NCBI GenBank assembly: GCA_035650735.1
Contig: DASRGZ010000094.1
Location: forward strand, 1 to 58,466
From: Chthonomonadaceae bacterium
GTDB lineage: Bacteria; Armatimonadota; Chthonomonadetes; Chthonomonadales; Chthonomonadaceae
DNA length: 58,466 bases
Reading direction: 5' to 3'
Shown one piece after another: positions 1 to 58,466 of this stretch. Within the stretch, counting starts at the first letter, position 1, and every line of letters begins with the position of its first letter. A program made the translations under genes and the position numbers. A model generated the notes under the pieces. That model saw nothing but the letters and a program-made list of their open reading frames with translations, had not been told where the DNA came from and did no database searches.

Positions 1-316
1 GAGCCTGGAAGGGAAGGAACGGCGCTATCTGGCCGGCAATCTGAGTGGCAGTCCCAGCGACCCGAGCCGCTGTGTTGACTGCATTGCTCAGGTCATCCCA
101 GAAGCTCTGCGGTCGGAACTGCGGCTGCGCCTGCATCGGCAGTTGCGGCTGGGCCTGGAAGGGGAGAAATGGCCCCAACTGGTTAGCGATCTGGCCGGCG
201 GTCCCAGCGACCTGGGCTACCGTGTTGACCGCGCTGCTGAGGTCATCCCAGAAGCTTTGCGGTCGGAACTGTGGTTGGATCGGGATCTGCGGCACATACG
301 TTGGTACTGCTGGCAT
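1..316 (-). CDS. Tandem-repeat Gln/Pro-rich protein with 50-aa amphipathic repeats; 3' end truncated by the window edge
   Basis: Hand translation from ATG 316 (RBS GAAAGGAG at 331-324): MPAVPTYVPQIPIQPQFRPQSFWDDLSSAVNTVAQVAGTAGQIANQLGPFLPFQAQPQLPMQAQPQFRPQSFWDDLSNAVNTAARVAGTATQIAGQIAPFLPFQA, open to the edge; 150-nt DNA period (91 vs 241). Absent from the ORF track. Confidence 0.85.
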   Translation of the reverse strand, partial: MPAVPTYVPQIPIQPQFRPQSFWDDLSSAVNTVAQVAGTAGQIANQLGPFLPFQAQPQLPMQAQPQFRPQSFWDDLSNAVNTAARVAGTATQIAGQIAPFLPFQA

Positions 317-480
317 GGTTCATCTCCTTTCGAGACTTTTGCACACGAGCGCATAGAAGCGCAAGGCAGAGGACGCATACCCATCTCAGGAACCCGTGGC
401 CATCCACCATCGGATGGCCCTGTCGACGACCATATCTGGGAACCTAGCTATAGTACTTTCGTTTTACTCCTTTAGTTCCA

Positions 481-510
481 ATTGTAGGTGATGGTTTTTT
501 TCAGAGTCAA
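481..510 (-). promoter_or_regulatory. Sigma70-type promoter of the repeat-protein gene
   Basis: TTGACT(510-505)-N18-TACAAT(486-481) on the minus strand. Confidence 0.55.
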
Positions 511-592
511 CAGGCGAATTTAGTCTGCGGAATCGGCCTATGAGGCCTGCTCATGAGCGGAGAGGGCTGTAGATCGTCATTCTTATATGCAG

Positions 593-741
593 GCTCAGGC
601 GGAGAGTTTCATAAAGATTCTTAAAAAAGATTCTTACAATTAAAGTAATATGAGGAGGTTTGCCTCAATGACTGCGCTAGCCTGACTGAGGCCCACCGCA
701 GTAATGGGCACTTTCCAGAGGTGATAGACACGCAGAAGCGA
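593..741 (+). pseudogene. IS3-family transposase C-terminal remnant
   Basis: Reads AQAESFIKILK, then a 23-nt insertion (626-648), then YEEVCLNDCASLTEAHRSNGHFPEVIDTQKR; resembles the IS3 integrase end motif NAxAESFxKTLKxEEVY... Confidence 0.65.
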
Positions 742-782
742 CCGCCGGGGAACACAGAGACTTCTATGTTCCCCGGCGGTCG
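739..782 (-). terminator. Strong hairpin downstream of glnA, probable terminator
   Basis: 16-bp perfect inverted repeat CGACCGCCGGGGAACA/TGTTCCCCGGCGGTCG; weak U tract. Confidence 0.6.
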
Positions 783-862
783 TAGGAGAAGCCTTCCGGC
801 TTAGAGTCTCTCCCGAGAGGCAGGCTTGCGAGAAGGCAACATGGCCCTGCCGGGAAAGGTTC

Positions 863-2278
<1,416 letters not shown>

Positions 2279-2325
2279 ATAGGTTCGTCTCCTTTGATGG
2301 AATGGATGGTGGAATGGTCAGCAAT

Positions 2326-2500
2326 AAAAAAACGCTCTTGCCAGCAGGGCAGGCCAATCCTGCCCGGGCAAAGAACGTTCGTTGTTGACAGACGACTTCC
2401 TCGTGTCTGTTCGGGTTATAGGGGGGTTAGTTTGTTTCCATCCGCGCCCGGCCCGAAGGCCCGGCGCGATAGGGCGTCAAGGGCAACACTGCTCTTTACT
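2326..2500 (-). promoter_or_regulatory. Structured glnA 5' leader with internal intrinsic terminator (attenuator, ANTAR-like architecture)
   Basis: Terminator stem 2379-2331 plus U7 (2332-2326) upstream of the RBS; small hairpins at 2410-2388 and 2386-2374, the second overlapping the terminator 5' arm; UUCG-capped hairpin near 2468-2443. Confidence 0.65.
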
Positions 2501-2506
2501 ACTTAA

Positions 2507-2536
2507 AGTATAGCAGGAGACGCTTGCACTTGTCAA
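2507..2536 (-). promoter_or_regulatory. glnA promoter
   Basis: TTGACA(2536-2531)-N18-TATACT(2512-2507) with extended -10 TG. Confidence 0.75.
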
Positions 2537-2624
2537 CGCCCTCTCCCGAAATTCCCAGCTCCATCGCTACAAGAACAAGATGCTTTTCACCCGCCCCGGA
2601 AAGTTGACCGCTGTGGTCCCTTAA

Positions 2625-3022
2625 GCCGGGCACTGAAAGTACCCGGCTCTAGGGCCTAACGGCCAAGCGTCCTGGCGGACGCACAGTAAAGCCAGGTTTT
2701 CCGTCCGAAGGACGGTTGGCGGCGCAGCCGCCCTCTAGACGGGTATTTTCCATGCCCGGCACGGATCAGAGGTTTTCAACCCCCGGCTCCAGGGCCTAAC
2801 GGCCAAGCGACTGCAAGGGACGCCGCTCAACGGTTCGCGGCTCGGCCTTGCGACTAGCGGACGCCCCCGTTGCGGCAGGTTCTTCCCGCTCTACGAAGGC
2901 AGCCACCTGCCGATAGGCCCGTTTTCCCGTCCGAAGGACGGTTGGCGGCGCAGCCGCCCTCTAGACGGGTATTTTCCATGCCCGGCTGGGATGCCGATCA
3001 GACGGGTCATTCATGGCCCGGC
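2625..3022. repeat. Cluster of MITE/REP-like family A elements (2625-2760, ~2770-2986, solo end 3000-3022)
   Basis: Imperfect ~23-bp terminal inverted repeats GCCGGGCA.TGAA..TACCCG.CT...AGACGGGTATTTTCCATGCCCGGC; homologous to 8149-8410 and 24733-24994. Confidence 0.8.
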
Positions 3023-3165
3023 ACGCGAGGGCTTGGGCCTGCGGATGCCAACAACGCAAAAGCGCCGAGAACGGAAGGACCCTGCGTAGCGGGTGGTTTA
3101 AAAAAGGATTTTGCTTGCTGCGGCGCGTAACTTGATCGGATAACACGAGGAGAGGAGAGACAGCG

Positions 3166-3699
3166 ATGGAACCGCAAAATGAGAACGAAGCCTACGAGAT
3201 CTTGCTGTGCTGGCACCTGGAGGTCTTTACCCAGCGCCTGCGGGAGATACCGCCCGAGAAGTGGAACTGGCAGCCGGAACTCCCGGCGCCCTCGCCGCGA
3301 ATCCTCGCCGAGCACGCCTGGCAGTGGCTCCGCTGCGACCGCCAGCATATCTTCGAGCCGGACGTCTCCAAGCACGACCGCATTCCCGACCCGCCTGCCG
3401 ATCAGCAGGCCATGTGCGATGTGCTGGCCGAGGAGACGGAAACTTGGCGTCAACTCATTCGCGGCCTGACCCCGGAACCACTGCTGGAAACACGTAAGCA
3501 GTTCGGCGAGAATCCGATAAATGTGCGCGGCTTCGTCTGCCACATGATTCAGAACTGCATCTACAAGCACGGGCAGCTTTCCACTATCTACTTCGCCCTT
3601 GGGCTGGATGGGACCGGTCCCTACACGGCCCCCTTCCCCAATCGCATCTACGAGAATATGCAGAAGTTACAGGCTGCCAGGCAAGCGCAAGGGGGATAA
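3166..3699 (+). CDS. DinB-family protein
   Basis: W.W.P..PSPR.LAEH...HMIQNCIYKHGQL pattern; RBS GGAGAGGAG. Confidence 0.85.
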   Translation: MEPQNENEAYEILLCWHLEVFTQRLREIPPEKWNWQPELPAPSPRILAEHAWQWLRCDRQHIFEPDVSKHDRIPDPPADQQAMCDVLAEETETWRQLIRGLTPEPLLETRKQFGENPINVRGFVCHMIQNCIYKHGQLSTIYFALGLDGTGPYTAPFPNRIYENMQKLQAARQAQGG

Positions 3700-3722
3700 G
3701 CGCCCGGCGATTTCCCTGGGGT

Positions 3723-5630
3723 TTACGCCCGTTTGAACAGCTTGTCCAGGTCCTTGAAGGCAATGGTGACGACAATGGGGCGACCGTGGGGGCAAAGATA
3801 GGGGTTTTCCGTCTCGGCCAACTGCTGTAAGAGGCTTTGCATCTCCTCGTGCGTCAGCGGGTCGCCGGCCTTGACCGCCATCTTGCAGGCGTTGGTGATG
3901 GTGACGTGATCCTGCTGCACCAGCAGGCGGCGAGAGATGGTCTGATTTACCAGCTCGTCTATCATATCCCGCAGCACCTGCTCATAAGGCTTGTTGGCCA
4001 GCACGGCAGGCACCGAGCGCACGACGAAACTCTCTCCGCCAAACGGCGCGATCTCCCAGCCGGCGGCGGCAAAGCTGTCGCAGTGTTCCGCCAGCAGCAG
4101 CGCCTCCCGGCGGCTCAGGTGCAGTGTCAACGGCACGGCCAGCCGCTGCACCGGAATGCCGTCCGAGAATCGCTTGACGGTCAGCCGCTCGTAGAGCACG
4201 CGCTCGTGGGCCACGTGCTGATCGATGACGGCCAGCCCCTCCGGCGTCAGCGCGATAATATAGGTGTTGCGCGCCTGTCCCAGCACCCGGAAATCGCGCA
4301 GCTGCTCGGCAAACGGGCGGGGCCGGGGCCGCTCTTCCAGCGGCTCGGCCGTCGGCAGCGGGCCGCCGTGGGGCGCGGGCGGACTATCGGCGGAGGGAAG
4401 CGCCGTCTCCTCCTCCGGCGGCGCGTTCATCGGTAGGGGAACGGCGAACGGCTCAAACGCGGCAGCCGCCTCCAGGCCGGCTTGTTGTGGGGCAAACGAC
4501 GTTATCCCGGCGGCAGCCTCCTCGCTCCCGACTTCCAAGGGCCGGCTGCCCCTTGTCGGCATTTCCATTTGGGTTTGCAGTGGTGCGGCGGAGTCAGGGG
4601 CGATGGGAACGCCTGGCCGGGCCGTCGGCACGATGCCATAGGCCAGCAGCGCTCCCTTGATGGCCTGGCTGGCCGCGTGATGGACCTCCCCGTCCCGCGT
4701 GAACTTCACCTCCGTTTTGGTCGGATGGACGTTGACATCCACCAACTCGGGGCTTATTTCGACAAAGAGGGCGGCAATCGGATAACGGCTCTCGGGCGTC
4801 AGGGCGCGGAACGCCTCCTCCAGCGCGTGGCCCAGCAGCCGGCTCTTGATGGGACGGCGATTGACAAAGAAGAGCTCGTGGGAGCGCCCGGGCCGGGAGA
4901 CGTCGGGCGTGGCGATGTAGCCGAAAACGCACAGCCCCGGCGACTCGTGGCGCACCGGAATGAGCTTGCGGGCGATGTCGCGGCCCCAGACCGCCGCCAG
5001 CGCCGCCAGCGGCTCGCCCGTCCCCGGCGTGGCAAAGACCTCCTGGCTGCCGTGCCGCAGCCGGAACGCGACGCCCGGATACGCCACCGCCAATTGCCCG
5101 ACCACCTCCACCGCGCGGGCCAGCTCTGTGGGCGTGCTTTTGAGGAACTTCAGGCGGGCCGGCGTGTTGAAAAACAGGTCGGCGACCTCAATCGTCGTCC
5201 CGTCCCGCCCCGCCACCTCCTCCACCGCCGTGATGTCGCCTCCAAGCACGGAGAGCCGCGCGCCGCTCTCCTCATCGGCGGGCTTAGTCGTCAGGGTCAT
5301 GCGGGACACGGAAGCGATGGAGGGCAGTGCCTCGCCGCGAAAGCCCAGCGTGCGGATGGCGAACAGATCGTCGGCAGAGCGGATCTTGCTGGTGGCGTGG
5401 CGCTGTAGGGCCAGAACGGCGTCGTTGCAGGTCATGCCGCAGCCGTTATCGGCCACGAGGATTCGCTGCTTGCCCCCCTCCTCCAGCCCGATGACGATGT
5501 GCGTGGCGCCCGCGTCTATCGCGTTTTCCACCAATTCCTTGACGGCGGAGGCGGGCCGTTCCACTACCTCGCCCGCCGCGATCCGGTTGGCCGTGTTCTC
5601 GTCCAGTAACACGATGCGATCCGCTGCCAT
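3723..5630 (-). CDS. mutL: DNA mismatch repair endonuclease MutL
   Basis: IAAGEVVERP, GFRGEAL, DQHVAHER, ACK, CPHGRP motifs. Confidence 0.99.
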   Translation of the reverse strand: MAADRIVLLDENTANRIAAGEVVERPASAVKELVENAIDAGATHIVIGLEEGGKQRILVADNGCGMTCNDAVLALQRHATSKIRSADDLFAIRTLGFRGEALPSIASVSRMTLTTKPADEESGARLSVLGGDITAVEEVAGRDGTTIEVADLFFNTPARLKFLKSTPTELARAVEVVGQLAVAYPGVAFRLRHGSQEVFATPGTGEPLAALAAVWGRDIARKLIPVRHESPGLCVFGYIATPDVSRPGRSHELFFVNRRPIKSRLLGHALEEAFRALTPESRYPIAALFVEISPELVDVNVHPTKTEVKFTRDGEVHHAASQAIKGALLAYGIVPTARPGVPIAPDSAAPLQTQMEMPTRGSRPLEVGSEEAAAGITSFAPQQAGLEAAAAFEPFAVPLPMNAPPEEETALPSADSPPAPHGGPLPTAEPLEERPRPRPFAEQLRDFRVLGQARNTYIIALTPEGLAVIDQHVAHERVLYERLTVKRFSDGIPVQRLAVPLTLHLSRREALLLAEHCDSFAAAGWEIAPFGGESFVVRSVPAVLANKPYEQVLRDMIDELVNQTISRRLLVQQDHVTITNACKMAVKAGDPLTHEEMQSLLQQLAETENPYLCPHGRPIVVTIAFKDLDKLFKRA

Positions 5631-5634
5631 GCCC

Positions 5635-6348
5635 TCACTCCAGTTGAAACGCCACCACGCCCGGCTCCTCGGCCAGCACGGCGTTCAAGCGATTGCGGTC
5701 GAAATTGCCGGGCAGCCGCACTTGCAGACGCATACGCCGCACCGACTCGGCCCCGCCCTCTCCAGCCTGACGCCGCGCCTCCACGCGATAGACCACCAGG
5801 CCCATCTCCGCCAGTTGCGCCAGCACGCGCGCCGGACCGTGCTCGGCCTCCTGCACGTCCACTTCCAGCAGGCGCATCGGCTGCTTGAGATGGAACAGAT
5901 CCTCCAGGCGATTCAGGACGATCAGCGCCGCCAGCACAATGGCGGTGGCGATGACGGCCAGCCCGCCCAGGCGCGGGCTGGTCCCGATGGACAGGCCGAT
6001 GGCCGCCGTCGTCCAGATGCTGGCCGCCGTCGTCAGTCCGCGTATGGTCATTCCTTCTCGGACAATCGCGCCGGCCCCCAGGAATCCGATGCCGACGACG
6101 ATATTGGCCGCCACGCGCGAAGGGTCCGCCGGGCGCGGCATGCTTCCATTGCGCCCGAACTCCCAGGAGGCCAGCGCGATCAGCGTCGAGCCCACGCAGA
6201 CCAGCACGTGCGTGCGCAGCCCCGCCGCCCGACCGCGCCACTCCCGGTTGAGCCCGATCAAGCCGCCCAGCACCACCGCCAGCAGCAGCGCCAGCGTCTG
6301 CCCCAAAAGCGACGCCGGATCAATCGGTATGCCGAAGAACCGCTCCAT
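5635..6348 (-). CDS. MgtC/SapB-family membrane protein with C-terminal ACT-like domain
   Basis: IGLNRE..AGLRTH, DPSRVAANIVVGIGFLGAG, GLTTAASIW motifs; start moved to ATG 6348. Confidence 0.93.
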   Translation of the reverse strand: MERFFGIPIDPASLLGQTLALLLAVVLGGLIGLNREWRGRAAGLRTHVLVCVGSTLIALASWEFGRNGSMPRPADPSRVAANIVVGIGFLGAGAIVREGMTIRGLTTAASIWTTAAIGLSIGTSPRLGGLAVIATAIVLAALIVLNRLEDLFHLKQPMRLLEVDVQEAEHGPARVLAQLAEMGLVVYRVEARRQAGEGGAESVRRMRLQVRLPGNFDRNRLNAVLAEEPGVVAFQLE

Positions 6349-6358
6349 CGCCAGGCCC

Positions 6359-8089
6359 TCAGCCCGCCAGCTGCAGTCGCGCCTTCTCCTCGGCAACGAG
6401 GTTGGCGATGTACTGTGCTGCCTCCTGGACCGGCACCGTTTGCCTCCCCGTCTTCTCGCGCCGCAGGCCGACCTCCACCTTGCCTTCGGCCAGCCCTTTG
6501 CCTACGATCACCTGCACCGGCACGCCGATCAGGTCCATGTCCTTGAACTTGACGCCGATGCGCTCCTCGCGGTCGTCCAGCAGCGTCTCGACATGCCGCA
6601 TCTGGAGCGCGCTATAGAGCTCGTGCGCGGCGCGGCTCTGCTGCGCATCGCCGGAATTGGCGATCAGAATGGCGACCTCAAACGGCGCGATGCTGATGGG
6701 CCAGAGGATGCCGTTCTCATCGTGGTGGACCTCGACGGCGGCGGCCATCGTGCGGCTGACGCCCAGCCCGTAGCAGCCCATGAGGATGGGCTTTTTCTCG
6801 CCGGTCTCGTTCTGGTAGAGCGCGCCCATATCCTTGCTGTACTTGGTGCCCAGCTGGAAGATGTGCCCGACCTCGATGCCGCGCGCCTCCCGCAGATGGC
6901 CGTTGCAGCGCGGGCACCGATCCCCGGCTATGGCCGTGCGGATGTCGCCCCACTGCGTCACCGCAAAATCGTGGCCGGGCGTGACGTTGATGCGATGCGC
7001 GTCGGCCTGGTTGGCCCCGACGACGTAGTTGGCGCCGTGCTTAAGCTCGTTGTCGGCATAGATGGGAACGTCCTTCGACAGCCCGACCGGTCCGGCAAAG
7101 CCCACGGGCGCGCCTGTCACGCGCTCCACCGTCGCCGCGTCCGCCAGATCGACGAAGGCTGCGCCCAGAAAGCGCGCGAACTTGGTCAGGTTCAACTCCC
7201 GGTCGCCGCGAACCAGCCCCGCCACCGGTCGGTCGTCAGCAACGCAGAGGATGGTCTTGATCAGCTGCTCCGGCCCGATGTTCAAGAACGCGCAGACCTG
7301 TTCGACCGTGCGCGCTCCCGGCGTCGGCACGACCTCCGACGGCCTGGACTCCGGCCTGCTCTCCGCCACCGGCTCCTCCGGCACTTCGGCGCGCTCGGCG
7401 TTGGCGGCGTAATCGCAGCTGTCGCAGCGCAGCACGGTATCCTCGCCGCTCTCGGCCAGCACCATGAATTCCAGGTTATCTGTGCCGCCGATGGCGCCGG
7501 GATCGGCCTCCACGGACAGGAACTCCAGCCCGCAGCGGGTAAAGATGTTGGCGTAGGCGCGATAGTTGGCGTCATAGATCGTATCTAACTGCTTTTCGCC
7601 GATGTCGAAGGAGTAGCCGTCGAACATCGTAAACTCACGCGCCCGAATCAGCCCACCGCGCGGGCGCGGCTCGTCCCGCTCCTTGGTCTGGATCTGGTAG
7701 AGGTAGAGCGGCATCTGCTTCCACGAGCTGATCGCGCCCCGAACGATATCGGTGACGACCTCCTCATGCGTGAAGCCCAGGAAGAACTCGCGCTCGTTCT
7801 TATCCTTTAAGGCAAACAGCACCGGCACCGCCGAGCGGCCCGTCTCATCCAGCAGTTCGCGGGGCACGAGCACCGGCATATGGATCTCCTGCCCGCCGAT
7901 AGCGTTGATCTCCTCGCGCACGATCCGGGAGATCTTCTCATGGACGCGCCAGCCCAGCGGCAGGTACGAATAGACGCCCGACGCCAGGTTGCGAATGAAC
8001 CCGCCGCGCAGCAATAGCTGGTGACTGGTCAGCTCCGCCTCTTTGGGCGCCTCCCGCAGCGTCGGAAAAAAGAGATGGGACGCTTTCAT
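6359..8089 (-). CDS. proS: Proline--tRNA ligase (bacterial type with editing insertion)
   Basis: PTLRE.P, RDEPRPRGGLIRAREF, GIEVGHIFQLGTKYS, MGCYGLGVSR motifs; start ATG 8089 (the ORF-track extension runs into repeat DNA). Confidence 0.99.
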   Translation of the reverse strand: MKASHLFFPTLREAPKEAELTSHQLLLRGGFIRNLASGVYSYLPLGWRVHEKISRIVREEINAIGGQEIHMPVLVPRELLDETGRSAVPVLFALKDKNEREFFLGFTHEEVVTDIVRGAISSWKQMPLYLYQIQTKERDEPRPRGGLIRAREFTMFDGYSFDIGEKQLDTIYDANYRAYANIFTRCGLEFLSVEADPGAIGGTDNLEFMVLAESGEDTVLRCDSCDYAANAERAEVPEEPVAESRPESRPSEVVPTPGARTVEQVCAFLNIGPEQLIKTILCVADDRPVAGLVRGDRELNLTKFARFLGAAFVDLADAATVERVTGAPVGFAGPVGLSKDVPIYADNELKHGANYVVGANQADAHRINVTPGHDFAVTQWGDIRTAIAGDRCPRCNGHLREARGIEVGHIFQLGTKYSKDMGALYQNETGEKKPILMGCYGLGVSRTMAAAVEVHHDENGILWPISIAPFEVAILIANSGDAQQSRAAHELYSALQMRHVETLLDDREERIGVKFKDMDLIGVPVQVIVGKGLAEGKVEVGLRREKTGRQTVPVQEAAQYIANLVAEEKARLQLAG

Positions 8090-8148
8090 AATAGAGTAAC
8101 TTTTCTCCTCACAGAAACTTCTACCGCTCTCCCCACGCAATCGGCATT

Positions 8149-8410
8149 CCGGGCCATGAATGACCCGTCTTATGGGCCTGCGGCCAAGCGACTGCAAGGG
8201 ACGGCGCTGCCACTGCTAGGGTCGGAACTACGCACGCTCGACTGCCAGGGACGCCGCTCAACGGTTCGCGGCTCTGCCTGGCGATCTCCGCCTGGCGATA
8301 CTCGCGCCTCTGCCTTGCGACTGGCGGACGGAACCTCTGGTTAGAGGCAGCGTCCGCCAGGACGCCTGGCGGCAAAGCCGCCCTACAGCCGGGTACTTTC
8401 AGTGCCCGGC
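8149..8410. repeat. Family A MITE-like element carrying three nested ~45-nt micro-elements
   Basis: Near-identical to 24733-24994; terminal inverted repeats; nested modules start at 8191, 8212 and 8241. Confidence 0.85.
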
Positions 8411-8425
8411 TGCGTAACGGGAGGG

Positions 8426-9517
8426 CTACCGTATTTTACCACGCCCCGCAATGGGCCAGGTTGCCTCCACCTGCTCGCCGCGATAGGCCGTGATGGTGTC
8501 ATGCATATTGACGCAGGTGCAGGCGTGGTTGGGAATGATCTGGACCTTGTCGCCCACCCGTAGGTTCGTCGGGCCGTTGGCTTGCAGGTGCCCGTGCTCT
8601 TCACTGGCGCCCACAAAGGTAAGCTCAGGATGCCCTACGATCTCGCCGTAGGTGCGGTCGGGAAACGGGCAATCGCTGGCCAGCGACTTGTTGCCCGCGT
8701 CCACGACGATCCGGCCGTCGGGGCGCACGCTGGTCACCGTCGCCAGCACCGTCAGCGCGCAGCGCTCCGCCGGGACGCCGAGCTTTATCTGCATACGGTC
8801 GTTGAAGACGTAGACGCCGGAACGGATCTCGGTGATGCCCTCCTCCTTTGCCATCATCGCTGCGCCCGGCGTCGAACCGACGCTGATCTCGGGCACGGGC
8901 GTTCCCTGCGCGGCCAGCGCCGCCGCCAGCTCGCGCAGCGTAGCCGCCGTCTGCGCGGCCGCTTTCCGCCGTCCGGCCTCGTCCTCGGCGCGGTAGATAT
9001 GCCCCTCATAGGTAAACAGGCCAGCTAATTCCAGGCCCGGATGGTCGCTCACCCAGCGCGCCAGCAGCAGCAATTCCTCCGGGGAGCGCGCTCCGGCCCG
9101 TCCCAGGCCCGTATCCGCCTCGATGTAGACCGGCGCGCGCAAGCCCTGCGCCCGCGCCGCCTCGCCAATCGGCCCGGCAACCTCCACGCTGTCTACCCCG
9201 ACGGTGATCCGCACGCGCCGCAGCAGGTCCATCAGGCGCGCCACCTTCTGCGGCCCCACGATCTGGTTGGCGAGCAGCAGGTTATCAAAGCCCGCGTCGG
9301 CCAGCACCTCGGCCTCGCCCAGCTTGGCGACCGTCAGCCCGCTCGCCCCCGCTTCCATCTGCATCCGCGCGATCTGAGGGGTCTTGTGGGTCTTGGTGTG
9401 GGGGCGCAGGCGCTTGCCTCCCGCCGCGACGATCTGAGCCATGGCGCTAATGTTGCGCTCCAGCGTATCCAGGTCCACCAACAGGGTGGGCGTGTCCAGG
9501 TCATAGACGGTCTGCAT
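8426..9517 (-). CDS. DSD1/D-threonine aldolase-family PLP-dependent enzyme (fold type III)
   Basis: LDTP.LLVD, RPHTKTHK, YEGH, GSTP, SEEHG, PNHAC motifs. Confidence 0.93.
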   Translation of the reverse strand: MQTVYDLDTPTLLVDLDTLERNISAMAQIVAAGGKRLRPHTKTHKTPQIARMQMEAGASGLTVAKLGEAEVLADAGFDNLLLANQIVGPQKVARLMDLLRRVRITVGVDSVEVAGPIGEAARAQGLRAPVYIEADTGLGRAGARSPEELLLLARWVSDHPGLELAGLFTYEGHIYRAEDEAGRRKAAAQTAATLRELAAALAAQGTPVPEISVGSTPGAAMMAKEEGITEIRSGVYVFNDRMQIKLGVPAERCALTVLATVTSVRPDGRIVVDAGNKSLASDCPFPDRTYGEIVGHPELTFVGASEEHGHLQANGPTNLRVGDKVQIIPNHACTCVNMHDTITAYRGEQVEATWPIAGRGKIR

Positions 9518-9751
9518 CGTGGGTTTCCCTCCGCAAAAGAGACAGCTTCGACTTGTGCAAGGAGGTTCGCGCCGCCGCCCTCCGATTCCTGCGCTCTATC
9601 AGATCGTTCCGCGCGCAGGAAAGTTGCGCCTTCCCGCCTGCGGCGAGGGCGATAACAACCTGTCCGTCTGCAACGTAGTAAAGAGTAGAAGAAAAATAGT
9701 GGAACTCTTGGGGTGCGAAACCGACGATTAGATAGAGACTTCACCCTTGAT

Positions 9752-9951
9752 GGCCCCCACCCCTTTATCCCCTCCCCCAATTCTAGGGGAGGGGAGAGGA
9801 GAAGCCAGGGTTTGGTTCTGCCTGCGCAGGCAGAGAGTCTCGCCCACAAGGGTGTCGCCAGGTGTCGCCAGGCGGAGGGCTGTGGCAAGGCGGAGGCAGG
9901 GGCCGTAACCCTGCCGACCCTGGCAGTCCATTGTAGGGCCGACCCTAGCAG
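9752..9951. repeat. Family B REP-like palindrome plus nested micro-elements (9855-9951)
   Basis: CCCCCACCCC..CCTCCCC..GGGGAGG palindrome; minus-strand CTGCNAGGGTCGG...CCTNGC(G/C)A modules. Confidence 0.75.
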
Positions 9952-10033
9952 AGCCCCACAACGGCAGGGTTTAGCCTGCCGGGCCGGGGTGAAACGCTGT
10001 AGACGCGGAATCGCAAGAGCAGGAGGCACAGAC

Positions 10034-10954
10034 GTGTTGACGCGAACGATGTTGCTGCAACTGGCCAATAGCAAGACGATGGAGTCGCTTGTCCGGGGCA
10101 ACCGCTGGTCGGCGCAACTGGCACGCCGCTTCGTCGCGGGAGAGTCCTTAGAGGAAGTGACGGAGCCTGTGCGGCGCCTGAACGCGCAGGGCCTCGCCGT
10201 CTCCCTCGACTTTCTCGGCGAGAGCGTGACCAACGAGCAGGAGGTCGCCGTCGTCGTGGACACCTATCTGCGCCTGTTCCAGCATATTCGCACGCAGCAC
10301 CTCAACGCCAACGTCTCCCTCAAGCTGACCTCGCTCGGCCTGGACATCGGCGACGACCTCTGCTACCGCAATATGCTGCGCCTGCTCAGCGCCGCCGAAC
10401 CGGATCTGTTCGTGCGCATTGATATGGAAAGCTCGGCCTATACGCAGCGCACGCTGGATATGTTCTATCGCCTGTGGGAAGGGCCGGAGCCGCATAAAAA
10501 CGTCGGCGTGGTCATCCAGTCCTACCTGTACCGCAGCGCCGACGATATCGAAAAGCTCATCGCGGCGGGCGCGCGCGTGCGGCTTTGCAAGGGCGCCTAT
10601 AAAGAGCCGCCGAGCGTAGCCTACCCGAACAAGGCCGACGTGGACGCCAACTATCTGCGCCTGATGCAGCAGTTGCTCCTGCGCGGCAACTATCCCGGCA
10701 TCGCCACGCACGACCCCAAAATCATCGCCGCCACCAAACAGTTCGCCCGCGAACACAACATCGCGCCCGACCGCTTCGAGTTCCAAATGCTCTACGGCAT
10801 CCGCCGCGATCTGCAAATTCAACTGGTCAAAGAAGGCTACCGGATGCGCGTCTACACGCCCTTCGGCACCCACTGGTATCCCTACATGATGCGCCGCCTC
10901 GCCGAGCGCCCCGCCAACCTCTGGTTCGCCCTTAAAAACCTCTTCCGCGCTTAG
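10034..10954 (+). CDS. putB: Monofunctional proline dehydrogenase
   Basis: RFVAGE, LDFLGE, SLKLT, VRIDME, RLCKGAY, ATHD, EFQMLYG, RRLAERP motifs; GTG 10034 after AGGAGG. Confidence 0.96.
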   Translation: MLTRTMLLQLANSKTMESLVRGNRWSAQLARRFVAGESLEEVTEPVRRLNAQGLAVSLDFLGESVTNEQEVAVVVDTYLRLFQHIRTQHLNANVSLKLTSLGLDIGDDLCYRNMLRLLSAAEPDLFVRIDMESSAYTQRTLDMFYRLWEGPEPHKNVGVVIQSYLYRSADDIEKLIAAGARVRLCKGAYKEPPSVAYPNKADVDANYLRLMQQLLLRGNYPGIATHDPKIIAATKQFAREHNIAPDRFEFQMLYGIRRDLQIQLVKEGYRMRVYTPFGTHWYPYMMRRLAERPANLWFALKNLFRA

Positions 10955-10966
10955 AAAGGTGCAATC

Positions 10967-12298
10967 TCAGTACCAGCGAATGAGGGCCGCTCCTGCCGGG
11001 CCAAGCGCGATAGGGATTCGAGTCACGCCCTCCGCGTCCTTCTTTTCCGTCACGGGGCGCCACTCGTTCGTGGCGAGGTCGAGGATCTGGATGGGGTGCG
11101 CGCCCGCATAGGCCAGGAGGGTGGTGCTCACGCCCTGTTTGTAGTCGCGGTTGGTCACCATGACGAGAAAATAACCGCCGCTGTCGCGGAACGTCCCGAC
11201 CGTCAGATTGCCCGGCGCTTCGATTTTGACGGGCACGTCGTCCGCGGGCGGAGCGCCGTCGGGCGGTATCTCGCCGGTCTGGAACGTCCGCAGCGCCGGC
11301 GCCCCATACAGCCACTTGCCCAGCGTCCTCACCTCCTGATTGACCCGCTTCACGGCCTCATAGAGTGGGCCGGGCGTGCCGTCGCGGTTCATGATGGCGC
11401 GGCTCCAGTGGAACGCCGCATCGTCGCGGGGCAGCCAGTAGGTGAAATAGAGCAGCCCCTGACCGCCATAGACGAGCGTCTGCATGGCCTCAAAGCGCAG
11501 CTCGTTCTCGCTCAGAGCGCGGTACGGCCCGTGCTGTACCGAGAGCACGATCTGCCAGAACGGCGTGATCGGGTTTGTCGCCCCGGCGGCGCGCTGTGCC
11601 GCCGCCAGGTTGCCGAAGAAGCCGGGCCGGTCGCCGCTGGTCAGGAAGTGATAGTGATCCCAGCTTAGCACGGCGGGCCGAACCGTCTGGAGGTACTTCT
11701 CCAGATACTGCTCGTACGTGTCGGTGTTGAGTTGGCTGGGTTGGGCGGTGAGGTTCGTGCTGGCATAGTTGGGGAAGAGATTGATGTAGGCCAGGTGGTC
11801 GGGGTCCAGTTTGCGCAGTTCGGCGACGACCTCCGCCAGGCCGGAAAACTGGTTTGCGCCTGGCTCGTCGGTAATAAAGTAGCCCAGCAGCGCCGGATGC
11901 TTCTTGTAGTCGGCGACGATAGCCTTCAGGCGCGGCAGCGCCGAAGGATCGCCGGTCACGGCAAGCGGCATGCGCGAGTCGCTGATAATCGCCTTCAGCC
12001 CGGCGGCGCGCGCCGTATCCAGAATTTTACGGTTGCGCTCGACGGTCGCCTCCCCCTCGCACGGCGGCAGCACGAACGTAAAACCCGCCTCCGCAATGCG
12101 CTTATACTGCTCCGCCGTGATATACGGTTCGGGAGGTCCGCACCAGAACCCGATGGGAAACGTCTTCGGCGGCCAGGCCGATTCCGAAGCCGTCAACTTC
12201 CGTCCTGCCGCCAGCAACACCAGCGCCGCCAGAACGAGCAGCGCCGTCTGTATCCACCCTAGAGAAAGCCTTCCGTTCCCCCAACGTCCTTGTCGCAT
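10967..12298 (-). CDS. Secreted glycoside-hydrolase-like (TIM-barrel) protein
   Basis: Signal-like N-terminus; FPIGFW, GYFITDEP, YINLFP, SWDHY, G.GLLYFTY motifs; start probably ATG 12298. Confidence 0.7.
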   Translation of the reverse strand: MRQGRWGNGRLSLGWIQTALLVLAALVLLAAGRKLTASESAWPPKTFPIGFWCGPPEPYITAEQYKRIAEAGFTFVLPPCEGEATVERNRKILDTARAAGLKAIISDSRMPLAVTGDPSALPRLKAIVADYKKHPALLGYFITDEPGANQFSGLAEVVAELRKLDPDHLAYINLFPNYASTNLTAQPSQLNTDTYEQYLEKYLQTVRPAVLSWDHYHFLTSGDRPGFFGNLAAAQRAAGATNPITPFWQIVLSVQHGPYRALSENELRFEAMQTLVYGGQGLLYFTYWLPRDDAAFHWSRAIMNRDGTPGPLYEAVKRVNQEVRTLGKWLYGAPALRTFQTGEIPPDGAPPADDVPVKIEAPGNLTVGTFRDSGGYFLVMVTNRDYKQGVSTTLLAYAGAHPIQILDLATNEWRPVTEKKDAEGVTRIPIALGPAGAALIRWY

Positions 12299-12391
12299 CC
12301 TCACCTTCTCCTGCTCCGCCTCCATTCCCTCATTCAGCCTTCCCTGGTGCGCTCTCTGTACCGGTTTTGGCTTGATGGCGCGCGGTCGCCC

Positions 12392-12420
12392 TTGACTTCC
12401 CCGCCCTCTTAGCATATAAT
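12392..12420 (+). promoter_or_regulatory. tRNA promoter
   Basis: TTGACT-N17-TATAAT. Confidence 0.75.
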
Positions 12421-12447
12421 GGTTGTCGAACGCAGGCCAATACATAG

Positions 12448-12522
<75 letters not shown>

Positions 12523-12665
12523 GCTTGCTCCCCACGTTGCCTCGTCCGCTCCTCTCTCCGTTTCCATGCACAGGCTTGAACTTGTTCCGCTTGCGTGGAA
12601 AGCGCTGAAAGGTTCGCCAGGCCCGTGCCCGCCGAAGCCACCCACTCTGCTCGCGTGGGAAGGCG

Positions 12666-12932
12666 CTATTCGGCTGCTTCCTCAGTCAGTTCCGGCAAGC
12701 CGATAAAGCTACAATGGCGGCAGAGCACGTCCTCGGCAATGGGGCGATAGGCCAGCCCCTCACCGGTGGAGAAGGTCGGCAGGGAGGAGAGTTCCGCGCT
12801 GCCACAGCGGGGGCACCGGGCGTTGGGAGGAGGCGGCCTCCGCGGGCGCAGCGGCGGAGCTTCTTCGTCGGATCTCGACTTGACCACGTTGCGCGCACGC
12901 GCTACCGGGCCGGGCGGCTCGAAATGGCTCAT
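12666..12932 (-). CDS. Small zinc-ribbon protein
   Basis: CPRC...CRHC; directly downstream of the acetyltransferase. Confidence 0.7.
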   Translation of the reverse strand: MSHFEPPGPVARARNVVKSRSDEEAPPLRPRRPPPPNARCPRCGSAELSSLPTFSTGEGLAYRPIAEDVLCRHCSFIGLPELTEEAAE

Positions 12933-12939
12933 CGTGAGG

Positions 12940-13551
12940 CTACCCTCTCTTCCCGTCCAGCTTCCTCAAGGGCTGCAGCGATAGGGCGCGTGCGGCAGGC
13001 TGAGACCGGGCTTCCAGCGGGATCAGGCCAGACTCGGCAGAGTCTTCGATGGACGCGCCGCCGATGCCGATCAGCACCGCGATCTCGCCGCAGTCGGGGA
13101 ACTTAGGACAGTAGACGCACTCGGTCCAGACCTTGCGCGGCAGCAGCGCCTTATCCACCACCTGAAAGCCCATCTTGACGAACAGATCGGGCACGTAGGT
13201 CAGCGCGAACACGCGCGCCACGCCCAGTCCCTCCGCCTCCGCCAGACACGCCTGGATAAGCCTCCGCCCGTAGCCGCGTCCCTGCGCCTTTTCCGCCACC
13301 GCCAGCGACTTCAGCTCCGCCAGGTCTTTCCAGCTAACATGCAGCCCGGCGCACCCGACGATCTCGCCCGCCGCCTCTACCACGAAGAAGTCGCGAATGT
13401 TCTCGTAGAGTTCGCTCAGGCTGCGGTGGAGCATGGCGCCCTTGTCCGCAAAGCCGTTGATGAGCCGCTGCATCGCGGCTACGTCGCCGGTGCGGGCCTT
13501 GCGCAGCTGCACCTCTCCAGTTCGATCCATTTGGGGCTGTATCTCCGACAT
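12940..13551 (-). CDS. argA: GNAT N-acetyltransferase, short ArgA (N-acetylglutamate synthase) type
   Basis: RSLSELYENIRDF, LAELKSLAV, FALTY, LPRKVWTECVYCPKFPDC motifs; start about ATG 13551. Confidence 0.8.
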   Translation of the reverse strand: MSEIQPQMDRTGEVQLRKARTGDVAAMQRLINGFADKGAMLHRSLSELYENIRDFFVVEAAGEIVGCAGLHVSWKDLAELKSLAVAEKAQGRGYGRRLIQACLAEAEGLGVARVFALTYVPDLFVKMGFQVVDKALLPRKVWTECVYCPKFPDCGEIAVLIGIGGASIEDSAESGLIPLEARSQPAARALSLQPLRKLDGKRG

Positions 13552-13832
13552 CCCACCACTCCCGATATCGCGCGCACCTGTTGCGCCTCTGAGCGCACGC
13601 CTCCCATTGTACGCCAAACGCGCGCCGTTTGCAACCCTCCGCGCCGCCCACAAGCTCTAAATCGGCGGCAGGCTTTCTTGTCGGCATGCTGGACACAGGC
13701 GGCCCTGCCAGTCAGACCGCAGCCGTCCGCGCCGCCCTGCGTTGCCAAAGCGGGAAGGAATGGTGTACAATGGAAGGGCGGCGAGGCGATCCGGCTCGCC
13801 GCCGACTTTCGATAAAAGGTGGTTGGTGCATC

Positions 13833-14918
13833 GTGTCTTTAGAGAAGGCCCGCGCCAGATTAGATGATATAGAGCGGCGCTATGACGCGCTGGAAGCCCA
13901 GATGAACGACCCCGAGGTCGCCAGCGACTACCAGCGCTATATGCAGCTCGCCAAAACCAAGAACGAAATAGAGCCGGTGGCGGTCGCGTACAAGCAGTAC
14001 AAGCGCACGCTGGAGGATGTCGCCCTCGCCGGGGAGATGCTGGATGCCTCCGGCGCCGCGGAGCGCGATTTCTGGCAGGATGAGCTAGATGCGGCCAGAA
14101 GGCATCGCGACGAGTTGGAGGAGAAGCTGCGCCTGCTGCTGCTGCCCAAAGATCCCAACGACGAGAAGAACGTCATCATGGAGATACGGGCGGCGGCGGG
14201 CGGAGAAGAGGCCAAGCTCTTTGCCGCCGAGCTCTTCCGTATGTACAGCCGCTACGCCGAGCGGCGCGGCTGGAAGCTGAATGTGCTCAGCCTCCAGGAG
14301 ACGGGGCTGGGAGGCGTGCAGGACGTCACCTTTGAGATCGAGGGCAAAGGCGCCTACAGCCAGCTCAAATACGAGGCGGGCGTCCATCGCGTACAGCGCG
14401 TGCCCGTCACCGAATCCAGCGGGCGCATTCAGACCTCCACCGTCACCGTCGCCGTGCTGCCGGAAGTGGATGAGGTCGAGGTGGACATCAACAAAAACGA
14501 TGTCGAAGAGGATGTGTACCACTCTTCCAGCGCCGGCGGGCAGAACGTCCAGAAGGTCGCCACGGCCATTCGCCTGACCCACAAGCCAACCGGCCTGGTC
14601 GTCACCTGTCAGGACGAGCGCAGCCAGCTTCAGAACCGCATCAAAGCCTGGTCGGTGCTGCGCGCGCGCCTCTACGAGATGCAGCAGCAGCAGGCGATGG
14701 CCGCCCGTACCGGCGAGCGGCGCGCGCAGGTCGGCACCGGCGAGCGCTCCGAGAAAATACGCACCTACAACTTCCCGGATGGCCGCGTCACCGACCATCG
14801 GGTGAACCTGACCATTCACAACGTCCCGGCGGTGCTCGACGGCGACATTCAGCCCTTTATTGATGCGCTGGTTGCCAGTGACCAGGCGCGCAAGCTGGGC
14901 GAGAGTGAAGAGGAATAG
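13833..14918 (+). CDS. prfA: Peptide chain release factor 1
   Basis: GGQ motif, PVT anticodon motif, RSEKIRTYNFP; start GTG 13833. Confidence 0.98.
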   Translation: MSLEKARARLDDIERRYDALEAQMNDPEVASDYQRYMQLAKTKNEIEPVAVAYKQYKRTLEDVALAGEMLDASGAAERDFWQDELDAARRHRDELEEKLRLLLLPKDPNDEKNVIMEIRAAAGGEEAKLFAAELFRMYSRYAERRGWKLNVLSLQETGLGGVQDVTFEIEGKGAYSQLKYEAGVHRVQRVPVTESSGRIQTSTVTVAVLPEVDEVEVDINKNDVEEDVYHSSSAGGQNVQKVATAIRLTHKPTGLVVTCQDERSQLQNRIKAWSVLRARLYEMQQQQAMAARTGERRAQVGTGERSEKIRTYNFPDGRVTDHRVNLTIHNVPAVLDGDIQPFIDALVASDQARKLGESEEE

Positions 14919-14972
14919 ACACCCGCTAAGTAAAGAATCACGACCAAAAGATTCACGTTAACAGGAGTTGCG

Positions 14973-15536
14973 ATGACGGTCCCGCCTCTGTTTTTCATGC
15001 GTGCTCGGGAGGAAAATTCTCGACTGCGGCGCTGGCTGCTGGCCTGCCTGCTTACCGGCCTCACCATTCTGGGCGCCCGGCTCTCCGCGCCCGTGCCCGG
15101 CACGCCCATCCCGATAACCTTCCAGGTTTTCGGTGTGCTGCTCTCCGGCCTGCTGCTTGGCAGCCGGTGGGGTTCGGTCGCCATGGCGCAATATCTACTG
15201 CTCGGCTGGATGGGCCTGCCGGTGTTTGCCCTGGGCAAGAGCGGTTTTGCGCCCATGTTCGGCCTCACCGGCGGCTATCTATGGAGCTATCCGTTGGCCG
15301 CGTTCGTCGTCGGCTGGCTCGCCGAGCGCAGCGGACGCTCTCTGCGAGGGCAACTTCTGGCCTGCGCGGCGGGCCTGGCCGTCATCTACGGGCTGGGCTG
15401 CACCTGGTTCGCCCTAGTCTCCCATCAATCCTTCGTCACGGTGCTGCTGCAGGGAGCGCTGGTGTTCCTGGCCTGGGACGTGCTCAAGGCCCTTGCCGCC
15501 GTCGCCGCCACCCGCTGCCGTACGCGCCGGGGGTAG
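14973..15536 (+). CDS. bioY: Biotin transporter BioY
   Basis: PVPGTPIPITFQ, YLLLG..GLPVFA, TGGYL motifs. Confidence 0.92.
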   Translation: MTVPPLFFMRAREENSRLRRWLLACLLTGLTILGARLSAPVPGTPIPITFQVFGVLLSGLLLGSRWGSVAMAQYLLLGWMGLPVFALGKSGFAPMFGLTGGYLWSYPLAAFVVGWLAERSGRSLRGQLLACAAGLAVIYGLGCTWFALVSHQSFVTVLLQGALVFLAWDVLKALAAVAATRCRTRRG

Positions 15537-15542
15537 CTAAGG

Positions 15543-16637
15543 ATGGGTGTCCCGCCGGCGGATAACGGGCGCGCTCCCCTCCAGACAGATCAGGCGCTGC
15601 TCTGGGCGGCCCGGCGGCTGGAGGCGGCAGGCGTGGAAAGCCCCCGCTTTGAGGCCCAACTGCTGTTGGCGATGGCGCTGGGCGTCACTCGCAGCGCCGT
15701 CCTTGCCGGCCTGCATCCCCGGCTGACGCCGCCGCAGGCGCAGGAGCTGGAACGACTGGTTCGGGAGCGGGAGCGGCGCGTGCCGCTGGCCTACCTGCGC
15801 GGAACGCAGGAGTTCTACGGCCTGACCTTCCTCGTCAGCCCGGCCGTGCTGATTCCGCGCCCGGAAACTGAGCTGCTGGTCGAGTTCGCCCTGGAAAAGC
15901 TGGCCTCCTGCTCAAGGAAAGTCGGGGCGTCCTCCCGTTCTGGCCCTCACCCCCTGCCCCCGTCTCCCACGCTGCGGGAGAGGGGAAACGGAGAAGCCGG
16001 GTCCCTCCCTTCCCTCGTAGGGTCGCAAGGCGGAGGGGCGAACCGTTGTAGCCCCGACCCTGGCAGTGGGGGACGGGGGTTAGGTCAAACACGAAGGAAG
16101 GAAGCCGGGGGGTTAGGTCCAACGTTGGCCGATGTCGGCACCGGGAGCGGGTGCATCGCCATTGCGACACTGGCCCATTGCCTCCCGGCCCGCGCCGTCG
16201 CCTTCGATATCTCGGCGGACGCGCTGGCCCTGGCCCGGCAAAATGCGGCGCTCCATAACGTGGCCGACCGGCTGCGGTTCGCGCGGGCCAACTTGCTGAC
16301 GGGCGCAGCCTCGGAGCGTTTCGACTTCGTCGTCTCCAACCCGCCCTATATTCCGACCGCCGAAGTCGCCGCGCTGCAGCCGGAGGTGCGCGCGTATGAG
16401 CCGCATATCGCCCTGGACGGCGGCCCGGACGGCATGCAGTTTCAGCGAGGGCTGGCGCAGGGTGCTCTGCGCGCCCTGAAACCGGGCGGTTGGCTGGCCG
16501 TGGAGGTAGCGCTGGGACAGGCGGAAGCCGTCGCAAGCCTCCTCCGCAGCGCAGGGTTTTTAGAGGTTTCCGCCCGGCGCGACCTGGCGGGCATTGAGCG
16601 CCTCGTCTGCGGTCAGAAGCCGCCTAGCGGGGAGTAG
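15543..16637 (+). CDS. prmC: Release factor glutamine methyltransferase with ~70-aa repeat-derived in-frame insertion
   Basis: PLAYLRG, VLIPRPETE, DVGTGSGCIA, SNPPY, ALDGG.DG motifs; insertion at about 15905-16120. Confidence 0.96.
   Translation: MGVPPADNGRAPLQTDQALLWAARRLEAAGVESPRFEAQLLLAMALGVTRSAVLAGLHPRLTPPQAQELERLVRERERRVPLAYLRGTQEFYGLTFLVSPAVLIPRPETELLVEFALEKLASCSRKVGASSRSGPHPLPPSPTLRERGNGEAGSLPSLVGSQGGGANRCSPDPGSGGRGLGQTRRKEAGGLGPTLADVGTGSGCIAIATLAHCLPARAVAFDISADALALARQNAALHNVADRLRFARANLLTGAASERFDFVVSNPPYIPTAEVAALQPEVRAYEPHIALDGGPDGMQFQRGLAQGALRALKPGGWLAVEVALGQAEAVASLLRSAGFLEVSARRDLAGIERLVCGQKPPSGE
15944..16120. repeat. Family B REP-like element plus one micro-element (16023-16067) inside prmC
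   Basis: CCCTCACCCCCTGCCCCCGTCTCCC..GGGAGAGGGG..GAAGCCGGG; same family as the intergenic copies at 30650-30840 and 36095-36210. Confidence 0.85.
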
Positions 16638-16810
16638 GTACTGCCGTAGGGATAGGATCCTCTCCAGCGACCGCTGCCAGGAAGCGCAGCAAGTAGCAGA
16701 GTAGCCTTCCATGCGCGGGGCGCACCACCGAACATGAAAACACCTCTTCCCTCTCCTTCGCAAGGAGAGGGGACGGGGGTGAGGTCTATTTTCAAGTCAG
16801 GTATTGCCGT

Positions 16811-17632
<822 letters not shown>

Positions 17633-17651
17633 TCCGCGCAAATGGCCATAA

Positions 17652-18869
17652 TTGTCACTGAGCATAACGCCGGAGACCGACGAAACCTTCCCGAAGCTCC
17701 TGGCGTCCTGGTGTCGTAGCAGCGCGGCATGGCAGGTCTTTCTGAGCGCGCGGTTTCCTGCCGATTTGGCCGCAGCGCTCCCGGAGGCGAGAGTGTCCCA
17801 GCAGTTTGAAGAAATTTCGCGCGATCCCCAGATGCAGCAATGGGTAAACGCCCTCTCCTGGGTGCTGATGTCGGTTTTTATCGCGGTATTGGTGGCCGAT
17901 TTTGTGCTGCTGATTCGGTGGCTCCTGGCCCGATACCGGGCGCAGCGTGCGGCGGAACTGGCCCCGGCCTCCCTGGCAGCCACCCCCGCAGAGCCGACCG
18001 AAGCTCCGCTCCGCGAGGGCGAAATCACCACCGAAGCAGAAGAAGCGCAGACAGCGCCCATTCCGGTGGAGGCGCCCGCCCCACCCCCACGGCTGCGCTG
18101 GAGCGTGGTGCATGTGTTCGTTGGCGGGCAGATCGTGATTGTCCTCCTCAGCCTGGTTCTTGCCGCCGCCGGGTTCCTTTTCTCCCTGCCTATCCTCTGG
18201 CGGCACACGGCCAATCCGCTGGCCATCCAGAGCGATCCCCAATTCAAGCGCCTCATGATGTATGTGACGGTGCTCGCGCTCTACCTGCAAAACATCCTGA
18301 TGGTAGGCGTGGTAGCCTTCTTCCTGCGGCAATACGGCACGTCGCTGGCCCAGATCGGCCTGCGCCGGCCCACTCGCCGGCAGATCCTGCTTGGCCTGGG
18401 GCTGGGAGTGGCCGTCTTACTGGCGGCCAATGGCCTGGAGCAGGGATTGGGCCTGCTGCTGCAGCGCCTCCTCGGCCACGTCACCGCCGAGAAGCTGGAG
18501 AAATTCAGCAGCGCCCTTGACGCCGGCTCCATGTTCAAAGGCATTAGCTCTCCCCTCTGGAAAGCGATCTTTTTCGTGGCCGGCGCGATTGTCACGCCCA
18601 TCGGCGAGGAGACCTTCTTCCGGGGCTTCCTCTATAATGCGCTCAAGTTCCGCTATGGCGTCGTCGTCGGCATCATCTTCAGCGGATTGATTTTCGCCCT
18701 GGCGCACGTCAGTCCGCTGGCCCTGCTGGTTATCTTTCCGATGGGGATGATCCTGGCCTACGTCTACGAGAAAACAGGCTCCCTCTGGACGACGATCATG
18801 ATGCACATGGTCGTCAACGGCGTCGGGCTGGCCGCGCTGTGGATCAACGGCCCTCACCCGGGCCATTGA
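17652..18869 (+). CDS. CPBP/Abi (type II CAAX) intramembrane metalloprotease; start uncertain
   Basis: EETFFRG, FALAH, HMVVN motifs; many TM segments. Confidence 0.9.
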   Translation: MSLSITPETDETFPKLLASWCRSSAAWQVFLSARFPADLAAALPEARVSQQFEEISRDPQMQQWVNALSWVLMSVFIAVLVADFVLLIRWLLARYRAQRAAELAPASLAATPAEPTEAPLREGEITTEAEEAQTAPIPVEAPAPPPRLRWSVVHVFVGGQIVIVLLSLVLAAAGFLFSLPILWRHTANPLAIQSDPQFKRLMMYVTVLALYLQNILMVGVVAFFLRQYGTSLAQIGLRRPTRRQILLGLGLGVAVLLAANGLEQGLGLLLQRLLGHVTAEKLEKFSSALDAGSMFKGISSPLWKAIFFVAGAIVTPIGEETFFRGFLYNALKFRYGVVVGIIFSGLIFALAHVSPLALLVIFPMGMILAYVYEKTGSLWTTIMMHMVVNGVGLAALWINGPHPGH

Positions 18870-19017
18870 GCGGCGATAGCGTTCTTGTCCCTGGCCATCG
18901 GGCCGAAGGGGAGGAAACAGTCTCCGGGGGGAAACCGTAATGTTAAAGAGGGGCGCAGCGGCGACGCCGCTGCGCCCTATCCCACCCTTTGCGCTGCAAC
19001 AGGAGACATGAACCATT

Positions 19018-19989
19018 ATGGCGTTGCCACGCCCAAGCCCGCGCCACCCGTGGCGCGACGCTCTCATCACACTCTGCCTGCTCCTCTTGTTTAGCCTGCT
19101 GGGCTGGGCCACGCTGGCGCCTTTCCTCCAGAGTCAGACGCCCCCGAAGCTGCAAGCGGCGGAGCAGGCGCTGGATAAGAACAATGTGGCCCTGGCGCGC
19201 GCCCAGTTCGACGCCGCTCTAAAGGCCCATCCGGACAACCCCGACTTTTATCTGCGCATCGCCACCATCTGCAAACGCCACAAGCAGTTGGATCTGGGCA
19301 TCGAGTATATCCGGCAGGGCCTTGATGCCTGCAAAGATCAATCTAAAGCGGACCGCGCCCAACTACATAGCACGCTCGCCATGCTGCTAGATGAAGCCCA
19401 GCCCGCGCAGCCCCAGGAGGCGATCCAGGAAGCGGACAAAGCCCTGGAGTTGGCGCCCGACGATCCCGCCATGCTCAACCTCGCCGGATATCTGAGGGCC
19501 GACCACGACCAGGAGCTAGATCGCGCTCAGGGATACCTGACGCGGGCGCTCCGCCTGGCCGCGCCGAAGGCGGATACCCCGTCTGGCGCTCTGCTGCTAT
19601 CCATGATCGAAGACAGCTATGGCTGGGTGCTCTACAAGCAGAAGAACTATGGCCCGGCGGTGGATGCGCTACAGCAGGCTATCGAGGACCTCCCGGAGAA
19701 TTCGCTGGAAGGCGACGACCTGAAGGTCTTCTACTATCACCTGGGAGCGGCCAGCCGGAAGGCGGGCCTGCTGGAGGAGGCACGCCGCGCGATCTCCATC
19801 GCGCTGAGCTATGATAGCAGCTACGCGCCGGCCAAGGCCGAGCAGGCCCAGCTTGCCGCCGCCTCCGCAGCCGTCCCCCCTGCCGTCGGAAGGAAACCGG
19901 CCACTTCCCCTGCCCCTGCCCCGAGCCTGACTCCGATCCCCGGTGCCTCCACAACGCGCACCGCCCCCCGCAGCGTCCGCTCGGAATAA
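19018..19989 (+). CDS. Membrane-anchored TPR protein
   Basis: N-terminal TM; TPR-like helices with LNLAGY, DSYGWVLY, YYHLG. Confidence 0.85.
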   Translation: MALPRPSPRHPWRDALITLCLLLLFSLLGWATLAPFLQSQTPPKLQAAEQALDKNNVALARAQFDAALKAHPDNPDFYLRIATICKRHKQLDLGIEYIRQGLDACKDQSKADRAQLHSTLAMLLDEAQPAQPQEAIQEADKALELAPDDPAMLNLAGYLRADHDQELDRAQGYLTRALRLAAPKADTPSGALLLSMIEDSYGWVLYKQKNYGPAVDALQQAIEDLPENSLEGDDLKVFYYHLGAASRKAGLLEEARRAISIALSYDSSYAPAKAEQAQLAAASAAVPPAVGRKPATSPAPAPSLTPIPGASTTRTAPRSVRSE

Positions 19990-20132
19990 TACGCCGGCCT
20001 GCCTCTCCCGCGCCCATTTGCCCCCACGCGCGCTTCCGTTACGAAAACCTCAATCCACGCTGCCTTGCGTCCAGCGCGATCTTACCGCCAGCCCAAGCCT
20101 CCCACCGCTATTTTAGGAAAAAGTAATACACG

Positions 20133-20194
20133 TTTAAGAATTTCTTAAAGAATTGCCCAAATCGCTTGACAATTTCCAAATACGGACGTAAACT
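20133..20194 (+). promoter_or_regulatory. Promoter with upstream palindromic operator
   Basis: TTTAAGAA-T-TTCTTAAA (20133-20149); TTGACA(20166)-N17-TAAACT(20189). Confidence 0.65.
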
Positions 20195-20218
20195 AGAGGA
20201 AACCGGAGGGAGAAGAGG

Positions 20219-20725
20219 ATGGCGAAACTATTGACGCGCTGCCCGGTCTGCGAGAGCGCCCTGGGGATCTCCGAGCTGAAATGCACTCGCTGTCAGACAC
20301 GCATTCAGGGCGCCTTCGATCCCTGCCGCTTCTGCCGCCTCGCGCCGGAGCATCTGGCGTTCGTGGAGACCTTCCTGCGCTGTGAGGGCAATCTGAGCCG
20401 TGTGGAGAAAGAGCTGGGCATCTCCTACCCGACCGTCCGCAACAAGCTGACGGCGGCATTGGCCGCGCTCGGCTTTACGACGTCGGGCGTCAACGGTGGG
20501 GTGGAAGCGCCGCCTGTCCCGCCTGTGCCCGGCAGAGAGCCTGGCTCCCCGGTCGCTCCCCAGGCCCCGCCCACGTTCCCTGTCGGCCCGGCAGCGCCCG
20601 TCCAACCCGCGCCCCCTGTTGCCGGCCCCGAAGCCGAGGCGCGCCGTCGCGAGGTGCTCGATGCCCTGGCGCGCGGCGACCTCAGCGCCGAGGAGGCCGC
20701 CAGCGCCCTGCGCGAGCTTACATAA
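20219..20725 (+). CDS. DUF2089-family Zn-ribbon/HTH protein with C-terminal SHOCT-like helix
   Basis: CPVC..CTRC, GNLSRVEKELGISYPTVRNKL, RREVLDAL.RG.LSAEEA. Confidence 0.9.
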   Translation: MAKLLTRCPVCESALGISELKCTRCQTRIQGAFDPCRFCRLAPEHLAFVETFLRCEGNLSRVEKELGISYPTVRNKLTAALAALGFTTSGVNGGVEAPPVPPVPGREPGSPVAPQAPPTFPVGPAAPVQPAPPVAGPEAEARRREVLDALARGDLSAEEAASALRELT

Positions 20726-20729
20726 TTCG

Positions 20730-20960
20730 ACCTAACCCCCCGGCCCCCTTCCCTAATTCGCCGCTAACGCGGCAGGGAAGGGGGGGACCCAGCTTCTGCT
20801 CTCCTCTCTCCTTAAGGAAGAGAGAGGTCGGCTTCTGCTCTCCCTTCTGCCTTGTAGGGAGAAGGGCCGGGGATGGGGGGAGATAAGGCAGAACGGAAGA
20901 GCCTGGGAGGAAGAGAGTCGCCCCTCTCCTTGCGAAGGAGAGGGGAAGGGGTGAGGTTAA
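20730..20960. repeat. Family B REP-like palindromic cluster
   Basis: CCTAACCCCC..CCCCTTCCCT..AGGGAAGGGG...CCCTCTCCTTGCGAAGGAGAGGGGAAGGGGTGAGG. Confidence 0.8.
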
Positions 20961-20979
20961 GAAGGGCCTGCTCCCAAAC

Positions 20980-21111
20980 AAAAAAAGCCGCCCCGTTCGC
21001 GGCGGGACGGCAATAGCAAGAGGGAGCGCCCTTCGCGATGTCGGCGCGAAGGGCGTTTGAACAGCGTGCGCGAAGCAAGCTTCGCGCTAGGGCTCGTGAA
21101 CGCCTGTTCAA
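20980..21111 (-). ncRNA. Putative ~130-nt structured small RNA
   Basis: Promoter TTTACA(21145-21140)-N17-TACAAT(21122-21117); three hairpins; ends in a GC stem plus U7 terminator; no minus-strand ORF to account for it. Confidence 0.65.
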
Positions 21112-21205
21112 GCTATATTGTAGCGTACCGCTTCTGTTTTGTAAAGTATCTCGGGGAAAATTTACTTTAGGGGCCCCGATTCACGCAGGAAAAGGATATC
21201 CGGCC

Positions 21206-22612
21206 ATGGATGAGAACGTGATGCGCGTCCTGCAGATGCTTCAGGACGGCAAAATTAGCGCCCAGGAAGCCGAAATGCTCATCGCCGCCCTGCGCGGCGA
21301 ATCCGCCGCCTCCCGCAGCGCAGAGGAGAAGAAAGAGGACAGAGAGGAGAAGTCCTTCTCCTTCACGTTTGAAAAAATTAAGCCGCCCAAGCTGGACCTG
21401 GACGACCTCGGCGAGCGCATCTCCAAGGCCGTCGCCAAAGTCCAGCCGGAAAAGATCGTCAAGCGGGTGCAAGCGCAACTGCGCACCGCCACGCGCGCTG
21501 GCGCTCATTGGGGCGCATCCGTGAGCGCACGCGTGCGCACCTGGACCGAGGGCGAGGGCAAGCGCCCGGAAAACACGACCGGCCTGCCCGAACACACCGA
21601 TACCCACGACCTAGAGTTCCACCTTGAAAACGGCGCGTCCGTCTTTGTGGAGAACCCGCTGGGCGACGTCAAAATCGCCGGCACATCGGAAGGGCCTGCG
21701 GTCGTCTCCGTGCGCAAGGTCGTCTGGGGCCCGCGCGAGGAAGAGCTGAAGTCCCTGGCCGAGAAGATGGCTGTTAATATTCACGGCACCGATACGCGCC
21801 TGGATGTTAAGGTGGAAGCCCCCGATTTCTTTGACAGCGGCACCGTGGACCTGGAGTTGCGCGTACCCCGCACCTGCAACGTGCGCGTCAGCACCGAGTT
21901 CGGCGCGGTGGACCTATCGCAGCTAGACGGGCGCGCGGAGGCGGCCACCGCCAGCGGCGACCTGCGCCTGCAGGACCTGGGCGGCGACGCGCGCGCAGAG
22001 ACGGCGGCGGGCGACCTCTACCTGGAGCGCATCGGCGGCGCGGCCACCGTCGCCACCCAGAGCGGCGACATCAAGGCGACCGACATCCGGCGCGGCCTCT
22101 CCGCCAACGCCGCCAGCGGCGACGTACAGGCCAGCGACATCGAGGGCGGGCGCGTCGAATGCAAATCCGTCTCCGGCGATGTCAAGGTAGAGCGCGTCGG
22201 CAGGCTCGCCCCACTGGACATCACCGTCGAATCGGTCAGCGGCGACGCCCTGCTCGACGACGCCAGCGGCAACATCGCCATCAAAGCCGTCTCCGGCGAC
22301 GCCCTTGCCAACAATCTCGCGGCCACGCGGCTCCAGGCGCAGACGGTCAGCGGCGACGTCCAGGCCAGCCTGCGCGAGCCTTTCTCCGGCACCATGCAGG
22401 TCAATACAGTCTCCGGTGATGTCTCCATCGCCCTGCCTGAAGGCAGCAACGTGCGCGTCTCCCTGAGTACGACCTCCGGCGACCTGCAATGCGAGCATAG
22501 CGCCCACGACGTCACCGCCACCGATACCCTCTGGACAGGCCAATTGGGAACCGGCGCGGGCACGCTCAACGTCCAGACCATCTCCGGCGACACCCATATT
22601 CGCCGCGCCTGA
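21206..22612 (+). CDS. SHOCT-like plus DUF4097 beta-strand-repeat protein (YvlB/LiaX-like)
   Basis: RVLQMLQDGKISAQEA; many (T/S)(V/A)SGD repeats; start ATG 21206. Confidence 0.9.
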   Translation: MDENVMRVLQMLQDGKISAQEAEMLIAALRGESAASRSAEEKKEDREEKSFSFTFEKIKPPKLDLDDLGERISKAVAKVQPEKIVKRVQAQLRTATRAGAHWGASVSARVRTWTEGEGKRPENTTGLPEHTDTHDLEFHLENGASVFVENPLGDVKIAGTSEGPAVVSVRKVVWGPREEELKSLAEKMAVNIHGTDTRLDVKVEAPDFFDSGTVDLELRVPRTCNVRVSTEFGAVDLSQLDGRAEAATASGDLRLQDLGGDARAETAAGDLYLERIGGAATVATQSGDIKATDIRRGLSANAASGDVQASDIEGGRVECKSVSGDVKVERVGRLAPLDITVESVSGDALLDDASGNIAIKAVSGDALANNLAATRLQAQTVSGDVQASLREPFSGTMQVNTVSGDVSIALPEGSNVRVSLSTTSGDLQCEHSAHDVTATDTLWTGQLGTGAGTLNVQTISGDTHIRRA

Positions 22613-22654
22613 CCCGAAGCCGGGTCAGGTCGCTTTTTCGACGAGGTAGCGTTA

Positions 22655-23224
22655 ATGAACGAAACGGAGAAGGATCGCATCCTGCGCATGGTCTCGGAAG
22701 GCACGCTCAAGCCCTCCGAGGCCGCGCACCTGCTGGCGGCGCTGGCCGACGAATCCGCGCCAGCCGAGCCAAAACCGGGCGAGAACAATAAGGCCAAGCC
22801 GAAGGAGAAGAAGCAGCTTATCGAGGTGCAGATGCAGCGGCCCGACGGCTCCCACTACACCATCGAGGTGCCGCCCAACCTGGTTCCCATGTTCCTGAAG
22901 ATGGCGGGCGTGGCGATTCGCGAGTCGGTGCGCTCGGCGGCGCAGGACGCCTGGGCCGGCTTCAAGGTCATGGTGCGCAATAAGACCGACGAGATCAAAA
23001 CCAACGTCAAGACCCGGGTGTCCGGCGGTAGCAAAGAAGAGACGCCCGCTGTCTCCCCGGAGCAGGAGCAGCAGGCCGAGGCGCGGCGGCGCATCCTCCA
23101 GATGGTTCAGAACGGGCGCATCAACGCCGCCGATGCCAGCCGCCTTATCGAGCAATTGGACGCGCTCGCCGAGTACCAGAAAACCCATCCCACCCCGCAG
23201 ACGCCTACTGCCAGCGCCAAATAG
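22655..23224 (+). CDS. Protein with two SHOCT-like motifs
   Basis: RILRMVSEGTLKPSEA and RILQMVQNGRINAADA. Confidence 0.85.
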   Translation: MNETEKDRILRMVSEGTLKPSEAAHLLAALADESAPAEPKPGENNKAKPKEKKQLIEVQMQRPDGSHYTIEVPPNLVPMFLKMAGVAIRESVRSAAQDAWAGFKVMVRNKTDEIKTNVKTRVSGGSKEETPAVSPEQEQQAEARRRILQMVQNGRINAADASRLIEQLDALAEYQKTHPTPQTPTASAK

Positions 23225-23239
23225 ATTCGGCTCTCCTTG

Positions 23240-23274
23240 AAACCCCTCTTCCATGCTCTGGGAGAGGGGTTTTT
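23240..23274 (+). terminator. Intrinsic terminator
   Basis: AAACCCCTCTTCCA..TGGGAGAGGGGTTTTT. Confidence 0.75.
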
Positions 23275-23503
23275 ATGTCGGTCAAGGCATTCATAAGAGG
23301 AGGCAAAGTCTCCGATAATCCCTCCCAACGGTGTTGACGTATCTCCTCAGCAGCAGGCTGCGTGAGATTGATCCACACGGCTGGGAGTGTCTACCAAGTC
23401 TCCTGCAACATAGGCTCAAATGGAGGCATGTGGGGATAGGAATTTGCCATCATGGGAAGGTACGATAGTATTATCCTATACAGCCTATGCGAAGAGGTGA
23501 GCG

Positions 23504-24691
23504 ATGAAGTATATCCTGCTGGTTCCCGACGGCGCGGCGGACGAGCCACTGGCCGACCTCGACGGCAAGACGCCCCTGGAAGTCGCCCGCACGCCCTACC
23601 TGGACGACCTGGCGCGCAGCGGATTGGTCGGATCGGTGCAGGTGACGCCGCCGGAGATGTATCCGGGCAGCGACGCGGCCAACATGGCCCTGCTCGGCTA
23701 CGACCCGACCCGCTACTATACCGGGCGCGGCCCCATCGAAGCCGCAGCCATCGGCGTGCCGATGGAGCCTAAAGACGTCGCGTTCCGCTGTTCGCTGGTC
23801 AGCACGGACGGCGAGAAGCTGATTGACTACAGCGCGGGCCATATCTCCACGGAGGAGGCGCGGCCCCTCATCGAGCTCGCTAACCAGAAGCTCGGCACGC
23901 GCGCTATCTCGCTCTTCCCCGGCGTCTCCTACCGGCATATTCTCCTCTGGCACGACGGCCCCACCGAGGTCAAGACCTATCCGCCGCACGAGAACATGGG
24001 CAAGCCGCTTGCGGAGATCTGGCCGCAGGGCGACGGCGACGCCAGGCTGCGCGCCTTCATCGAGGACTCGATCAACCTGCTTGACGACCTGCCTTTCAAT
24101 AAGCAGCGCCGCGCCGAGGGCAAGCCGCCCGCCAACATGCTCTGGCCCTGGAGTCCGGGCCGTTCCCCGCAGCTTCCCAGCTTCTTCCAGAGGCGGGGCA
24201 TGACGGGCGCGGTGATCTCGGCGGTGGATGTGGTGCGCGGGCTGGGCAAGCTGACCGGATTGGAGATCGTCAACGTGCCGGGCGCGACCGGCTATTTCGA
24301 TACCAACTACGAGGGCAAGGGCAGGTACGCCGTCAACGCGCTCCAGCGCCACGACTTCGTCTGGGTACACGTCGAAGCGCCGGACGAGGCCGGGCACGCG
24401 GGCAGCATTGACGAGAAGATCAGGGCCATCGAGAACTTCGATAAGCTGGTCGTGGGCACCATCCTGGACGGCATGAAGAAGCGGGACGACTTCCGGCTGC
24501 TCTGCGTCCCTGACCACAAGACGCCCATTTCCACGCGCGGCCACGCCGTCGGGCCGGTGCCGTTCCTGCTCTTTGACTCGCGCAAGGGGCTGAGCGGCGG
24601 GCATTTGCCCTTTGACGAGCGCGCCGTGGAGGAAGCTAAAGTTCGAATTCCCGAAGGCTACCGCCTGATAGACGATCTCTTCGCCGGGTAG
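23504..24691 (+). CDS. apgM: Cofactor-independent phosphoglycerate mutase, ApgM type
   Basis: DGAAD.P, GKTPLE.A.TP, PGSD.AN, HVEAPDEAGH, PDH.TP motifs. Confidence 0.93.
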   Translation: MKYILLVPDGAADEPLADLDGKTPLEVARTPYLDDLARSGLVGSVQVTPPEMYPGSDAANMALLGYDPTRYYTGRGPIEAAAIGVPMEPKDVAFRCSLVSTDGEKLIDYSAGHISTEEARPLIELANQKLGTRAISLFPGVSYRHILLWHDGPTEVKTYPPHENMGKPLAEIWPQGDGDARLRAFIEDSINLLDDLPFNKQRRAEGKPPANMLWPWSPGRSPQLPSFFQRRGMTGAVISAVDVVRGLGKLTGLEIVNVPGATGYFDTNYEGKGRYAVNALQRHDFVWVHVEAPDEAGHAGSIDEKIRAIENFDKLVVGTILDGMKKRDDFRLLCVPDHKTPISTRGHAVGPVPFLLFDSRKGLSGGHLPFDERAVEEAKVRIPEGYRLIDDLFAG

Positions 24692-24732
24692 CGATAAGCC
24701 CTACAAACGTACAGAGTCCTCCCAAATTTTGT

Positions 24733-24994
24733 GCCGGGCCATGAATGACCCGTCTCTAGGACCTGCGGCCAACCGACTGCAAGGGACGGCGCTGCCACTG
24801 CTAGGGTCGGGACTGGGCACGCTCGACTGCCAGGGACGCCGCTCAACGGTTCGCGGCTCTGCCTGGCGATCTCCGCCTGGCGACACTCGCCCCTCTGCCT
24901 TGCGACTGGCGGACGGAACCTCTGGTTAGAGACAGCGTCCGCCAGGACGCCTGGCGGCGGAGCCGCCCTACAGACGGGTATTTTCAATGCCCGG
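24733..24994. repeat. Family A MITE-like element with triple nested micro-element
   Basis: Near-identical copy of 8149-8410. Confidence 0.85.
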
Positions 24995-25081
24995 TTAAAC
25001 AAAATGCGGGAGGACTCGTGTGTTGCTGGCAGGGCATTCTCCTCTCGGCTTTTGCCGCGGAGGGGAAGCCCGACGTGCAAT

Positions 25082-25300
25082 CTATTTCTTGCTGCCAGCC
25101 TTGTGAGCGCCCATCTTGCCGCCCTTCTTTGCGCCTTTGGTGGTCATCTTGCCGGCCTTGTGCATGGACTTGGCGTGCTTCTTGTCGGTTTTGGCCGCTA
25201 CGGTCGTGGCCTTCTTGCCGTGATCGCCCTTGGCCAGGCTCGCTCCGGCGACGCCGAACAGCAGGGCCGCTACGGTGAGGGTGACAAACAGGTTTTTCAT
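25082..25300 (-). CDS. Small secreted Lys-rich protein (72 aa)
   Basis: RBS GGAGG; signal peptide MKNLFVTLTVAALLFGVAGASLA; K/A/G-rich mature part. Confidence 0.8.
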   Translation of the reverse strand: MKNLFVTLTVAALLFGVAGASLAKGDHGKKATTVAAKTDKKHAKSMHKAGKMTTKGAKKGGKMGAHKAGSKK

Positions 25301-25636
25301 TGGGTGATTACCTCCATGAGTTTGGCAACATCGTCGCTAGCGGTGCGAGTGGGCCGTCTCGACGCCTTTCAAACGCGCCTTATCTGCCTTCCAGAGATTA
25401 TACGCTGTTCGTTCGATTTCCTGCTTGCGCCCCGACTGCCGCCTAAATTTTTCGCCCGCTCGCCTCTTGCCGCCGAAGGGGTGGTTGCGATCTTGCAGGC
25501 AGGGCCGCTTGTGTCCTTCCAGGCAGCAAGAGAGCCTGCAACCGGGGCGATCCTCCCGCTGGCAGCGCCGCGTTGCCAACCGCACGGCGATGTGGTACAC
25601 TTCTACTGCCTGCAAGGCAGCCAAGGAGGAAACATA

Positions 25637-26779
25637 GTGACACAGACGGCCTCATCTTCTGAACTCGCCTCTCCGCGCCCGCCCACGGTCGCCGAACATA
25701 TTACCCGGCTCGTACCCTACCGGCCCGGCAAGCCCATTGAGGAGGTCGAGCGCGAATTAGGAATTACCAACATTGTCAAGCTGGCCAGCAACGAAAATTC
25801 GCTCGGCCCCTCCCCGCGTGCTATCCAGGCGATGCACGATTTCGCCGTCAAAATGCATCTCTACCCGGACGCCAGCAACTATAATCTCCGGCGTGCCGTG
25901 GCCGCCCATCTGAGCGTGCCCGAGGAGACGCTAGTCTTCGGCAACGGCTCTGATGACATCATCCATCTGCTGGGCGTAACGTTCCTGTCGCCGGGTGACG
26001 AGGTAATCCAGGCATGGCCCACGTTTGTGCGCTATGAGGCGGCGGCCATTCTCCATAACGCGCCGTGTCATCTGGTTCCCCTGACCGCCGATTGGGCGCA
26101 CGACCTGGAGGCGATGGCGGCCAAGATCAACGCTAACACGCGCCTCATCTTTATCTGCAATCCCAACAATCCGACCGGCACCATCGTCACCCGCGAGGCG
26201 CTGGATCGCTTCCTCGCCCGCGTGCCGGAGCGCGTTCTCGTCGTCCTGGACGAAGCCTATTACGAATATGCCGCCGACGCCGCCGACTACCCGGACAGCC
26301 TGCGCTACGTGCATGAAGGTCGCAACGTCGTCGTGCTGCGCACCTTCTCCAAAGCCTACGGCCTGGCGGGACTGCGGATCGGCTACGGCGTGATGCGCCC
26401 GGAGATTGCCCACTGGCTTGACCGGACGCGCGAGCCATTCAACGTCAATTCTATGGCCCAAGCGGCGGCGCTGGCCGCCCTGGAAGATACGGAGCACGTT
26501 CGGCGCACGCTGGCGATGAACGCGGCGGGCAAGCGCGACTTCTACGCCGCCTTTGACGCGCTCAGCCTGCCCTACGCGCCAACCTACGCCAATTTCGTCT
26601 GGGTAGACGTACAGCAGGACAGCAAGGCCGTGTTCCAGGCCCTCCTGTGCAAGGGCGTCATCACGCGCACCGGGGACGTCTTTAACGCGCCCACGCATCT
26701 GCGCGTTACCATCGGCACGGAAGAAGAGAACGCCAAGTTCCTTACCGCCCTGCGCGAAGTTCTGACGGAAAGTTCGTAA
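25637..26779 (+). CDS. hisC: Histidinol-phosphate aminotransferase
   Basis: KLASNEN, GNGSDD, NPNNPTG, DEAY, RTFSKAYGLAGLRIGY motifs; GTG 25637 after AGGAGG. Confidence 0.97.
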   Translation: MTQTASSSELASPRPPTVAEHITRLVPYRPGKPIEEVERELGITNIVKLASNENSLGPSPRAIQAMHDFAVKMHLYPDASNYNLRRAVAAHLSVPEETLVFGNGSDDIIHLLGVTFLSPGDEVIQAWPTFVRYEAAAILHNAPCHLVPLTADWAHDLEAMAAKINANTRLIFICNPNNPTGTIVTREALDRFLARVPERVLVVLDEAYYEYAADAADYPDSLRYVHEGRNVVVLRTFSKAYGLAGLRIGYGVMRPEIAHWLDRTREPFNVNSMAQAAALAALEDTEHVRRTLAMNAAGKRDFYAAFDALSLPYAPTYANFVWVDVQQDSKAVFQALLCKGVITRTGDVFNAPTHLRVTIGTEEENAKFLTALREVLTESS

Positions 26780-26814
26780 ATATAAACGAAATTTAATCTG
26801 ACCTTCATATTCCT

Positions 26815-26880
26815 TTAAGATTTACCGATTATAATCATATCCACGAGCAATTCGATTAGGGTGACGCCCGCCACGGTGTT
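26815..26880 (-). pseudogene. Prepilin N-terminal methylation-motif remnant
   Basis: AGVTLIELLVDMIII then stop; resembles G-FTLIELLVVIAII. Confidence 0.5.
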
Positions 26881-26899
26881 GGTGCGGCAGGATCCCAGC

Positions 26900-26935
26900 C
26901 GCCCCAGCGCTGACAACGCGGGGCGTTTTTTTTTG
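26900..26935 (+). terminator. Intrinsic terminator after hisC
   Basis: CGCCCC..GGGGCG followed by a long T run. Confidence 0.65.
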
Positions 26936-27096
26936 CCGTGCCTGCAACGGTGGCAGAGGCTCGCCTCCTCTCTTAAGTTAGATCCGCACAGCCCCAGGCT
27001 TCTTGCAGACAAAGTAAAAGCCTCCCATCACTTTCGGGAGGCCAGAGTTTCCTCTCCATCCAGCGGCCACAAGCGTTAAATTGGACTAGAGAGTGC

Positions 27097-27522
27097 TCAA
27101 TCCCACTTGCCGGAGAGAATTTTCTGTGTCTCGTCGCGGTGGTTGTTCTCATCCTGGACGAAATTCTCCATCTGGATTCGAATGCCGACCTCTCCGGCTT
27201 CGTCGGCCAGCTTGATGAGGTTGGTATAGGCGGCAATCGCCTGGTTCTCCGCCGCCAGAACGTACTCCAGCAGTTGGCGCGCGTCGTCGGAGTGGGGTAC
27301 CGGCTTGGCCGTCGTGGTCGGCTCCCCACCGAGCGCGGCGATCTTATCAGCCAGGTATTGGGCGTGCGTCTGCTCGTCGGGAATTTCGGCACGGAAAAAG
27401 GCGACCAGTTCCGGGCGGTGCGGTCCGGTGACGACGGCGGAATACTGGATGTACTGAATGATGGCCTGGTACTCGGCAGAGAGCTGCTCGTTCATCGCAG
27501 CAATCAGGGCCTGTTTGCTCAT
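27097..27522 (-). CDS. Ferritin-like (bacterioferritin-like) di-iron protein
   Basis: E..A..QY, E..DE..HA, E..A...Y, DE..H ligand pattern; RBS AAGGAG. Confidence 0.9.
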   Translation of the reverse strand: MSKQALIAAMNEQLSAEYQAIIQYIQYSAVVTGPHRPELVAFFRAEIPDEQTHAQYLADKIAALGGEPTTTAKPVPHSDDARQLLEYVLAAENQAIAAYTNLIKLADEAGEVGIRIQMENFVQDENNHRDETQKILSGKWD

Positions 27523-27768
27523 TTACAATTTCTCCTTCTACGTCGTGGTAATGGGCTTGGCGGCACGGGCTGCCCTGGATCTGGCGGCAATCCCCTGTGT
27601 CTAACGAGCGAGGAAGCCTCACGGTTCCTCTATTTCCCGGAAGCAGGAAATGAGTCTGCTGCCGTCGCAATTTCGTGCCGAAGAAGAGCTAGAACCAGGA
27701 TGGCCTGCAACTTTGCGGCGGCGTCGGTGTCCAAAAAGCAGCAAGAGACGAAAGGGTTCATGCGGTAG

Positions 27769-30363
27769 ATGCGGGTGTATTGGATAGGTTTGTGGATGCT
27801 GTTGTTCGGAAGCGCAGGGGCGGGGGCGCAGGCAGTGAGCGCGCCGCGCGCGCTGGAAGCGATTGCGGTTTCCCCCACCGCCATCCGCCTCTACTGGCTT
27901 CCCGCCGAGGACGCGACGGGATATCGGGTGGAGCGCGACGGCCAGGTTATCGCCAATCTCCCGGCGGACGCGCAGACCTATGATGATACCCAACTTGCGC
28001 CCGATTCGACGCACCGCTACAGTGTTCGGGCGGTTAATGCAGGCGGCGAGTCAGCGCCTCGCGTCTACGTCGAGCGCACCTTTGCCCCGTTCCCGACCGG
28101 CCTGCAGCCCGGCAAAATTCCGGTCGTCCACTATGATGTCGTGGTCGCGCAGGCGTCCTCCGGCGGCGTGGCGGCGGCCATCGAAGCGGCGCGGCGCGGC
28201 CTGGCCGTCGCCCTGATCGAGCCGACGACACGGCTGGGTGGTATGCCCGTCAACGGCCTGAGCGCCACCGACCTGCGCCGTCCTCAGCACGCCAGTGGCT
28301 TTTTTGTGCGCTTTGCCGACCGCGTCCGCGACCTCTACGCCGCCGAGGGCGTCAAAACCAACGGCCTGAGCTATGAGCCGCGTGTGGCGCACCAGGCCAT
28401 GAAATCGCTCCTCTACGAGACGCCCAACCTGGCCATCTTCCGCCGCGCCCGGCCCATCCAGGTCATCGCGCATACCGTCGCCCCACGAACGCCCTTTAGT
28501 GCTGCCGAGCAGAGCCTACCGGGGTATGAGCCGGTCTCCCCAAACTTCGCCCTGCACAGCGGCCAACAGCAGCATCCGCACGCCCCGGAAGCGCCGCGCC
28601 GGCGCGTGGACGCCATTCTGGTCGAGGAATTGGACGCCGAGGGCCGGCCAACCGGACGACGGGCCGAGTTTCGCGCCGAGGTCTTCATAGACGCCACCGA
28701 CTGCGGCGACATCGCGGCCTGGGCCGGCGCTCCCTACCGCGTCGGTCGCGAGCCGCGCACGGCGTCGGAGCCCCACGCCGGCGTCATTTACTACGACCGC
28801 GCCCACGACCGGCTGCTGCCCGGCAGCACCGGCGCTGGCGATACGCGCCTCCAGTCCTATGCCTACCTGCTGACGGTCAAGGACTACGGCCCCGGCGCCG
28901 ACAAGACGATCCCGCCCCCGCCCGGCTACCGCAAAGAGAACTACATCCATACCCCCGCCTGGAAGGAATCCTGGGCCGTTACCTCCGGCAAGATGCCCAA
29001 CGCCAAGTACGAGCTCAACCAGCACCCGCAGGGCAACGACCTCCAGGCCATCAACTACGGCTATCCGACCGGCGATTACCGGGAGCGGGCGCGCGTCGAG
29101 GCGCTGTATCGTAACCACGTTCTCGGATACCTCTACTATATCCAGACCCAGCAGGGCCAGAGGCAGATCGGCTTGCCCGACGACGAGTACCGCGACTCCG
29201 GCGGCTTTCCGCCCCTGCTCTACGTGCGCGAAGGGCGCCGCATTCTCGGCGAGCAGTTGCCGCTGGAGGCGGACATCACCCAAGCGCGCAGCCTGATCCG
29301 CCCGGAAAGCGCCGGCCTGGGCGATTACCCGATGGACTCGCACGCCGTCCGTCCCAAAACCGATTGGACGACGCCGGACATGGGCGAGGGGGAATGGTGG
29401 CTCTACCAATACACCCCCTGGCATCAGCTTCCGCTAGGTGTCATTGTCCCGCAGCGCCTCGATAACGTCTTCGTTACCACGGCGGTCTCCTCTACGCACG
29501 TCAGCTACGGCACCTACCGCCTGGAGCCGGTGCGGATGGCCTTCGGGCAGGCGGCGGGCATCGCCGCCAACCTCTGCATCCGCTACGGCCTGACGGCGCG
29601 TGAAGTCCCCGCCCGCGAGGTGCAGGACGACCTGCTGCCCCACCCCGCCAACCCCGTAGGCGACCCGAACGCGGTTCTCTACTACCTGACGGACGTCCGG
29701 CCCGGCCACCCGGACTATCGCGCCATTCAATACCTTGTTTCGCGCGGTCTCCAGCTTACCGCCGAGGAGCTCCAGCCGGACGCGCCGACGACGCGCGGCG
29801 AGCTGGCGCGCTGGCTGACGCGGCTGGCGGAGCGCGCCGCGCCCCCACCGGAGACGCTGGCCGTCCTGGGAACCGCGCCGGACGGCGGCACGGAAGTGCT
29901 GGAGCGGCAGGCGTACTATCCCTACATGGGCGCGCCCGCCGACCTTGCCGCCCTCAAGGCGCTGCAAGAACAGCCCGATCAGGCCGCCGTTGTCACGCGC
30001 GCCGAAATCGCCCGCTGGCTCGTGAGCCTGCTGCCGGCGGTTTTCCCGCCCGCAGGCGCCGCCTCCGGACGCTACGCCGATGTCTCCACGCATCCAGACC
30101 GGGAGGCTATCGAGGCGCTGGCCGCTGGCGGCATCGACTCCCGCCTCTGGGATGGCACGCAGGCGCTGTCCCCGGAAGATACGCTCTATTTCCGGCCCGA
30201 CGCGCCTCTGAGTCATGCCGCGCTGTTCCAGACGCTCTACCTGGTGCAGCGCAATCTCGGTCCGCTCTTTTTCGACAATCCCGTAGATGGCCGCAACGGG
30301 CGGGCCGTGCCCTCGGTTCCCTATCAGGTGGTCCGTGTGCGTCGGTCCAGGGGACAGCCTTAA
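27769..30363 (+). CDS. Secreted FAD-dependent oxidoreductase with N-terminal FN3 and C-terminal SLH-like regions
   Basis: Signal peptide; FN3 (YRVERDG..Y.VRAVN.GGES); FIDATD.GD, YVREGRR, SSTHV.YG..RLEP motifs; DV..HP...AI segments. Confidence 0.85.
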   Translation: MRVYWIGLWMLLFGSAGAGAQAVSAPRALEAIAVSPTAIRLYWLPAEDATGYRVERDGQVIANLPADAQTYDDTQLAPDSTHRYSVRAVNAGGESAPRVYVERTFAPFPTGLQPGKIPVVHYDVVVAQASSGGVAAAIEAARRGLAVALIEPTTRLGGMPVNGLSATDLRRPQHASGFFVRFADRVRDLYAAEGVKTNGLSYEPRVAHQAMKSLLYETPNLAIFRRARPIQVIAHTVAPRTPFSAAEQSLPGYEPVSPNFALHSGQQQHPHAPEAPRRRVDAILVEELDAEGRPTGRRAEFRAEVFIDATDCGDIAAWAGAPYRVGREPRTASEPHAGVIYYDRAHDRLLPGSTGAGDTRLQSYAYLLTVKDYGPGADKTIPPPPGYRKENYIHTPAWKESWAVTSGKMPNAKYELNQHPQGNDLQAINYGYPTGDYRERARVEALYRNHVLGYLYYIQTQQGQRQIGLPDDEYRDSGGFPPLLYVREGRRILGEQLPLEADITQARSLIRPESAGLGDYPMDSHAVRPKTDWTTPDMGEGEWWLYQYTPWHQLPLGVIVPQRLDNVFVTTAVSSTHVSYGTYRLEPVRMAFGQAAGIAANLCIRYGLTAREVPAREVQDDLLPHPANPVGDPNAVLYYLTDVRPGHPDYRAIQYLVSRGLQLTAEELQPDAPTTRGELARWLTRLAERAAPPPETLAVLGTAPDGGTEVLERQAYYPYMGAPADLAALKALQEQPDQAAVVTRAEIARWLVSLLPAVFPPAGAASGRYADVSTHPDREAIEALAAGGIDSRLWDGTQALSPEDTLYFRPDAPLSHAALFQTLYLVQRNLGPLFFDNPVDGRNGRAVPSVPYQVVRVRRSRGQP

Positions 30364-30394
30364 TCCGTTTTCCCTATGCGGCCCCCACCCACCG

Positions 30395-30845
30395 CAGACC
30401 TCACCCCCAACCCCTCTCCCTCGCAAGGAGAGGGGAGAGGCCCCCACCCCCGGCCCACTGCCAGGGTCGGGCCTACAACGGACTGCAAGGGTCGCGCCTG
30501 CCATGGTTGGGATCTGACAGAGGCGCAACTGCTGGAGAGCTTGCCGCCTCAACGAACTGCTAGGGTCGGCCCTGCCATGGTTCGGGCCACTGCCAGGGTC
30601 GGCCCTACAATGGTTCGCGCCTCCGCCTAGCGACACCTTGCCACAGCCCTCCGCCTCGCGCCCCCCAACAACAGGGGAGGGGAGAGCAGAAGCCGGGTTC
30701 TCTCCTTCCCTACTGTCCCTCCTCAATTCTAGGGGAGGAGAGAACAGAAGCCGGGTCACCCCCTTCCCTCGTAGGGTCGCGAGGCGGAGGGGCGAACCAG
30801 TGTAGCGCCGACCCTTGCCGTGGGGGACGGGGGATTAGGTCAAGG
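30395..30845. repeat. Family B REP-like cluster with multiply nested micro-elements (30457-30660; 30777-30821)
   Basis: Repeated ACTGCNAGGGTCG starts and CCTNGC(G/C)A ends inside C-rich/G-rich palindromes. Confidence 0.8.
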
Positions 30846-30961
30846 AGAGAAAGAGGCGTTTGTCCTGTTTTCCAGTCCGGTTTGGAACGGAAGAGGACGA
30901 TTTTCAGGTATACTATTGTGAGCCGCTGCGTCGGCTCTACGCTCTGATGGAAGGATTGGCT

Positions 30962-31252
30962 ATGCTGCGCTATCTGAATATGTTCGTGCTTATCGGCATC
31001 GCGCTGATAGGCATCAGTATCGTGGGGTTCGCGACACACAATAACTTTCTCAAGGAGCCCGGCCAGGCTATCAATCCCTGGGCTTCCCTGATCTACCTCG
31101 GCGCCGGCATTCTGATGCTCATCAACGGCTATGTCTCTATTCGTATGGCCCCGCCCCACATGGCGACGCCGCCTAGATCCGTAGAGATCAACACCAAGCA
31201 GTCGGATAGCGCCGAGCCATCAGAGCGCGCCGAGTCTACGGCGCATCATTAA
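30962..31252 (+). CDS. Small two-TM membrane protein
   Basis: Two hydrophobic segments; start ATG 30962. Confidence 0.7.
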   Translation: MLRYLNMFVLIGIALIGISIVGFATHNNFLKEPGQAINPWASLIYLGAGILMLINGYVSIRMAPPHMATPPRSVEINTKQSDSAEPSERAESTAHH

Positions 31253-31379
31253 TGACAACGCCCCGCCTCTCCCCAATAAATGAGAATAGAACTCCCCGGG
31301 AGGGGTGTCCCACTATAAGACGCCACAACATCTGCCTCCCGCGCTGCGGAAAGGCGGTTTGGAATAGGAGTGAGATGTA

Positions 31380-31685
31380 ATGCGTAAGCCCGATGAGGAA
31401 GTCAAGGAAGTGATCTGCTCGGAGACGGGTAAGCCGATGCCCAAAATTCCGCTGTGGATGGCAGGCATGAAGGTCAAATTCGTCAGCGATGAGGCGCGGC
31501 AGAAGCATCCATCCGCCGTCGGCATCCCCGATGTGGAACCGATCCGCCGCAGCCTGGTTTCTGCCGATGACGTGGAAGAACTCAAGGACTTTGAGGTGGT
31601 TGGCAACGCCATTGACCCGGAGGGCGACTTTGATGATATTGACCTTGAGGGAGACGAAGTCCTGGAAGAGGAGTTCGAGGGCTAG
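31380..31685 (+). CDS. Small hypothetical protein with acidic C-terminal tail
   Basis: RBS AGGAGTGA; D/E-rich tail. Confidence 0.75.
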   Translation: MRKPDEEVKEVICSETGKPMPKIPLWMAGMKVKFVSDEARQKHPSAVGIPDVEPIRRSLVSADDVEELKDFEVVGNAIDPEGDFDDIDLEGDEVLEEEFEG

Positions 31686-31882
31686 GAGAATGTGCGGACC
31701 TCCGGCCTCGCCCGGCCCTTATGCTCTTCAATAATTCGGCAAAGTCAGACTTGTCCAAACAGAGAATCAAAGCTCATGAGGGCCAGACTAAGGGTGGCTG
31801 GCTGCAAGAGGCTCGAAAGGCAAAGGCCCGTGTCGTACTCAGTGCGACCGGGCCTTTAATACGCCTTCTGCTTCTGTACAGC

Positions 31883-33331
31883 CTATTGTGCGACAGAGAG
31901 GGAAGGCTGCGCGTCGGCGCTCTGGGTGCTCTCCGGGGAGCTCGGGGTAGGCTCTCCTTCTGTCCCCTGGCCGGGCAGCGGCAGGAAATGCAGATACGAG
32001 GCCATGCGCTCCACGGAGTCGGCGCTGGGATCGATCAGGTCCGCCGCGAGGCGATCTATCTCGGCAAAAAGCAGTGGGGACTCGCTGCCAGTCTCGCCGG
32101 AGGCATCCGGCTCGGCCTGGATGAGGACGCGAACGCGCGTCAGGCTGGTATCCTTGCTGAGCACGGAGCGGGCCGCGCGATAGGCATTGCGCAGCAGGGT
32201 GGGCTGCGCGACGTCGCGGGAGGGAGCGGTCACCTTGACACTGGCAACGCCGCTCGCGGCATCCTTCTGCGTGTCGGCTATGCGCATTCCCCCCTCCAGC
32301 AAGGCGCTCTCTGCCGCTGCGCCCGGCAGGCCCTCTCCCGGCTGCGCGCTCGGCTGCGAGCTCAAGGGCACAACGGCGTTCACCGGCGCCAACGGCAGGC
32401 GAGACTGCTCGTTCGGCTCCTGAGGTTGGGGCGGGTGGTGGGAGGAATCGGAGGAGGGAGCGCTCGTCCGGTCGGGCGGCAGGCCGGTGCCGCTGTTCTC
32501 TATCGGCGGCGTGCTTGGTGTCAGGCTGCCCTGCGTTCGCGCGGCACCCGGGTTGGGCGGCGGCAGCATGCTGCCGACGTTGCCAGCCGGGATGACGGCG
32601 GGCGGAGGAGCGGGCTGTGGTATCGGGGAGACGTGGCGTCGGCTGCTCTGCATCGCCAGGAGCGCCACGACCATCAGGATCAGAAAGACGACCGAGGTGA
32701 GGGTGATGCCGAGCAGCCATCGGCGCGGAGAGATGCCCAGCAGGGCCGCCGTTCCGGCAGGTACGGCGCCGTCGCCGTCCGGGCTGACCGGCGTCAGAGC
32801 AGCCGGACTGCCGGCAAGCCGCCGTCCGGGCGCGCTCAGCAGCCGGGCGCGAAGGCGCTCCTGATCCCGCAGCTTGGCTTCGTCGGCAGGGTTCGGGCGC
32901 AGTTCCAGCGCCATGCGGTACCACTGGATCGCATCGTCGGTCTTGCCCTGATCGCGGTAGATATCGCCCAATAGCGAGTGCGCCGCCGGATTGCCGGGCT
33001 GCGCGCGCAGCACCTCGATGCAGCGCTCCACGGCCTCCTCCCACTGGCCGCGCAGCCGGAACAGATTCGCCCGCGTCAGCGCCGTGCGCAGCGCCTCCTC
33101 TTTGAGCAGATCGGCGGCTCCAGCCATCCCTGCCGGCGCGAACGTTCCCTGCGTCTCCAGCGCATCGGCTCTGTTCCCGGTAGAGGCGACCACCCGCGTG
33201 CCGGTAACGGTATGGGTCGCCGCTTCCATCGGGAGGGACTTTGCCTCAGCCGCCAGCGCGGTAGGCTGCCCACATTGTGGGCAGTAGCGACAATCATCCG
33301 TCATATGAACAGCGCAGTGCGTGCATTGCAT
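31883..33331 (-). CDS. Zinc-ribbon plus TPR membrane protein
   Basis: CTHC..CPQCG; TPR (AHSLLGDIY..QGK.DDAIQWY); one TM; Pro-rich linker. Confidence 0.85.
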   Translation of the reverse strand: MQCTHCAVHMTDDCRYCPQCGQPTALAAEAKSLPMEAATHTVTGTRVVASTGNRADALETQGTFAPAGMAGAADLLKEEALRTALTRANLFRLRGQWEEAVERCIEVLRAQPGNPAAHSLLGDIYRDQGKTDDAIQWYRMALELRPNPADEAKLRDQERLRARLLSAPGRRLAGSPAALTPVSPDGDGAVPAGTAALLGISPRRWLLGITLTSVVFLILMVVALLAMQSSRRHVSPIPQPAPPPAVIPAGNVGSMLPPPNPGAARTQGSLTPSTPPIENSGTGLPPDRTSAPSSDSSHHPPQPQEPNEQSRLPLAPVNAVVPLSSQPSAQPGEGLPGAAAESALLEGGMRIADTQKDAASGVASVKVTAPSRDVAQPTLLRNAYRAARSVLSKDTSLTRVRVLIQAEPDASGETGSESPLLFAEIDRLAADLIDPSADSVERMASYLHFLPLPGQGTEGEPTPSSPESTQSADAQPSLSVAQ

Positions 33332-33519
33332 GCCGATGAGCCTCTCTTCGCTCTCTGTGACAAGTCCAAGCGCAAGGGCAATCCCTTTCCGTGCCGGCTT
33401 GCCCTCATCGCTCTCTGTTACGGCAGCTACAGCTCTCTTATATCAAGTCCGAGGGAATACTTATCGTATGGCTACCTCAAGGTGCAGCGCATATGGGAAG
33501 AAATTCACCGGATTGGATA

Positions 33520-34011
33520 TTAGACCTCGCCGCCGGGTGGGGTAACGCCTGTGCTGCCGAAACCGCCCTCGCCACGCGCGGTGGCCTCTAGTTCGTCCGT
33601 CTCGACCAGTTGGGCGCGCGTCACGGGCGCGACGACTAGCTGGGCGATGCGGTCGCCCCGGCGAATGATGAACGGCGCCTCTCCCCAATTAATCAAAATT
33701 ACCTGGACGATGCCTCGGTAGTCCGCATCAATGGTGCCCGGCGCGTTAACAATGCCGATCCCGTGCCGTGCGGCCAGTCCGCTGCGGGCGCGCACCTGCG
33801 CCTCATAGCCGGAGGGCAGGGCGATTCGCAGCCCGGTAGAGACAAGCGCCCGCTCGCCGGGCCGTAGGGTCAGCGGTCGGTCGGCGGGCAGGGCGGCATG
33901 GAGATCCATTCCCGCCGCCTCCGGCGTGGCGTAGGCAGGCAAAGGCAGATCCGCAGCCTCTGGCTCACGCCGAACGGCAAGGCGAATCGGTTCGCGCTGC
34001 GCTTGACTCAT
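33520..34011 (-). CDS. dut: dUTP diphosphatase
   Basis: [36 protein letters not shown] motifs. Confidence 0.98.
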
Positions 34012-35789
34012 ACGGCATTCGGCTCCTCGGCCTCCTGCGGCTGCTTAACCGGGATGCGGAACCAGAAGGTCGAGCCTTTGCCGACGGTGCTTTCCACCCA
34101 CATCGTGCCGTGATGCCGCTGAATCAGATTTTTGACCAGGAACAGGCCGATGCCCGTGCCGCTGACCCTACTGCCCGTCGGGTGCCTGTGGTTGACGCGG
34201 AAGAACTTCTCGCCCAGCTTCTTGAGCGCCGCTTCGGGAATGCCCAGACCCTGATCTTTGACCCCCAGAACCACAGACCCCTGCGGGAACTCATCGTTGG
34301 CCGGCTCTAGTCTCCCGATAATCCGTACTTCGCCGCCGTCCGGAGAGTATTTGATGGCATTGGAGACGAAGTTCTGGAGGATGTTCTGGATCTTGTCCGG
34401 GTCGGTTTCGGCGTAGATATGCTCCGGCTCAAAATCGATGACCAGCGTGTGCTTGTCCGACCGCCCGCGCTGCGTGCTGACGACCTCCTCGGCGGCCTCA
34501 CGCAGGTCTACGTTCTCTTCCCAGTTCATCTCGATGCCTGCCGCGCCCATGCGCTCAATGCGCGAGACGTTAAGCAGGTCGTTGATGAGCCGGCCCAGCC
34601 GGTCCACGTTCTCCTCGATGATCTGGTAGAACTCGCGGCGATCCTCACGGGTGTACCACTCTTCGTTCTCGTCATCGAGCAGGGTGCGCACGAACCCCTT
34701 CATCGGCGTTAACGGCGTGCGCAACTCATGGGAGACGATGGAGACGAACTCGGTCTTCATGCGCTCGACGTTGCGGATGTCGGTGATGTCGTTGAAGATG
34801 ACGACGGTGCCGATGGGCTGTTCTTTATCGTCACGCACGACCGCAGCATGCACCTGATAGATATACTGCTCTTCATCTTGGTCGGTAATGGTGATCTCGT
34901 CGGGCTGACGGCGCCCGTTCTGCGAGTCGTCCTCCTCGCTGTTGACCAAGTCCGGGTTTTGAACCTCTTCAATTTTGCGGCGGATGACCTTCAGGCAGTT
35001 CTCATCTCGAACGATCTCGGCCAGCGGCCTGCCGGTGGGGTTTTCGCCCTGTTTCAAGCCAAACATGGCGCGGGCCTGGGCGTTCATCTGACCGATGCGC
35101 TCATGCTGATTGACCAGGATCAGCCCGGCGGTGAGGCTTTCGAGGGTATGGACGAGCTTCTGCTTCTCCTCGACGACCTCCTGGAACAACTGGGCATTGG
35201 CGATGACCGCCGCCGTGTTGCCGGAGAGCCGCACGAGCAGGCGCACGTCTTCTTCAATGAATTCGCCGCCATAGCGCTTATTGAAGCAATGGAGGACGCC
35301 GACCATGATGCGGTCTACCAGGCGGTTCTGTTCGTCGCGTTTCTCGATGAACAGGGGAACAGTGAGGCCGTTGTGGATACGCAGTTGCTGGAAGAGGGCC
35401 TTTTCGGTGCCCGTCACCTCCGCTACATCGTGAAAAATGAGGGGCTCCCCGGAACGGAAGACCTCGCCGGAGATGCTGGTATCCACGCCAACGCGGAACT
35501 GGGCGACCTCGTCCTCTTTGAGCCCAAAGGCGGGCGAGCGGGCTATCAGGTCGCCGGTTTCCCGGTCGCGGATCATAATGACGCACTTCTCGGCCTGCAA
35601 GATCATGGCGATGCGCTGCACCAGGCGCTTGAGCGTCTCCTCAAACTCGGTAATGGGCACCGGCGGCTCACCGACGACCTCAGCAGCACCCGACCTGGCG
35701 CGCTCTAGCTCGGCGATCCGCTGCTTGGCTGCCGCCAGTTCGTTTTCGAGTTGCTGTATACGTTCCCCGCTGTTCGCATCCGTTATCAC
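34008..35789 (-). CDS. Cytoplasmic GAF-PAS sensor histidine kinase
   Basis: GAF ([11 protein letters not shown]), [29 protein letters not shown]. Confidence 0.96.
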
Positions 35790-36094
35790 TTGCCGTGTTC
35801 TCCTGAGCTATGCAAGCCAAAACGCACGTTGGGTCTGGCTTTCTGTTCCCTGCCTGACGGCGTTGCTCGCCTGTGATGGGTAGATCGAAAATATGCAGGC
35901 AGCCGTATGCCAGGGAACGTTCCATTATATCATACCGATTCGGCAAGCGTCAACCGAAGGAGGAGAAACGAAAGCAGAGAGGATTGGGAGACGGCAGATC
36001 GCGGCCCCGTCCTGGTGATTCAGGGACGGACAGATGGGTTTTCGGGCGGCTAAAGCCGCAGCAACAAAAGCACAAAGTCGCCCTACGGCGACTG

Positions 36095-36210
36095 CCCTCA
36101 CCCCCTGCCCCCTCTCCCGGCGCTGCGGCAGAGGGGAACGGGGAAGCCGGGTCCCCCCCTTCCCTAGCGAGGGACGAGCGGGTAGGGAAGGGGGACGGGG
36201 GGGTTAGGTG
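36095..36210. repeat. Family B REP-like element lacking the micro-element (empty site)
   Basis: Minus strand GTCCCCC-TT-CCCTAC at about 36196-36182. Confidence 0.8.
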
Positions 36211-36291
36211 GGAGCCCGCGTAGGCGGACTTTGTGCTCTTGTTGCCGCGAATTCATTCGCCCGCTTCCGGTGCGGTAGGAAGCGCGGCCAG

Positions 36292-37425
36292 TCAGCCCGT
36301 ATTTCCGCGCCCGAAGAGACGGCGCCAGCCGGTGCGCGGACGTCCCTGCGGCGGCGAAACCGGAGGCACGGGCGCTCCGCCGACCGAGGCCGGCTGCACC
36401 AGCGACCCGGTTTCCGGCACGTTGGCAAGGGGGCTAAACGATGCGGGCTGCGTCGCCGCGTTGATGATGGCCTGCGCGCCGTTCTCAGCGGCAGCCAGAT
36501 CGGCAGAATGGTAGGTGGGAACGGGCAGCAGGTCGCGTACCGAGATGACGATCACCGTGATATTATCGCGCCCGCCGTGCGCGTTGGCCAGTTCTACCAG
36601 TTGCCGGGCGGCCTCGGACGGCGCGTGGCTGCTGACGATGCGTGCCATCTCCTCGTCGTGGACATGGCCCGTCAGCCCGTCCGAACAGAGCACCCAAATA
36701 TCGCCCACGCGGGTCTGCTCTTCGTAAAAATCGGGCTGGATGGTCGGGGCCGCGCCGATGGAGCGAGTGATGACGTTGCGAAACGGCGACATCTCCGCAT
36801 CGTAGCGCGTGAGCACGCCCGCGCGCACCTGCTCTTCGACCCAGGAATGGTCGTGGGTGATCTGGCGCGGGGTTCTGTCTCGAATGAGATAGGCGCGGCT
36901 ATCGCCCACCTGCGCGATGACGACCCGATCCTCGATGAAGACCGCCGCCGTTAGCGTGGTGCCCATCCCGGCGCGCTCCGGGATCATCTGGGCCAGGGTG
37001 TATATCTTCTCGTTGGTCTGCTCGATGGCCTCGCGCAGCGCCACCTTGAGGTCGGGGGAGGGATGGTCGTAGTAGAGGGCGATCAGATTCTTGAGCATCA
37101 TTTCGCTGGCGATCTGGCCGGCCAGCGCTCCCCCGATGCCATCTCCCACCGCGAACAGGCTGCCGCGCGCCGCCAGGATCGCGGGCACTTCCGGCTCGTA
37201 GAAATCGAACTTGTCCTCGTTATTCTCGCGCACCTGCCCCATGTCGGTTTTGGCGGCGAATTTGAGCAGCGGGATGACGCGCGGCATTTTCGCCTCGTAT
37301 TCGCGCCAGCCGCGCACCAGTTCCTCGCGCGCAAATTTGGCCGTCGTCTCCCGCTCGGATTCCTGCACGTCGCCCGAGTCGCCGAGTGAGCTGCTTGTGC
37401 CAGGGTTGGCGTTGAGTTCGCTCAT
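36292..37425 (-). CDS. PP2C/Stp1-type Ser/Thr phosphatase
   Basis: RENNED, DGIGG, GMGTT, QVGDSRAY, CSDGL, GRDNIT motifs. Confidence 0.96.
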   Translation of the reverse strand: MSELNANPGTSSSLGDSGDVQESERETTAKFAREELVRGWREYEAKMPRVIPLLKFAAKTDMGQVRENNEDKFDFYEPEVPAILAARGSLFAVGDGIGGALAGQIASEMMLKNLIALYYDHPSPDLKVALREAIEQTNEKIYTLAQMIPERAGMGTTLTAAVFIEDRVVIAQVGDSRAYLIRDRTPRQITHDHSWVEEQVRAGVLTRYDAEMSPFRNVITRSIGAAPTIQPDFYEEQTRVGDIWVLCSDGLTGHVHDEEMARIVSSHAPSEAARQLVELANAHGGRDNITVIVISVRDLLPVPTYHSADLAAAENGAQAIINAATQPASFSPLANVPETGSLVQPASVGGAPVPPVSPPQGRPRTGWRRLFGRGNTG

Positions 37426-37441
37426 GCAGTCGTCCCCTATC

Positions 37442-38323
37442 CTATGCCGCCAGCGGAACCAGGTCGCGGACCCAGATGACCATTGCCGTGATGTTATCGT
37501 GACCGCCGCGCTCCTTGGCCAGGTTGACCATTTCCCAGACTGCCTCGGAAGGGCAGGACTTGAGCGCGATCTGGCGTATCTCCTCGTCCTGGAGATAGGC
37601 GGTCAGGCCGTCGGTGCAGAGCACCCAGCGATCAGCTTTCTTGACCAACTCGATGTAGATATCCGGCTCGACGGTAGACTGCGTGCCTATCGAGCGGGTG
37701 ATGACGTTTTTATAGGTGGCGCGCGCGGCCTCTTCTTCGGAGATACGGCCCATGCGCCGCCACTCCTCCACCAGGGAGTGGTCCAGAGTGACCTGGCGTA
37801 TCTGCTCGTCCCGGATCAGGTAGGCACGGCTATCGCCGACCTGGGCGATATAGACCCGGTTGCGCACGAAGGCGGTAACCGTCAGCGTCGTTCCCATTCC
37901 GGAGAGCTCCTGGCGTTTGCTCGCGTAGTTGCGCACGACGCCATTGGCCACCAGGATCGCGTTTTTCAGGGCGGTCTCCACATCAATGGGCGTGCCGTCG
38001 AGGTTTAACTGATTATAATACTTATAGTAGGCTTCGATGAGCGTATTGAGCGCGTGCTCGCTGGCGATCTGGCCATAGGCCGCGCCGCCCATGCCATCGC
38101 AGACCGCGTACAGGCTTCCGCGCTGGGATAGAACCTTGGGATCGTCGGGTTCGTAGAAATCGAACTTGTCCTCATTGTTCTCGCGCTTCATACCCATATC
38201 GGTCTTGGCACCGAACTTGATTTCCGGACGGACGGGCGCCTCCTCCGGCTGTATCAAACCGGCTTTAATTAGCTCATTTGGGTCAAGTATATCCGTCAAC
38301 TCAGAGCTCCGGTCCACCCCCAC
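37442..38323 (-). CDS. PP2C/Stp1-type Ser/Thr phosphatase (start GTG 38323 or TTG 38299)
   Basis: RENNED, CDGMGG, GMGTT, QVGDSRAY, CTDGL, GHDNIT motifs. Confidence 0.95.
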   Translation of the reverse strand: MGVDRSSELTDILDPNELIKAGLIQPEEAPVRPEIKFGAKTDMGMKRENNEDKFDFYEPDDPKVLSQRGSLYAVCDGMGGAAYGQIASEHALNTLIEAYYKYYNQLNLDGTPIDVETALKNAILVANGVVRNYASKRQELSGMGTTLTVTAFVRNRVYIAQVGDSRAYLIRDEQIRQVTLDHSLVEEWRRMGRISEEEAARATYKNVITRSIGTQSTVEPDIYIELVKKADRWVLCTDGLTAYLQDEEIRQIALKSCPSEAVWEMVNLAKERGGHDNITAMVIWVRDLVPLAA

Positions 38324-38403
38324 GCGTGTGGGGAATTAGGAAGCGCCCGTCTCGTTCCACGGAAAGGGGTCGCTCACAGTTCACCCCCGCGCGTGGGGAA
38401 TAG
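38310..38403 (-). CRISPR. Orphan mini-array: two type I-E-like repeats flanking one 38-nt spacer
   Basis: CTATTCCCCACGCGCGGGGGTGAACTG (38403-38377) and TAATTCCCCACACGCGTGGGGGTGGACCG (38338-38310); no cas genes in the window. Confidence 0.7.
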
Positions 38404-38419
38404 CGTTCGTGGCGGCATG

Positions 38420-39511
38420 TCAGGCGCTGGCTTCGTCGCCGGCCTCACCCTCGTCAGGCAGTGGTTCTGCGCCATTTTGCAGCGCGGCTGCCTCCGCGCT
38501 GGCTGGCGGCGCGCCCTCCACCGGCGCCTGCTCGGAGAACACAAACCGGTAGCGGCTCTGGCCAAGCTGGACCTCATCGCCTTCGAGCAGCAGTTGGCGC
38601 TCTCCGGGCGCCAGTCTCTGCCCGTTGACCACCGTGCCGTTTGTGCTGCCCTCGTCGATCAGATAGGTGCCGGTGTTGTCCGTCACTATCGTGGCGTGAC
38701 GGCCGGAAATATAGGGGTCTTTGGGCAGCGACACGGTGTTGCCAGCACGGCGACCAATCGTCATCGTGCCCGTATAGACGGGAATGTCGTCGGAGGGGCC
38801 CTCGATCTTCTGGAGCGTGGCCACCATCGGTCCGGTCGGCTGTTCCGGCGCGGGCTGCGCCTGGGACGCCTCGGCCATTTGCGTGCGCTCCGAGGCCGGG
38901 ACGGCAACGGTCGGCTCCGCCGCGCCCGGAGTGGGCACCGGGCCGGCTCCTGCGATCTCCAGCGTCACCCGCCAGTTGCCGAACTTGAGCGGCATTCCGT
39001 GCACGGCGGGCGTCGGCTGGTTGGGCGGGATGCGGCGGTCGCCCACCTTGGTGCCGTTGCTGCTGCCCAGGTCTTCGACGGTCACCTGGCCGTTCTCGAC
39101 AACGATCCGCGCATGATGGCGCGACACCGTTCCCTCGTTGACCAGCACATCCGTTCCCTGGCGTCCCAGCGTATTGATGCCCTCGCGCAGGCGATAGCGG
39201 CGTCCATCGGCCATATCCACCAGCTCGGCGGCGGGCGTCTCCTCTGCTGGCACCTCGATGGGCTCAGCGCCCGCCGAAGCGAGCAGGAATCCACAGTCGC
39301 CGCAATAGGTCTCGGACACCGGCGTAGTCGCCTTACAGACGGGGCAGGTGATGGTGGCGCCAAGCTGAGTGCGGTAGGCATCGCCGCCCAGGCCGGTGGC
39401 GGGCATCTGCTGGGTCACGCCGACGGCGCCTGCAATTGGGGCAACCGCCGCGCTCTCTGCTGCCGGGCTTCCCGTGGGCGGCATGGCGCGCGTGGGATCT
39501 AGATGACTCAT
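38420..39511 (-). CDS. Zinc-ribbon plus double FHA domain protein
   Basis: CPVC..CGDC; two FHA signatures (LGR..VSRHHA..DLGSSNGT; IGR..ISGRHA..DEGSTNGT). Confidence 0.93.
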   Translation of the reverse strand: MSHLDPTRAMPPTGSPAAESAAVAPIAGAVGVTQQMPATGLGGDAYRTQLGATITCPVCKATTPVSETYCGDCGFLLASAGAEPIEVPAEETPAAELVDMADGRRYRLREGINTLGRQGTDVLVNEGTVSRHHARIVVENGQVTVEDLGSSNGTKVGDRRIPPNQPTPAVHGMPLKFGNWRVTLEIAGAGPVPTPGAAEPTVAVPASERTQMAEASQAQPAPEQPTGPMVATLQKIEGPSDDIPVYTGTMTIGRRAGNTVSLPKDPYISGRHATIVTDNTGTYLIDEGSTNGTVVNGQRLAPGERQLLLEGDEVQLGQSRYRFVFSEQAPVEGAPPASAEAAALQNGAEPLPDEGEAGDEASA

Positions 39512-40881
39512 TTGTGTTTTCCCTGATCGAGGTTATAGATGGTGCCGACGATGGTTTTCTCCACGTCGCCGCCGCTCTGGATGGTCTGCATCGCGGCCTC
39601 GACCTCCCGCGCCCTATCTGCCTGCCCGGCCTGGATCAGAACGGTGCGCGTCCGCTGCAACTCCTGAAGCGCGCCCATCGCCGTCATCTGCTGGGTCCGC
39701 ATGCCCATCATGGTGCGCTGCAAGTTCTGCGACGCCTGGGCGATCTCCAGCTCGTTCCGAACGATCTGGTTGACGTTGGCGGCCAGCAGGCTGCGGTCGT
39801 TGGTAAACTCCAACACGCAATCAGCGCCGGCGCGCTCGGTGCGGTTATTCACCACGTCGTCGTACGTTACCTCCACCCGGGCGACGCGAAATGTGCCGGG
39901 CGGATGGCGATCCAGCTCGAATTCGGCCAGCACTGTTCGCACCGTGCCCCGCTCGATGTCCGGCACGGTGACTTCCACGGTGCGCGGCCCGAACGCGGGC
40001 TGCTGTCCGTAGACCTGGCGCACCTGCGCCCAGCGCGACAGCAGGAAGCGCACCCGCACGTTCTTGGCAACGATGGTCATCAGCGTCTCTAATTCCCGCC
40101 GGTACACCTCCGGCAGCAGGTCGGGCCGCTGGATGTAGTAGTAGTTGCCGCCGCTGCGCCGGGCGATGCCGGCCATCAACTCCTCGTTGTACTCGCTGCC
40201 AAACCCAAGCGCCGTGACGGAGATGCCCTTCGTCTTCTGCTCGGCCACCTGCTGAACGATGGAGTTGTAGTCCTTCAGGCCCGCCGTCGGCTCGCCATCG
40301 GTCAAGAGCAGCACGCGATGCACGTAGCCAGGCGTCTGCGGCATGACGGAGGCGATCTGCATGCAGGCGGCCATCAGTCCATCGTAGAGATTGGTGGTGT
40401 TGCCGACTTCCAGGCGGTGGATATGCTCTTTGACGAGGGCCTTGTTGACGATGCGCCGGGCGGGCATGAGGACATCCACCTGCTCCTCGAAGGTGACGAT
40501 GGAGAGGATGTCGTTGGGTTCGAGCATGTCCACGACGTAATCGCAGGCGCGCTTGACGTATTCGAGCGGCTCGCCTTCCATGCTGCCGGAGCGGTCAATG
40601 CACAGGCAGATATTGATGGGCGCGCGCCGTCCTAGCTGCTGCCCGCTGGCCTTGAGCACGACCAGCGCATGCTCGCGGGAGACCTCGGGGGCCATCGCGT
40701 AGCGATTGCCGGGAATGCACTCCACTTCCAGCGTGGACATCGGGGGCTGCATCACCGTCTGCATGGGGTTTGCGCCCATCTGGGTCGGCATCACGCCCAT
40801 CTGCGTGCGCGGCACCCCCAGAACGGTCGGCGGCACCGCGCCACCGTTCGGTCCGCCCATCTGCTGCGTGCGGTCTTCCAT
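39508..40881 (-). CDS. VWA-domain protein (MIDAS intact)
   Basis: DRSGSM, T, LLTDG; N-terminal TQM repeats. Confidence 0.93.
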   Translation of the reverse strand: MEDRTQQMGGPNGGAVPPTVLGVPRTQMGVMPTQMGANPMQTVMQPPMSTLEVECIPGNRYAMAPEVSREHALVVLKASGQQLGRRAPINICLCIDRSGSMEGEPLEYVKRACDYVVDMLEPNDILSIVTFEEQVDVLMPARRIVNKALVKEHIHRLEVGNTTNLYDGLMAACMQIASVMPQTPGYVHRVLLLTDGEPTAGLKDYNSIVQQVAEQKTKGISVTALGFGSEYNEELMAGIARRSGGNYYYIQRPDLLPEVYRRELETLMTIVAKNVRVRFLLSRWAQVRQVYGQQPAFGPRTVEVTVPDIERGTVRTVLAEFELDRHPPGTFRVARVEVTYDDVVNNRTERAGADCVLEFTNDRSLLAANVNQIVRNELEIAQASQNLQRTMMGMRTQQMTAMGALQELQRTRTVLIQAGQADRAREVEAAMQTIQSGGDVEKTIVGTIYNLDQGKHK

Positions 40882-41008
40882 AATTTTGCCGATCTCCTCC
40901 GTTAAAACTCTCTATGATGCTATCCGGGTAGCACGACAGAGAACGGTAATTCTCTCAATCGCCCCAATTCAAGCTACGATTAGTGCGGCGTTTCCCTATC
41001 CAGCAGCC

Positions 41009-41329
41009 TCAGGCCGATTTTGTCAATTGGGAAGAATGTAGCCGTCTGACAAATTCCGCCATTGTTTCCTCTGCTTCTTCCATGCCACCAAACGTATAAT
41101 GTTTCCAACACACGGCCTCGCCACTCTGAATATCGGCAATTTCCATATCGCATTCGCCGCTATCCCATAGGGTTATCCTGCCTACGTATTCGTCCGTGTC
41201 GAAATCTGCTCGGATGGAGTTTTTGTCCGTATTCTCCGTAGACGGCGACAAAACCGCGTTGATACCATGCCGCTTTAACGTCATTTGATTTGGATTGATC
41301 CACGATTGAAAATAAGCTAGCCAGTTCAT
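41009..41329 (-). CDS. Immunity protein, TriTu-like
   Basis: 106 aa, low GC; GRITLWDSGECDME motif; follows a toxin-like fragment. Confidence 0.65.
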   Translation of the reverse strand: MNWLAYFQSWINPNQMTLKRHGINAVLSPSTENTDKNSIRADFDTDEYVGRITLWDSGECDMEIADIQSGEAVCWKHYTFGGMEEAEETMAEFVRRLHSSQLTKSA

Positions 41330-41430
41330 TTTCCTGACTCTCTATCGCTATCACAACTCACGCTGCAAGGAAATTCACCGCCTCAAGGCGCGAGCCCTGG
41401 CGTGACCTAAACAAACTGAGTTGACGAGAC

Positions 41431-41580
41431 TCAGGGTAACTTCGTTGCCACATGAACAATATTCTGGGCCGGTGGCATTTGTGGAATAGGCAAACCTTTC
41501 CGCGCCGCAAGGCGTCCTTCTAGCGAGTTTGGGCCGGGAATTTTGCCCCATCCACGTTGTGTAGGTACGACAGAAGAAGC
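41431..41580 (-). pseudogene. C-terminal fragment of a TreTu-like polymorphic toxin
   Basis: SSVVPTQRGWGKIPGPNSLEGRLAARKGLPIPQMPPAQNIVHVATKLP*; recalled similarity to the Rhs-CT EF-Tu ADP-ribosyltransferase end. Confidence 0.6.
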
Positions 41581-42022
41581 GTTCATCAGGACTGCCATCC
41601 TTGTTGATGTACTTCCAGGTCGTACCGACAATCTTAGCATCTTGAGAAAGCTGTTCCTCTTCAATAAAGATGACGGTATCTAGATCAATATTCAGACAGC
41701 TATATTCGACGCTAATGTACCGCCCGAGTTGATGGAAGTAGAGGCAATCAGGAAAGAAATAGATCTGTTCCTTGCCAAAGTCTATGCAGTACGGTACAAC
41801 ATTAGACCTGACCGCTGGCGGTAAGAGGCTCAAAATCCGGGCTGGTCTGCGGCGAATAAGACTGGAAGCGCCTGCATGGCGCTTCCAATCATAATTAACC
41901 TCTTCGCGTTCCACCAGCCACAGGCGTTGTCTTCTACCAAGCTCGATCAGAGCCTGGTTCATCTCGTTCCACTGCCGGGTTGTAACCTCGTCCATCTCAT
42001 AGAACAGCGCGGAGACCTTCAT
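41581..42022 (-). pseudogene. Fragment of a conserved hypothetical protein (DUF4236-associated C-terminal region)
   Basis: QIYFFPD..., TWKYINKDGSPDERF; homology-like sequence stops abruptly at about 41580. Confidence 0.5.
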
Positions 42023-42061
42023 GCCGGTCTGATCCTGGGAAACAAAGTGTGGATGCGCCGG

Positions 42062-43648
42062 TTATTCAAATCGGAATACGCTGCTTCCAAACTTTACCAC
42101 GTCACCAGGGACCAATACCTGCATACTGATGCGCATGCCGTTGACGTAGGTGCCGTTGGAGGAGCCGTTGTCATAGATCACCAGGTCGCCGCCCTCGTTG
42201 GTAATCCGGGCGTGGTTGCGGGAGACGGTCGTATCGGCGGAGAGGACGATGTCTCGCCCCGGCTCCCGTCCCACCGTCATATTCTGGCTCGTCAGCAGAA
42301 AAACCTCCCCGGTATACGGGCCTTCGATTCCTACCAATCGGGGCATATCTGGACCTCCTCTGGGTACGATGCCGACGCCGCCGACCATCGGAGCGCCGGG
42401 TGGGGCGGGCGTGCCCGGGCCATAGCCGCTCATTCCCTGCATTCCGGCGCTGCTCCCTGCGCCCGGCGTCGGGTAGCCGCCATAGCCGGGAGGTGGCGCA
42501 CCGGCGGCGCCGATAGGGCTGCCGCCCACCGTGCACAGGCAGTTGCCGGAGGCATCTTTGGGAGCGCCGCAGAAGGGACACAGGTGCGCCGGCATGGGCA
42601 CTACGCCCGCCGGGGAGCCGGCCTTGCTGCGCGGCGTATCTACCGCAGGCCGGGCGATCTTGCTGGCGGTGGCCTTCTCGCGGAAAAGGATGCGGTGGCT
42701 GCCGATCTGGATCATATCGCCATCGCGCAGCAGCAGCTCGCCGCCGGGGGGAACGGGCTGGCCGTTGACGACGGTTCCGGTGGGCGTATGCGCGTCAATT
42801 AGGACGTGGCGGTTGCCGTCGGCGCGGATGGCCGCGTGCTGGATCCCGACGCTCGGATCGCCGTAGAGGGGCACGTCGCTGCGCTCATCCCGCCCCAGGA
42901 TGTTGAGCGGCTTGGAGAGAATGAAGTCCTTGCCCTCGTTGCGCCCGGCCAGCACTTTCACCCAGGCTTGCTTCATCAACTCCTGGACGAGGCCGATGAA
43001 CAGGCCGGTGAACCCGCCGATGGCCGTAAACCCGACCATGCGGCTAGGTCCGCCGCTATCGTGGACGCCCCCGGCGCCAACGGCTTCTTGCACCGGCGCA
43101 GAGCCCATCGCCAGCAGATCGAAAATGAAACCGCCCACGAACCCGCCGAGAAACCCGCCCAGCGCCCCTTGCCCGATGCGCTTGGGCGACCAGGTGGAGA
43201 TGGCCGAGCCCGCGCCCAGGCCCAATCCCATCAAGGCCCAGCCGAAAGCGCGCGCGATGACCTGCTGACCAAAGCTGAAGATACCGGGATTGGGAACGCC
43301 CTCACTCGTGCCGCCGAGCCTCTGGAAAATCCATTGGCCCATGAACAGCCCGATATAACCCAGGAAAAATCCGGCCACAACCCCAATAGCGATGCCCCGG
43401 ATCAGTTTGCGCCGCGATCCCTCGACGATGCCGTCCACCGCGCCCAGGAACAGGCCGATGCAGCCGCCCACGCAGAGGGCCAGGATGCGGGCCTCGCCGA
43501 TGGTCAGGCCCGTGTTGATCGCTCCCTGTCCCGGCAGCACGCCCGGAACGACATGGGCGTTGTAGTTGATCAGGTTCTCTTGCAGCAGCCAGCCTAGAAA
43601 GCCGCCGATCGTGCCGGCAAGCAGGCCGACCAATATCCGCGATATCAC
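42062..43648 (-). CDS. Multi-TM membrane protein with two FHA domains and a Zn ribbon
   Basis: Gly-rich TM helices; degenerate FHA (LGRDE..VGIQHA..TGT); CPFC..CLC; canonical FHA (VGR..VSRNHA..SSNGT). Confidence 0.92.
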   Translation of the reverse strand: MISRILVGLLAGTIGGFLGWLLQENLINYNAHVVPGVLPGQGAINTGLTIGEARILALCVGGCIGLFLGAVDGIVEGSRRKLIRGIAIGVVAGFFLGYIGLFMGQWIFQRLGGTSEGVPNPGIFSFGQQVIARAFGWALMGLGLGAGSAISTWSPKRIGQGALGGFLGGFVGGFIFDLLAMGSAPVQEAVGAGGVHDSGGPSRMVGFTAIGGFTGLFIGLVQELMKQAWVKVLAGRNEGKDFILSKPLNILGRDERSDVPLYGDPSVGIQHAAIRADGNRHVLIDAHTPTGTVVNGQPVPPGGELLLRDGDMIQIGSHRILFREKATASKIARPAVDTPRSKAGSPAGVVPMPAHLCPFCGAPKDASGNCLCTVGGSPIGAAGAPPPGYGGYPTPGAGSSAGMQGMSGYGPGTPAPPGAPMVGGVGIVPRGGPDMPRLVGIEGPYTGEVFLLTSQNMTVGREPGRDIVLSADTTVSRNHARITNEGGDLVIYDNGSSNGTYVNGMRISMQVLVPGDVVKFGSSVFRFE

Positions 43649-43783
43649 CCCGATCGCTCCTTCTCTGCCTCCAGGGAACCCCGAACGCGCTTAGAGTCCC
43701 TACCAAAACCTGGCTGTCAGGCTCTCCCCTCACCCCGGCCCCCTCCCTGCAAAGTAGAGGGAGAACGGTTGTGTTAGACGCGC

Positions 43784-45082
43784 TTAAAGCTCAAATCGGA
43801 AGTGCGTGGTGCCGATTATCACTTCGTCGCCAGGCCGCAGGGGCTGGGGCCTCTGGCTGGTGATGCGAACGCCGTTGACGTAGGTGCCGTTGGAGGAGCC
43901 GTCGTCTACGAGAATGTACTGCCCATTGCTCACCTGGATATGGGCGTGGCGGCGGGAGGTCGCGTTATCCTGGGTGAGCGCAATGGCGTTGGCCGCCTCC
44001 CGCCCGATGGCGACATGCGACTCGGCGAGCGGGAAGATAGAGCCGGCATAGGTGCCCATTGTGGCGACCAGGCGCGGCCCAACCTGGGGCACATTGGTGG
44101 CCCCACCCGCCGGGGCTACGGCCTCAGAGGGCACGGGGCTCGGGCGGGCCTTGCCGCCTGGGCCGGCAAAGGCCGGAACCGGCTGGCCCATCGTGGGCGC
44201 AGGCTGAATGCCTAACTTTCCAAACAGGCTGTTCAGCTTCCCGGAATCGACCAGCCAGAACAGGCCCACCGCCAGAACGACGACGCCGATCAGGGTGCTC
44301 ACCAGCGCGCCGACCAGGCCGTTATTGGGCGACGGTGTCTGCTGGACCGGCGCAGGAGGCAGGGACACAGCGGCCTTTGGCGCCGCGACCGCCTGGATCC
44401 CGGTCCAGTTGGTCGGAACCTCGACTTTCTTGTTCAGGACATAGGCGCCGTTCTGTTGGGTCACCTCGCCGACGGTCGGCGAGCTAGCCGCACCATTGCT
44501 TACCGTGACGGTTACCTGCTTATTGAGAGGCACATCCGTAAACCGCGCATACCCATTATCGGAAGGCTGAAGCCAGTAGTTTCTGCGTACGGTCCCCCAC
44601 TCCTCATCCGGGTACTGCAAGCTCACCAGCAGCCCTTGCACCGGCTGGTCATTCCAGACAACCGGCACCTGGACGGTCTGCGCATAGGTAAAATCCTTCT
44701 CGTCCAGCGTCAGGGCGCTGCTGCTGCGGATGGGCAGGTGCGCCACTTTGCCGGTAGCCACGTCCAGCACTTCCAGGCGCGGATTGTTCTGGAAGCCGGG
44801 GGGCACGGCGATGGGCGTTTTCAGTGGCGCCGGAGCGGTGGCGGCGTTGGAGCGCGTGGTAAACCAGTAGACCAGATTACCGCCGGCTTTGATCTGGAGC
44901 GGAACCTGAGTCACCTGGCGCTGCGCCAATGCTGGATGACCCGCCAGGGCGCACACGATCAGCGCCAGAATACCTCCAAACCGCCTGGCCCATCCCGGCA
45001 GCCGGCCCCTCGGATGCAGGGAATCGGCCCGGGTCAGTCCTCGCTCTTGCAACCGACAGCGCGACGACAGGTTGTGGGTCAT
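43784..45082 (-). CDS. Single-pass membrane protein: extracellular beta-rich domain plus cytoplasmic FHA
   Basis: Signal-like segment, TM, IGR..TSRRHA..DGSSNGT. Confidence 0.9.
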   Translation of the reverse strand: MTHNLSSRCRLQERGLTRADSLHPRGRLPGWARRFGGILALIVCALAGHPALAQRQVTQVPLQIKAGGNLVYWFTTRSNAATAPAPLKTPIAVPPGFQNNPRLEVLDVATGKVAHLPIRSSSALTLDEKDFTYAQTVQVPVVWNDQPVQGLLVSLQYPDEEWGTVRRNYWLQPSDNGYARFTDVPLNKQVTVTVSNGAASSPTVGEVTQQNGAYVLNKKVEVPTNWTGIQAVAAPKAAVSLPPAPVQQTPSPNNGLVGALVSTLIGVVVLAVGLFWLVDSGKLNSLFGKLGIQPAPTMGQPVPAFAGPGGKARPSPVPSEAVAPAGGATNVPQVGPRLVATMGTYAGSIFPLAESHVAIGREAANAIALTQDNATSRRHAHIQVSNGQYILVDDGSSNGTYVNGVRITSQRPQPLRPGDEVIIGTTHFRFEL

Positions 45083-46683
45083 CTATCTTCCTCCAGCTCT
45101 CTAATTGCAGCAGGTAAACAGGCAATGAGATCGCCCGCGACGAGGCCAGCCTCTCCGACTCGCGCGGCGGCCCTATCGCCTGCCGCTCCATGCAGGTAGA
45201 CGGCCAGCGCGGCGGCCTCAGCCGAGCCTAGCGTGGCCGCGCGATACGCCTCCAGATCCTCTAGATCTTTACCTGGGGCCAGGCCCTGCGCCAGCAAGCC
45301 ACCCACCGCGCCGGTCAGCGCGTCTCCCGTGCCGCCCGTCGCCATGCCCGGATTGCCGGTAGTATTGATGGCGACGGCGCCCTCCGGGTCGGCGATGAGC
45401 GTATGGCGTCCTTTAAGGACGGCGACCGCGCGGAACCTGCGGGCCAATTCGCGGGCCGCCGCCATACGGTCAGACTGTATGGCGGCGATGGAGGTTCCCA
45501 GCAGCCGGGCGGCCTCTCCAGGATGGGGTGTAAGGATCAAGGGAGCGCGCGGGTTCTCCGGGCGCTGCGCGGCCACTTCCGGACGCTGCGCCAGGGCGTT
45601 GAGCCCATCGGCGTCGAGCACCATTGGTTTTGGGAGCTCGGCCAGGAGGCGCTGCACCAGCGCAACGACGCCGGGCGCCGTGGTCAGGCCCGGGCCGACG
45701 CAGAGCACCGTCGCCTTCTTAGCAAAACCGGCGATCACGTCGAAGGCGGCTTCCGAGGGCGCGCCCTCGGCTTCCGGCAGGGGCAGGGTCATCTGCTCGT
45801 CGAGTTTGGCGGCGATGATCGGCTGCACGCAGGACGCCGCCAGCACCGTGACCAATCCAGCCCCCACGCGCTGCGCGGCCCGCGCCACCATCGAGGGAGC
45901 ACCGGCCATGCCCCGCGATCCGCCGATAATGGCGACATGCCCGTAATCTCCTTTATTGGAATCCGAGTTGCGTTTCTTCAGATGCGCCTGTAATTCCTTC
46001 TTGGTGAGCAGGCGAATGGAAGTTTCGGCGGGCAGGCTCTCCCAATCGAAGCCGATGTCGGCCACATGCAGCTTCCCGACGCAGTCGGCGCCGGGGAAGA
46101 GGAACAGGCCGAGCTTGGGATAGGCGAAGGTGACGGTCTGGCAGGCGCGAACGGCTTCGCCCGGCGTCGCGCCCGTATCGGCATCCACGCCGGAGGGGAT
46201 GTCTACGGCCAGAACGGGACAGCGGGCGGCGTTGATGCGCCGGATGGCGTCCCGGTAGGCTCCGCGCGGGGCCTCTTTGATTCCGGTGCCCAGCAGAGCG
46301 TCCAGGATCAGGGCCGCGCCATCCAGGGAAACGCGATCCGGGGGCGTGTCCTCGGCGAGGACGAGAGGGATGTCCATGCGCCGGACCAGCTCGAAATGGA
46401 TCCGCGCGTCGTCCTTGAGGGAAGCCGGATTGCCGGCCAGATAGACAAACGGGGCCGCGCCCACCAGGCGCAGGTGCCGCGCCGCGACGAACCCATCCCC
46501 GCCATTATTGCCCGCGCCACAAAAGACGGCGACGCGCTTGCCCTGAAGCGGCCCATATTCGCGCGCAAGGACCTCCACGACGGCCCGCCCGGCGTTTTCC
46601 ATCAGCACCGCGCCGGGCATGCCGAATTCCTCGATGGCCTGCCGGTCCATCGCCCGCATCTGTTCCGCCGTGACGACCTTCAT
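45079..46683 (-). CDS. nnr: Bifunctional NAD(P)H-hydrate epimerase/dehydratase (NnrE-NnrD)
   Basis: LMENAG, GNNGGDG, DALLGTG, DIPSG, KGDYG, TPHPGEA, MATGGTGD motifs. Confidence 0.97.
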   Translation of the reverse strand: MKVVTAEQMRAMDRQAIEEFGMPGAVLMENAGRAVVEVLAREYGPLQGKRVAVFCGAGNNGGDGFVAARHLRLVGAAPFVYLAGNPASLKDDARIHFELVRRMDIPLVLAEDTPPDRVSLDGAALILDALLGTGIKEAPRGAYRDAIRRINAARCPVLAVDIPSGVDADTGATPGEAVRACQTVTFAYPKLGLFLFPGADCVGKLHVADIGFDWESLPAETSIRLLTKKELQAHLKKRNSDSNKGDYGHVAIIGGSRGMAGAPSMVARAAQRVGAGLVTVLAASCVQPIIAAKLDEQMTLPLPEAEGAPSEAAFDVIAGFAKKATVLCVGPGLTTAPGVVALVQRLLAELPKPMVLDADGLNALAQRPEVAAQRPENPRAPLILTPHPGEAARLLGTSIAAIQSDRMAAARELARRFRAVAVLKGRHTLIADPEGAVAINTTGNPGMATGGTGDALTGAVGGLLAQGLAPGKDLEDLEAYRAATLGSAEAAALAVYLHGAAGDRAAARVGEAGLVAGDLIACLPAAIRELEEDR

Positions 46684-46943
46684 CGCTGCTGATTGGCCCC
46701 CTGCAATTCTGCTTTTATGTTAGCAGATTTGCCCTCGGAACGCAAGCCGTCCCAATGGGTCCGGGTCTGTTCCAGTTAGCCGTCCGCAAACGGGTAGACA
46801 TTGCAGCCCGATTCCGGCAGTTCTACTGATCAGGTTCGGGCGTGCGCCGCCATATAATTCCAGGCAATGCGCTCTCTGCCCCTGGCGGAGGAGTGCTAGA
46901 GAGTTGTGCCGTTCACTTGGCGCGCGCTAAGGAGGTAGAAAGA

Positions 46944-47330
46944 GTGGCAGAAAGACGTAGAGGTTCCCGCTATGCCCTCGGCTTTGCCGTGCGCATGGGC
47001 CACCGCGAACTGGGCGTGGTGCGTGCCCGTCTGCTCGACGCCAGCCTTTCCGGCTTCCGCCTGGTCTCGCCGGTCCGCTATCGAGTCGGGGACATGCCGG
47101 AGTTTGAGATCTGGGCTCCCCCTACCTGCGCCATTCGCGGCCTCGGACAGATCGTCTGGGCGCAGACGCAGGGAACCAAGAGTTATGTGCTGGGCATCCG
47201 CTTGGTACGCCTGGAGGATGAAGGCAGTAAACAGCTAAACGAGCGCCTCCTGGAGGCGCGGCGGCAGAAATGGCAGGGCCCGTCCGTCCCGACAGCACGC
47301 GATCCCAGGCCCACTCTGAGCAAGCGATAA
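46944..47330 (+). CDS. Stand-alone PilZ-domain protein
   Basis: ERRRGSR (RxxxR) and DASLSG (DxSxxG); GTG 46944 after AAGGAGG. Confidence 0.85.
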   Translation: MAERRRGSRYALGFAVRMGHRELGVVRARLLDASLSGFRLVSPVRYRVGDMPEFEIWAPPTCAIRGLGQIVWAQTQGTKSYVLGIRLVRLEDEGSKQLNERLLEARRQKWQGPSVPTARDPRPTLSKR

Positions 47331-47345
47331 AGTCGGCGGCAGGGT

Positions 47346-48656
47346 TTAGCCGGACGAAGGCGCTTGCGATGACTCAAGCAGTTGCAGGATCTCCGCCCGC
47401 TGGAAGTGCCTGGCCCATCCCAGCGGCGTCGCATGGAACACGGCATCCTCAATGGCTAAGTCTGGATTGGCCGCCAGCACGAGGCGTGCCAGCTCGATGT
47501 CGTTGCGCTCCACGGCGACGTGCAAAGGCGTCGTCTGCATCTCCCCCAGGCGCTGGTTAGCCAGTTCTGGGCGGGCTGCCAGCAGTTGCGGCACCCGTTC
47601 TCTCCATCCCAGATCCCAGGCGGAAACCACATCGAGGATCGCGCCGTGGGCGATGAGCCATTCTGCGGCGGCGCGCTGCTCGGCATGGACGGCAAGCTGA
47701 AGGAGCGTCATCCCATTGGGTAGCGGCATATCCAGAGTCCGGGCCGTTGTCTGTTTACCCAGCGCTGCCAGGGCCTCCTGGTCGCCGCGCCCCACGGCCT
47801 CGGCCAGGGTGACCTGCTCCGGCGTGGGCGGATGCGCTTCCAGCCGGGGCACATTCAGCCACCAGGTCCATCCATATCCGATCCGGTCGAAGCCAATCTG
47901 CCGATACATCCGTTCGCCCGTGGCGTTGAGCAGTGCATGGCGGCACCCCAACGCTAGCGCCTGCTGACAGGCGGCGATGGTGACTGCCTTCCCTATTCCC
48001 TGATTGCGGGCTTCAGGAACGACCCCCACATTGTAGATGCCGGCCACGCCCAGCGGGCCCGTAGTGAGAAACAGGGTGCTCTGCCCCACCGTCCTGCCGT
48101 CTAGAAAGGCGGCAAAACGCCACATCCGCCGGGGCTGAAGGCCCGTGATCGCATGCTGGACGGCGGCCATGTCGGCGTCGTAGTAGGGAAGATTGTCCGC
48201 ATCAGGAAGGTCTGCCGCGTCGAGAACTTCGACCTTAAGCCCCTCCGGCCAGGGATGGACGGCCTGCATCTGCTCCAGGTCCAGCCACATCCAGCAGGGA
48301 CGCCAGCCCAACTGGAAACCGCGCGCCAGCAGCGGAACCTCCAGATCCGGCGGCTGCGGCGGGTCCAGCGACCAGCATCCGACCAGCTTCTCCGGCTGTC
48401 GCTCCCGGTAGTAGCCCACGATGGCGTCAAGCTGCTGGCCCGCGTTGGCCTCCGCGAGCCGGGGAAAGAGGATCATGCTCTCCCCTTTCGGCCCGGCGTA
48501 GGTCCAGGTCACCCCCTCCGCCTGGTGCGCCTCGCCCCCGGCGGCAAGCGCCTGGAGGACGAAGAGCTCGCGATGGTTCCAGGCAACGGCCTCCAGGAGT
48601 TGATCGCGAGTCGGGTTCTGAAGAAAGATCGGTTCCGGCGTTGCCGGCGCGCTCAT
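47346..48656 (-). CDS. GNAT acetyltransferase fused to ankyrin repeats
   Basis: VGVVPEARNQGIG; TLLQLAV, TPLHVAV, TPLGWA. Confidence 0.9.
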   Translation of the reverse strand: MSAPATPEPIFLQNPTRDQLLEAVAWNHRELFVLQALAAGGEAHQAEGVTWTYAGPKGESMILFPRLAEANAGQQLDAIVGYYRERQPEKLVGCWSLDPPQPPDLEVPLLARGFQLGWRPCWMWLDLEQMQAVHPWPEGLKVEVLDAADLPDADNLPYYDADMAAVQHAITGLQPRRMWRFAAFLDGRTVGQSTLFLTTGPLGVAGIYNVGVVPEARNQGIGKAVTIAACQQALALGCRHALLNATGERMYRQIGFDRIGYGWTWWLNVPRLEAHPPTPEQVTLAEAVGRGDQEALAALGKQTTARTLDMPLPNGMTLLQLAVHAEQRAAAEWLIAHGAILDVVSAWDLGWRERVPQLLAARPELANQRLGEMQTTPLHVAVERNDIELARLVLAANPDLAIEDAVFHATPLGWARHFQRAEILQLLESSQAPSSG

Positions 48657-48669
48657 GTGCGCTCCTCCC

Positions 48670-49548
48670 TTATTTCACCAATCCGGCGGCGCGCAGGCGG
48701 CGCTTGATCGCCACGCCCAGATAGAGCAGTTCGTTCTTAATCAGCCCCATCAGCATGACGCCGCGCATGGCAAGGCGGGCCGGCAGCCCCGCCGTCTTTT
48801 GATAGTAGATGAGCTGGCTGCGGAACAGGCGTGCGGTCATGGCACGGCTCTGCTGGCGGACGCTGCCCATCCAGTGATGCACGACGCGCGCTTGCGGCAC
48901 ATAGTAGACCTTCCAGCCGGCCCGCCGGATGCGCCAACACCACTCGATCTCCTCGTAGAACATAAAAAAGTCCTCGTCGAACATCCCAACCTGCTCCATG
49001 ACCGCGCGGCGCACCAGCAGGCACGCGCCGGAGACCTGATCGACCTCGCACTCCACGTCGAAATTATCGCGTCCGTACTCCAGTACGCGGTCGAAGGCGG
49101 CGCGGTTGAGGTTGCGCAGGCCGGAGACGCCCAGAAACTCGCGCCAGGGGGTGGGAAAGCGGCGTCCGTTGTGCTGGAGCGAGCCGTCGGAGTTGAGGAG
49201 CTTGGGGCCGCAGGCGCCGGCCTCCGGGTGCGCCTCCATGAAGCGGACGAGCGCGGTCAGGGAGCCAGGCTCGGCCTCGGTGTCGGGATTGAGCGCCAGG
49301 ACATAGCGCCCCTTGCTGAGCGCCAGCGCCTGGTTGTTGGCACGCGCAAACCCGGGATTATCTGTGTTGGCGATCAGATGCACCTGTGGGAACTCGGCGG
49401 CCACCATCCCCGCGCTGTCGTCCGGCGAGGCGTTGTCCACGACGAACGTTTCGAACTCCAGCCCTTCGGCGGCGGCAGGCAGAGCGCACAGGCAGGCCCG
49501 CAGCATCTCCCGCGTATTATAGCTAACAATAACAACAGAAAGGTCCAT
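48670..49548 (-). CDS. Glycosyltransferase family 2 (WbbL-like)
   Basis: VVDNASPD, GFARANN, LNPD, SGACLL, FFMFYEE motifs. Confidence 0.95.
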   Translation of the reverse strand: MDLSVVIVSYNTREMLRACLCALPAAAEGLEFETFVVDNASPDDSAGMVAAEFPQVHLIANTDNPGFARANNQALALSKGRYVLALNPDTEAEPGSLTALVRFMEAHPEAGACGPKLLNSDGSLQHNGRRFPTPWREFLGVSGLRNLNRAAFDRVLEYGRDNFDVECEVDQVSGACLLVRRAVMEQVGMFDEDFFMFYEEIEWCWRIRRAGWKVYYVPQARVVHHWMGSVRQQSRAMTARLFRSQLIYYQKTAGLPARLAMRGVMLMGLIKNELLYLGVAIKRRLRAAGLVK

Positions 49549-49578
49549 ACTCTTCTATACGTGTAGAAAAGGCCTTTC

Positions 49579-49698
49579 AACAGGATTTACAAGATTTCTA
49601 AAACCAATTGAGCATTTGCACAAGCCCTGTTTGTGTCTCCTGTCTAGCCCTAATCCTGTAAATCCTGAGAAATCCTGAGAAATCCTGTTCATCCTGTT
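49579..49698. repeat. AATCCTG short-unit inverted/tandem repeat element
   Basis: AACAGGATTTACAAGATTT inverted against five (A)ATCCTG units at 49652-49698. Confidence 0.7.
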
Positions 49699-49706
49699 GG
49701 AATCTT

Positions 49707-51518
49707 TCATCGGGACATGGCGGCCAGCAGATCGGCATATTTTTCCGCGACGAACCGGCGCTTGACCTTGAGCGTCGGCGTCAGCTCGCCCGTCTCGATG
49801 TCAAACGGCTGCGAAACGAGCTTGAACCGCCGTATCTTTTCGAAGTCAGCCAGATGCGCGGTCGTTTGATCGATCTCGGCCCGGTAGAGCTTCTGCACCT
49901 CTGGGCTGGCGACCAGGGCCGCAACGTCATTGGCCGGCAACTCCTGCGAGCGGGCCCAGGCCAGGAGCTTATCGAAGGCCGGCACCAGGATCGCCATTAC
50001 AGTAGATTGCTTATCGCCGAAAAGTACGGCCTCCTGGATGAAGGGGCTATGCTTGAGCATCCCCTCAATGGGCTGGGGCGCCACTTTCTTGCCGTTGGAG
50101 AGAACGATAATATCCTTCTTGCGGTCGGTGATCTTAAGGTAACCATCTGGAGACATCTCGCCGATGTCGCCGGTATGGAACCATCCCTCGGCGTCAATCG
50201 CCTCGGCGGTCGCCTCCGGCTTGTTCCAGTAGCCCTGCATACGTCCGGGGCCGCGCATCAGGATCTCGCCGTCCTCCCCAAACTTCAGTTCCACGCCCGG
50301 CAGCGGATTGCCAACCGTGCCGATGCGCTCTTTGCCGGGCCGATTGACCGCGATGATGCTCGTCTCCGAAAGCCCGTAGCCTTCCAGCAGTTCGACCCCG
50401 ATGCCCAGGAAGAACGCCGCCGTCTCCGGGTCCAGCGGTGCGCCGCCGGAGACGAAATAGCGCAGGCGTCCGCCCGTGATCTTTTCCCGAATGGTAGGGA
50501 GAATAAATCGCTCGGCTACAAGGTGCTGAAGGCGCAGCGCCAGCCCGATCTCCTGCCCTACCGAGCGGCGGCGCGCGATCTCGGTGCCGACCCGCACGGC
50601 CCATTCCGCCTTGCTGCGCCGGTTCTCCGGCTCTCGCGCCATACGTTCTCTGGCCTTTTCCGCCATGTTCTCAAAGAGTCGGGGCACACAGAGCATGGCC
50701 GTCGGCCGCACGGTCATGGTAAGCTCGTTGGCGATTGCGGAGAGGCCCTGTGAGTAGACGATGCAGGCCCCGGCGCGCAGCGGCAGGTAGTAGCCGCCGA
50801 CGCGCTCGGTGATATGGCTGAGCGGCAGGAAGGAGAGGAAAATATCGTCGGGCGTGATCTCGATGTTGGTCTTCTCCATCACGACGTCGGGCGTATCCAG
50901 CAGGTTCGCGTGCGTCAGCATCGCGCCCTTGGGATCGCCCGTCGTGCCGGAGGTATAGATCAGCGTGGCGATGTCTTCAGGCTTTACGGCGGCGGCCAGC
51001 GCGTCCAACGCCGCCTCGTCTGGGCCAGCCGCCTCCCCACGCCGGTAGACCTCCTCAAAGGGCAGGATGTTCTGCATCTCCAGCTTTTCCGGCTCGCCCT
51101 CCATCGCGACGACCGTTTCCAGCGTCGGGACCTCGCCGCGAAACTCGGCGACCTTGGCGATCTGCCTGGCGTCGGAGACGACGAGGAGACGCGCGCCGGA
51201 GTCGCGGAGATAGTAGCTGACCTGGGCGGCGGGCAACGTGCCGTAGATGGGCACGGTGATCACTCCGAGGGACTGCGCGGCCAGATCGCAAATCGCCCAC
51301 TCAACGCGATTGTGCTGGGAGATCAGCGCGAGACGCTCGCCCTTTTTGAGGCCCAGCCCGGCCAGCCCGCGCCGAAACCGGCGCACCCGCTCGGCCAGCT
51401 CGGAGTAGGTCCAATAGGTAATCTCTTCCGCCTTGTCCTCCTTGAACCCGACGGCGCGACGCGCGCCATGTGCCCGAACGGTCTCCAGAAACATTTGATA
51501 GATGGTGCGGCCTTCCAT
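49707..51518 (-). CDS. fadD: Long-chain fatty-acid--CoA ligase
   Basis: YTSGTTGDPKG, EGYGLSET, WFHTGDIG, DRKKD, ELTPTLK motifs. Confidence 0.95.
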   Translation of the reverse strand: MEGRTIYQMFLETVRAHGARRAVGFKEDKAEEITYWTYSELAERVRRFRRGLAGLGLKKGERLALISQHNRVEWAICDLAAQSLGVITVPIYGTLPAAQVSYYLRDSGARLLVVSDARQIAKVAEFRGEVPTLETVVAMEGEPEKLEMQNILPFEEVYRRGEAAGPDEAALDALAAAVKPEDIATLIYTSGTTGDPKGAMLTHANLLDTPDVVMEKTNIEITPDDIFLSFLPLSHITERVGGYYLPLRAGACIVYSQGLSAIANELTMTVRPTAMLCVPRLFENMAEKARERMAREPENRRSKAEWAVRVGTEIARRRSVGQEIGLALRLQHLVAERFILPTIREKITGGRLRYFVSGGAPLDPETAAFFLGIGVELLEGYGLSETSIIAVNRPGKERIGTVGNPLPGVELKFGEDGEILMRGPGRMQGYWNKPEATAEAIDAEGWFHTGDIGEMSPDGYLKITDRKKDIIVLSNGKKVAPQPIEGMLKHSPFIQEAVLFGDKQSTVMAILVPAFDKLLAWARSQELPANDVAALVASPEVQKLYRAEIDQTTAHLADFEKIRRFKLVSQPFDIETGELTPTLKVKRRFVAEKYADLLAAMSR

Positions 51519-51649
51519 GTCGTCACTCCCCTCCCCTCGGCTAAATATCGCTTTTCAATTTATCAGGAAATAGACGGCGCGGAAAGGGCCGAAAGACCTA
51601 TCCTGCGTGGGGCAGAGTTCTATTTTTTCTAGGGCTATTATAAGGCGCC

Positions 51650-53425
51650 TTACTGGATGCCACCCCCGCTGATCCGCCCGCCGCTCTGGCGTGCGTTGCC
51701 GCCTGCGCCCGTATCGCCGTTCGGATACGGCTGGCTCGAATCGGGAGGGGCGTTGGAACCGGGCTCGCCGGAGGAAGGCGTATTCGCCGGAGTGACAGGG
51801 ATCGGGTTGAGGTCAAGGAGGTCGGTCGCGCCGACGCTCTGATGATTTAAAAAGAGGCGGCAGCGGAATCGAATGCTCGCCGGCGGCGGATCGGGAAACT
51901 GGCTCCAGGGAACGGTAATGGTGGCATCCAGCGGCTCGTCATCCGAGGCAATATGTACGGACTGCGTGCCTATGAGCTGCCCATCCCGATGCGCGTAGAC
52001 GCTGCCGGGATCGCTGGCAAGGATTCGATTACCGTCGCCGTCATAAAAGAAGACGGCGAGCACCCCGGATTTCCCGGCCTGCCCCTGGACGCGCCCCGTG
52101 ATGTGCAGCCGCAGCGTCTTTCCTCCCTGGCTATCCGTCACCAGCTCCTGCCCCACCGGCAGATCAAAGCTGGCGGGGCTATCCTCAGGCGTCGGGGCTG
52201 CCGTATCGGGGTCGGACATGGGCGCGCTTGCGGGCGCCTGTGCTGTACTTACGGGCGGCGCGGCCGCGGCTGTGGAAGCAGGCGCAGGCGCCATGCCGTT
52301 AGGATGGCCCCGATGGGAAGATTTGACAAGCACCAGCGCTGTGCCGCCCAGTATCAGCAGCAGGCAGACGGCCCCGATGAGCCAGCCTGGCCCCGTACGC
52401 GACCTGCCTGCGCCCGGACGGCGTCCGGCCTCCGTTGCCGCGCCGGAAGGGGAGCGTTTGCCGGAGCCGCGCCGCTTCTGTGCCTCAGCCTCTGCCAGCT
52501 TTGAGGAGATGATGCGCGGCCCACTGCCGGATTTGGGTGCGCTCTCGGCGCCTGCTGCGGCGGGAGCGTCGGCTGTCGTCGTGAGCGCGGCCAGGTGGGC
52601 GGTCAATTCATCGCGCACGGCCAGCAGGTTGATGGCGACTTCGTGGATGCCTGCGGGGCGCTTATCGGGCTCAACGGCAAGACAGGCTTCCAGCAGGCGC
52701 GAAAGCGATTCCGGGACGGCGGGGTTGAGCGTGTGGGCGGGCGGAAATTTGAAGGGCTGCACGGCGGGGTCGCGCCCGGTCAACAGGTGATGGAGAGTCG
52801 CCCCGAAGGCGTAGACATCGGCGCGGGGGTCGGTCTGCCGCAGGCCGAACTGCTCCGGCGGGGAGTAGCCGACGCTACCGAAAAGGGCCGTATCTTTGGC
52901 GGCGCCGGGATGGAAGCGGCGCGCAATGCCGAAATCAATCAGGCGGACGCTGCCGTCGGGCTGGACCATCACGTTACCGGGCTTCATATCCCGAAAGATG
53001 ACCGGTGGCGTCTGGCTGTGCAGATAGGCCAGCACGTCCGCGATTTGCAGCCCCCACTCCACAACCTGCGCCACATCCAGCCCGGCGCCGCCCGCTTCCT
53101 TGAGCCGCTGCTCCAGGGTGACTCCGGTGATGTACTCCATCACCATGTAGCAGCGGTCGTTCTCGACGAAGGCATCGGTAACTTTGGGCAGGTTCGGGTG
53201 ATTCAGGCGCACCAGGAAGCGCGCTTCGGACTCAAACTGCGCCAACGCCGCCTGCTTCTCCTCCTCGCTGGCATAGTGCCCGCGTAGCTCCTTGACGGCC
53301 ACGGTGGTTTCCAGGCGCAGATGCTGGGCCAGGTAGACGGTTCCCATTCCGCCCTGGCCGATAATGCTCTGTATCAGGTAGCGTCCGTTGAGCAGCGTGC
53401 CTATTTCCAGCGGCGCCGAGGCCAT
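51650..53425 (-). CDS. Hanks-type Ser/Thr protein kinase, membrane-spanning
   Basis: GQGGMG, AVKE, FRDMKPGN, DFG, PPEQ; TM; start ATG 53425. Confidence 0.96.
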   Translation of the reverse strand: MASAPLEIGTLLNGRYLIQSIIGQGGMGTVYLAQHLRLETTVAVKELRGHYASEEEKQAALAQFESEARFLVRLNHPNLPKVTDAFVENDRCYMVMEYITGVTLEQRLKEAGGAGLDVAQVVEWGLQIADVLAYLHSQTPPVIFRDMKPGNVMVQPDGSVRLIDFGIARRFHPGAAKDTALFGSVGYSPPEQFGLRQTDPRADVYAFGATLHHLLTGRDPAVQPFKFPPAHTLNPAVPESLSRLLEACLAVEPDKRPAGIHEVAINLLAVRDELTAHLAALTTTADAPAAAGAESAPKSGSGPRIISSKLAEAEAQKRRGSGKRSPSGAATEAGRRPGAGRSRTGPGWLIGAVCLLLILGGTALVLVKSSHRGHPNGMAPAPASTAAAAPPVSTAQAPASAPMSDPDTAAPTPEDSPASFDLPVGQELVTDSQGGKTLRLHITGRVQGQAGKSGVLAVFFYDGDGNRILASDPGSVYAHRDGQLIGTQSVHIASDDEPLDATITVPWSQFPDPPPASIRFRCRLFLNHQSVGATDLLDLNPIPVTPANTPSSGEPGSNAPPDSSQPYPNGDTGAGGNARQSGGRISGGGIQ

Positions 53426-53632
53426 TCCTGGGTTACTCCCTTGCCCGGATGCATCTGCCCCGCGCATCCGGGCGCCTGTCCCCTATACGTATAGAGAGAC
53501 GATAGGGGCGATCATGCAGGCAGTTGTTGGCAACAGTATACCAAACACCTCCCGAAAGGGCAAGATGGAGGCAAGGAGTTCTCGGGGCCTCTGCGGAACC
53601 TTTCCTCTGGGTCACATAGGAAAGGAGATACA

Positions 53633-54150
53633 ATGACTACTGCGGCGGCAGCGGGCATCGTTTAAGGTTAATGGCGCTGACCTCTACTTCGAGCGTCGGG
53701 GCAACGGCCTGCCATTGCTGATGATCGTTGGCGGCGGGAATTGTGCGGTCTTTGCGCCCATCGCTGACCTCCTGGCTGATACTTATACCGTGCTGACCTA
53801 CGACCGGCGGGGCAATTCCCGCTGTCTCCTCCATGACGGCCCGGTTAAGATTAAAGCGGAACTTGATGCAGCGAACAAGCAACAATTGGGAATATAGGAT
53901 GCGCTATGAGGTGCGCGCCTTCATCGAGTATGCGCCAGACCTGGATCGGATCGCCAACAATCATGTTCGGATCGCTCTGGCGGGCGGAACCGAGACACGG
54001 AACAGGTTCTTTCACCAAACGAGTATTGTCATTGCCGAACGCCTGGGCGCTATGTTCGCCGAGTTCCCAGGCGGACATTCCGCTCCGATGGAGACGCCCA
54101 GCGTCTTTGCCGATGCGTTACGCGGCCTATTTGAACGGCTTGGGAGCTGA
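53633..54150 (+). pseudogene. Alpha/beta hydrolase pseudogene
   Basis: RBS AGGAG then early stop/frameshift; GADLYFERRGNG..TYDRRGNSR; nucleophile region missing; FPGGH in another frame. Confidence 0.8.
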
Positions 54151-54187
54151 ATGCAGGTACACAGGGGAGCGTCAGGGCTAGAACGCG

Positions 54188-54707
54188 ATGAGCAGGCTAT
54201 TTCTTATTTGCGGTCTCTCCTTCGCAGGAAAATCTACCCTGGGAAGAGCCATAGCGGAACGGTTCGGCTATGAGCAAGGGGACGTGGACGAAATGAAAGC
54301 ACTTTTATATGGCCTGGATACCAGGGATGAAGAGTTGACCCGATCGGATTGGGAGAGAATTTATGCCGAAACAGATAACCTCATCGTGCGGCATTTGCAG
54401 GCGGGGAAAACCGTCGTTGACGCTTCCAGAAACTTTAAAGGCGGAGAGACAGCACATAAGAAAACGGATCGCGAACCTCGGCGTGGATGTCGTTACGATT
54501 TATGTGGATACCCCGAAAGCTATTGCCCGCCAACGCCTGCTTGAAAATAGACTAACCAAAACTCGGGTTGATTACCCGGACTCGGCCTTCAATGAGATTG
54601 TGAGTGCTATGGAACCTCCCGATGCAGAGGAAAACCCGATCATTTTCCACTATGAGGATGACCTAGAGACGTGGATTACGGAACACCTCGCCTCGGCGCT
54701 TCGATAA
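54188..54707 (+). pseudogene. P-loop kinase (AAA_33-like), frameshifted
   Basis: GLSFAGKST in ORF 54188; continuation KAERQ..IYVDTP in the +1 frame after about 54436. Confidence 0.8.
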
Positions 54708-54797
54708 GCTCGTATAGCAAATCTATGCCCTACTGCCGCCATGCAGGGATCGGCACGGCAGAGGATTTCGAACGCGATCCGTAGCAGGAGGTCACCG

Positions 54798-55121
54798 ATG
54801 ACCTACGACCTCGACAGCCCCCTGCGGGGGGTGCAGGACTGCCCACAGTGCCAGCATACGATGGTGCGGTTGCGTAGCTACAGCGCCGTTGAGCGCAACG
54901 AGGGTTATCTGCTCGACGACGGCGCCGATCGTAACTTCATCACGTTTCTGCTATGGGGATGGGAGGGCGTCCTGATCAAATACCTCTACCGCAACGTCGT
55001 GCAGCCGGTCCTAGCAAAGCTTCTCGGCCAGCAGCGCCAGGACCGCTACGCCCGGATAGCGCGCGCCTACCCCAACGCCCTCATCTGCACCCATTGCCAG
55101 TACATTTTGAAGCGTAAGTGA
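54798..55121 (+). CDS. Small Zn-binding hypothetical protein
   Basis: RBS AGGAGG; CPQC...CTHC. Confidence 0.7.
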   Translation: MTYDLDSPLRGVQDCPQCQHTMVRLRSYSAVERNEGYLLDDGADRNFITFLLWGWEGVLIKYLYRNVVQPVLAKLLGQQRQDRYARIARAYPNALICTHCQYILKRK

Positions 55122-55124
55122 GGC

Positions 55125-55310
55125 AGACCTCACCCCTGATCCCTCTCCTTGTGAAGGAGAGGGGAGAGTCTCTTCCTCCCAGGTTCTTCTGTTCTCTCTT
55201 CTCTCCCCTCATCCCCAGCCCTTCTCCCTGCCAGGGAGAAGGGAGAGCAGAAGCCAGCGCGGACTCTCCCCTCTCCCACAGCGGGGGAGAGGGGGATAGG
55301 GGGTGAGGGC
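55125..55310. repeat. Family B REP-like palindromic cluster
   Basis: CCTCACCCC..CCCTCTCC..GGAGAGGGG units between convergent genes. Confidence 0.8.
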
Positions 55311-55360
55311 TATAGAGCCGGGGGTGGGGGCCAGAACGAAAGGAGCCTGCATAGGGACCG

Positions 55361-56983
55361 CTATGGATGGCGGGCCACAAGAACACGGGGCGACACGGCG
55401 GCGCGGAAGGTATCGGCGGGAGGCAGCAGCATGCGTCCCTCGGCGGCCAGCAGCCGCTCAAAGCGATCCCGAAGGGCCGTATCCGCCGATTGCCGGAGCC
55501 GGTGCGCCAGGACAACGCTCTTGCCCAGGCGGATAAACCGCAGCCGACGCGCCTCCACCCGCTGGGCCGCATAGAGCGCATCCATTCCCTTATCCAGCGC
55601 CTCATCGGCTGCGAGCAGGCTGCTCCATTTGCCCTCTGCGACCTGCCGAGTCAGCATCGCCACCGCGCTCCGGCAAGCCCGCTCATACTCTGGCGTTCCC
55701 GGGTGGCCCAGATCGGGCCAGCGCCCGAGCAGTATCCGCTTCCCTTCCTCTCGCAGCGCCTCCAACCGGGCGTATTGCCGGCGCAAGGCGCTCATCTGGC
55801 CGGCTTCATCGCTGTTGAACTCTTTCTGATAGGCCACGCGTAGCCGATCCTCGCCGCTCAGGTTCAGAAACGTCGAAAGCGCCTCCAGCGCAGCGCGCTG
55901 GGCCGGCGTCGCCCAGGAGCGCACCCGACTATAGGGAACCGCAAACACGTCCTCGTCTTTATCGGTCACGAAGCGCCGCAGAAACACGTCGGAGGTACAG
56001 ACCGGCACGTCAATGGAGTCGTCGTTGGCGAGGGCGTAACAGAACGCTTCATCCATCCCGACGCGCCCGTCGCCGTTGTAGTCGGCGCCGGTGACGTGGC
56101 GGCCCACACGGTCCTGCCCGGTGAGCGCGGCGAAGAAATAGGAGGTGAAGTCTCGATACTCCGCCTCGTTGACTGCGGGCGTACAGCCGGCGGCCATGCG
56201 CTCCTTGACGGTGGCGAAGAACCCGGCAATGTCCCGGTTGACGAGCGGGGCTTTCGGGTCGCCGCCCTCAAAGAGCAGATTGCCGAAGGCGCCGGAGAAG
56301 CACTGCACCATAATCACAGTGACGGGAACATCCTCCGGCAGCCGGGCGATCTGGTGGGCCAGCGCGCGCACGGAGAGCTGCTCGTCATGGCCCCACATAT
56401 CGTAGGCGTTGTTTTCCCGGTCGCCCTGGTCGGGACTGCCGTGCCCGGTAAAGTAAAGCAGCAGCGGTCGGCGCGGCTGCGCTGCCGCCTCTTCCGTGCT
56501 TAGCTGCGCGAAAACGCGATCCAGATCGGTGCGCCGGTTGGCGCCGTCCGGCGGGCCGCCGAGGTTCGGCTTGCGGTAGTGGAGCTTAGTCGCATAGCCG
56601 CCCTCATGCCCTTCCAGCAGCAGGCCCAGCACGCGCTCCCCCGGCGAAAGCGTCCTGGCTTCCGTTTCGTAGAGGACCGTCGCCCGCTGCGCGTCGCCGT
56701 CGGCAAACAGCGTCGTGCGCACCGAGTCTGGCGGCAGCAAACGCCCCACGTAGCGCACATTGCTCTCAATGGCGACCTGGTTGTTTTCCGGGTTGGGTCC
56801 GCTGCCGACGATCACCACGCGCAGCGGCAACGGGCGCGAGGGCGGGTCGGCATGGGTGGAAAACGGCAGCATCACCAGCGTGCAGCCGACGGCTCCCAGC
56901 AGAACACGCAGCCGATCCTCCAGCTTCCGGTAGCGCCCCGCGCGCCCTACAATCCCATATAGTAAGCTTCGCCACATAAGCAC
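55361..56983 (-). CDS. Secreted clan CD (caspase/legumain-like) cysteine peptidase
   Basis: LYFTGHGS and VQCFSG His-Cys dyad; signal-like N-terminus. Confidence 0.8.
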   Translation of the reverse strand: MLMWRSLLYGIVGRAGRYRKLEDRLRVLLGAVGCTLVMLPFSTHADPPSRPLPLRVVIVGSGPNPENNQVAIESNVRYVGRLLPPDSVRTTLFADGDAQRATVLYETEARTLSPGERVLGLLLEGHEGGYATKLHYRKPNLGGPPDGANRRTDLDRVFAQLSTEEAAAQPRRPLLLYFTGHGSPDQGDRENNAYDMWGHDEQLSVRALAHQIARLPEDVPVTVIMVQCFSGAFGNLLFEGGDPKAPLVNRDIAGFFATVKERMAAGCTPAVNEAEYRDFTSYFFAALTGQDRVGRHVTGADYNGDGRVGMDEAFCYALANDDSIDVPVCTSDVFLRRFVTDKDEDVFAVPYSRVRSWATPAQRAALEALSTFLNLSGEDRLRVAYQKEFNSDEAGQMSALRRQYARLEALREEGKRILLGRWPDLGHPGTPEYERACRSAVAMLTRQVAEGKWSSLLAADEALDKGMDALYAAQRVEARRLRFIRLGKSVVLAHRLRQSADTALRDRFERLLAAEGRMLLPPADTFRAAVSPRVLVARHP

Positions 56984-57126
56984 GGCCTTTCATTCTTCGA
57001 TTTAGCCGCTCCCGAGGCGGCCCTTCTAAAGAGAAATAGGGAAACGAGGAGATGCAGCCGGCCTTGCACTACGGCTTCCTCATTTCCCCATTACCGCCTG
57101 CGATAGGGGTGAAAACGTCTCTAGTG

Positions 57127-58275
57127 TTACAACGTTGTATCCCCCCGATGTTGTTCCCTCAAATCAGCCGTGCGCGGCAGGGAATCGCCCACAGACAAAA
57201 CCTCGGGATGGCGGACGGAGGCCCCGGAGGCCGTGAAGAGGTCCGCCCCGGAATGGGCGCGCGCTTCTGCGGCGACGGAACTGCGAGTGGTGGTCTCATA
57301 ATCGGCGGCGATCTCGGCTCCCAGGAGCAGGATGACCATTGAGTAATACATCCAGACAACGAGGATAACCAGCCCGCTCAGCGAGCCGTAGAGCCGATCA
57401 TAGCTATGGACATAGGCTAGAAAGAGGGTGAAGCCGATTTTCGTGATCTGCCAGAGCAGCGCCGCCACGCTTGCGCCGAGGAAGGCGGACCGCCAGGGCA
57501 CCGTGCGCGCCGGCAGGAGCCGGTAGAGCAAGGCAAACAGCAGCGTGGTCAGCCCCATGGGGATCAGGGCCACCAAAACGCGCTCGGTAATGGAGGTAAA
57601 GCGATTGGTAAAAAAGGGTTCAGGGCGGGTTTGCAGGTAGGCAAAGAGGGCGGAGAAGCCCAGGTCCGCGCCCAACAGCACCAGCGCATAGAGGGTCGCG
57701 CCCAGGGCGACCAGCCGCTGATGCAGCCAGTGGCGCTTCTCCGGCACGACCCAGATGATGTTCATGGCCGGCTCCATCGCCAGAAAGCTTAGATGGGCGG
57801 CGTAGAGCAGGCCGAGCAGACCTACCAGCCCGATCACGCCCCGGCCCTGGATGGTATTGGCCAGTATCTCCCGGACAAACCGGGCGTCTACGGGCACATA
57901 GGCATTGATGGCCGCGACCACCTGATCCAGGGCGCGCTGGGAGTTGCCAATGATGTACCCGAGCAGCGCCACGCCCACAACCAGCAGGGGAACCAGCGAG
58001 AGCACCGCGCTATAGGCGCAGGCGCTGGCCATGAAGCTGCACTGATGCGTGGCGTAGGCATCGGAGAGGCGGTGCAAGTAGCAGAAGGCCCGATCCAGGA
58101 CGTTGCTGTGGCGCCTGACGGTGCATTCGGAGAGCGCCGTCAGTCTCTGCCGCGCATGCTTTGCCGACCAGCGCCACAACCGGGCGCGGCGTTTTGAACT
58201 CTGCCCTTGCACCTGGCTTCCTGCCCCTCCCTTCTGTCGGGGATCGGATGGCTCAAGCCGCAGCAACAAGCGCAC
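57127..58275 (-). CDS. YihY/BrkB-family membrane protein (true start likely downstream of 58275)
   Basis: AYSAVLSLVP, LYRLLP, YGSLSGLVILVVWMYY..LLGAE. Confidence 0.92.
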   Translation of the reverse strand: MRLLLRLEPSDPRQKGGAGSQVQGQSSKRRARLWRWSAKHARQRLTALSECTVRRHSNVLDRAFCYLHRLSDAYATHQCSFMASACAYSAVLSLVPLLVVGVALLGYIIGNSQRALDQVVAAINAYVPVDARFVREILANTIQGRGVIGLVGLLGLLYAAHLSFLAMEPAMNIIWVVPEKRHWLHQRLVALGATLYALVLLGADLGFSALFAYLQTRPEPFFTNRFTSITERVLVALIPMGLTTLLFALLYRLLPARTVPWRSAFLGASVAALLWQITKIGFTLFLAYVHSYDRLYGSLSGLVILVVWMYYSMVILLLGAEIAADYETTTRSSVAAEARAHSGADLFTASGASVRHPEVLSVGDSLPRTADLREQHRGDTTL

Positions 58276-58466
58276 CTAACCCCCCGTCCCCCACTGCTAG
58301 GGTCGGCGCTACAACGGTTCGCGTCACTGCCAGGGTCGGGCCTGCAATGGACTGCCAGGGTCGGCAGGGTTACGGCCCCTGCCTCCGCCTTGCGACACCT
58401 AGCGACCCTCCCAGGGAAGGGAGTGATCCGGCTTCTGCTCTCCCCTCTCCCTGCAAGGGAGAAGGG
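58275..58466. repeat. Family B element with nested micro-elements (58293-58405)
   Basis: GTCCCCC[ACTGCTAGG..ACTGCCAGG..ACTGCCAGG..CCTTGCGA..CCTAGCGA]CCCTCC. Confidence 0.8.

Follow-up and report, generated by a model that had tools for sequence, protein, structure and literature searches.

How repeats of fewer than 50 bases move is an open question, and the locus at 8191-8320 of the DNA examined here raises it in a compact form. The whole stretch (the window, 58,466 nucleotides) is contig C94 of the Chthonomonadaceae source genome, G000, and an earlier note on it had described a unit of about 45 nucleotides that nests in itself and replaces a dinucleotide at its target. We followed this unit through the window, the rest of the G000 assembly (6.52 Mb, 63% G+C, 97.6% complete) and other genomes, including the relatives labelled G001, G010 and G019; the assemblies are incomplete, and the public runs consist of contigs only, which break at repeats. 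The unit proved to be a genuine micro-element that nests in itself, has clear bounds and follows an unusual junction rule; no mover was found for it. What it brings to the question is some 900 ends, at least a dozen site classes and a single net junction rule.

Copies, nests and fold of the unit

All the copies and nests listed in the earlier note were found in the window, where the left motif occurred 17 times against 1.97 expected, a count reached by 0 of 100 shuffles; the right 8-mer by itself was not significant (23 occurrences against 16.2). The nest at 8191-8320 (forward strand) is three deep and sits in host A, a flank repeat of a Y1 gene. Its proposed parse was confirmed: an inner unit of 44 nt (8241-8284) lies within a middle unit (8212-8240 and 8285-8298), itself contained in an outer unit (8191-8211 and 8299-8320), the latter two being 43 nt each after removal of the inserts, with sites after unit positions 21 and 29. 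Host A also carries a simple 44-nt unit at 2810-2853 and has an empty allele at 2661-2681 (both on the forward strand), in which TC at 2670-2671 is the pair missing from filled alleles. A second host, B, a DUF559-type flank repeat, is empty at 36182-36196 (reverse strand), TT being the missing pair, so that empty and filled sites both occur in the window, as had been claimed. Simple 45-nt units in host B were located on the reverse strand at 16023-16067 and at 30777-30821, the latter being a variant with an ACG start. The former had been listed as a single copy and is present as such; in addition, it belongs to an in-frame repeat insertion inside prmC (15543-16637, forward strand, open across 364 aa).

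The remaining nests exist as well, with some corrections to the bounds originally proposed. The nest at 24776-24905 on the forward strand, which ends at 24905 and not at 24906, is three deep with the same architecture as 8191-8320. On the reverse strand, the nest spanning 9855-9952 starts at 9952, with T replacing A; it has an inner unit at 9883-9927, an extra right end and an outer left end starting with TCT, the class with a net loss of 4. Two further forward-strand nests are located at 30457-30661, in a DUF559-type host (inner unit 30589-30633), and at 58293-58405, in host B (inner unit 58351-58395), the last showing three left ends but two right ends. The sole Rfam match within the window was one tRNA gene at 12448-12521.

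Within the nest at 30457-30661, a 36-nt duplication (30476-30511 and 30550-30585, forward strand) flanks a 38-nt foreign insert (30512-30549), and the whole arrangement (30476-30585) probably arose when a CRISPR spacer was integrated off target, within the nest. Across G000, 84 of 108 two-copy direct repeats with unique filler have a period of 60-75 nt. In the 64-69 period class (57 repeats), the commonest duplication is 30 nt long and matches the array on contig C93 (period 65-67), and smaller classes of duplication plus filler fit 28+33 and 36-38+35-38. A second match in G000 was missing for 69 of 72 fillers, and 4 of the 72 overlapped unit nests, against 1.6% expected. These duplication-filler repeats are likewise likely to be off-target spacer integrations, for which Nivala 2018, as cited in the available text of 10.1101/148544, provides a comparison.

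The genome-wide search suggested in the earlier note was run on G000. Counting by sequence pattern returned 394 simple units (290 of 45 nt, 103 of 44 nt and 1 of 42 nt), with 0 matches for the reversed pattern used as a control, and an internal motif returned about 920 left ends, a few of which are chance matches. Crudely called ORFs contained 30 of the 465 unit clusters, the copies being mostly intergenic. The unit pattern was matched in 3 of 60 relatives. Among 67 genomes of the class, the unit model found 10 matches in G001, 7 in G010, one weak and chance-like match, and a doubtful one in G019, which is identical over 141 nt to a G000 nest and sits at a contig end. A scan of 400 genomes of the phylum gave one match, without the stem, and viral contigs gave 0 matches. 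Three of the four non-relative matches in the genome scan look like chance when read in context, the fourth being in Hyphomonadaceae. Metagenomes contributed 133 loci with the unit, 95 of which are G000 itself; 37 chosen non-G000 loci yielded 29 unit sequences, 28 of them missing from G000, with new complementary inner stems and self-nests of their own.

Two odd copies in G000, at C191:1353 (beside an IS605-like end) and C35:33267, showed neither an Rfam match nor a second copy. C191 also has one non-coding stretch, some 200 nt long (L005:330-540), which contains a divergent unit and terminates in a hairpin end that we take to be IS605-like; it too showed no Rfam match and no second copy. C191 (L005:180-328) shares with about 40 other contigs a further family of palindromic repeats, about 150 nt long, with CTAG ends and often located at contig ends.

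The unit is gene-less, 44-45 nt long, and has two stems. The outer stem of 6 bp joins positions 4-9 with 38-43 and the inner stem of 5 bp joins positions 13-17 with 29-33, with a 3x4 internal loop between them, a variable apical loop of 10-11 nt and unpaired feet, ACT and GA. In 27 chosen units, 93% of cells were paired and 42 were compensatory, values as high being found in 0 of 500 shuffles, a control that kinship inflates. The covariation is carried by the inner stem, whose pairs are Watson-Crick in 179-201 of 203 distinct units. The partial co-variation of the ends recognised in the earlier note is real but weak, pair 6-41 being Watson-Crick in 93 of the 203. When DNA parameters were used, the bottom strand folded better in 164 of 203 distinct units, and stem mismatches favoured bottom-strand G-T (49 vs. 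23). On the same strand, the internal loop, whose positions are partly fixed by the search pattern, could form tandem G-A pairs. Single units fold weakly in comparison with shuffles (z from -2.1 to +0.2), and no Rfam match was returned for the unit. CT occupies unit positions 2-3 in 840 of the 920 left ends of G000.

Host repeats and the junction rule

Hardly any units were found outside other short repeats or copies of the unit itself. Hosts A and 13 correspond to the flanks of stand-alone Y1 (RAYT-like) genes in G000, G001 and G010, and hosts B, 8 and 9 flank stand-alone DUF559 genes in G001, G010 and G019 (L246-L256) as inverted hairpin repeats. The DUF559-flanking hairpin repeats are also abundant in G000, whose assembly has no stand-alone DUF559 gene. 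Since the flanks of both Y1 and DUF559 genes act as hosts, the unit parasitises repeats of at least two unrelated systems. By living on the flanks of other selfish genes, it shows parasitism at a third tier. A second Y1 gene of G000 (C166:12500-12950; L002) appears frameshifted near its start, and the unit uses the flanks of this gene as a host too.

The pair that is lost was placed, for six host repeats, in the 5' stem arm at 3-5 bp from the base of the stem, in agreement with the earlier suggestion that the element targets hairpin DNA. The suggestion holds in part, as the unit uses only one of two symmetric arms (43:0, 33:0, 46:0, 31:0, 6:0 and 46:7) and the self sites lie outside a 5' arm.

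The 30 clusters overlapping ORFs are mostly located in spurious 5' extensions, and several are in-frame inserts. The prmC gene of the window scored 252 bits against a cut-off of 199 and contains about 65 extra repeat-encoded residues relative to G019. Housekeeping proteins such as PrmC acquire in-frame loops from the unit. In G001, prmC has a repeat insertion at this same position. Unit-bearing repeat clusters were also observed in frame in open ORFs, namely prmC, an FAD oxidoreductase, a KDO transferase and a Peptidase_S11 ORF (window 15543-16637; L276, L277 and L278), and as C-terminal read-through in a Na/Ca exchanger and a G3P acyltransferase.

The junctions were examined in 266 distinct flank contexts of G000, 60 of which have an exact empty allele elsewhere in the genome, the other 206 having none. 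The net change in the 60 contexts was -2 in 52, -3 in 6 and 0 in 2. Among units holding one insert, 91 of 112 are 42-43 nt long, corresponding to the unit length minus 2, and a net -2 was returned by each well-matched class (A, B, 8, 10, 12, the second Y1 flank, CCGGCCT and the self sites 21, 25, 29 and 33); the class 9 junction lies in a C run and is ambiguous. Exceptions are one site class that loses 4 (44 left ends) and one that loses 3 (5 copies). Of the 378 left-end spacings that are close, 351 correspond to self-insertions after positions 21, 25, 29 and 33 (24 and 32 in 44-mers). Filled and empty states of the same orthologous locus were not found, so that every "empty" allele is a paralogous repeat.

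The two bases following the junction are often changed too. In counts that contain inherited copies and are not insertion events, an empty CG (or TG) to the right of the junction becomes CA (192/201, 144/148 and 11/11) and an empty CC becomes TC (40/41, 38/43 and 47/58), with the exception of host B, where CC remains CC in 34 of 38, while CT, CA and GG are unchanged (43/43, 31/33 and 48/48). Within each site class the right-flank pair hardly varies, and it tracks the target class, not the unit subtype, which leaves a carry-over of donor flank unsupported. Avoidance of a methylation site as the cause of the CG-to-CA change found no clear support either, CGACG being present at 0.88 of expected. 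The claim that the unit replaces a dinucleotide is thus sustained in that junctions show no target duplication and a net -2 instead, in many unrelated hosts; since the next two bases are also altered in a target-dependent manner, and two classes lose 4 or 3, the replacement of 2 nt has to be read as a net statement.

Candidate enzymes and rival explanations

A copy flanking a transposase or recombinase gene, which the earlier note had proposed to look for, was not found: the unit model gave 0 matches in 46 loci around Y1, cas1, GIY-YIG, DUF559 and IS110 genes from incomplete assemblies, a set that includes 27 loci around Y1 genes among 28 scanned together. No gene-carrying long copy was detected in G000, where the five candidates measured at most 248 nt, and 30 short unit-bounded intervals inspected by eye contained no mobile gene. 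G000 has one cas1 and three Y1 matches, of which two are stand-alone genes on C166 and the third is an IS605-type remnant; DUF559 occurs there solely within a 1561-aa ORF, as one of its domains. Y1 genes are present in each of the four genomes with a clear unit match, which says little, as Y1 occurs in 40 of 68 genomes of the class. The absence of an enzyme is in turn weak evidence, since G000 also lacks the DUF559 gene whose flanks abound there. The only transposase near non-G000 copies (43 of 60 ORFs scanned), IS630, was discarded as the mover, as it is itself inserted into the CTAG of the unit. An IS630-family element and a related short element, inserted at CTAG inside the unit, were observed at L102:514-1290 and on C55 of G000.

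The unit is probably a mobile element of very small size whose mover is encoded elsewhere. Our preferred reading, with a probability of about 0.4, is that of a gene-less, non-autonomous double-stem hairpin that a single-strand enzyme able to read structure inserts in trans, nicking the target at points 2 nt from each other. Three features, namely the irregular fold that is conserved, the strand bias and CT at positions 2-3, suggest an enzyme such as TnpA-REP, which according to the available text of PMC3333891 requires an irregular hairpin or stem mismatch and cuts C|T. One nick in a single-stranded target cannot delete bases, so that one-nick HUH strand transfer would not by itself give the 2-nt deletion, and a shared-core crossover needs matching ends, whereas AC and GA differ; a two-nick geometry would therefore be the simplest. 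The enzyme would read the fold, probably on the bottom strand, and nick the target on opposite strands 2 nt apart, each unit end being joined to one nick. Host repair would then trim two 2-nt flaps, leaving the 2-nt loss, and the right-side transitions may arise during repair or while strands pair briefly. A large share of the copies could derive from filled host repeats that spread and from nests that recombine with one another. The proposed mechanism gives no account of the CG-to-CA and CC-to-TC changes, nor of the 4-nt spacing of the self sites. That the enzyme is HUH/Y1-like, as proposed in the earlier note, is a guess, the counter-points being that the right junction is not C|T and that C|T is not found consistently where the target is cut. 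A standard RAYT is disfavoured by the absence of a GTAG/GGAG foot, the lack of linkage to the genes and the loss of 2 nt.

More tentatively, the data might reflect an undescribed insertion chemistry, in which a structure-reading enzyme splices a hairpin into the arm of another hairpin, deletes two target bases and edits the next two, and which would explain very small mobile repeats. If an enzyme able to insert a 45-base fold without duplication exists, it would represent new biochemistry and a possible short-insert tool. The junction record and the compensatory variants in relatives narrow the possible chemistry and supply donor and target oligonucleotides for enzyme tests.

It seems doubtful that the unit is handled instead by a small stand-alone nuclease (DUF559/Vsr-like, Ssn-like or of another family) nicking both donor and target, with repair copying the hairpin and leaving the 2-nt loss and the transitions as scars. 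The DUF559 genes flanked by hosts B, 8 and 9 in G001, G010 and G019 favour this explanation, and the abundance of those repeats in G000 indicates that partner genes can be absent from this assembly. The 5' end of the bottom strand reads TGTC, AGTC, CCTC or CGTC in 324 of 654 junctions (TGTC 249, CCTC 31 and CGTC 6), resembling CGTC REPs and Ssn motifs as presented in the available parts of PMC3733652 and PMC11893778; however, half of this tag is target-derived, and GATC or GGTC is found at 233 of the 654 junctions. The published SRM motif was matched by 0 of 394 units, no unit occurs beside DUF559 genes, and a short (about 95-aa) GIY-YIG gene is missing from the four genomes, which contain only ORFs of 382-697 aa with no unit nearby.

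The constant -2 might also stem from shared ancestry, if true insertions were few and most copies came from the spread of filled hosts and gene conversion between units. Such a history would fit the use of a single symmetric host arm, the wide recurrence of identical compound nests, the many nests with unmatched ends and the nearly fixed right-flank pair of each site class. It is nevertheless unlikely, as the same net change is found in at least a dozen site classes with unrelated flanks, which lack the flanking homology required by conversion, and other organisms show additional sites along with self-nests that are particular to them.

A serine or tyrosine recombinase, or an IS110-type enzyme, could exchange a 43-nt circle at a 2-nt crossover, mismatch repair then overwriting the target pair. 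The 2-nt register and the lack of duplication agree with this scheme, a target already ending in AC can accept a clean 43-nt insert (1 copy), and IS110 elements target REPs, as described in the available text of PMC12288879. We consider it distinctly improbable, because the ends AC and GA are not a common core, target-derived pairs are seldom retained at either end, and searches for a circle junction or an excision footprint found none. IS110 genes were absent from G000 (0 matches) and G001, and none of the 11 recombinase ORFs examined in G000, which has 9 tyrosine and 4 serine recombinase matches, showed unit-like ends at the gene termini. Finally, insertion of a bacterial SINE-like RNA by target-primed reverse transcription, which in R2 elements deletes 2 target bases, would suit the compensatory structure, the strand bias and the 2-nt target deletion but is very unlikely, given 0 RVT_1 matches in the 97.6% complete G000, no match to the unit in Rfam, an orientation relative to transcription that is only weakly biased (119 vs. 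89) and foreign inserts in nests that are spacer-type and not template jumps.

Comparison with known small repeats

Literature searches outside subscription journals returned no description of this 44-45-nt element. The unit works like a REP-class non-autonomous hairpin, yet fails tested features of REP/REPIN, Ssn/SRM, DDE MITE, IS110 MITE and IS200/IS605 elements. It resembles REP, BIME and REPIN sequences with TnpA-REP in consisting of hundreds of mostly intergenic imperfect hairpins with no terminal repeats (PMC3333891, PMC6006769 and PMC3116915, in their available text), and REP/RAYT systems also in the presence of Y1 genes in the genome and of CT at the left boundary. In contrast to them, the unit is not a doublet, does not flank Y1 genes, inserts into REP-type flanks and causes a net target loss. 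A GTAG/GGAG tetranucleotide is absent from its foot, which reads GACT, CACT or TACT on the top strand and TGTC, GATC, GGTC and others on the bottom one. CGTC REPs similarly have no transposase partner and occur in frame in genes (PMC3733652, available sections). The bottom strand of the unit often begins with TGTC, AGTC or CCTC adjoining a stem, which may be compared with the tag of CGTC REPs and with Ssn motifs (NTS-SRM, available sections of PMC11893778); the unit differs from both in its variable and half target-derived tag, in matching no SRM, in the lack of an ssnA-size gene and in having two stems instead of one.

The IS110-family MITE MITEPpu9/ssr9 is likewise non-autonomous and REP-targeting, with no classical duplication (PMC12288879, in the text available), whereas the unit lacks an identical core dinucleotide at both ends and has many unrelated targets, and no IS110 gene occurs in G000. 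The earlier note was right in considering the signature unlike that of DDE MITEs, as there are neither target-site duplications nor terminal inverted repeats but only a 6-bp subterminal stem with unpaired ends. Non-autonomous IS200/IS605 elements (PATE) insert 3' of a fixed target tetra- or pentanucleotide without loss, whereas the left flanks of the unit vary widely and the net change is -2.

The closest kind appears to be that of the small dispersed repeats (SDR) of cyanobacteria. The SDR of Nostoc and its relatives, described by Elhai et al. in 2008, are reportedly very small gene-less repeats showing self-nesting and compensatory structure. The unit is SDR-like in being shorter than 100 nt, gene-less, provided with fixed ends and nested both in itself and in other repeats. 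Very small gene-less modules, precise insertion and no known enzyme are thus common to the two. SDR5, of 21 nt, inserts precisely into HIP1, according to the available text of papers citing the SDR work (PMC4390886, PMC13756078 and PMC2884548); compared with it, the unit is twice as long, has two stems, resides in Chthonomonadaceae and loses 2 target bases.

What the first reader, a model, noticed from the sequence alone, without database searches (positions are those of the whole stretch)
20980..21145. Unannotated three-hairpin small RNA antisense within the DUF2089-DUF4097 operon
Seen on the minus strand: promoter TTTACA-N17-TACAAT, whose expected start (~21111) coincides with the first base of stem 1. 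Stem 1 is UUGAACAG(G)CGU...ACGCUGUUCAA, enclosing GCGCGAAG-CUUG-CUUCGCGC. Then come a perfect 11-bp stem CGCCCUUCGCG/CGCGAAGGGCG, a single-stranded CUCCCUCUUGCUAUU linker and a GC stem plus U7 terminator. No minus-strand gene explains the promoter or terminator, and I do not recognise it as SRP, 6S, tmRNA or tRNA. Inference: a novel sRNA. The exposed CUCCCUC is anti-Shine-Dalgarno-like and complementary to GAGGGAG in the RBS region of the DUF2089 gene (~20206-20212), and the RNA is also cis-antisense to any read-through transcript.
Basis: partly seen in the sequence, partly recalled or inferred. Interest (0 to 1): 0.72.

Follow-up and report, generated by a model that had tools for sequence, protein, structure and literature searches.

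The report
Genus-specific start-site-masking small RNA
A likely 132-base small RNA gene, with its own promoter-like and terminator-like signals and kept in two related bacteria of a little-studied phylum, is predicted to display mirror images of a ribosome-binding site and a start codon, so it would turn down selected messages, possibly including the cell-division gene minE.

Summary
In detail: minus-strand sigma-70-type promoter, three stems, U7 terminator. It is single-copy and matches no Rfam family at curated cut-off. One homolog exists, in the only other genome of the genus: same place, both promoter hexamers identical, 82% identity against 62% at neutral sites, all 37 pairs kept. No homolog was found in 100 other relatives, and the same operon elsewhere has a short spacer without it. 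It is therefore a recent, genus-level insertion. The invariant unpaired parts are an anti-start-codon loop (CCGACAU) and an extended anti-Shine-Dalgarno linker. The two best linker matches are minE and greA. Both sit exactly in register with the loop, with a post-hoc chance of about 0.001-0.015 once the register is relaxed. Both genes are missing from the second assembly, so these targets are unconfirmed. No RNA data were listed. Verdict: a real, uncatalogued anti-SD sRNA of a known kind; interest 0.42.

The parts
21140..21145 (-). -35 hexamer TTTACA
   Evidence: identical in G001 while 6 of 17 spacer bases differ
21117..21122 (-). -10 hexamer TACAAT
   Evidence: identical in G001
20980..21111 (-). 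predicted sRNA, 132 nt (5' end inferred from promoter spacing, +/- 2 nt)
   Evidence: 109 of 133 columns identical to G001
21057..21111 (-). stem 1: 11-bp invariant base, 12-nt 5' bulge (21099-21088), variable inner hairpin; the first 15 nt can also form a small alternative hairpin
   Evidence: first 18 nt identical in both genomes
21027..21055 (-). stem 2, 11 bp, with two compensatory changes and one U-A/U-G change
21038..21044 (-). invariant loop CCGACAU, complementary to AUGUCGG (anti-start codon)
   Evidence: 7 of 7 identical; predicted unpaired
21012..21026 (-). single-stranded linker CUCCCUCUUGCUAUU, extended anti-Shine-Dalgarno seed
   Evidence: 15 of 16 columns identical, one insertion; opening cost 0.2-0.3 kcal/mol
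20980..21011 (-). intrinsic terminator: 9-bp stem plus U7
   Evidence: present in G001
20166..20194 (+). convergent promoter of the host operon
   Evidence: also in G001
20219..20725 (+). host operon gene 1, DUF2089 (zinc ribbon + HTH)
   Evidence: Pfam PF22747, PF09862
20726..20975 (.). dispersed palindromic repeats, absent from the G001 spacer; not part of the RNA
21206..22612 (+). host operon gene 2, SHOCT-like + Toastrack (DUF4097)
   Evidence: Pfam PF22746, PF13349

Best explanation
This is likely a stand-alone, trans-acting small RNA that would repress translation by pairing its open linker with the Shine-Dalgarno region, and its stem-2 loop with the start codon, of a few mRNAs, with minE and greA as the best predicted targets in this genome. 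Shown: promoter-like and terminator-like signals, the conserved fold, invariant loop and linker, single copy, genus-level insertion into an older operon, and an Hfq gene in the genome. Inferred: that it is transcribed, that Hfq binds its U tail, that the linker nucleates pairing and blocks 30S binding, and that the loop adds a second contact on AUG. The targets are predictions from one genome (about 0.35 that minE or greA is real). Lowering MinE while MinCD is still made would block division; this follows from recalled knowledge of the Min system and is untested here.
For: The homolog keeps both hexamers, while the spacer and upstream DNA diverge. All 74 of 74 cells pair, with 3 compensatory changes. 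Both one-sided changes are U-A/U-G, valid only on the minus strand. Loop 7/7, linker 15/16 and 5' end 18/18 are identical, against 62% (148 of 238) at fourfold sites, 1/8 in loop 1 and 3/7 in the terminator loop. Invariant single strands point to a partner encoded elsewhere. An Hfq gene is present. Linker pairing ranks minE 1st and greA 2nd of 4,990 start regions, and 7th and 6th after accessibility (gene names). Both lie at register 0 of the 17 registers tried: minE 11 + 6 bp, greA 12 + 3 bp. With the flanks of the CUCCCUC and CAU cores randomised, both scores were reached in 0 of 1500 trials at register 0, 2-8 of 1500 within +/-3 and 19-22 of 1500 within +/-8. A subthreshold Rfam alignment to suhB/MmgR falls on the same linker-terminator part (19.4 bits against cut-off 41).
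Against: There are only two distinct sequences, so covariation is not significant (57 of 500 shuffles reach it). The register test was designed after seeing the hits. The linker alone is not significant once the register is freed (P 0.12-0.14), and a second permutation gave 78 of 2000. minE, minD and this greA were not found in G001 (89% complete), so no target could be checked for conservation. minE is patchy in the family (24 of 40 genomes), so G001 may truly lack it while keeping the RNA. None of G001's 8 best linker sites had an equally good site in its G000 counterpart; one sigma-factor-like gene shares an 8-nt core (label read by eye). G001 showed no start region in register 0. Exact register is not mechanistically needed if stem 2 stays closed. 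The invariance of stem 1 is unexplained.
Confidence: 0.62

Rival explanations
1. Cis-antisense regulator of the host envelope-stress-like operon: its convergent transcription, or its full duplex with the intercistronic mRNA, uncouples DUF4097 and the SHOCT gene from DUF2089.
For: It lies antisense within an operon whose spacer is short elsewhere (0-302 nt, median 60, in 25 measurable loci of 28). The operon promoter is conserved and no plus-strand terminator was found in the spacer, so overlap is likely.
Against: Cis pairing is automatic and would not hold loop and linker invariant. The duplex would end about 90 nt before the DUF4097 start. The DUF2089 site is weak, and weaker still in G001. 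It may still be a side effect.
Confidence: 0.13
2. Decoy RNA: the invariant stem 1, bulge, loop and linker bind a protein or another RNA instead of repressing mRNAs.
For: The 11 base pairs of stem 1 and the first 18 nt never vary, and the bulge is 10 of 12 identical. The bulge has no strong predicted mRNA partner (best net -13.0). No conserved mRNA target was shown.
Against: The two invariant single strands are exactly anti-SD and anti-AUG, in the spacing of a real start region. No known decoy family matches, and the genome has a separate 6S RNA.
Confidence: 0.12
3. The selected element is on the plus strand: a Shine-Dalgarno sequence with an AUG caged in hairpin 2 starts an upstream frame that tunes DUF4097 translation, and the minus-strand RNA is its antisense control.
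For: The same invariant bases read SD + 11 nt + AUG on the operon mRNA. The AUG at 21038 is in frame with DUF4097 in both genomes.
Against: In G001 two stop codons interrupt the frame, and most changes are non-synonymous (read). G-U changes favour the minus strand, which also folds better (z -4.2/-4.3 against -2.9/-3.9). The UAGCAA extension exceeds what an SD needs.
Confidence: 0.08
4. Non-functional relic or chance cluster of hairpins in a repeat-rich spacer.
For: The genome has many dispersed palindromes, some right beside it, and the element is confined to two genomes.
Against: It is single-copy, unrelated to the 29 frequent repeat words tested, and more conserved than neutral sites, with promoter, pairs and terminator all kept.
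Confidence: 0.05

Closest known systems
SuhB/MmgR (Rfam RF00519, alpha-r8) and AbcR1/2 (alpha-r15) sRNAs of Alphaproteobacteria (PMC7143759, passages read)
   Same: Independent small transcript with stem-loops, an unpaired CU-rich anti-SD motif and a terminator; AbcR1/2 are 114-120 nt with three stem-loops and bind Hfq; best sRNA hit in the lenient Rfam scan.
   Different: 19.4 bits against cut-off 41; only the 3' part aligns; another phylum; one anti-SD in a linker plus a separate anti-AUG loop; a 55-nt 5' domain with no counterpart in the model.
DinR (Klebsiella) and DicF (E. coli), division-blocking sRNAs (PMC10907235, passages read)
   Same: Lineage-restricted sRNAs that cover a ribosome-binding site with a stretch upstream of the terminator (DinR) and would act on division, as predicted here if minE is a target.
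   Different: They repress ftsZ and are processed from longer mRNAs; this RNA has its own promoter, no LexA was found, and the predicted target is minE.
6S RNA (RF00013)
   Same: Stand-alone structured RNA with a closed 5' stem and an internal single strand.
   Different: Not a rod with a central bubble; no Rfam match; the genome has its own 6S elsewhere, 66.7 bits.

Membership tests
trans-acting anti-SD sRNA (class) | own promoter and intrinsic terminator with U tail | tested here: met
   in both genomes (consensus matches, not function)
trans-acting anti-SD sRNA (class) | conserved, unpaired CU-rich seed | tested here: met
trans-acting anti-SD sRNA (class) | no conserved reading frame on its own strand | tested here: met
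   no AUG and no SD in the RNA; the TTG frames of the two genomes part at the linker insertion
trans-acting anti-SD sRNA (class) | conserved trans targets | tested here: inconclusive
   top targets missing from the second assembly; no shared strong site among those checked
trans-acting anti-SD sRNA (class) | expressed, Hfq-bound, represses targets | not testable with these tools
   an hfq gene is present; binding and repression need experiments
SuhB/MmgR RF00519 | score at or above the gathering threshold of 41 bits | tested here: not met
   19.4 bits, E 0.16
6S RNA RF00013 | covariance-model match and rod fold with central bubble | tested here: not met
tRNA/tmRNA | ARAGORN or Rfam call | tested here: not met
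tracrRNA or solitary CRISPR repeat | likeness or complementarity to a repeat of the genome | tested here: not met
   no CRISPR-DR hit; none of 29 frequent repeat words aligns better than its shuffles; no multi-copy blastn match
type I antitoxin | overlapping or adjacent small hydrophobic toxin frame | tested here: not met
   the only overlapped plus-strand frame is arginine-rich and differs in outcome between the genomes
SOS-regulated sRNA | LexA in the genome and the same box at recA | tested here: not met
   PF01726 not found in the 97.6% complete genome; no box upstream of recA

The most novel reading that the evidence does not exclude
The RNA is a two-pronged mirror of a translation start region: the hairpin holds an anti-AUG loop 11 nt from an extended anti-SD, matching the long SD-to-AUG spacing of minE and greA. 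By silencing only the last gene of minCDE it would release MinCD and act as an RNA-triggered division brake, a route not found in my literature searches. It would be a recently born regulator in Armatimonadota. The tandem sigma-54-type units in G086 share the loop-arm-anti-SD-terminator plan, which hints at a wider architectural class in the phylum.
Probability: 0.2. Interest if true: 0.68.

Novelty: new member of a known kind. Interest (0 to 1): 0.42.

Why it matters
My searches found no paper on small RNAs of this phylum. This is a well-bounded candidate that arose, or arrived, within one genus and settled inside an old operon, so it is a clean case of sRNA birth. If minE is a true target, it would add a new point of RNA control over division: the division sRNAs I read about act on ftsZ or nusG. 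Without target evidence it is one more anti-SD sRNA known from two uncultured-type genome assemblies, which limits both surprise and testability.

Tried and rejected
Expression: no RNA holder was listed for 20100-21400; this is no evidence either way. More homologs: blastn in 60 relatives gave one full hit. Model R1 in 100 relatives and, with laxer filters, in 38 family genomes gave only G001. The borderline hits G044 (28.7 bits, broken stems) and G086 (27.6 bits, a different unit) were inspected and rejected. The model rests on two sequences, so distant homologs may be missed. Metagenome pattern scan: 2 of 18 loci matched the model, L115 and L122, identical to the two known copies. Genome scan: 1 of 8, L227, identical to the G001 copy. 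Viral scans: 0 of 35 and 0 of 44 loci. LexA box: the 5' palindrome resembles a Gram-positive SOS box (motif recalled), but no LexA was found and recA lacks it. Its intergenic enrichment comes largely from a repeat family. DUF2089 and DUF4097 as targets were rejected. G001:C302 looked like an in-register site but is not a gene start, and the model does not score it. A CRISPR-repeat origin was rejected. I tried to show that greA is absent from G001 because of an assembly gap, but the only neighbouring match was uninformative. Start regions of minE (24) and greA (29) in family members without the RNA pair more weakly (best -16.6 and -16.0 against -23.7 and -23.0). I do not count this, because the G000 sites were chosen for being best. 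Literature: no paper held 'Armatimonad'+'small RNA'+'Hfq', 'Chthonomonas'+'non-coding RNA' or 'sRNA'+'minE mRNA'. 'greA mRNA' gave only the GraL paper (listing). One search listed 10 papers, none on an sRNA repressing minE by title or abstract start; I did not open them. No supplements were read, and RIL-seq tables there could hold a minE pair.

Full report
Observation. A sigma-70-type site (TTTACA, 17 nt, TACAAT) ends 5 nt before stem 1 at 21111, and a 9-bp GC stem with U7 closes the unit at 20980. The predicted fold has z -4.5, with 0 of 200 shuffles as stable. Rfam finds nothing at curated thresholds. In a lenient scan the best sRNA hit is suhB/MmgR at 19.4 bits against a cut-off of 41. The element is single-copy. 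The dispersed repeats of this spacer lie 3' of the terminator and are absent from the homologous locus. A genome-wide scan for strong promoters followed within 50-300 nt by a terminator, with no called gene between, gave 24 units including this one. Eight of the other 23 hold a known Rfam RNA: tRNAs, TPP, SAM and cobalamin riboswitches, and a CRISPR repeat. The pattern is therefore rich in real RNA genes.

Homolog and conservation. The one other genome of the genus, G001, has the element at the same place and in the same orientation. Both hexamers are identical while 6 of 17 spacer bases differ and upstream DNA does not align. The RNA is 82% identical (109 of 133 columns), against 62% at fourfold-degenerate sites of the neighbouring gene (148 of 238). 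All 37 pairs hold in both, with three compensatory changes and two U-A/U-G changes that are valid only on the minus strand. With two sequences this is not statistically significant (57 of 500 shuffles). Conservation is uneven. The first 18 nt (18/18), the stem-2 loop (7/7) and the linker (15/16) are kept, while loop 1 (1/8) and the terminator loop (3/7) drift.

Distribution and origin. The host operon (DUF2089, SHOCT-like/Toastrack, SHOCT-like) is of a type proposed as a functional analogue of the PSP/Lia membrane-stress systems (bioRxiv 10.1101/2020.09.24.301986, passages). The DUF4097 gene was found in 53 of 61 genomes. I examined the 30 best loci. In the 28 from other genera the spacer was measurable in 25 (0-302 nt, median 60), and none held the element. 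A covariance model from the two copies found no credible homolog in 100 relatives or in 38 family genomes with laxer filters. Pattern scans of metagenomes, genomes and viruses returned only copies identical to the two known ones. One such record is titled as a Chthonomonadaceae bacterium, which places the lineage in Armatimonadota (phylum from my own knowledge). The simplest reading is insertion or birth in the ancestor of this genus. Distant homologs could be missed by a two-sequence model.

What the invariant strands are. Read backwards, linker, 3' arm and loop spell an extended Shine-Dalgarno sequence, an 11-nt spacer and AUGUCGG. The linker is open (opening cost 0.2-0.3 kcal/mol). The genome encodes Hfq and has a separate 6S RNA. 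In a cis-antisense pair both strands change together, so invariance of these single strands argues for partners encoded elsewhere (inference).

Targets. I called 5,067 genes with a simple script and scored 4,990 start regions. The same 7-mer is in 88 start regions, and the G001 site is weaker. The two best pairings are minE, the last gene of a minCDE operon (12 bp, -23.7 kcal/mol), and greA (13 + 2 bp, -23.0); they rank 7th and 6th after accessibility, behind five others at -17.6 to -19.6. In both, the distance from the paired site to AUG equals the distance from linker to loop in the RNA. In minE the loop pairs six bases, AUGUCG. With the non-core bases randomised, two such scores appeared in 0 of 1500 trials at exact register, 2-8 of 1500 within 3 nt and 19-22 of 1500 within 8 nt. 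The linker alone is unremarkable once the register is freed (P 0.12-0.14), and another permutation gave 78 of 2000. These tests were framed after seeing the hits. The decisive check failed for lack of data: minE, minD and this greA were not found in G001, and minE is present in only 24 of 40 family genomes. G001's own best sites were not matched in its G000 counterparts. So the class of mechanism is better supported than any one target.

Mechanism. Shown: signals, fold conservation, invariant anti-SD and anti-AUG strands, presence of hfq. Inferred: constitutive or repressor-gated transcription from a sigma-70 promoter; Hfq loading on the U tail; nucleation by the linker on SD regions that carry the GCAAG extension; a second contact of the loop on AUG; loss of initiation. 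Silencing minE alone would leave MinCD unopposed and stall division (recalled Min biology). DinR and DicF reach a similar end through ftsZ (PMC10907235, passages). Rivals are cis-antisense control of the host operon (0.13), a protein or RNA decoy that would explain the frozen stem 1 (0.12), a plus-strand caged start codon in frame with DUF4097 but stopped twice in G001 (0.08), and a relic (0.05).

Comparison with what is known. It works like the anti-SD sRNAs of Alphaproteobacteria, AbcR1/2, NfeR1 and MmgR (PMC7143759, passages; SuhB preprint 10.64898/2025.12.09.693200, abstract and outline). It fails membership of RF00519, 6S, tRNA/tmRNA, CRISPR-related RNAs, type I antitoxins and the SOS regulon. 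My searches found no paper describing it or any sRNA of this group; the library lacks most subscription papers and I read no supplements. Earlier notes of this scan hold no look-alike sequence. They do describe anti-SD/anti-AUG RNAs in other genomes, which are unchecked leads and not support.

Verdict. A real, uncatalogued, genus-restricted sRNA gene (about 0.9 that it is transcribed), most likely a trans-acting start-site blocker (0.62), with an attractive but unconfirmed minE/greA prediction. New member of a known kind; interest 0.42.

Noticed in passing
L106:1195-1295, 1395-1490, 1530-1620 (G086, another family of the phylum): Three tandem near-identical units, each with a TGGCAC-N5-(T/C)TGC site (sigma-54-like; motif recalled), a short hairpin with loop CAACAU (anti-AUG), an anti-SD CUCCUUCC and a terminator. 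No Rfam family at cut-off; suhB at about 23 bits. Same plan as the RNA studied but not homologous by sequence. One pattern search found a single candidate start region (L232).
   Followed up: partly
L139:1848-1870 (G000:C171, minD-minE junction): The minE spacer contains CGACAT directly before ATGTCG, so the start codon could be caged in a small cis hairpin, and the spacer repeats the sRNA loop sequence CCGACATC. A similar spacer occurs in genus g16, which lacks the RNA.
   Followed up: partly
window 20726-20975 and many intergenic sites: Family of dispersed purine/pyrimidine palindromic repeats (569 blastn hits on 151 of 224 contigs); similar repeats appear inside the reading frame at 15543-16637.
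   Followed up: partly
G000 whole genome: No LexA DNA-binding domain was found in a 97.6% complete genome that has RecA.
   Followed up: partly
family f1 genomes: minE is patchy: 24 of 40 genomes, not found in several near-complete ones such as G012 and G022; two greA-like paralogs are usual.
   Followed up: no
L314-L336 (G000): 15 of 23 other promoter-plus-terminator units have no Rfam match, for example L316, L319, L321 and L333; they are further sRNA or leader candidates.
   Followed up: no
L045 (G021), upstream of DUF4097: The 302-nt spacer holds what looks like a duplicated 5' fragment of the SHOCT-like start of DUF4097 (read by eye).
   Followed up: no
window 8858-8944, minus strand: ARAGORN calls an 87-nt tRNA-Ala(GGC) that Rfam does not report at its cut-off; probably a false call or a degenerate tRNA.
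   Followed up: no

What the first reader, a model, noticed from the sequence alone, without database searches (positions are those of the whole stretch)
38299..38420. Orphan type I-E-like repeat-spacer-repeat inside the FHA/PP2C operon, overlapping the phosphatase start
Seen: two repeats of the xTATTCCCCAC..GTGGGGGTG(A/G)ACCG class (29 nt, and a 27-nt degenerate copy) flank a 38-nt spacer TGAGCGACCCCTTTCCGTGGAACGAGACGGGCGCTTCC. They fill the gap between the FHA gene and the first PP2C gene, in the operon's sense orientation, which by established I-E repeat polarity is the Cas6e-cleavable strand. No cas gene or leader is present. An in-frame GTG at 38377 reads MSDPFPWNETGAS* and is separated from the PP2C frame only by a TAA at the start of the second repeat. 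Inference: either Cas6 encoded elsewhere cuts the polycistron and tunes phosphatase expression, or the unit yields a regulatory crRNA-like RNA (compare CreA and solitary repeat units). It may also be only a relic.
Basis: partly seen in the sequence, partly recalled or inferred. Interest (0 to 1): 0.7.

Follow-up and report, generated by a model that had tools for sequence, protein, structure and literature searches.

The report
Stray CRISPR repeats inside signalling operon
Two leftover CRISPR repeats really do sit between two signalling genes, but they belong to a family of such repeats scattered through this bacterium's gene leaders, the enzyme that would cut them is not in its assembled genome, and they look like a misplaced, decaying CRISPR scar and not a working gene switch.

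Summary
The two repeats are real (minus strand, 38377-38403 and 38310-38338, 38 nt apart) and match cas-linked type I-E arrays in relatives. They do not overlap the phosphatase start: 4 of 5 close orthologs begin at the TTG at 38299. There is no leader, no spacer target and no type I-E cas gene in the 97.6%-complete assembly; its one Cas6 belongs to a I-B/III-A locus with another repeat. Related FHA-PP2C junctions lack the unit.

The context is the surprise. The genome holds 31 such repeats in 19 clusters, 17 of them in the sense of the local transcript, while four other repeat families show no strand bias. One ectopic mini-array holds a self-spacer with an AAG PAM. The window's 67-nt period fits the resident I-B array (mostly 64-67), not I-E (61).

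Best reading (0.5): a dispersed I-E repeat duplicated by a misplaced Cas1-Cas2 integration, now decaying, with at most a passive effect on translation. Cas6 control (0.07) and a CreA-like guide (0.03) are unsupported. How the repeats spread, and why in sense, is unexplained. The scan noted sister loci before, in this genome and in another.

The parts
38420..39511 (-). Upstream gene, protein with two FHA domains (363 aa); its stop codon ends at 38420
38377..38403 (-). Repeat 1: degenerate type I-E CRISPR repeat, 27 nt (2 nt short in the loop, weak hairpin, -7.6 kcal/mol). Its G-run is a strong Shine-Dalgarno-like site (-14.0 kcal/mol) for GTG 38377
38339..38376 (-). 38-nt interval: I-B spacer length, not I-E; no target found; origin unresolved (acquired spacer or host DNA)
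38310..38338 (-). Repeat 2: type I-E CRISPR repeat, 29 nt, hairpin as stable as a cas-linked repeat (-11.7 kcal/mol); 8-nt handle has one change; its first three bases are a TAA
38336..38377 (-). 13-codon upstream ORF in the PP2C frame, ended by repeat 2; not the phosphatase N-terminus in 4 of 5 close orthologs
38374..38418 (-). 14-codon upstream ORF starting 1 nt after the FHA stop; its stop overlaps the GTG at 38377 (significance unknown)
38297..38310 (-). Probable ribosome-binding site and start of the first PP2C gene: GGAG (first G is the last base of repeat 2), 7 nt, TTG at 38299; predicted to be mostly paired (mean unpaired probability 0.23)
37442..38299 (-). First PP2C-family phosphatase (285 aa); tandem paralog found in 2 of 42 genomes of the family (G000, G001)
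36292..37425 (-). Second PP2C-family phosphatase (377 aa), the family-wide form

Best explanation
An ectopic, leaderless, decaying CRISPR mini-array with no cognate machinery. Step 1 (shown as a pattern, mechanism unknown): a single type I-E repeat, one of a dispersed family, came to lie in the sense orientation just ahead of the phosphatase ribosome-binding site after this species split from its nearest sampled relative. Step 2 (inferred): a Cas1-Cas2 integrase used that lone repeat as a target, duplicated it and inserted a spacer. The 38-nt length points to the resident type I-B integrase, not a I-E one. Step 3 (shown): the copies have since drifted apart (22 of 29), and no I-E protein is left in the assembly to process or load the RNA. 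Present effect (predicted, not shown): passive and in cis. The repeat 2 hairpin with its flanks partly covers the PP2C ribosome-binding site, and repeat 1 offers a strong but hairpin-buried Shine-Dalgarno site to a 13-codon upstream ORF.
For: Dispersed family: 31 hits of 10 bits or more against 0 in the reversed genome, in 19 strand-clusters beside ordinary genes such as RF2, Tat, YceD, PspA, Fpg, a cold-shock protein and a response regulator. Lone repeats do get expanded here: of 13 neighbouring pairs, 7 have exactly the I-E period of 61, and the C109 mini-array holds a perfect self-spacer whose source is preceded by AAG, the G being given to the repeat. Three pairs have periods 64, 65 and 67 (the window), which is 29 plus 35, 36 and 38; 74 of 79 spacers of the resident I-B array are 35-38 nt. 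Misplaced integration is common in this genome: 125 exact direct-repeat pairs, 70 at period 64-70 and 8 at period 61. No I-E proteins by Pfam search, tblastn or custom profiles. No leader. Unit absent from 19 and from 80 related PP2C loci, overlapping sets, including the nearest relative G001.
Against: A site motif learned from 53 I-B-size scars gives the window no support: best score -0.1 over 28 registers and orientations, against background mean -3.7, background 95th percentile 2.6 and leave-one-out median 5.4. The copies differ by 2 gaps and 5 substitutions, so duplication cannot be proven. The interval begins in frame with a start codon plus Ser-Asp, like 27 of 120 family N-termini, which is unlikely by chance (about 1 in 8000 for TG + Ser/Thr + Asp/Glu in the right frame, post hoc). 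A neutral relic does not explain the strand bias (17 of 19, p 0.0004) or the copy shared with G001. No shuffled control was run for the scar scan.
Confidence: 0.5

Rival explanations
1. Two independent insertions. Repeats 1 and 2 arrived separately and the 38-nt interval is host DNA, possibly a former 5' end of the phosphatase gene; repeat 1 landed on its start codon, and repeat 2 later cut the extension off so that translation restarts at TTG 38299.
For: In-frame GTG-Ser-Asp start; 52 of 120 homologs begin Met-Ser/Thr-Asp/Glu; the PP2C frame is the best-scoring of the six for codon use, though 11% of control spacer frames score as well. 31 of 60 related FHA-PP2C junctions overlap or are 5 nt or less apart. 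Host DNA lies between repeats at other loci: at C69 the 19-nt interval pairs with a downstream arm, and at C109, C127 and C19 hairpin-repeat arms lie between copies. At C32 a repeat abuts an ATG directly. It explains the odd length and the 22 of 29 identity.
Against: 4 of 5 close orthologs, from two branches, start at the TTG column, so an upstream N-terminus is probably not ancestral to this paralog. Likeness to the longer N-terminus of P0005 is weak. No flanking target-site duplications in the family (mean score 11.1 against 11.6 for mismatched flanks).
Confidence: 0.22
2. Selected element without Cas6. The dispersed repeats are kept because the sense strand does something in mRNA: it supplies a Shine-Dalgarno site and a stabilising hairpin, or it is a chromosomal barrier to incoming type I-E systems (decoy for Cas6e, or a cut site in many housekeeping mRNAs). 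The window pair is one such element.
For: Sense in 11 of 12 clusters between co-directional genes, against 22/43, 12/23, 51/98 and 61/132 for four other repeat families (Fisher p 0.006); 9 of 10 non-cas-linked loci examined in six relatives are also sense by my reading, L098 is not. The repeat ends 0 and 3 nt before the starts of the C32 gene and the Fpg gene, where it is the evident ribosome-binding site. One copy is shared with G001 although fourfold-degenerate sites are only 50-65% identical (39% by composition). Scattered copies were seen in 7 relatives without a cas6e match and not, above 25 bits, in the 6 cas6e-positive genomes listed in full. The genome tolerates a self-spacer with a I-E PAM.
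Against: The window unit is found only in this species. The shared copy is in 2 of 30 ortholog loci only, and 3 of G001's 4 loci differ from G000's. The cas6e contrast is a trend in related genomes with only 150 candidates scored each. Stem covariation (92.5% paired) may be inherited from different source arrays. Repeat 1 has lost part of its stem.
Confidence: 0.17
3. One reading: Cas6 encoded elsewhere cuts the polycistronic mRNA at these repeats and tunes phosphatase expression.
For: Sense orientation; repeat 2 folds like a cas-linked repeat; a modelled cut in repeat 2 raises predicted accessibility of the PP2C site from 0.23 to 0.40. A I-E integrase acted recently in this lineage, and the assembly is incomplete.
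Against: No Cas6e. The one Cas6 found is in the I-B/III-A locus with an unrelated repeat; Cas6 enzymes are generally specific for their own repeat (recalled). No conservation at related junctions.
Confidence: 0.07
4. A CreA-like guide RNA: the repeat-spacer-repeat is processed and directs a Cascade to repress a promoter.
For: Anatomy only: two degenerate repeats around a spacer-sized interval.
Against: 0 seed-plus-PAM matches in the genome for I-E or I-B PAMs at 11 or 14 nt, with 0-7 in shuffled controls; best self match 25 of 38, as in shuffles (25-26); not in a cas locus; no I-E Cascade; no sigma-70-type promoter in 37900-41400.
Confidence: 0.03

Closest known systems
Off-target spacer integration giving 'neo-CRISPR' loci (Nivala, Shipman and Church 2018; paper itself not held, seen only through passages of PMC7054753 and 10.1101/148544)
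   Same: Repeat-spacer-repeat away from any leader or cas gene, in a genome with many scars of integrase geometry.
   Different: Here the duplicated target is itself a CRISPR repeat of another subtype, the copies have diverged, and the genome is a natural one; the cited passages describe E. coli over-producing Cas1-Cas2 and call natural cases circumstantial.
Orphan and degenerate CRISPR arrays left after loss of cas genes (PMC8616872, passages)
   Same: I-E repeats without cas genes, decaying copies, a tolerated self-targeting spacer elsewhere in the family.
   Different: No leader; not a former array locus (related junctions are tight gene junctions); 19 scattered clusters, mostly 1-2 copies, with a strong sense bias.
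Solitary repeat units and RNA anti-CRISPRs, Racr (PMC10651486, passages)
   Same: Repeat mimics in intergenic DNA, not linked to cas genes, some right behind a promoter (C69 and C127 loci).
   Different: Racrs were sought and shown in phages and plasmids, and 83% match the host's subtype. These are chromosomal, inside housekeeping transcripts, in a host lacking the subtype; the window unit has two copies and no promoter of its own.
CreA / CreTA repeat-spacer-repeat antitoxin RNAs (10.1101/2024.01.05.574328, passages)
   Same: Two degenerate repeats around a spacer-like stretch.
   Different: CreA lies in a cas locus, partly matches a PAM-flanked promoter and needs the cognate effector; none of the three holds here.
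REP-like dispersed intergenic repeats (recalled; not read)
   Same: Short hairpin scattered between genes, species-specific placement, found nested with other hairpin repeats.
   Different: Sequence is a true I-E repeat; copy number is low; strand bias is strong, whereas four repeat families of the same genome show none; no mobilising enzyme identified.

Membership tests
Type I-E CRISPR array | Repeat sequence and hairpin of the I-E class | tested here: met
Type I-E CRISPR array | Spacer of 32-33 nt (period 61) | tested here: not met
   38 nt, period 67; 120 of 122 I-E spacers in relatives are 32-33 nt
Type I-E CRISPR array | Near-identical repeats | tested here: not met
   22 of 29
Type I-E CRISPR array | Leader before the first repeat | tested here: not met
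   score -22.6 against 14-30 for true leaders
Type I-E CRISPR array | Cognate cas genes in the genome | tested here: not met
   assembly 97.6% complete
Type I-E CRISPR array | Processing into crRNA | not testable with these tools
   needs RNA data
Off-target (neo-CRISPR) integration scar | Repeat-length duplication around a spacer-length insert | tested here: inconclusive
   period 67 fits I-B, but the copies share only 22 of 29
Off-target (neo-CRISPR) integration scar | Site resembles the integrase's preferred target | tested here: inconclusive
   weak motif from 53 scars; window scores at background level
Off-target (neo-CRISPR) integration scar | Insert traceable to a PAM-flanked source | tested here: not met
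   no source for the window interval; met for the C109 sister locus
Off-target (neo-CRISPR) integration scar | Process active in this genome | tested here: met
   125 exact pairs with peaks at periods 61 and 64-70; several inserts match the chromosome
CreA-type regulatory RNA | Two repeat-like sequences around a spacer | tested here: met
CreA-type regulatory RNA | Located in a cas locus with a cognate effector | tested here: not met
CreA-type regulatory RNA | Partial match to a PAM-flanked promoter | tested here: not met
   0 seed-plus-PAM matches
Solitary repeat unit / Racr | Single repeat in a mobile element | tested here: not met
   two copies in a chromosomal operon with conserved FHA-PP2C order
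Solitary repeat unit / Racr | Own promoter directly upstream | tested here: not met
   0 sigma-70-type sites in 37900-41400; other promoter types not covered
Solitary repeat unit / Racr | Binds Cas6 and inhibits interference | not testable with these tools
   needs experiment

The most novel reading that the evidence does not exclude
Type I-E CRISPR repeats have escaped their arrays and become a small dispersed element family in this bacterial family. They settle in the sense strand of mRNA leaders, near ribosome-binding sites that their own 3' half mimics; they are kept as ribosome-binding or stabilising elements, or as a chromosomal barrier that makes any incoming I-E system cut or waste itself on housekeeping mRNAs; and each copy is a seed that two unrelated Cas1-Cas2 integrases (I-E and I-B) can grow into a new array. 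The window unit would be a I-E repeat expanded by a I-B integrase, a natural case of cross-subtype array birth inside an operon.
Probability: 0.2. Interest if true: 0.8.

Novelty: new variant of a known kind. Interest (0 to 1): 0.45.

Why it matters
The unit alone is probably a scar. The family it belongs to bears on an open question, how new CRISPR arrays arise away from existing ones. This genome shows the stages side by side: single repeats, pairs, and three- and four-copy arrays at the I-E period, one with a PAM-correct self-spacer, and three pairs at the period of a second, unrelated system. The strand bias is a clear, unexplained signal that can be tested by inverting or deleting repeats and by supplying Cas6e. 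If the barrier reading held, it would be a host-encoded counterpart of phage RNA anti-CRISPRs; if the translation reading held, it would be a case of CRISPR repeats recruited as ribosome-binding sites.

Tried and rejected
Rfam: no CRISPR family or other convincing match at the unit (3 matches at E 0.8-8, all far below their cut-offs); only 3 tRNAs in 18 sister loci.

Spacer source: exact 25-nt scan of metagenome contigs gave 1 locus, identical to the window over the 315 shared columns, so not an independent case; 0 in viral contigs for an 18-nt piece; phage and plasmid hits only at E 0.5-6; none in 259 fetched loci, including five I-E operons, so no anti-cas spacer.

Expression: no RNA holder listed. 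Strain variants: contigs of 4 DNA runs cover the unit without a difference or a joint that skips it; 2 of the 4 may be the source of this DNA, and contigs drop rare variants.

Translational-bypass idea (Ser codon, stop, hairpin, Ser codon, as in T4 gene 60; recalled): dropped because orthologs start downstream at the TTG column.

Repeats delivered as spacers with a 28-30-nt target duplication: no flanking direct repeats at 19 clusters. Repeats moving with a leader end: 2 of 19 clusters above the 95th percentile, mean not significant (p 0.06). Folding of the 38-nt interval is not unusual (z -1.4).

The Pfam genome search is lossy (its control found Cas6e and Cas7e in only 1 of 14 named genomes, not E. 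coli), so absence rests mainly.

Literature: 8 full-text searches listed no paper on chromosomal, sense-oriented I-E repeats scattered in gene leaders; most subscription papers are not searched, the Nivala paper is not held, and I read no supplements. The DNA upstream of orthologs P0002-P0004 and P0006 could not be obtained, which leaves the origin of the interval open.
Full report
Observation. On the minus strand the FHA gene (38420-39511) is followed by 16 nt, repeat 1 (38377-38403, 27 nt), a 38-nt interval, repeat 2 (38310-38338, 29 nt), 10 nt, and a TTG at 38299. The window is contig C94 of a 6.5-Mb, 224-contig, 97.6%-complete genome; the closest named homologs come from Chthonomonadales, Armatimonadota. 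The repeats are of the I-E class. An exact degenerate pattern occurs in 10 of 60 relatives, mostly as 61-nt-period arrays, with 0 hits for the reversed pattern; Cas6e is found in 14 of 61 genomes searched, and the operon beside one such array is a full I-E set. Repeat 2 folds like a cas-linked repeat (-11.7 kcal/mol each); repeat 1 is weaker (-7.6).

The phosphatase start. The GTG at 38323 is only the first start codon of the mechanical ORF. A codon model trained on this genome chose TTG 38299. The five closest orthologs (58-74% identical) form a separate paralog group, and 4 of the 5 begin Met-Thr at that column, the closest with the same first 15 residues; P0005 is longer. A GGAG lies 7 nt upstream of the TTG (-6.7 kcal/mol against a recalled anti-SD tail, similar to two neighbouring genes). 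So the unit is intergenic and does not overlap the start.

No cognate machinery. Pfam searches found no Cas6e or Cas7e, but their control missed E. coli, so I tested directly. tblastn with the ORFs of five relatives' I-E loci hit only the I-B Cas3 and Cas1 among cas genes, and profiles of seven I-E proteins against 138,802 six-frame segments gave nothing but a cross-hit to the I-B Cas1. The only cas locus found is I-B plus III-A on C93, with an 80-copy array of an unrelated 29-nt repeat and the single Cas6. True I-E leaders in relatives end in a conserved motif; the window scores -22.6 against 14-30.

No conservation, no target. None of 19 relatives' PP2C loci and none of 80 loci from a wider search (the sets overlap) carries the repeat; 31 of the 60 with an adjacent FHA gene have overlapping or nearly touching genes. 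Only G001 shares the tandem phosphatase (2 of 42 genomes), and it has a different hairpin at this junction. The interval has no better self match than its shuffles, no seed-plus-PAM match and no credible phage or plasmid match.

A dispersed family. A profile scan finds 31 copies at 10 bits or more and none in the reversed genome; 13 of them seeded the profile. They form 19 strand-clusters, 18 intergenic, next to ordinary genes; a three-copy variant array on C109 falls below the threshold and was seen separately. Seventeen of 19 are in the sense of the flanking or nearest gene (p 0.0004); between co-directional genes it is 11 of 12, against 22/43, 12/23, 51/98 and 61/132 for four other repeat families (p 0.006). 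The exceptions are a variant pair nested in another hairpin (C19) and a copy far from any called gene (C219). Two clusters lie 23 and 37 nt behind near-consensus promoter hexamers, and two end 0 and 3 nt before a start codon. Gene calls are my own model's. Relatives without a cas6e match have a few such copies: G001 4 loci, G034 2, G043, G038 and G031 1 each, G018 and G019 short arrays; 9 of the 10 loci I could orient are sense. In six cas6e-positive genomes no match above 25 bits lay outside arrays, with only 150 candidates scored per genome. One copy is shared by G000 and G001 at the same gene and absent from 28 other ortholog loci, while fourfold-degenerate sites between the two species are 50-65% identical.

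How pairs form. A lead from earlier notes of this scan, which I retested: the genome has 125 exact direct-repeat pairs at periods 45-95 outside the I-B array, 8 at period 61 (2 of them the C109 array), 70 at 64-70 and 31 at 71-76. Six inserts of the 64-70 class match single sites in the chromosome, 4 of them with CCG directly upstream; one C109 spacer matches C91 perfectly behind AAG, the I-E PAM (recalled). So both a I-E and a I-B-type integrase have written at ectopic sites, the I-E one recently enough to leave identical repeats. Among 13 neighbouring pairs of the I-E-like family, 7 have period 61, two have 60 and 62, one has 48, and three have 64, 65 and 67. The resident I-B array has 35-38-nt spacers in 74 of 79 cases, period 64-67. 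The window is the 67.

Best explanation (0.5). A lone repeat of the dispersed family sat ahead of the phosphatase ribosome-binding site; an integrase, probably the I-B one, duplicated it and inserted 38 nt; the copies then decayed. Shown: the family, its expansion elsewhere, the missing proteins, the missing conservation. Inferred: the duplication here and the enzyme. Against it, a site motif from 53 scars scores the window at background, and the interval opens with an in-frame start plus Ser-Asp like many family N-termini, which favours two insertions around host DNA (0.22); that rival in turn conflicts with the orthologs' downstream start. Any present effect is predicted to be passive: the PP2C site is mostly paired (0.23 unpaired), and repeat 1 offers a -14.0 kcal/mol SD, inside its stem, to a 13-codon upstream ORF. 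A selected role without Cas6 gets 0.17, Cas6 control 0.07 and a CreA-like guide 0.03.

Unexplained. How I-E repeats reach new sites and why in sense. Delivery as a spacer with target duplication and travel with a leader end were tested and not supported. Likeness of the repeat's 3' half to a Shine-Dalgarno site could favour sense insertions near starts, but clusters 70-350 nt from a start are also sense.

Comparison with what is known. It works like an off-target 'neo-CRISPR' scar and an orphan mini-array, and fails membership of a functional I-E array, of CreA and of phage Racrs on tested features. I saw passages only of PMC7054753, 10.1101/148544, PMC10651486, PMC8616872 and 10.1101/2024.01.05.574328, no supplements; the original neo-CRISPR paper is not held. 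Eight searches listed no description of this chromosomal, strand-biased pattern. The scan itself noted sister loci in this genome and a similar case in another, which are leads, not support.

Verdict. Observation partly confirmed, interpretation partly supported, new variant of a known kind, interest 0.45: low for the unit as a switch, raised by the strand-biased family and the possible cross-subtype expansion.

Noticed in passing
G000 genome-wide: 125 exact direct-repeat pairs outside the I-B array, peaking at periods 61, 64-70 and 71-76, mostly intergenic; several inserts match the chromosome, with CCG upstream in 4 of 6 of the 64-70 class. The 64-70 peak (mode 67-68, 30-nt repeats) sits about 2 nt above the resident I-B array (mode 65-66, 29-nt repeat).
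   Followed up: partly
G000:C109:6232-6463 (L082), C19:53145-53307 (L073), C127:16190-16366 (L087): Composite elements: I-E-type repeats nested with inverted arms of an 8-nt tandem hairpin repeat; the C109 array has three identical 28-nt variant repeats and a self-spacer matching C91 behind AAG.
   Followed up: partly
G000:C32:19718-19749 (L074) and C105:11269-11303 (L081): The repeat ends 0 and 3 nt before the start codon, so its G-run is the evident ribosome-binding site; the C32 copy is also present in G001 (L119).
   Followed up: partly
G000:C93:2501-21337 (L259): Type I-B plus type III-A cas locus with an 80-repeat array; Cas1 carries an acidic insertion of about 65 residues, and the Cas10 is short (532 aa, matching model positions 231-753).
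   Followed up: no
G000 genome-wide: A second, more abundant hairpin repeat family (dozens of copies) ends in a 12-nt stretch that differs from the I-E repeat's last 12 nt at one position; it shows no strand bias.
   Followed up: partly
window 36292-38299: Tandem PP2C genes; the upstream paralog has an insertion after the conserved YY and was found in only 2 of 42 genomes of the family.
   Followed up: partly
window 41009-42022: An immunity-protein-like gene (Pfam TriTu) and an ORF without a family sit between the FHA and VWA genes of the operon.
   Followed up: no
window 36043-36263: 54-nt inverted repeat arms, 113 nt apart, just downstream of the second PP2C gene.
   Followed up: no
window 38231-38244 and 38338-38351: 14-nt inverted match (93%) between the end of the 38-nt interval and early PP2C codons; one of 36 inverted pairs in 5 kb, probably chance.
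   Followed up: no
L007 (G001:C12), FHA-PP2C junction: The nearest relative has a different 95-nt hairpin insert at the same junction, suggesting that it is a tolerant site for repeats.
   Followed up: partly
L099 (G034:C4:960480-960640): Three decaying I-E repeats (periods about 64 and 58) between a near-consensus promoter and a long gene whose N-terminus looks like RpoB (recalled, not tested), in a genome without a cas6e match.
   Followed up: partly
G000:C224:43547-43710: A three-copy array of a 29-30-nt host sequence at periods 68 and 66, apparently a scar expanded twice.
   Followed up: no
G000:C219:11949-11977 (L089): A strong lone repeat far from any called gene, behind an A+T-rich stretch; no Rfam match; may mark an uncalled transcript.
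   Followed up: partly
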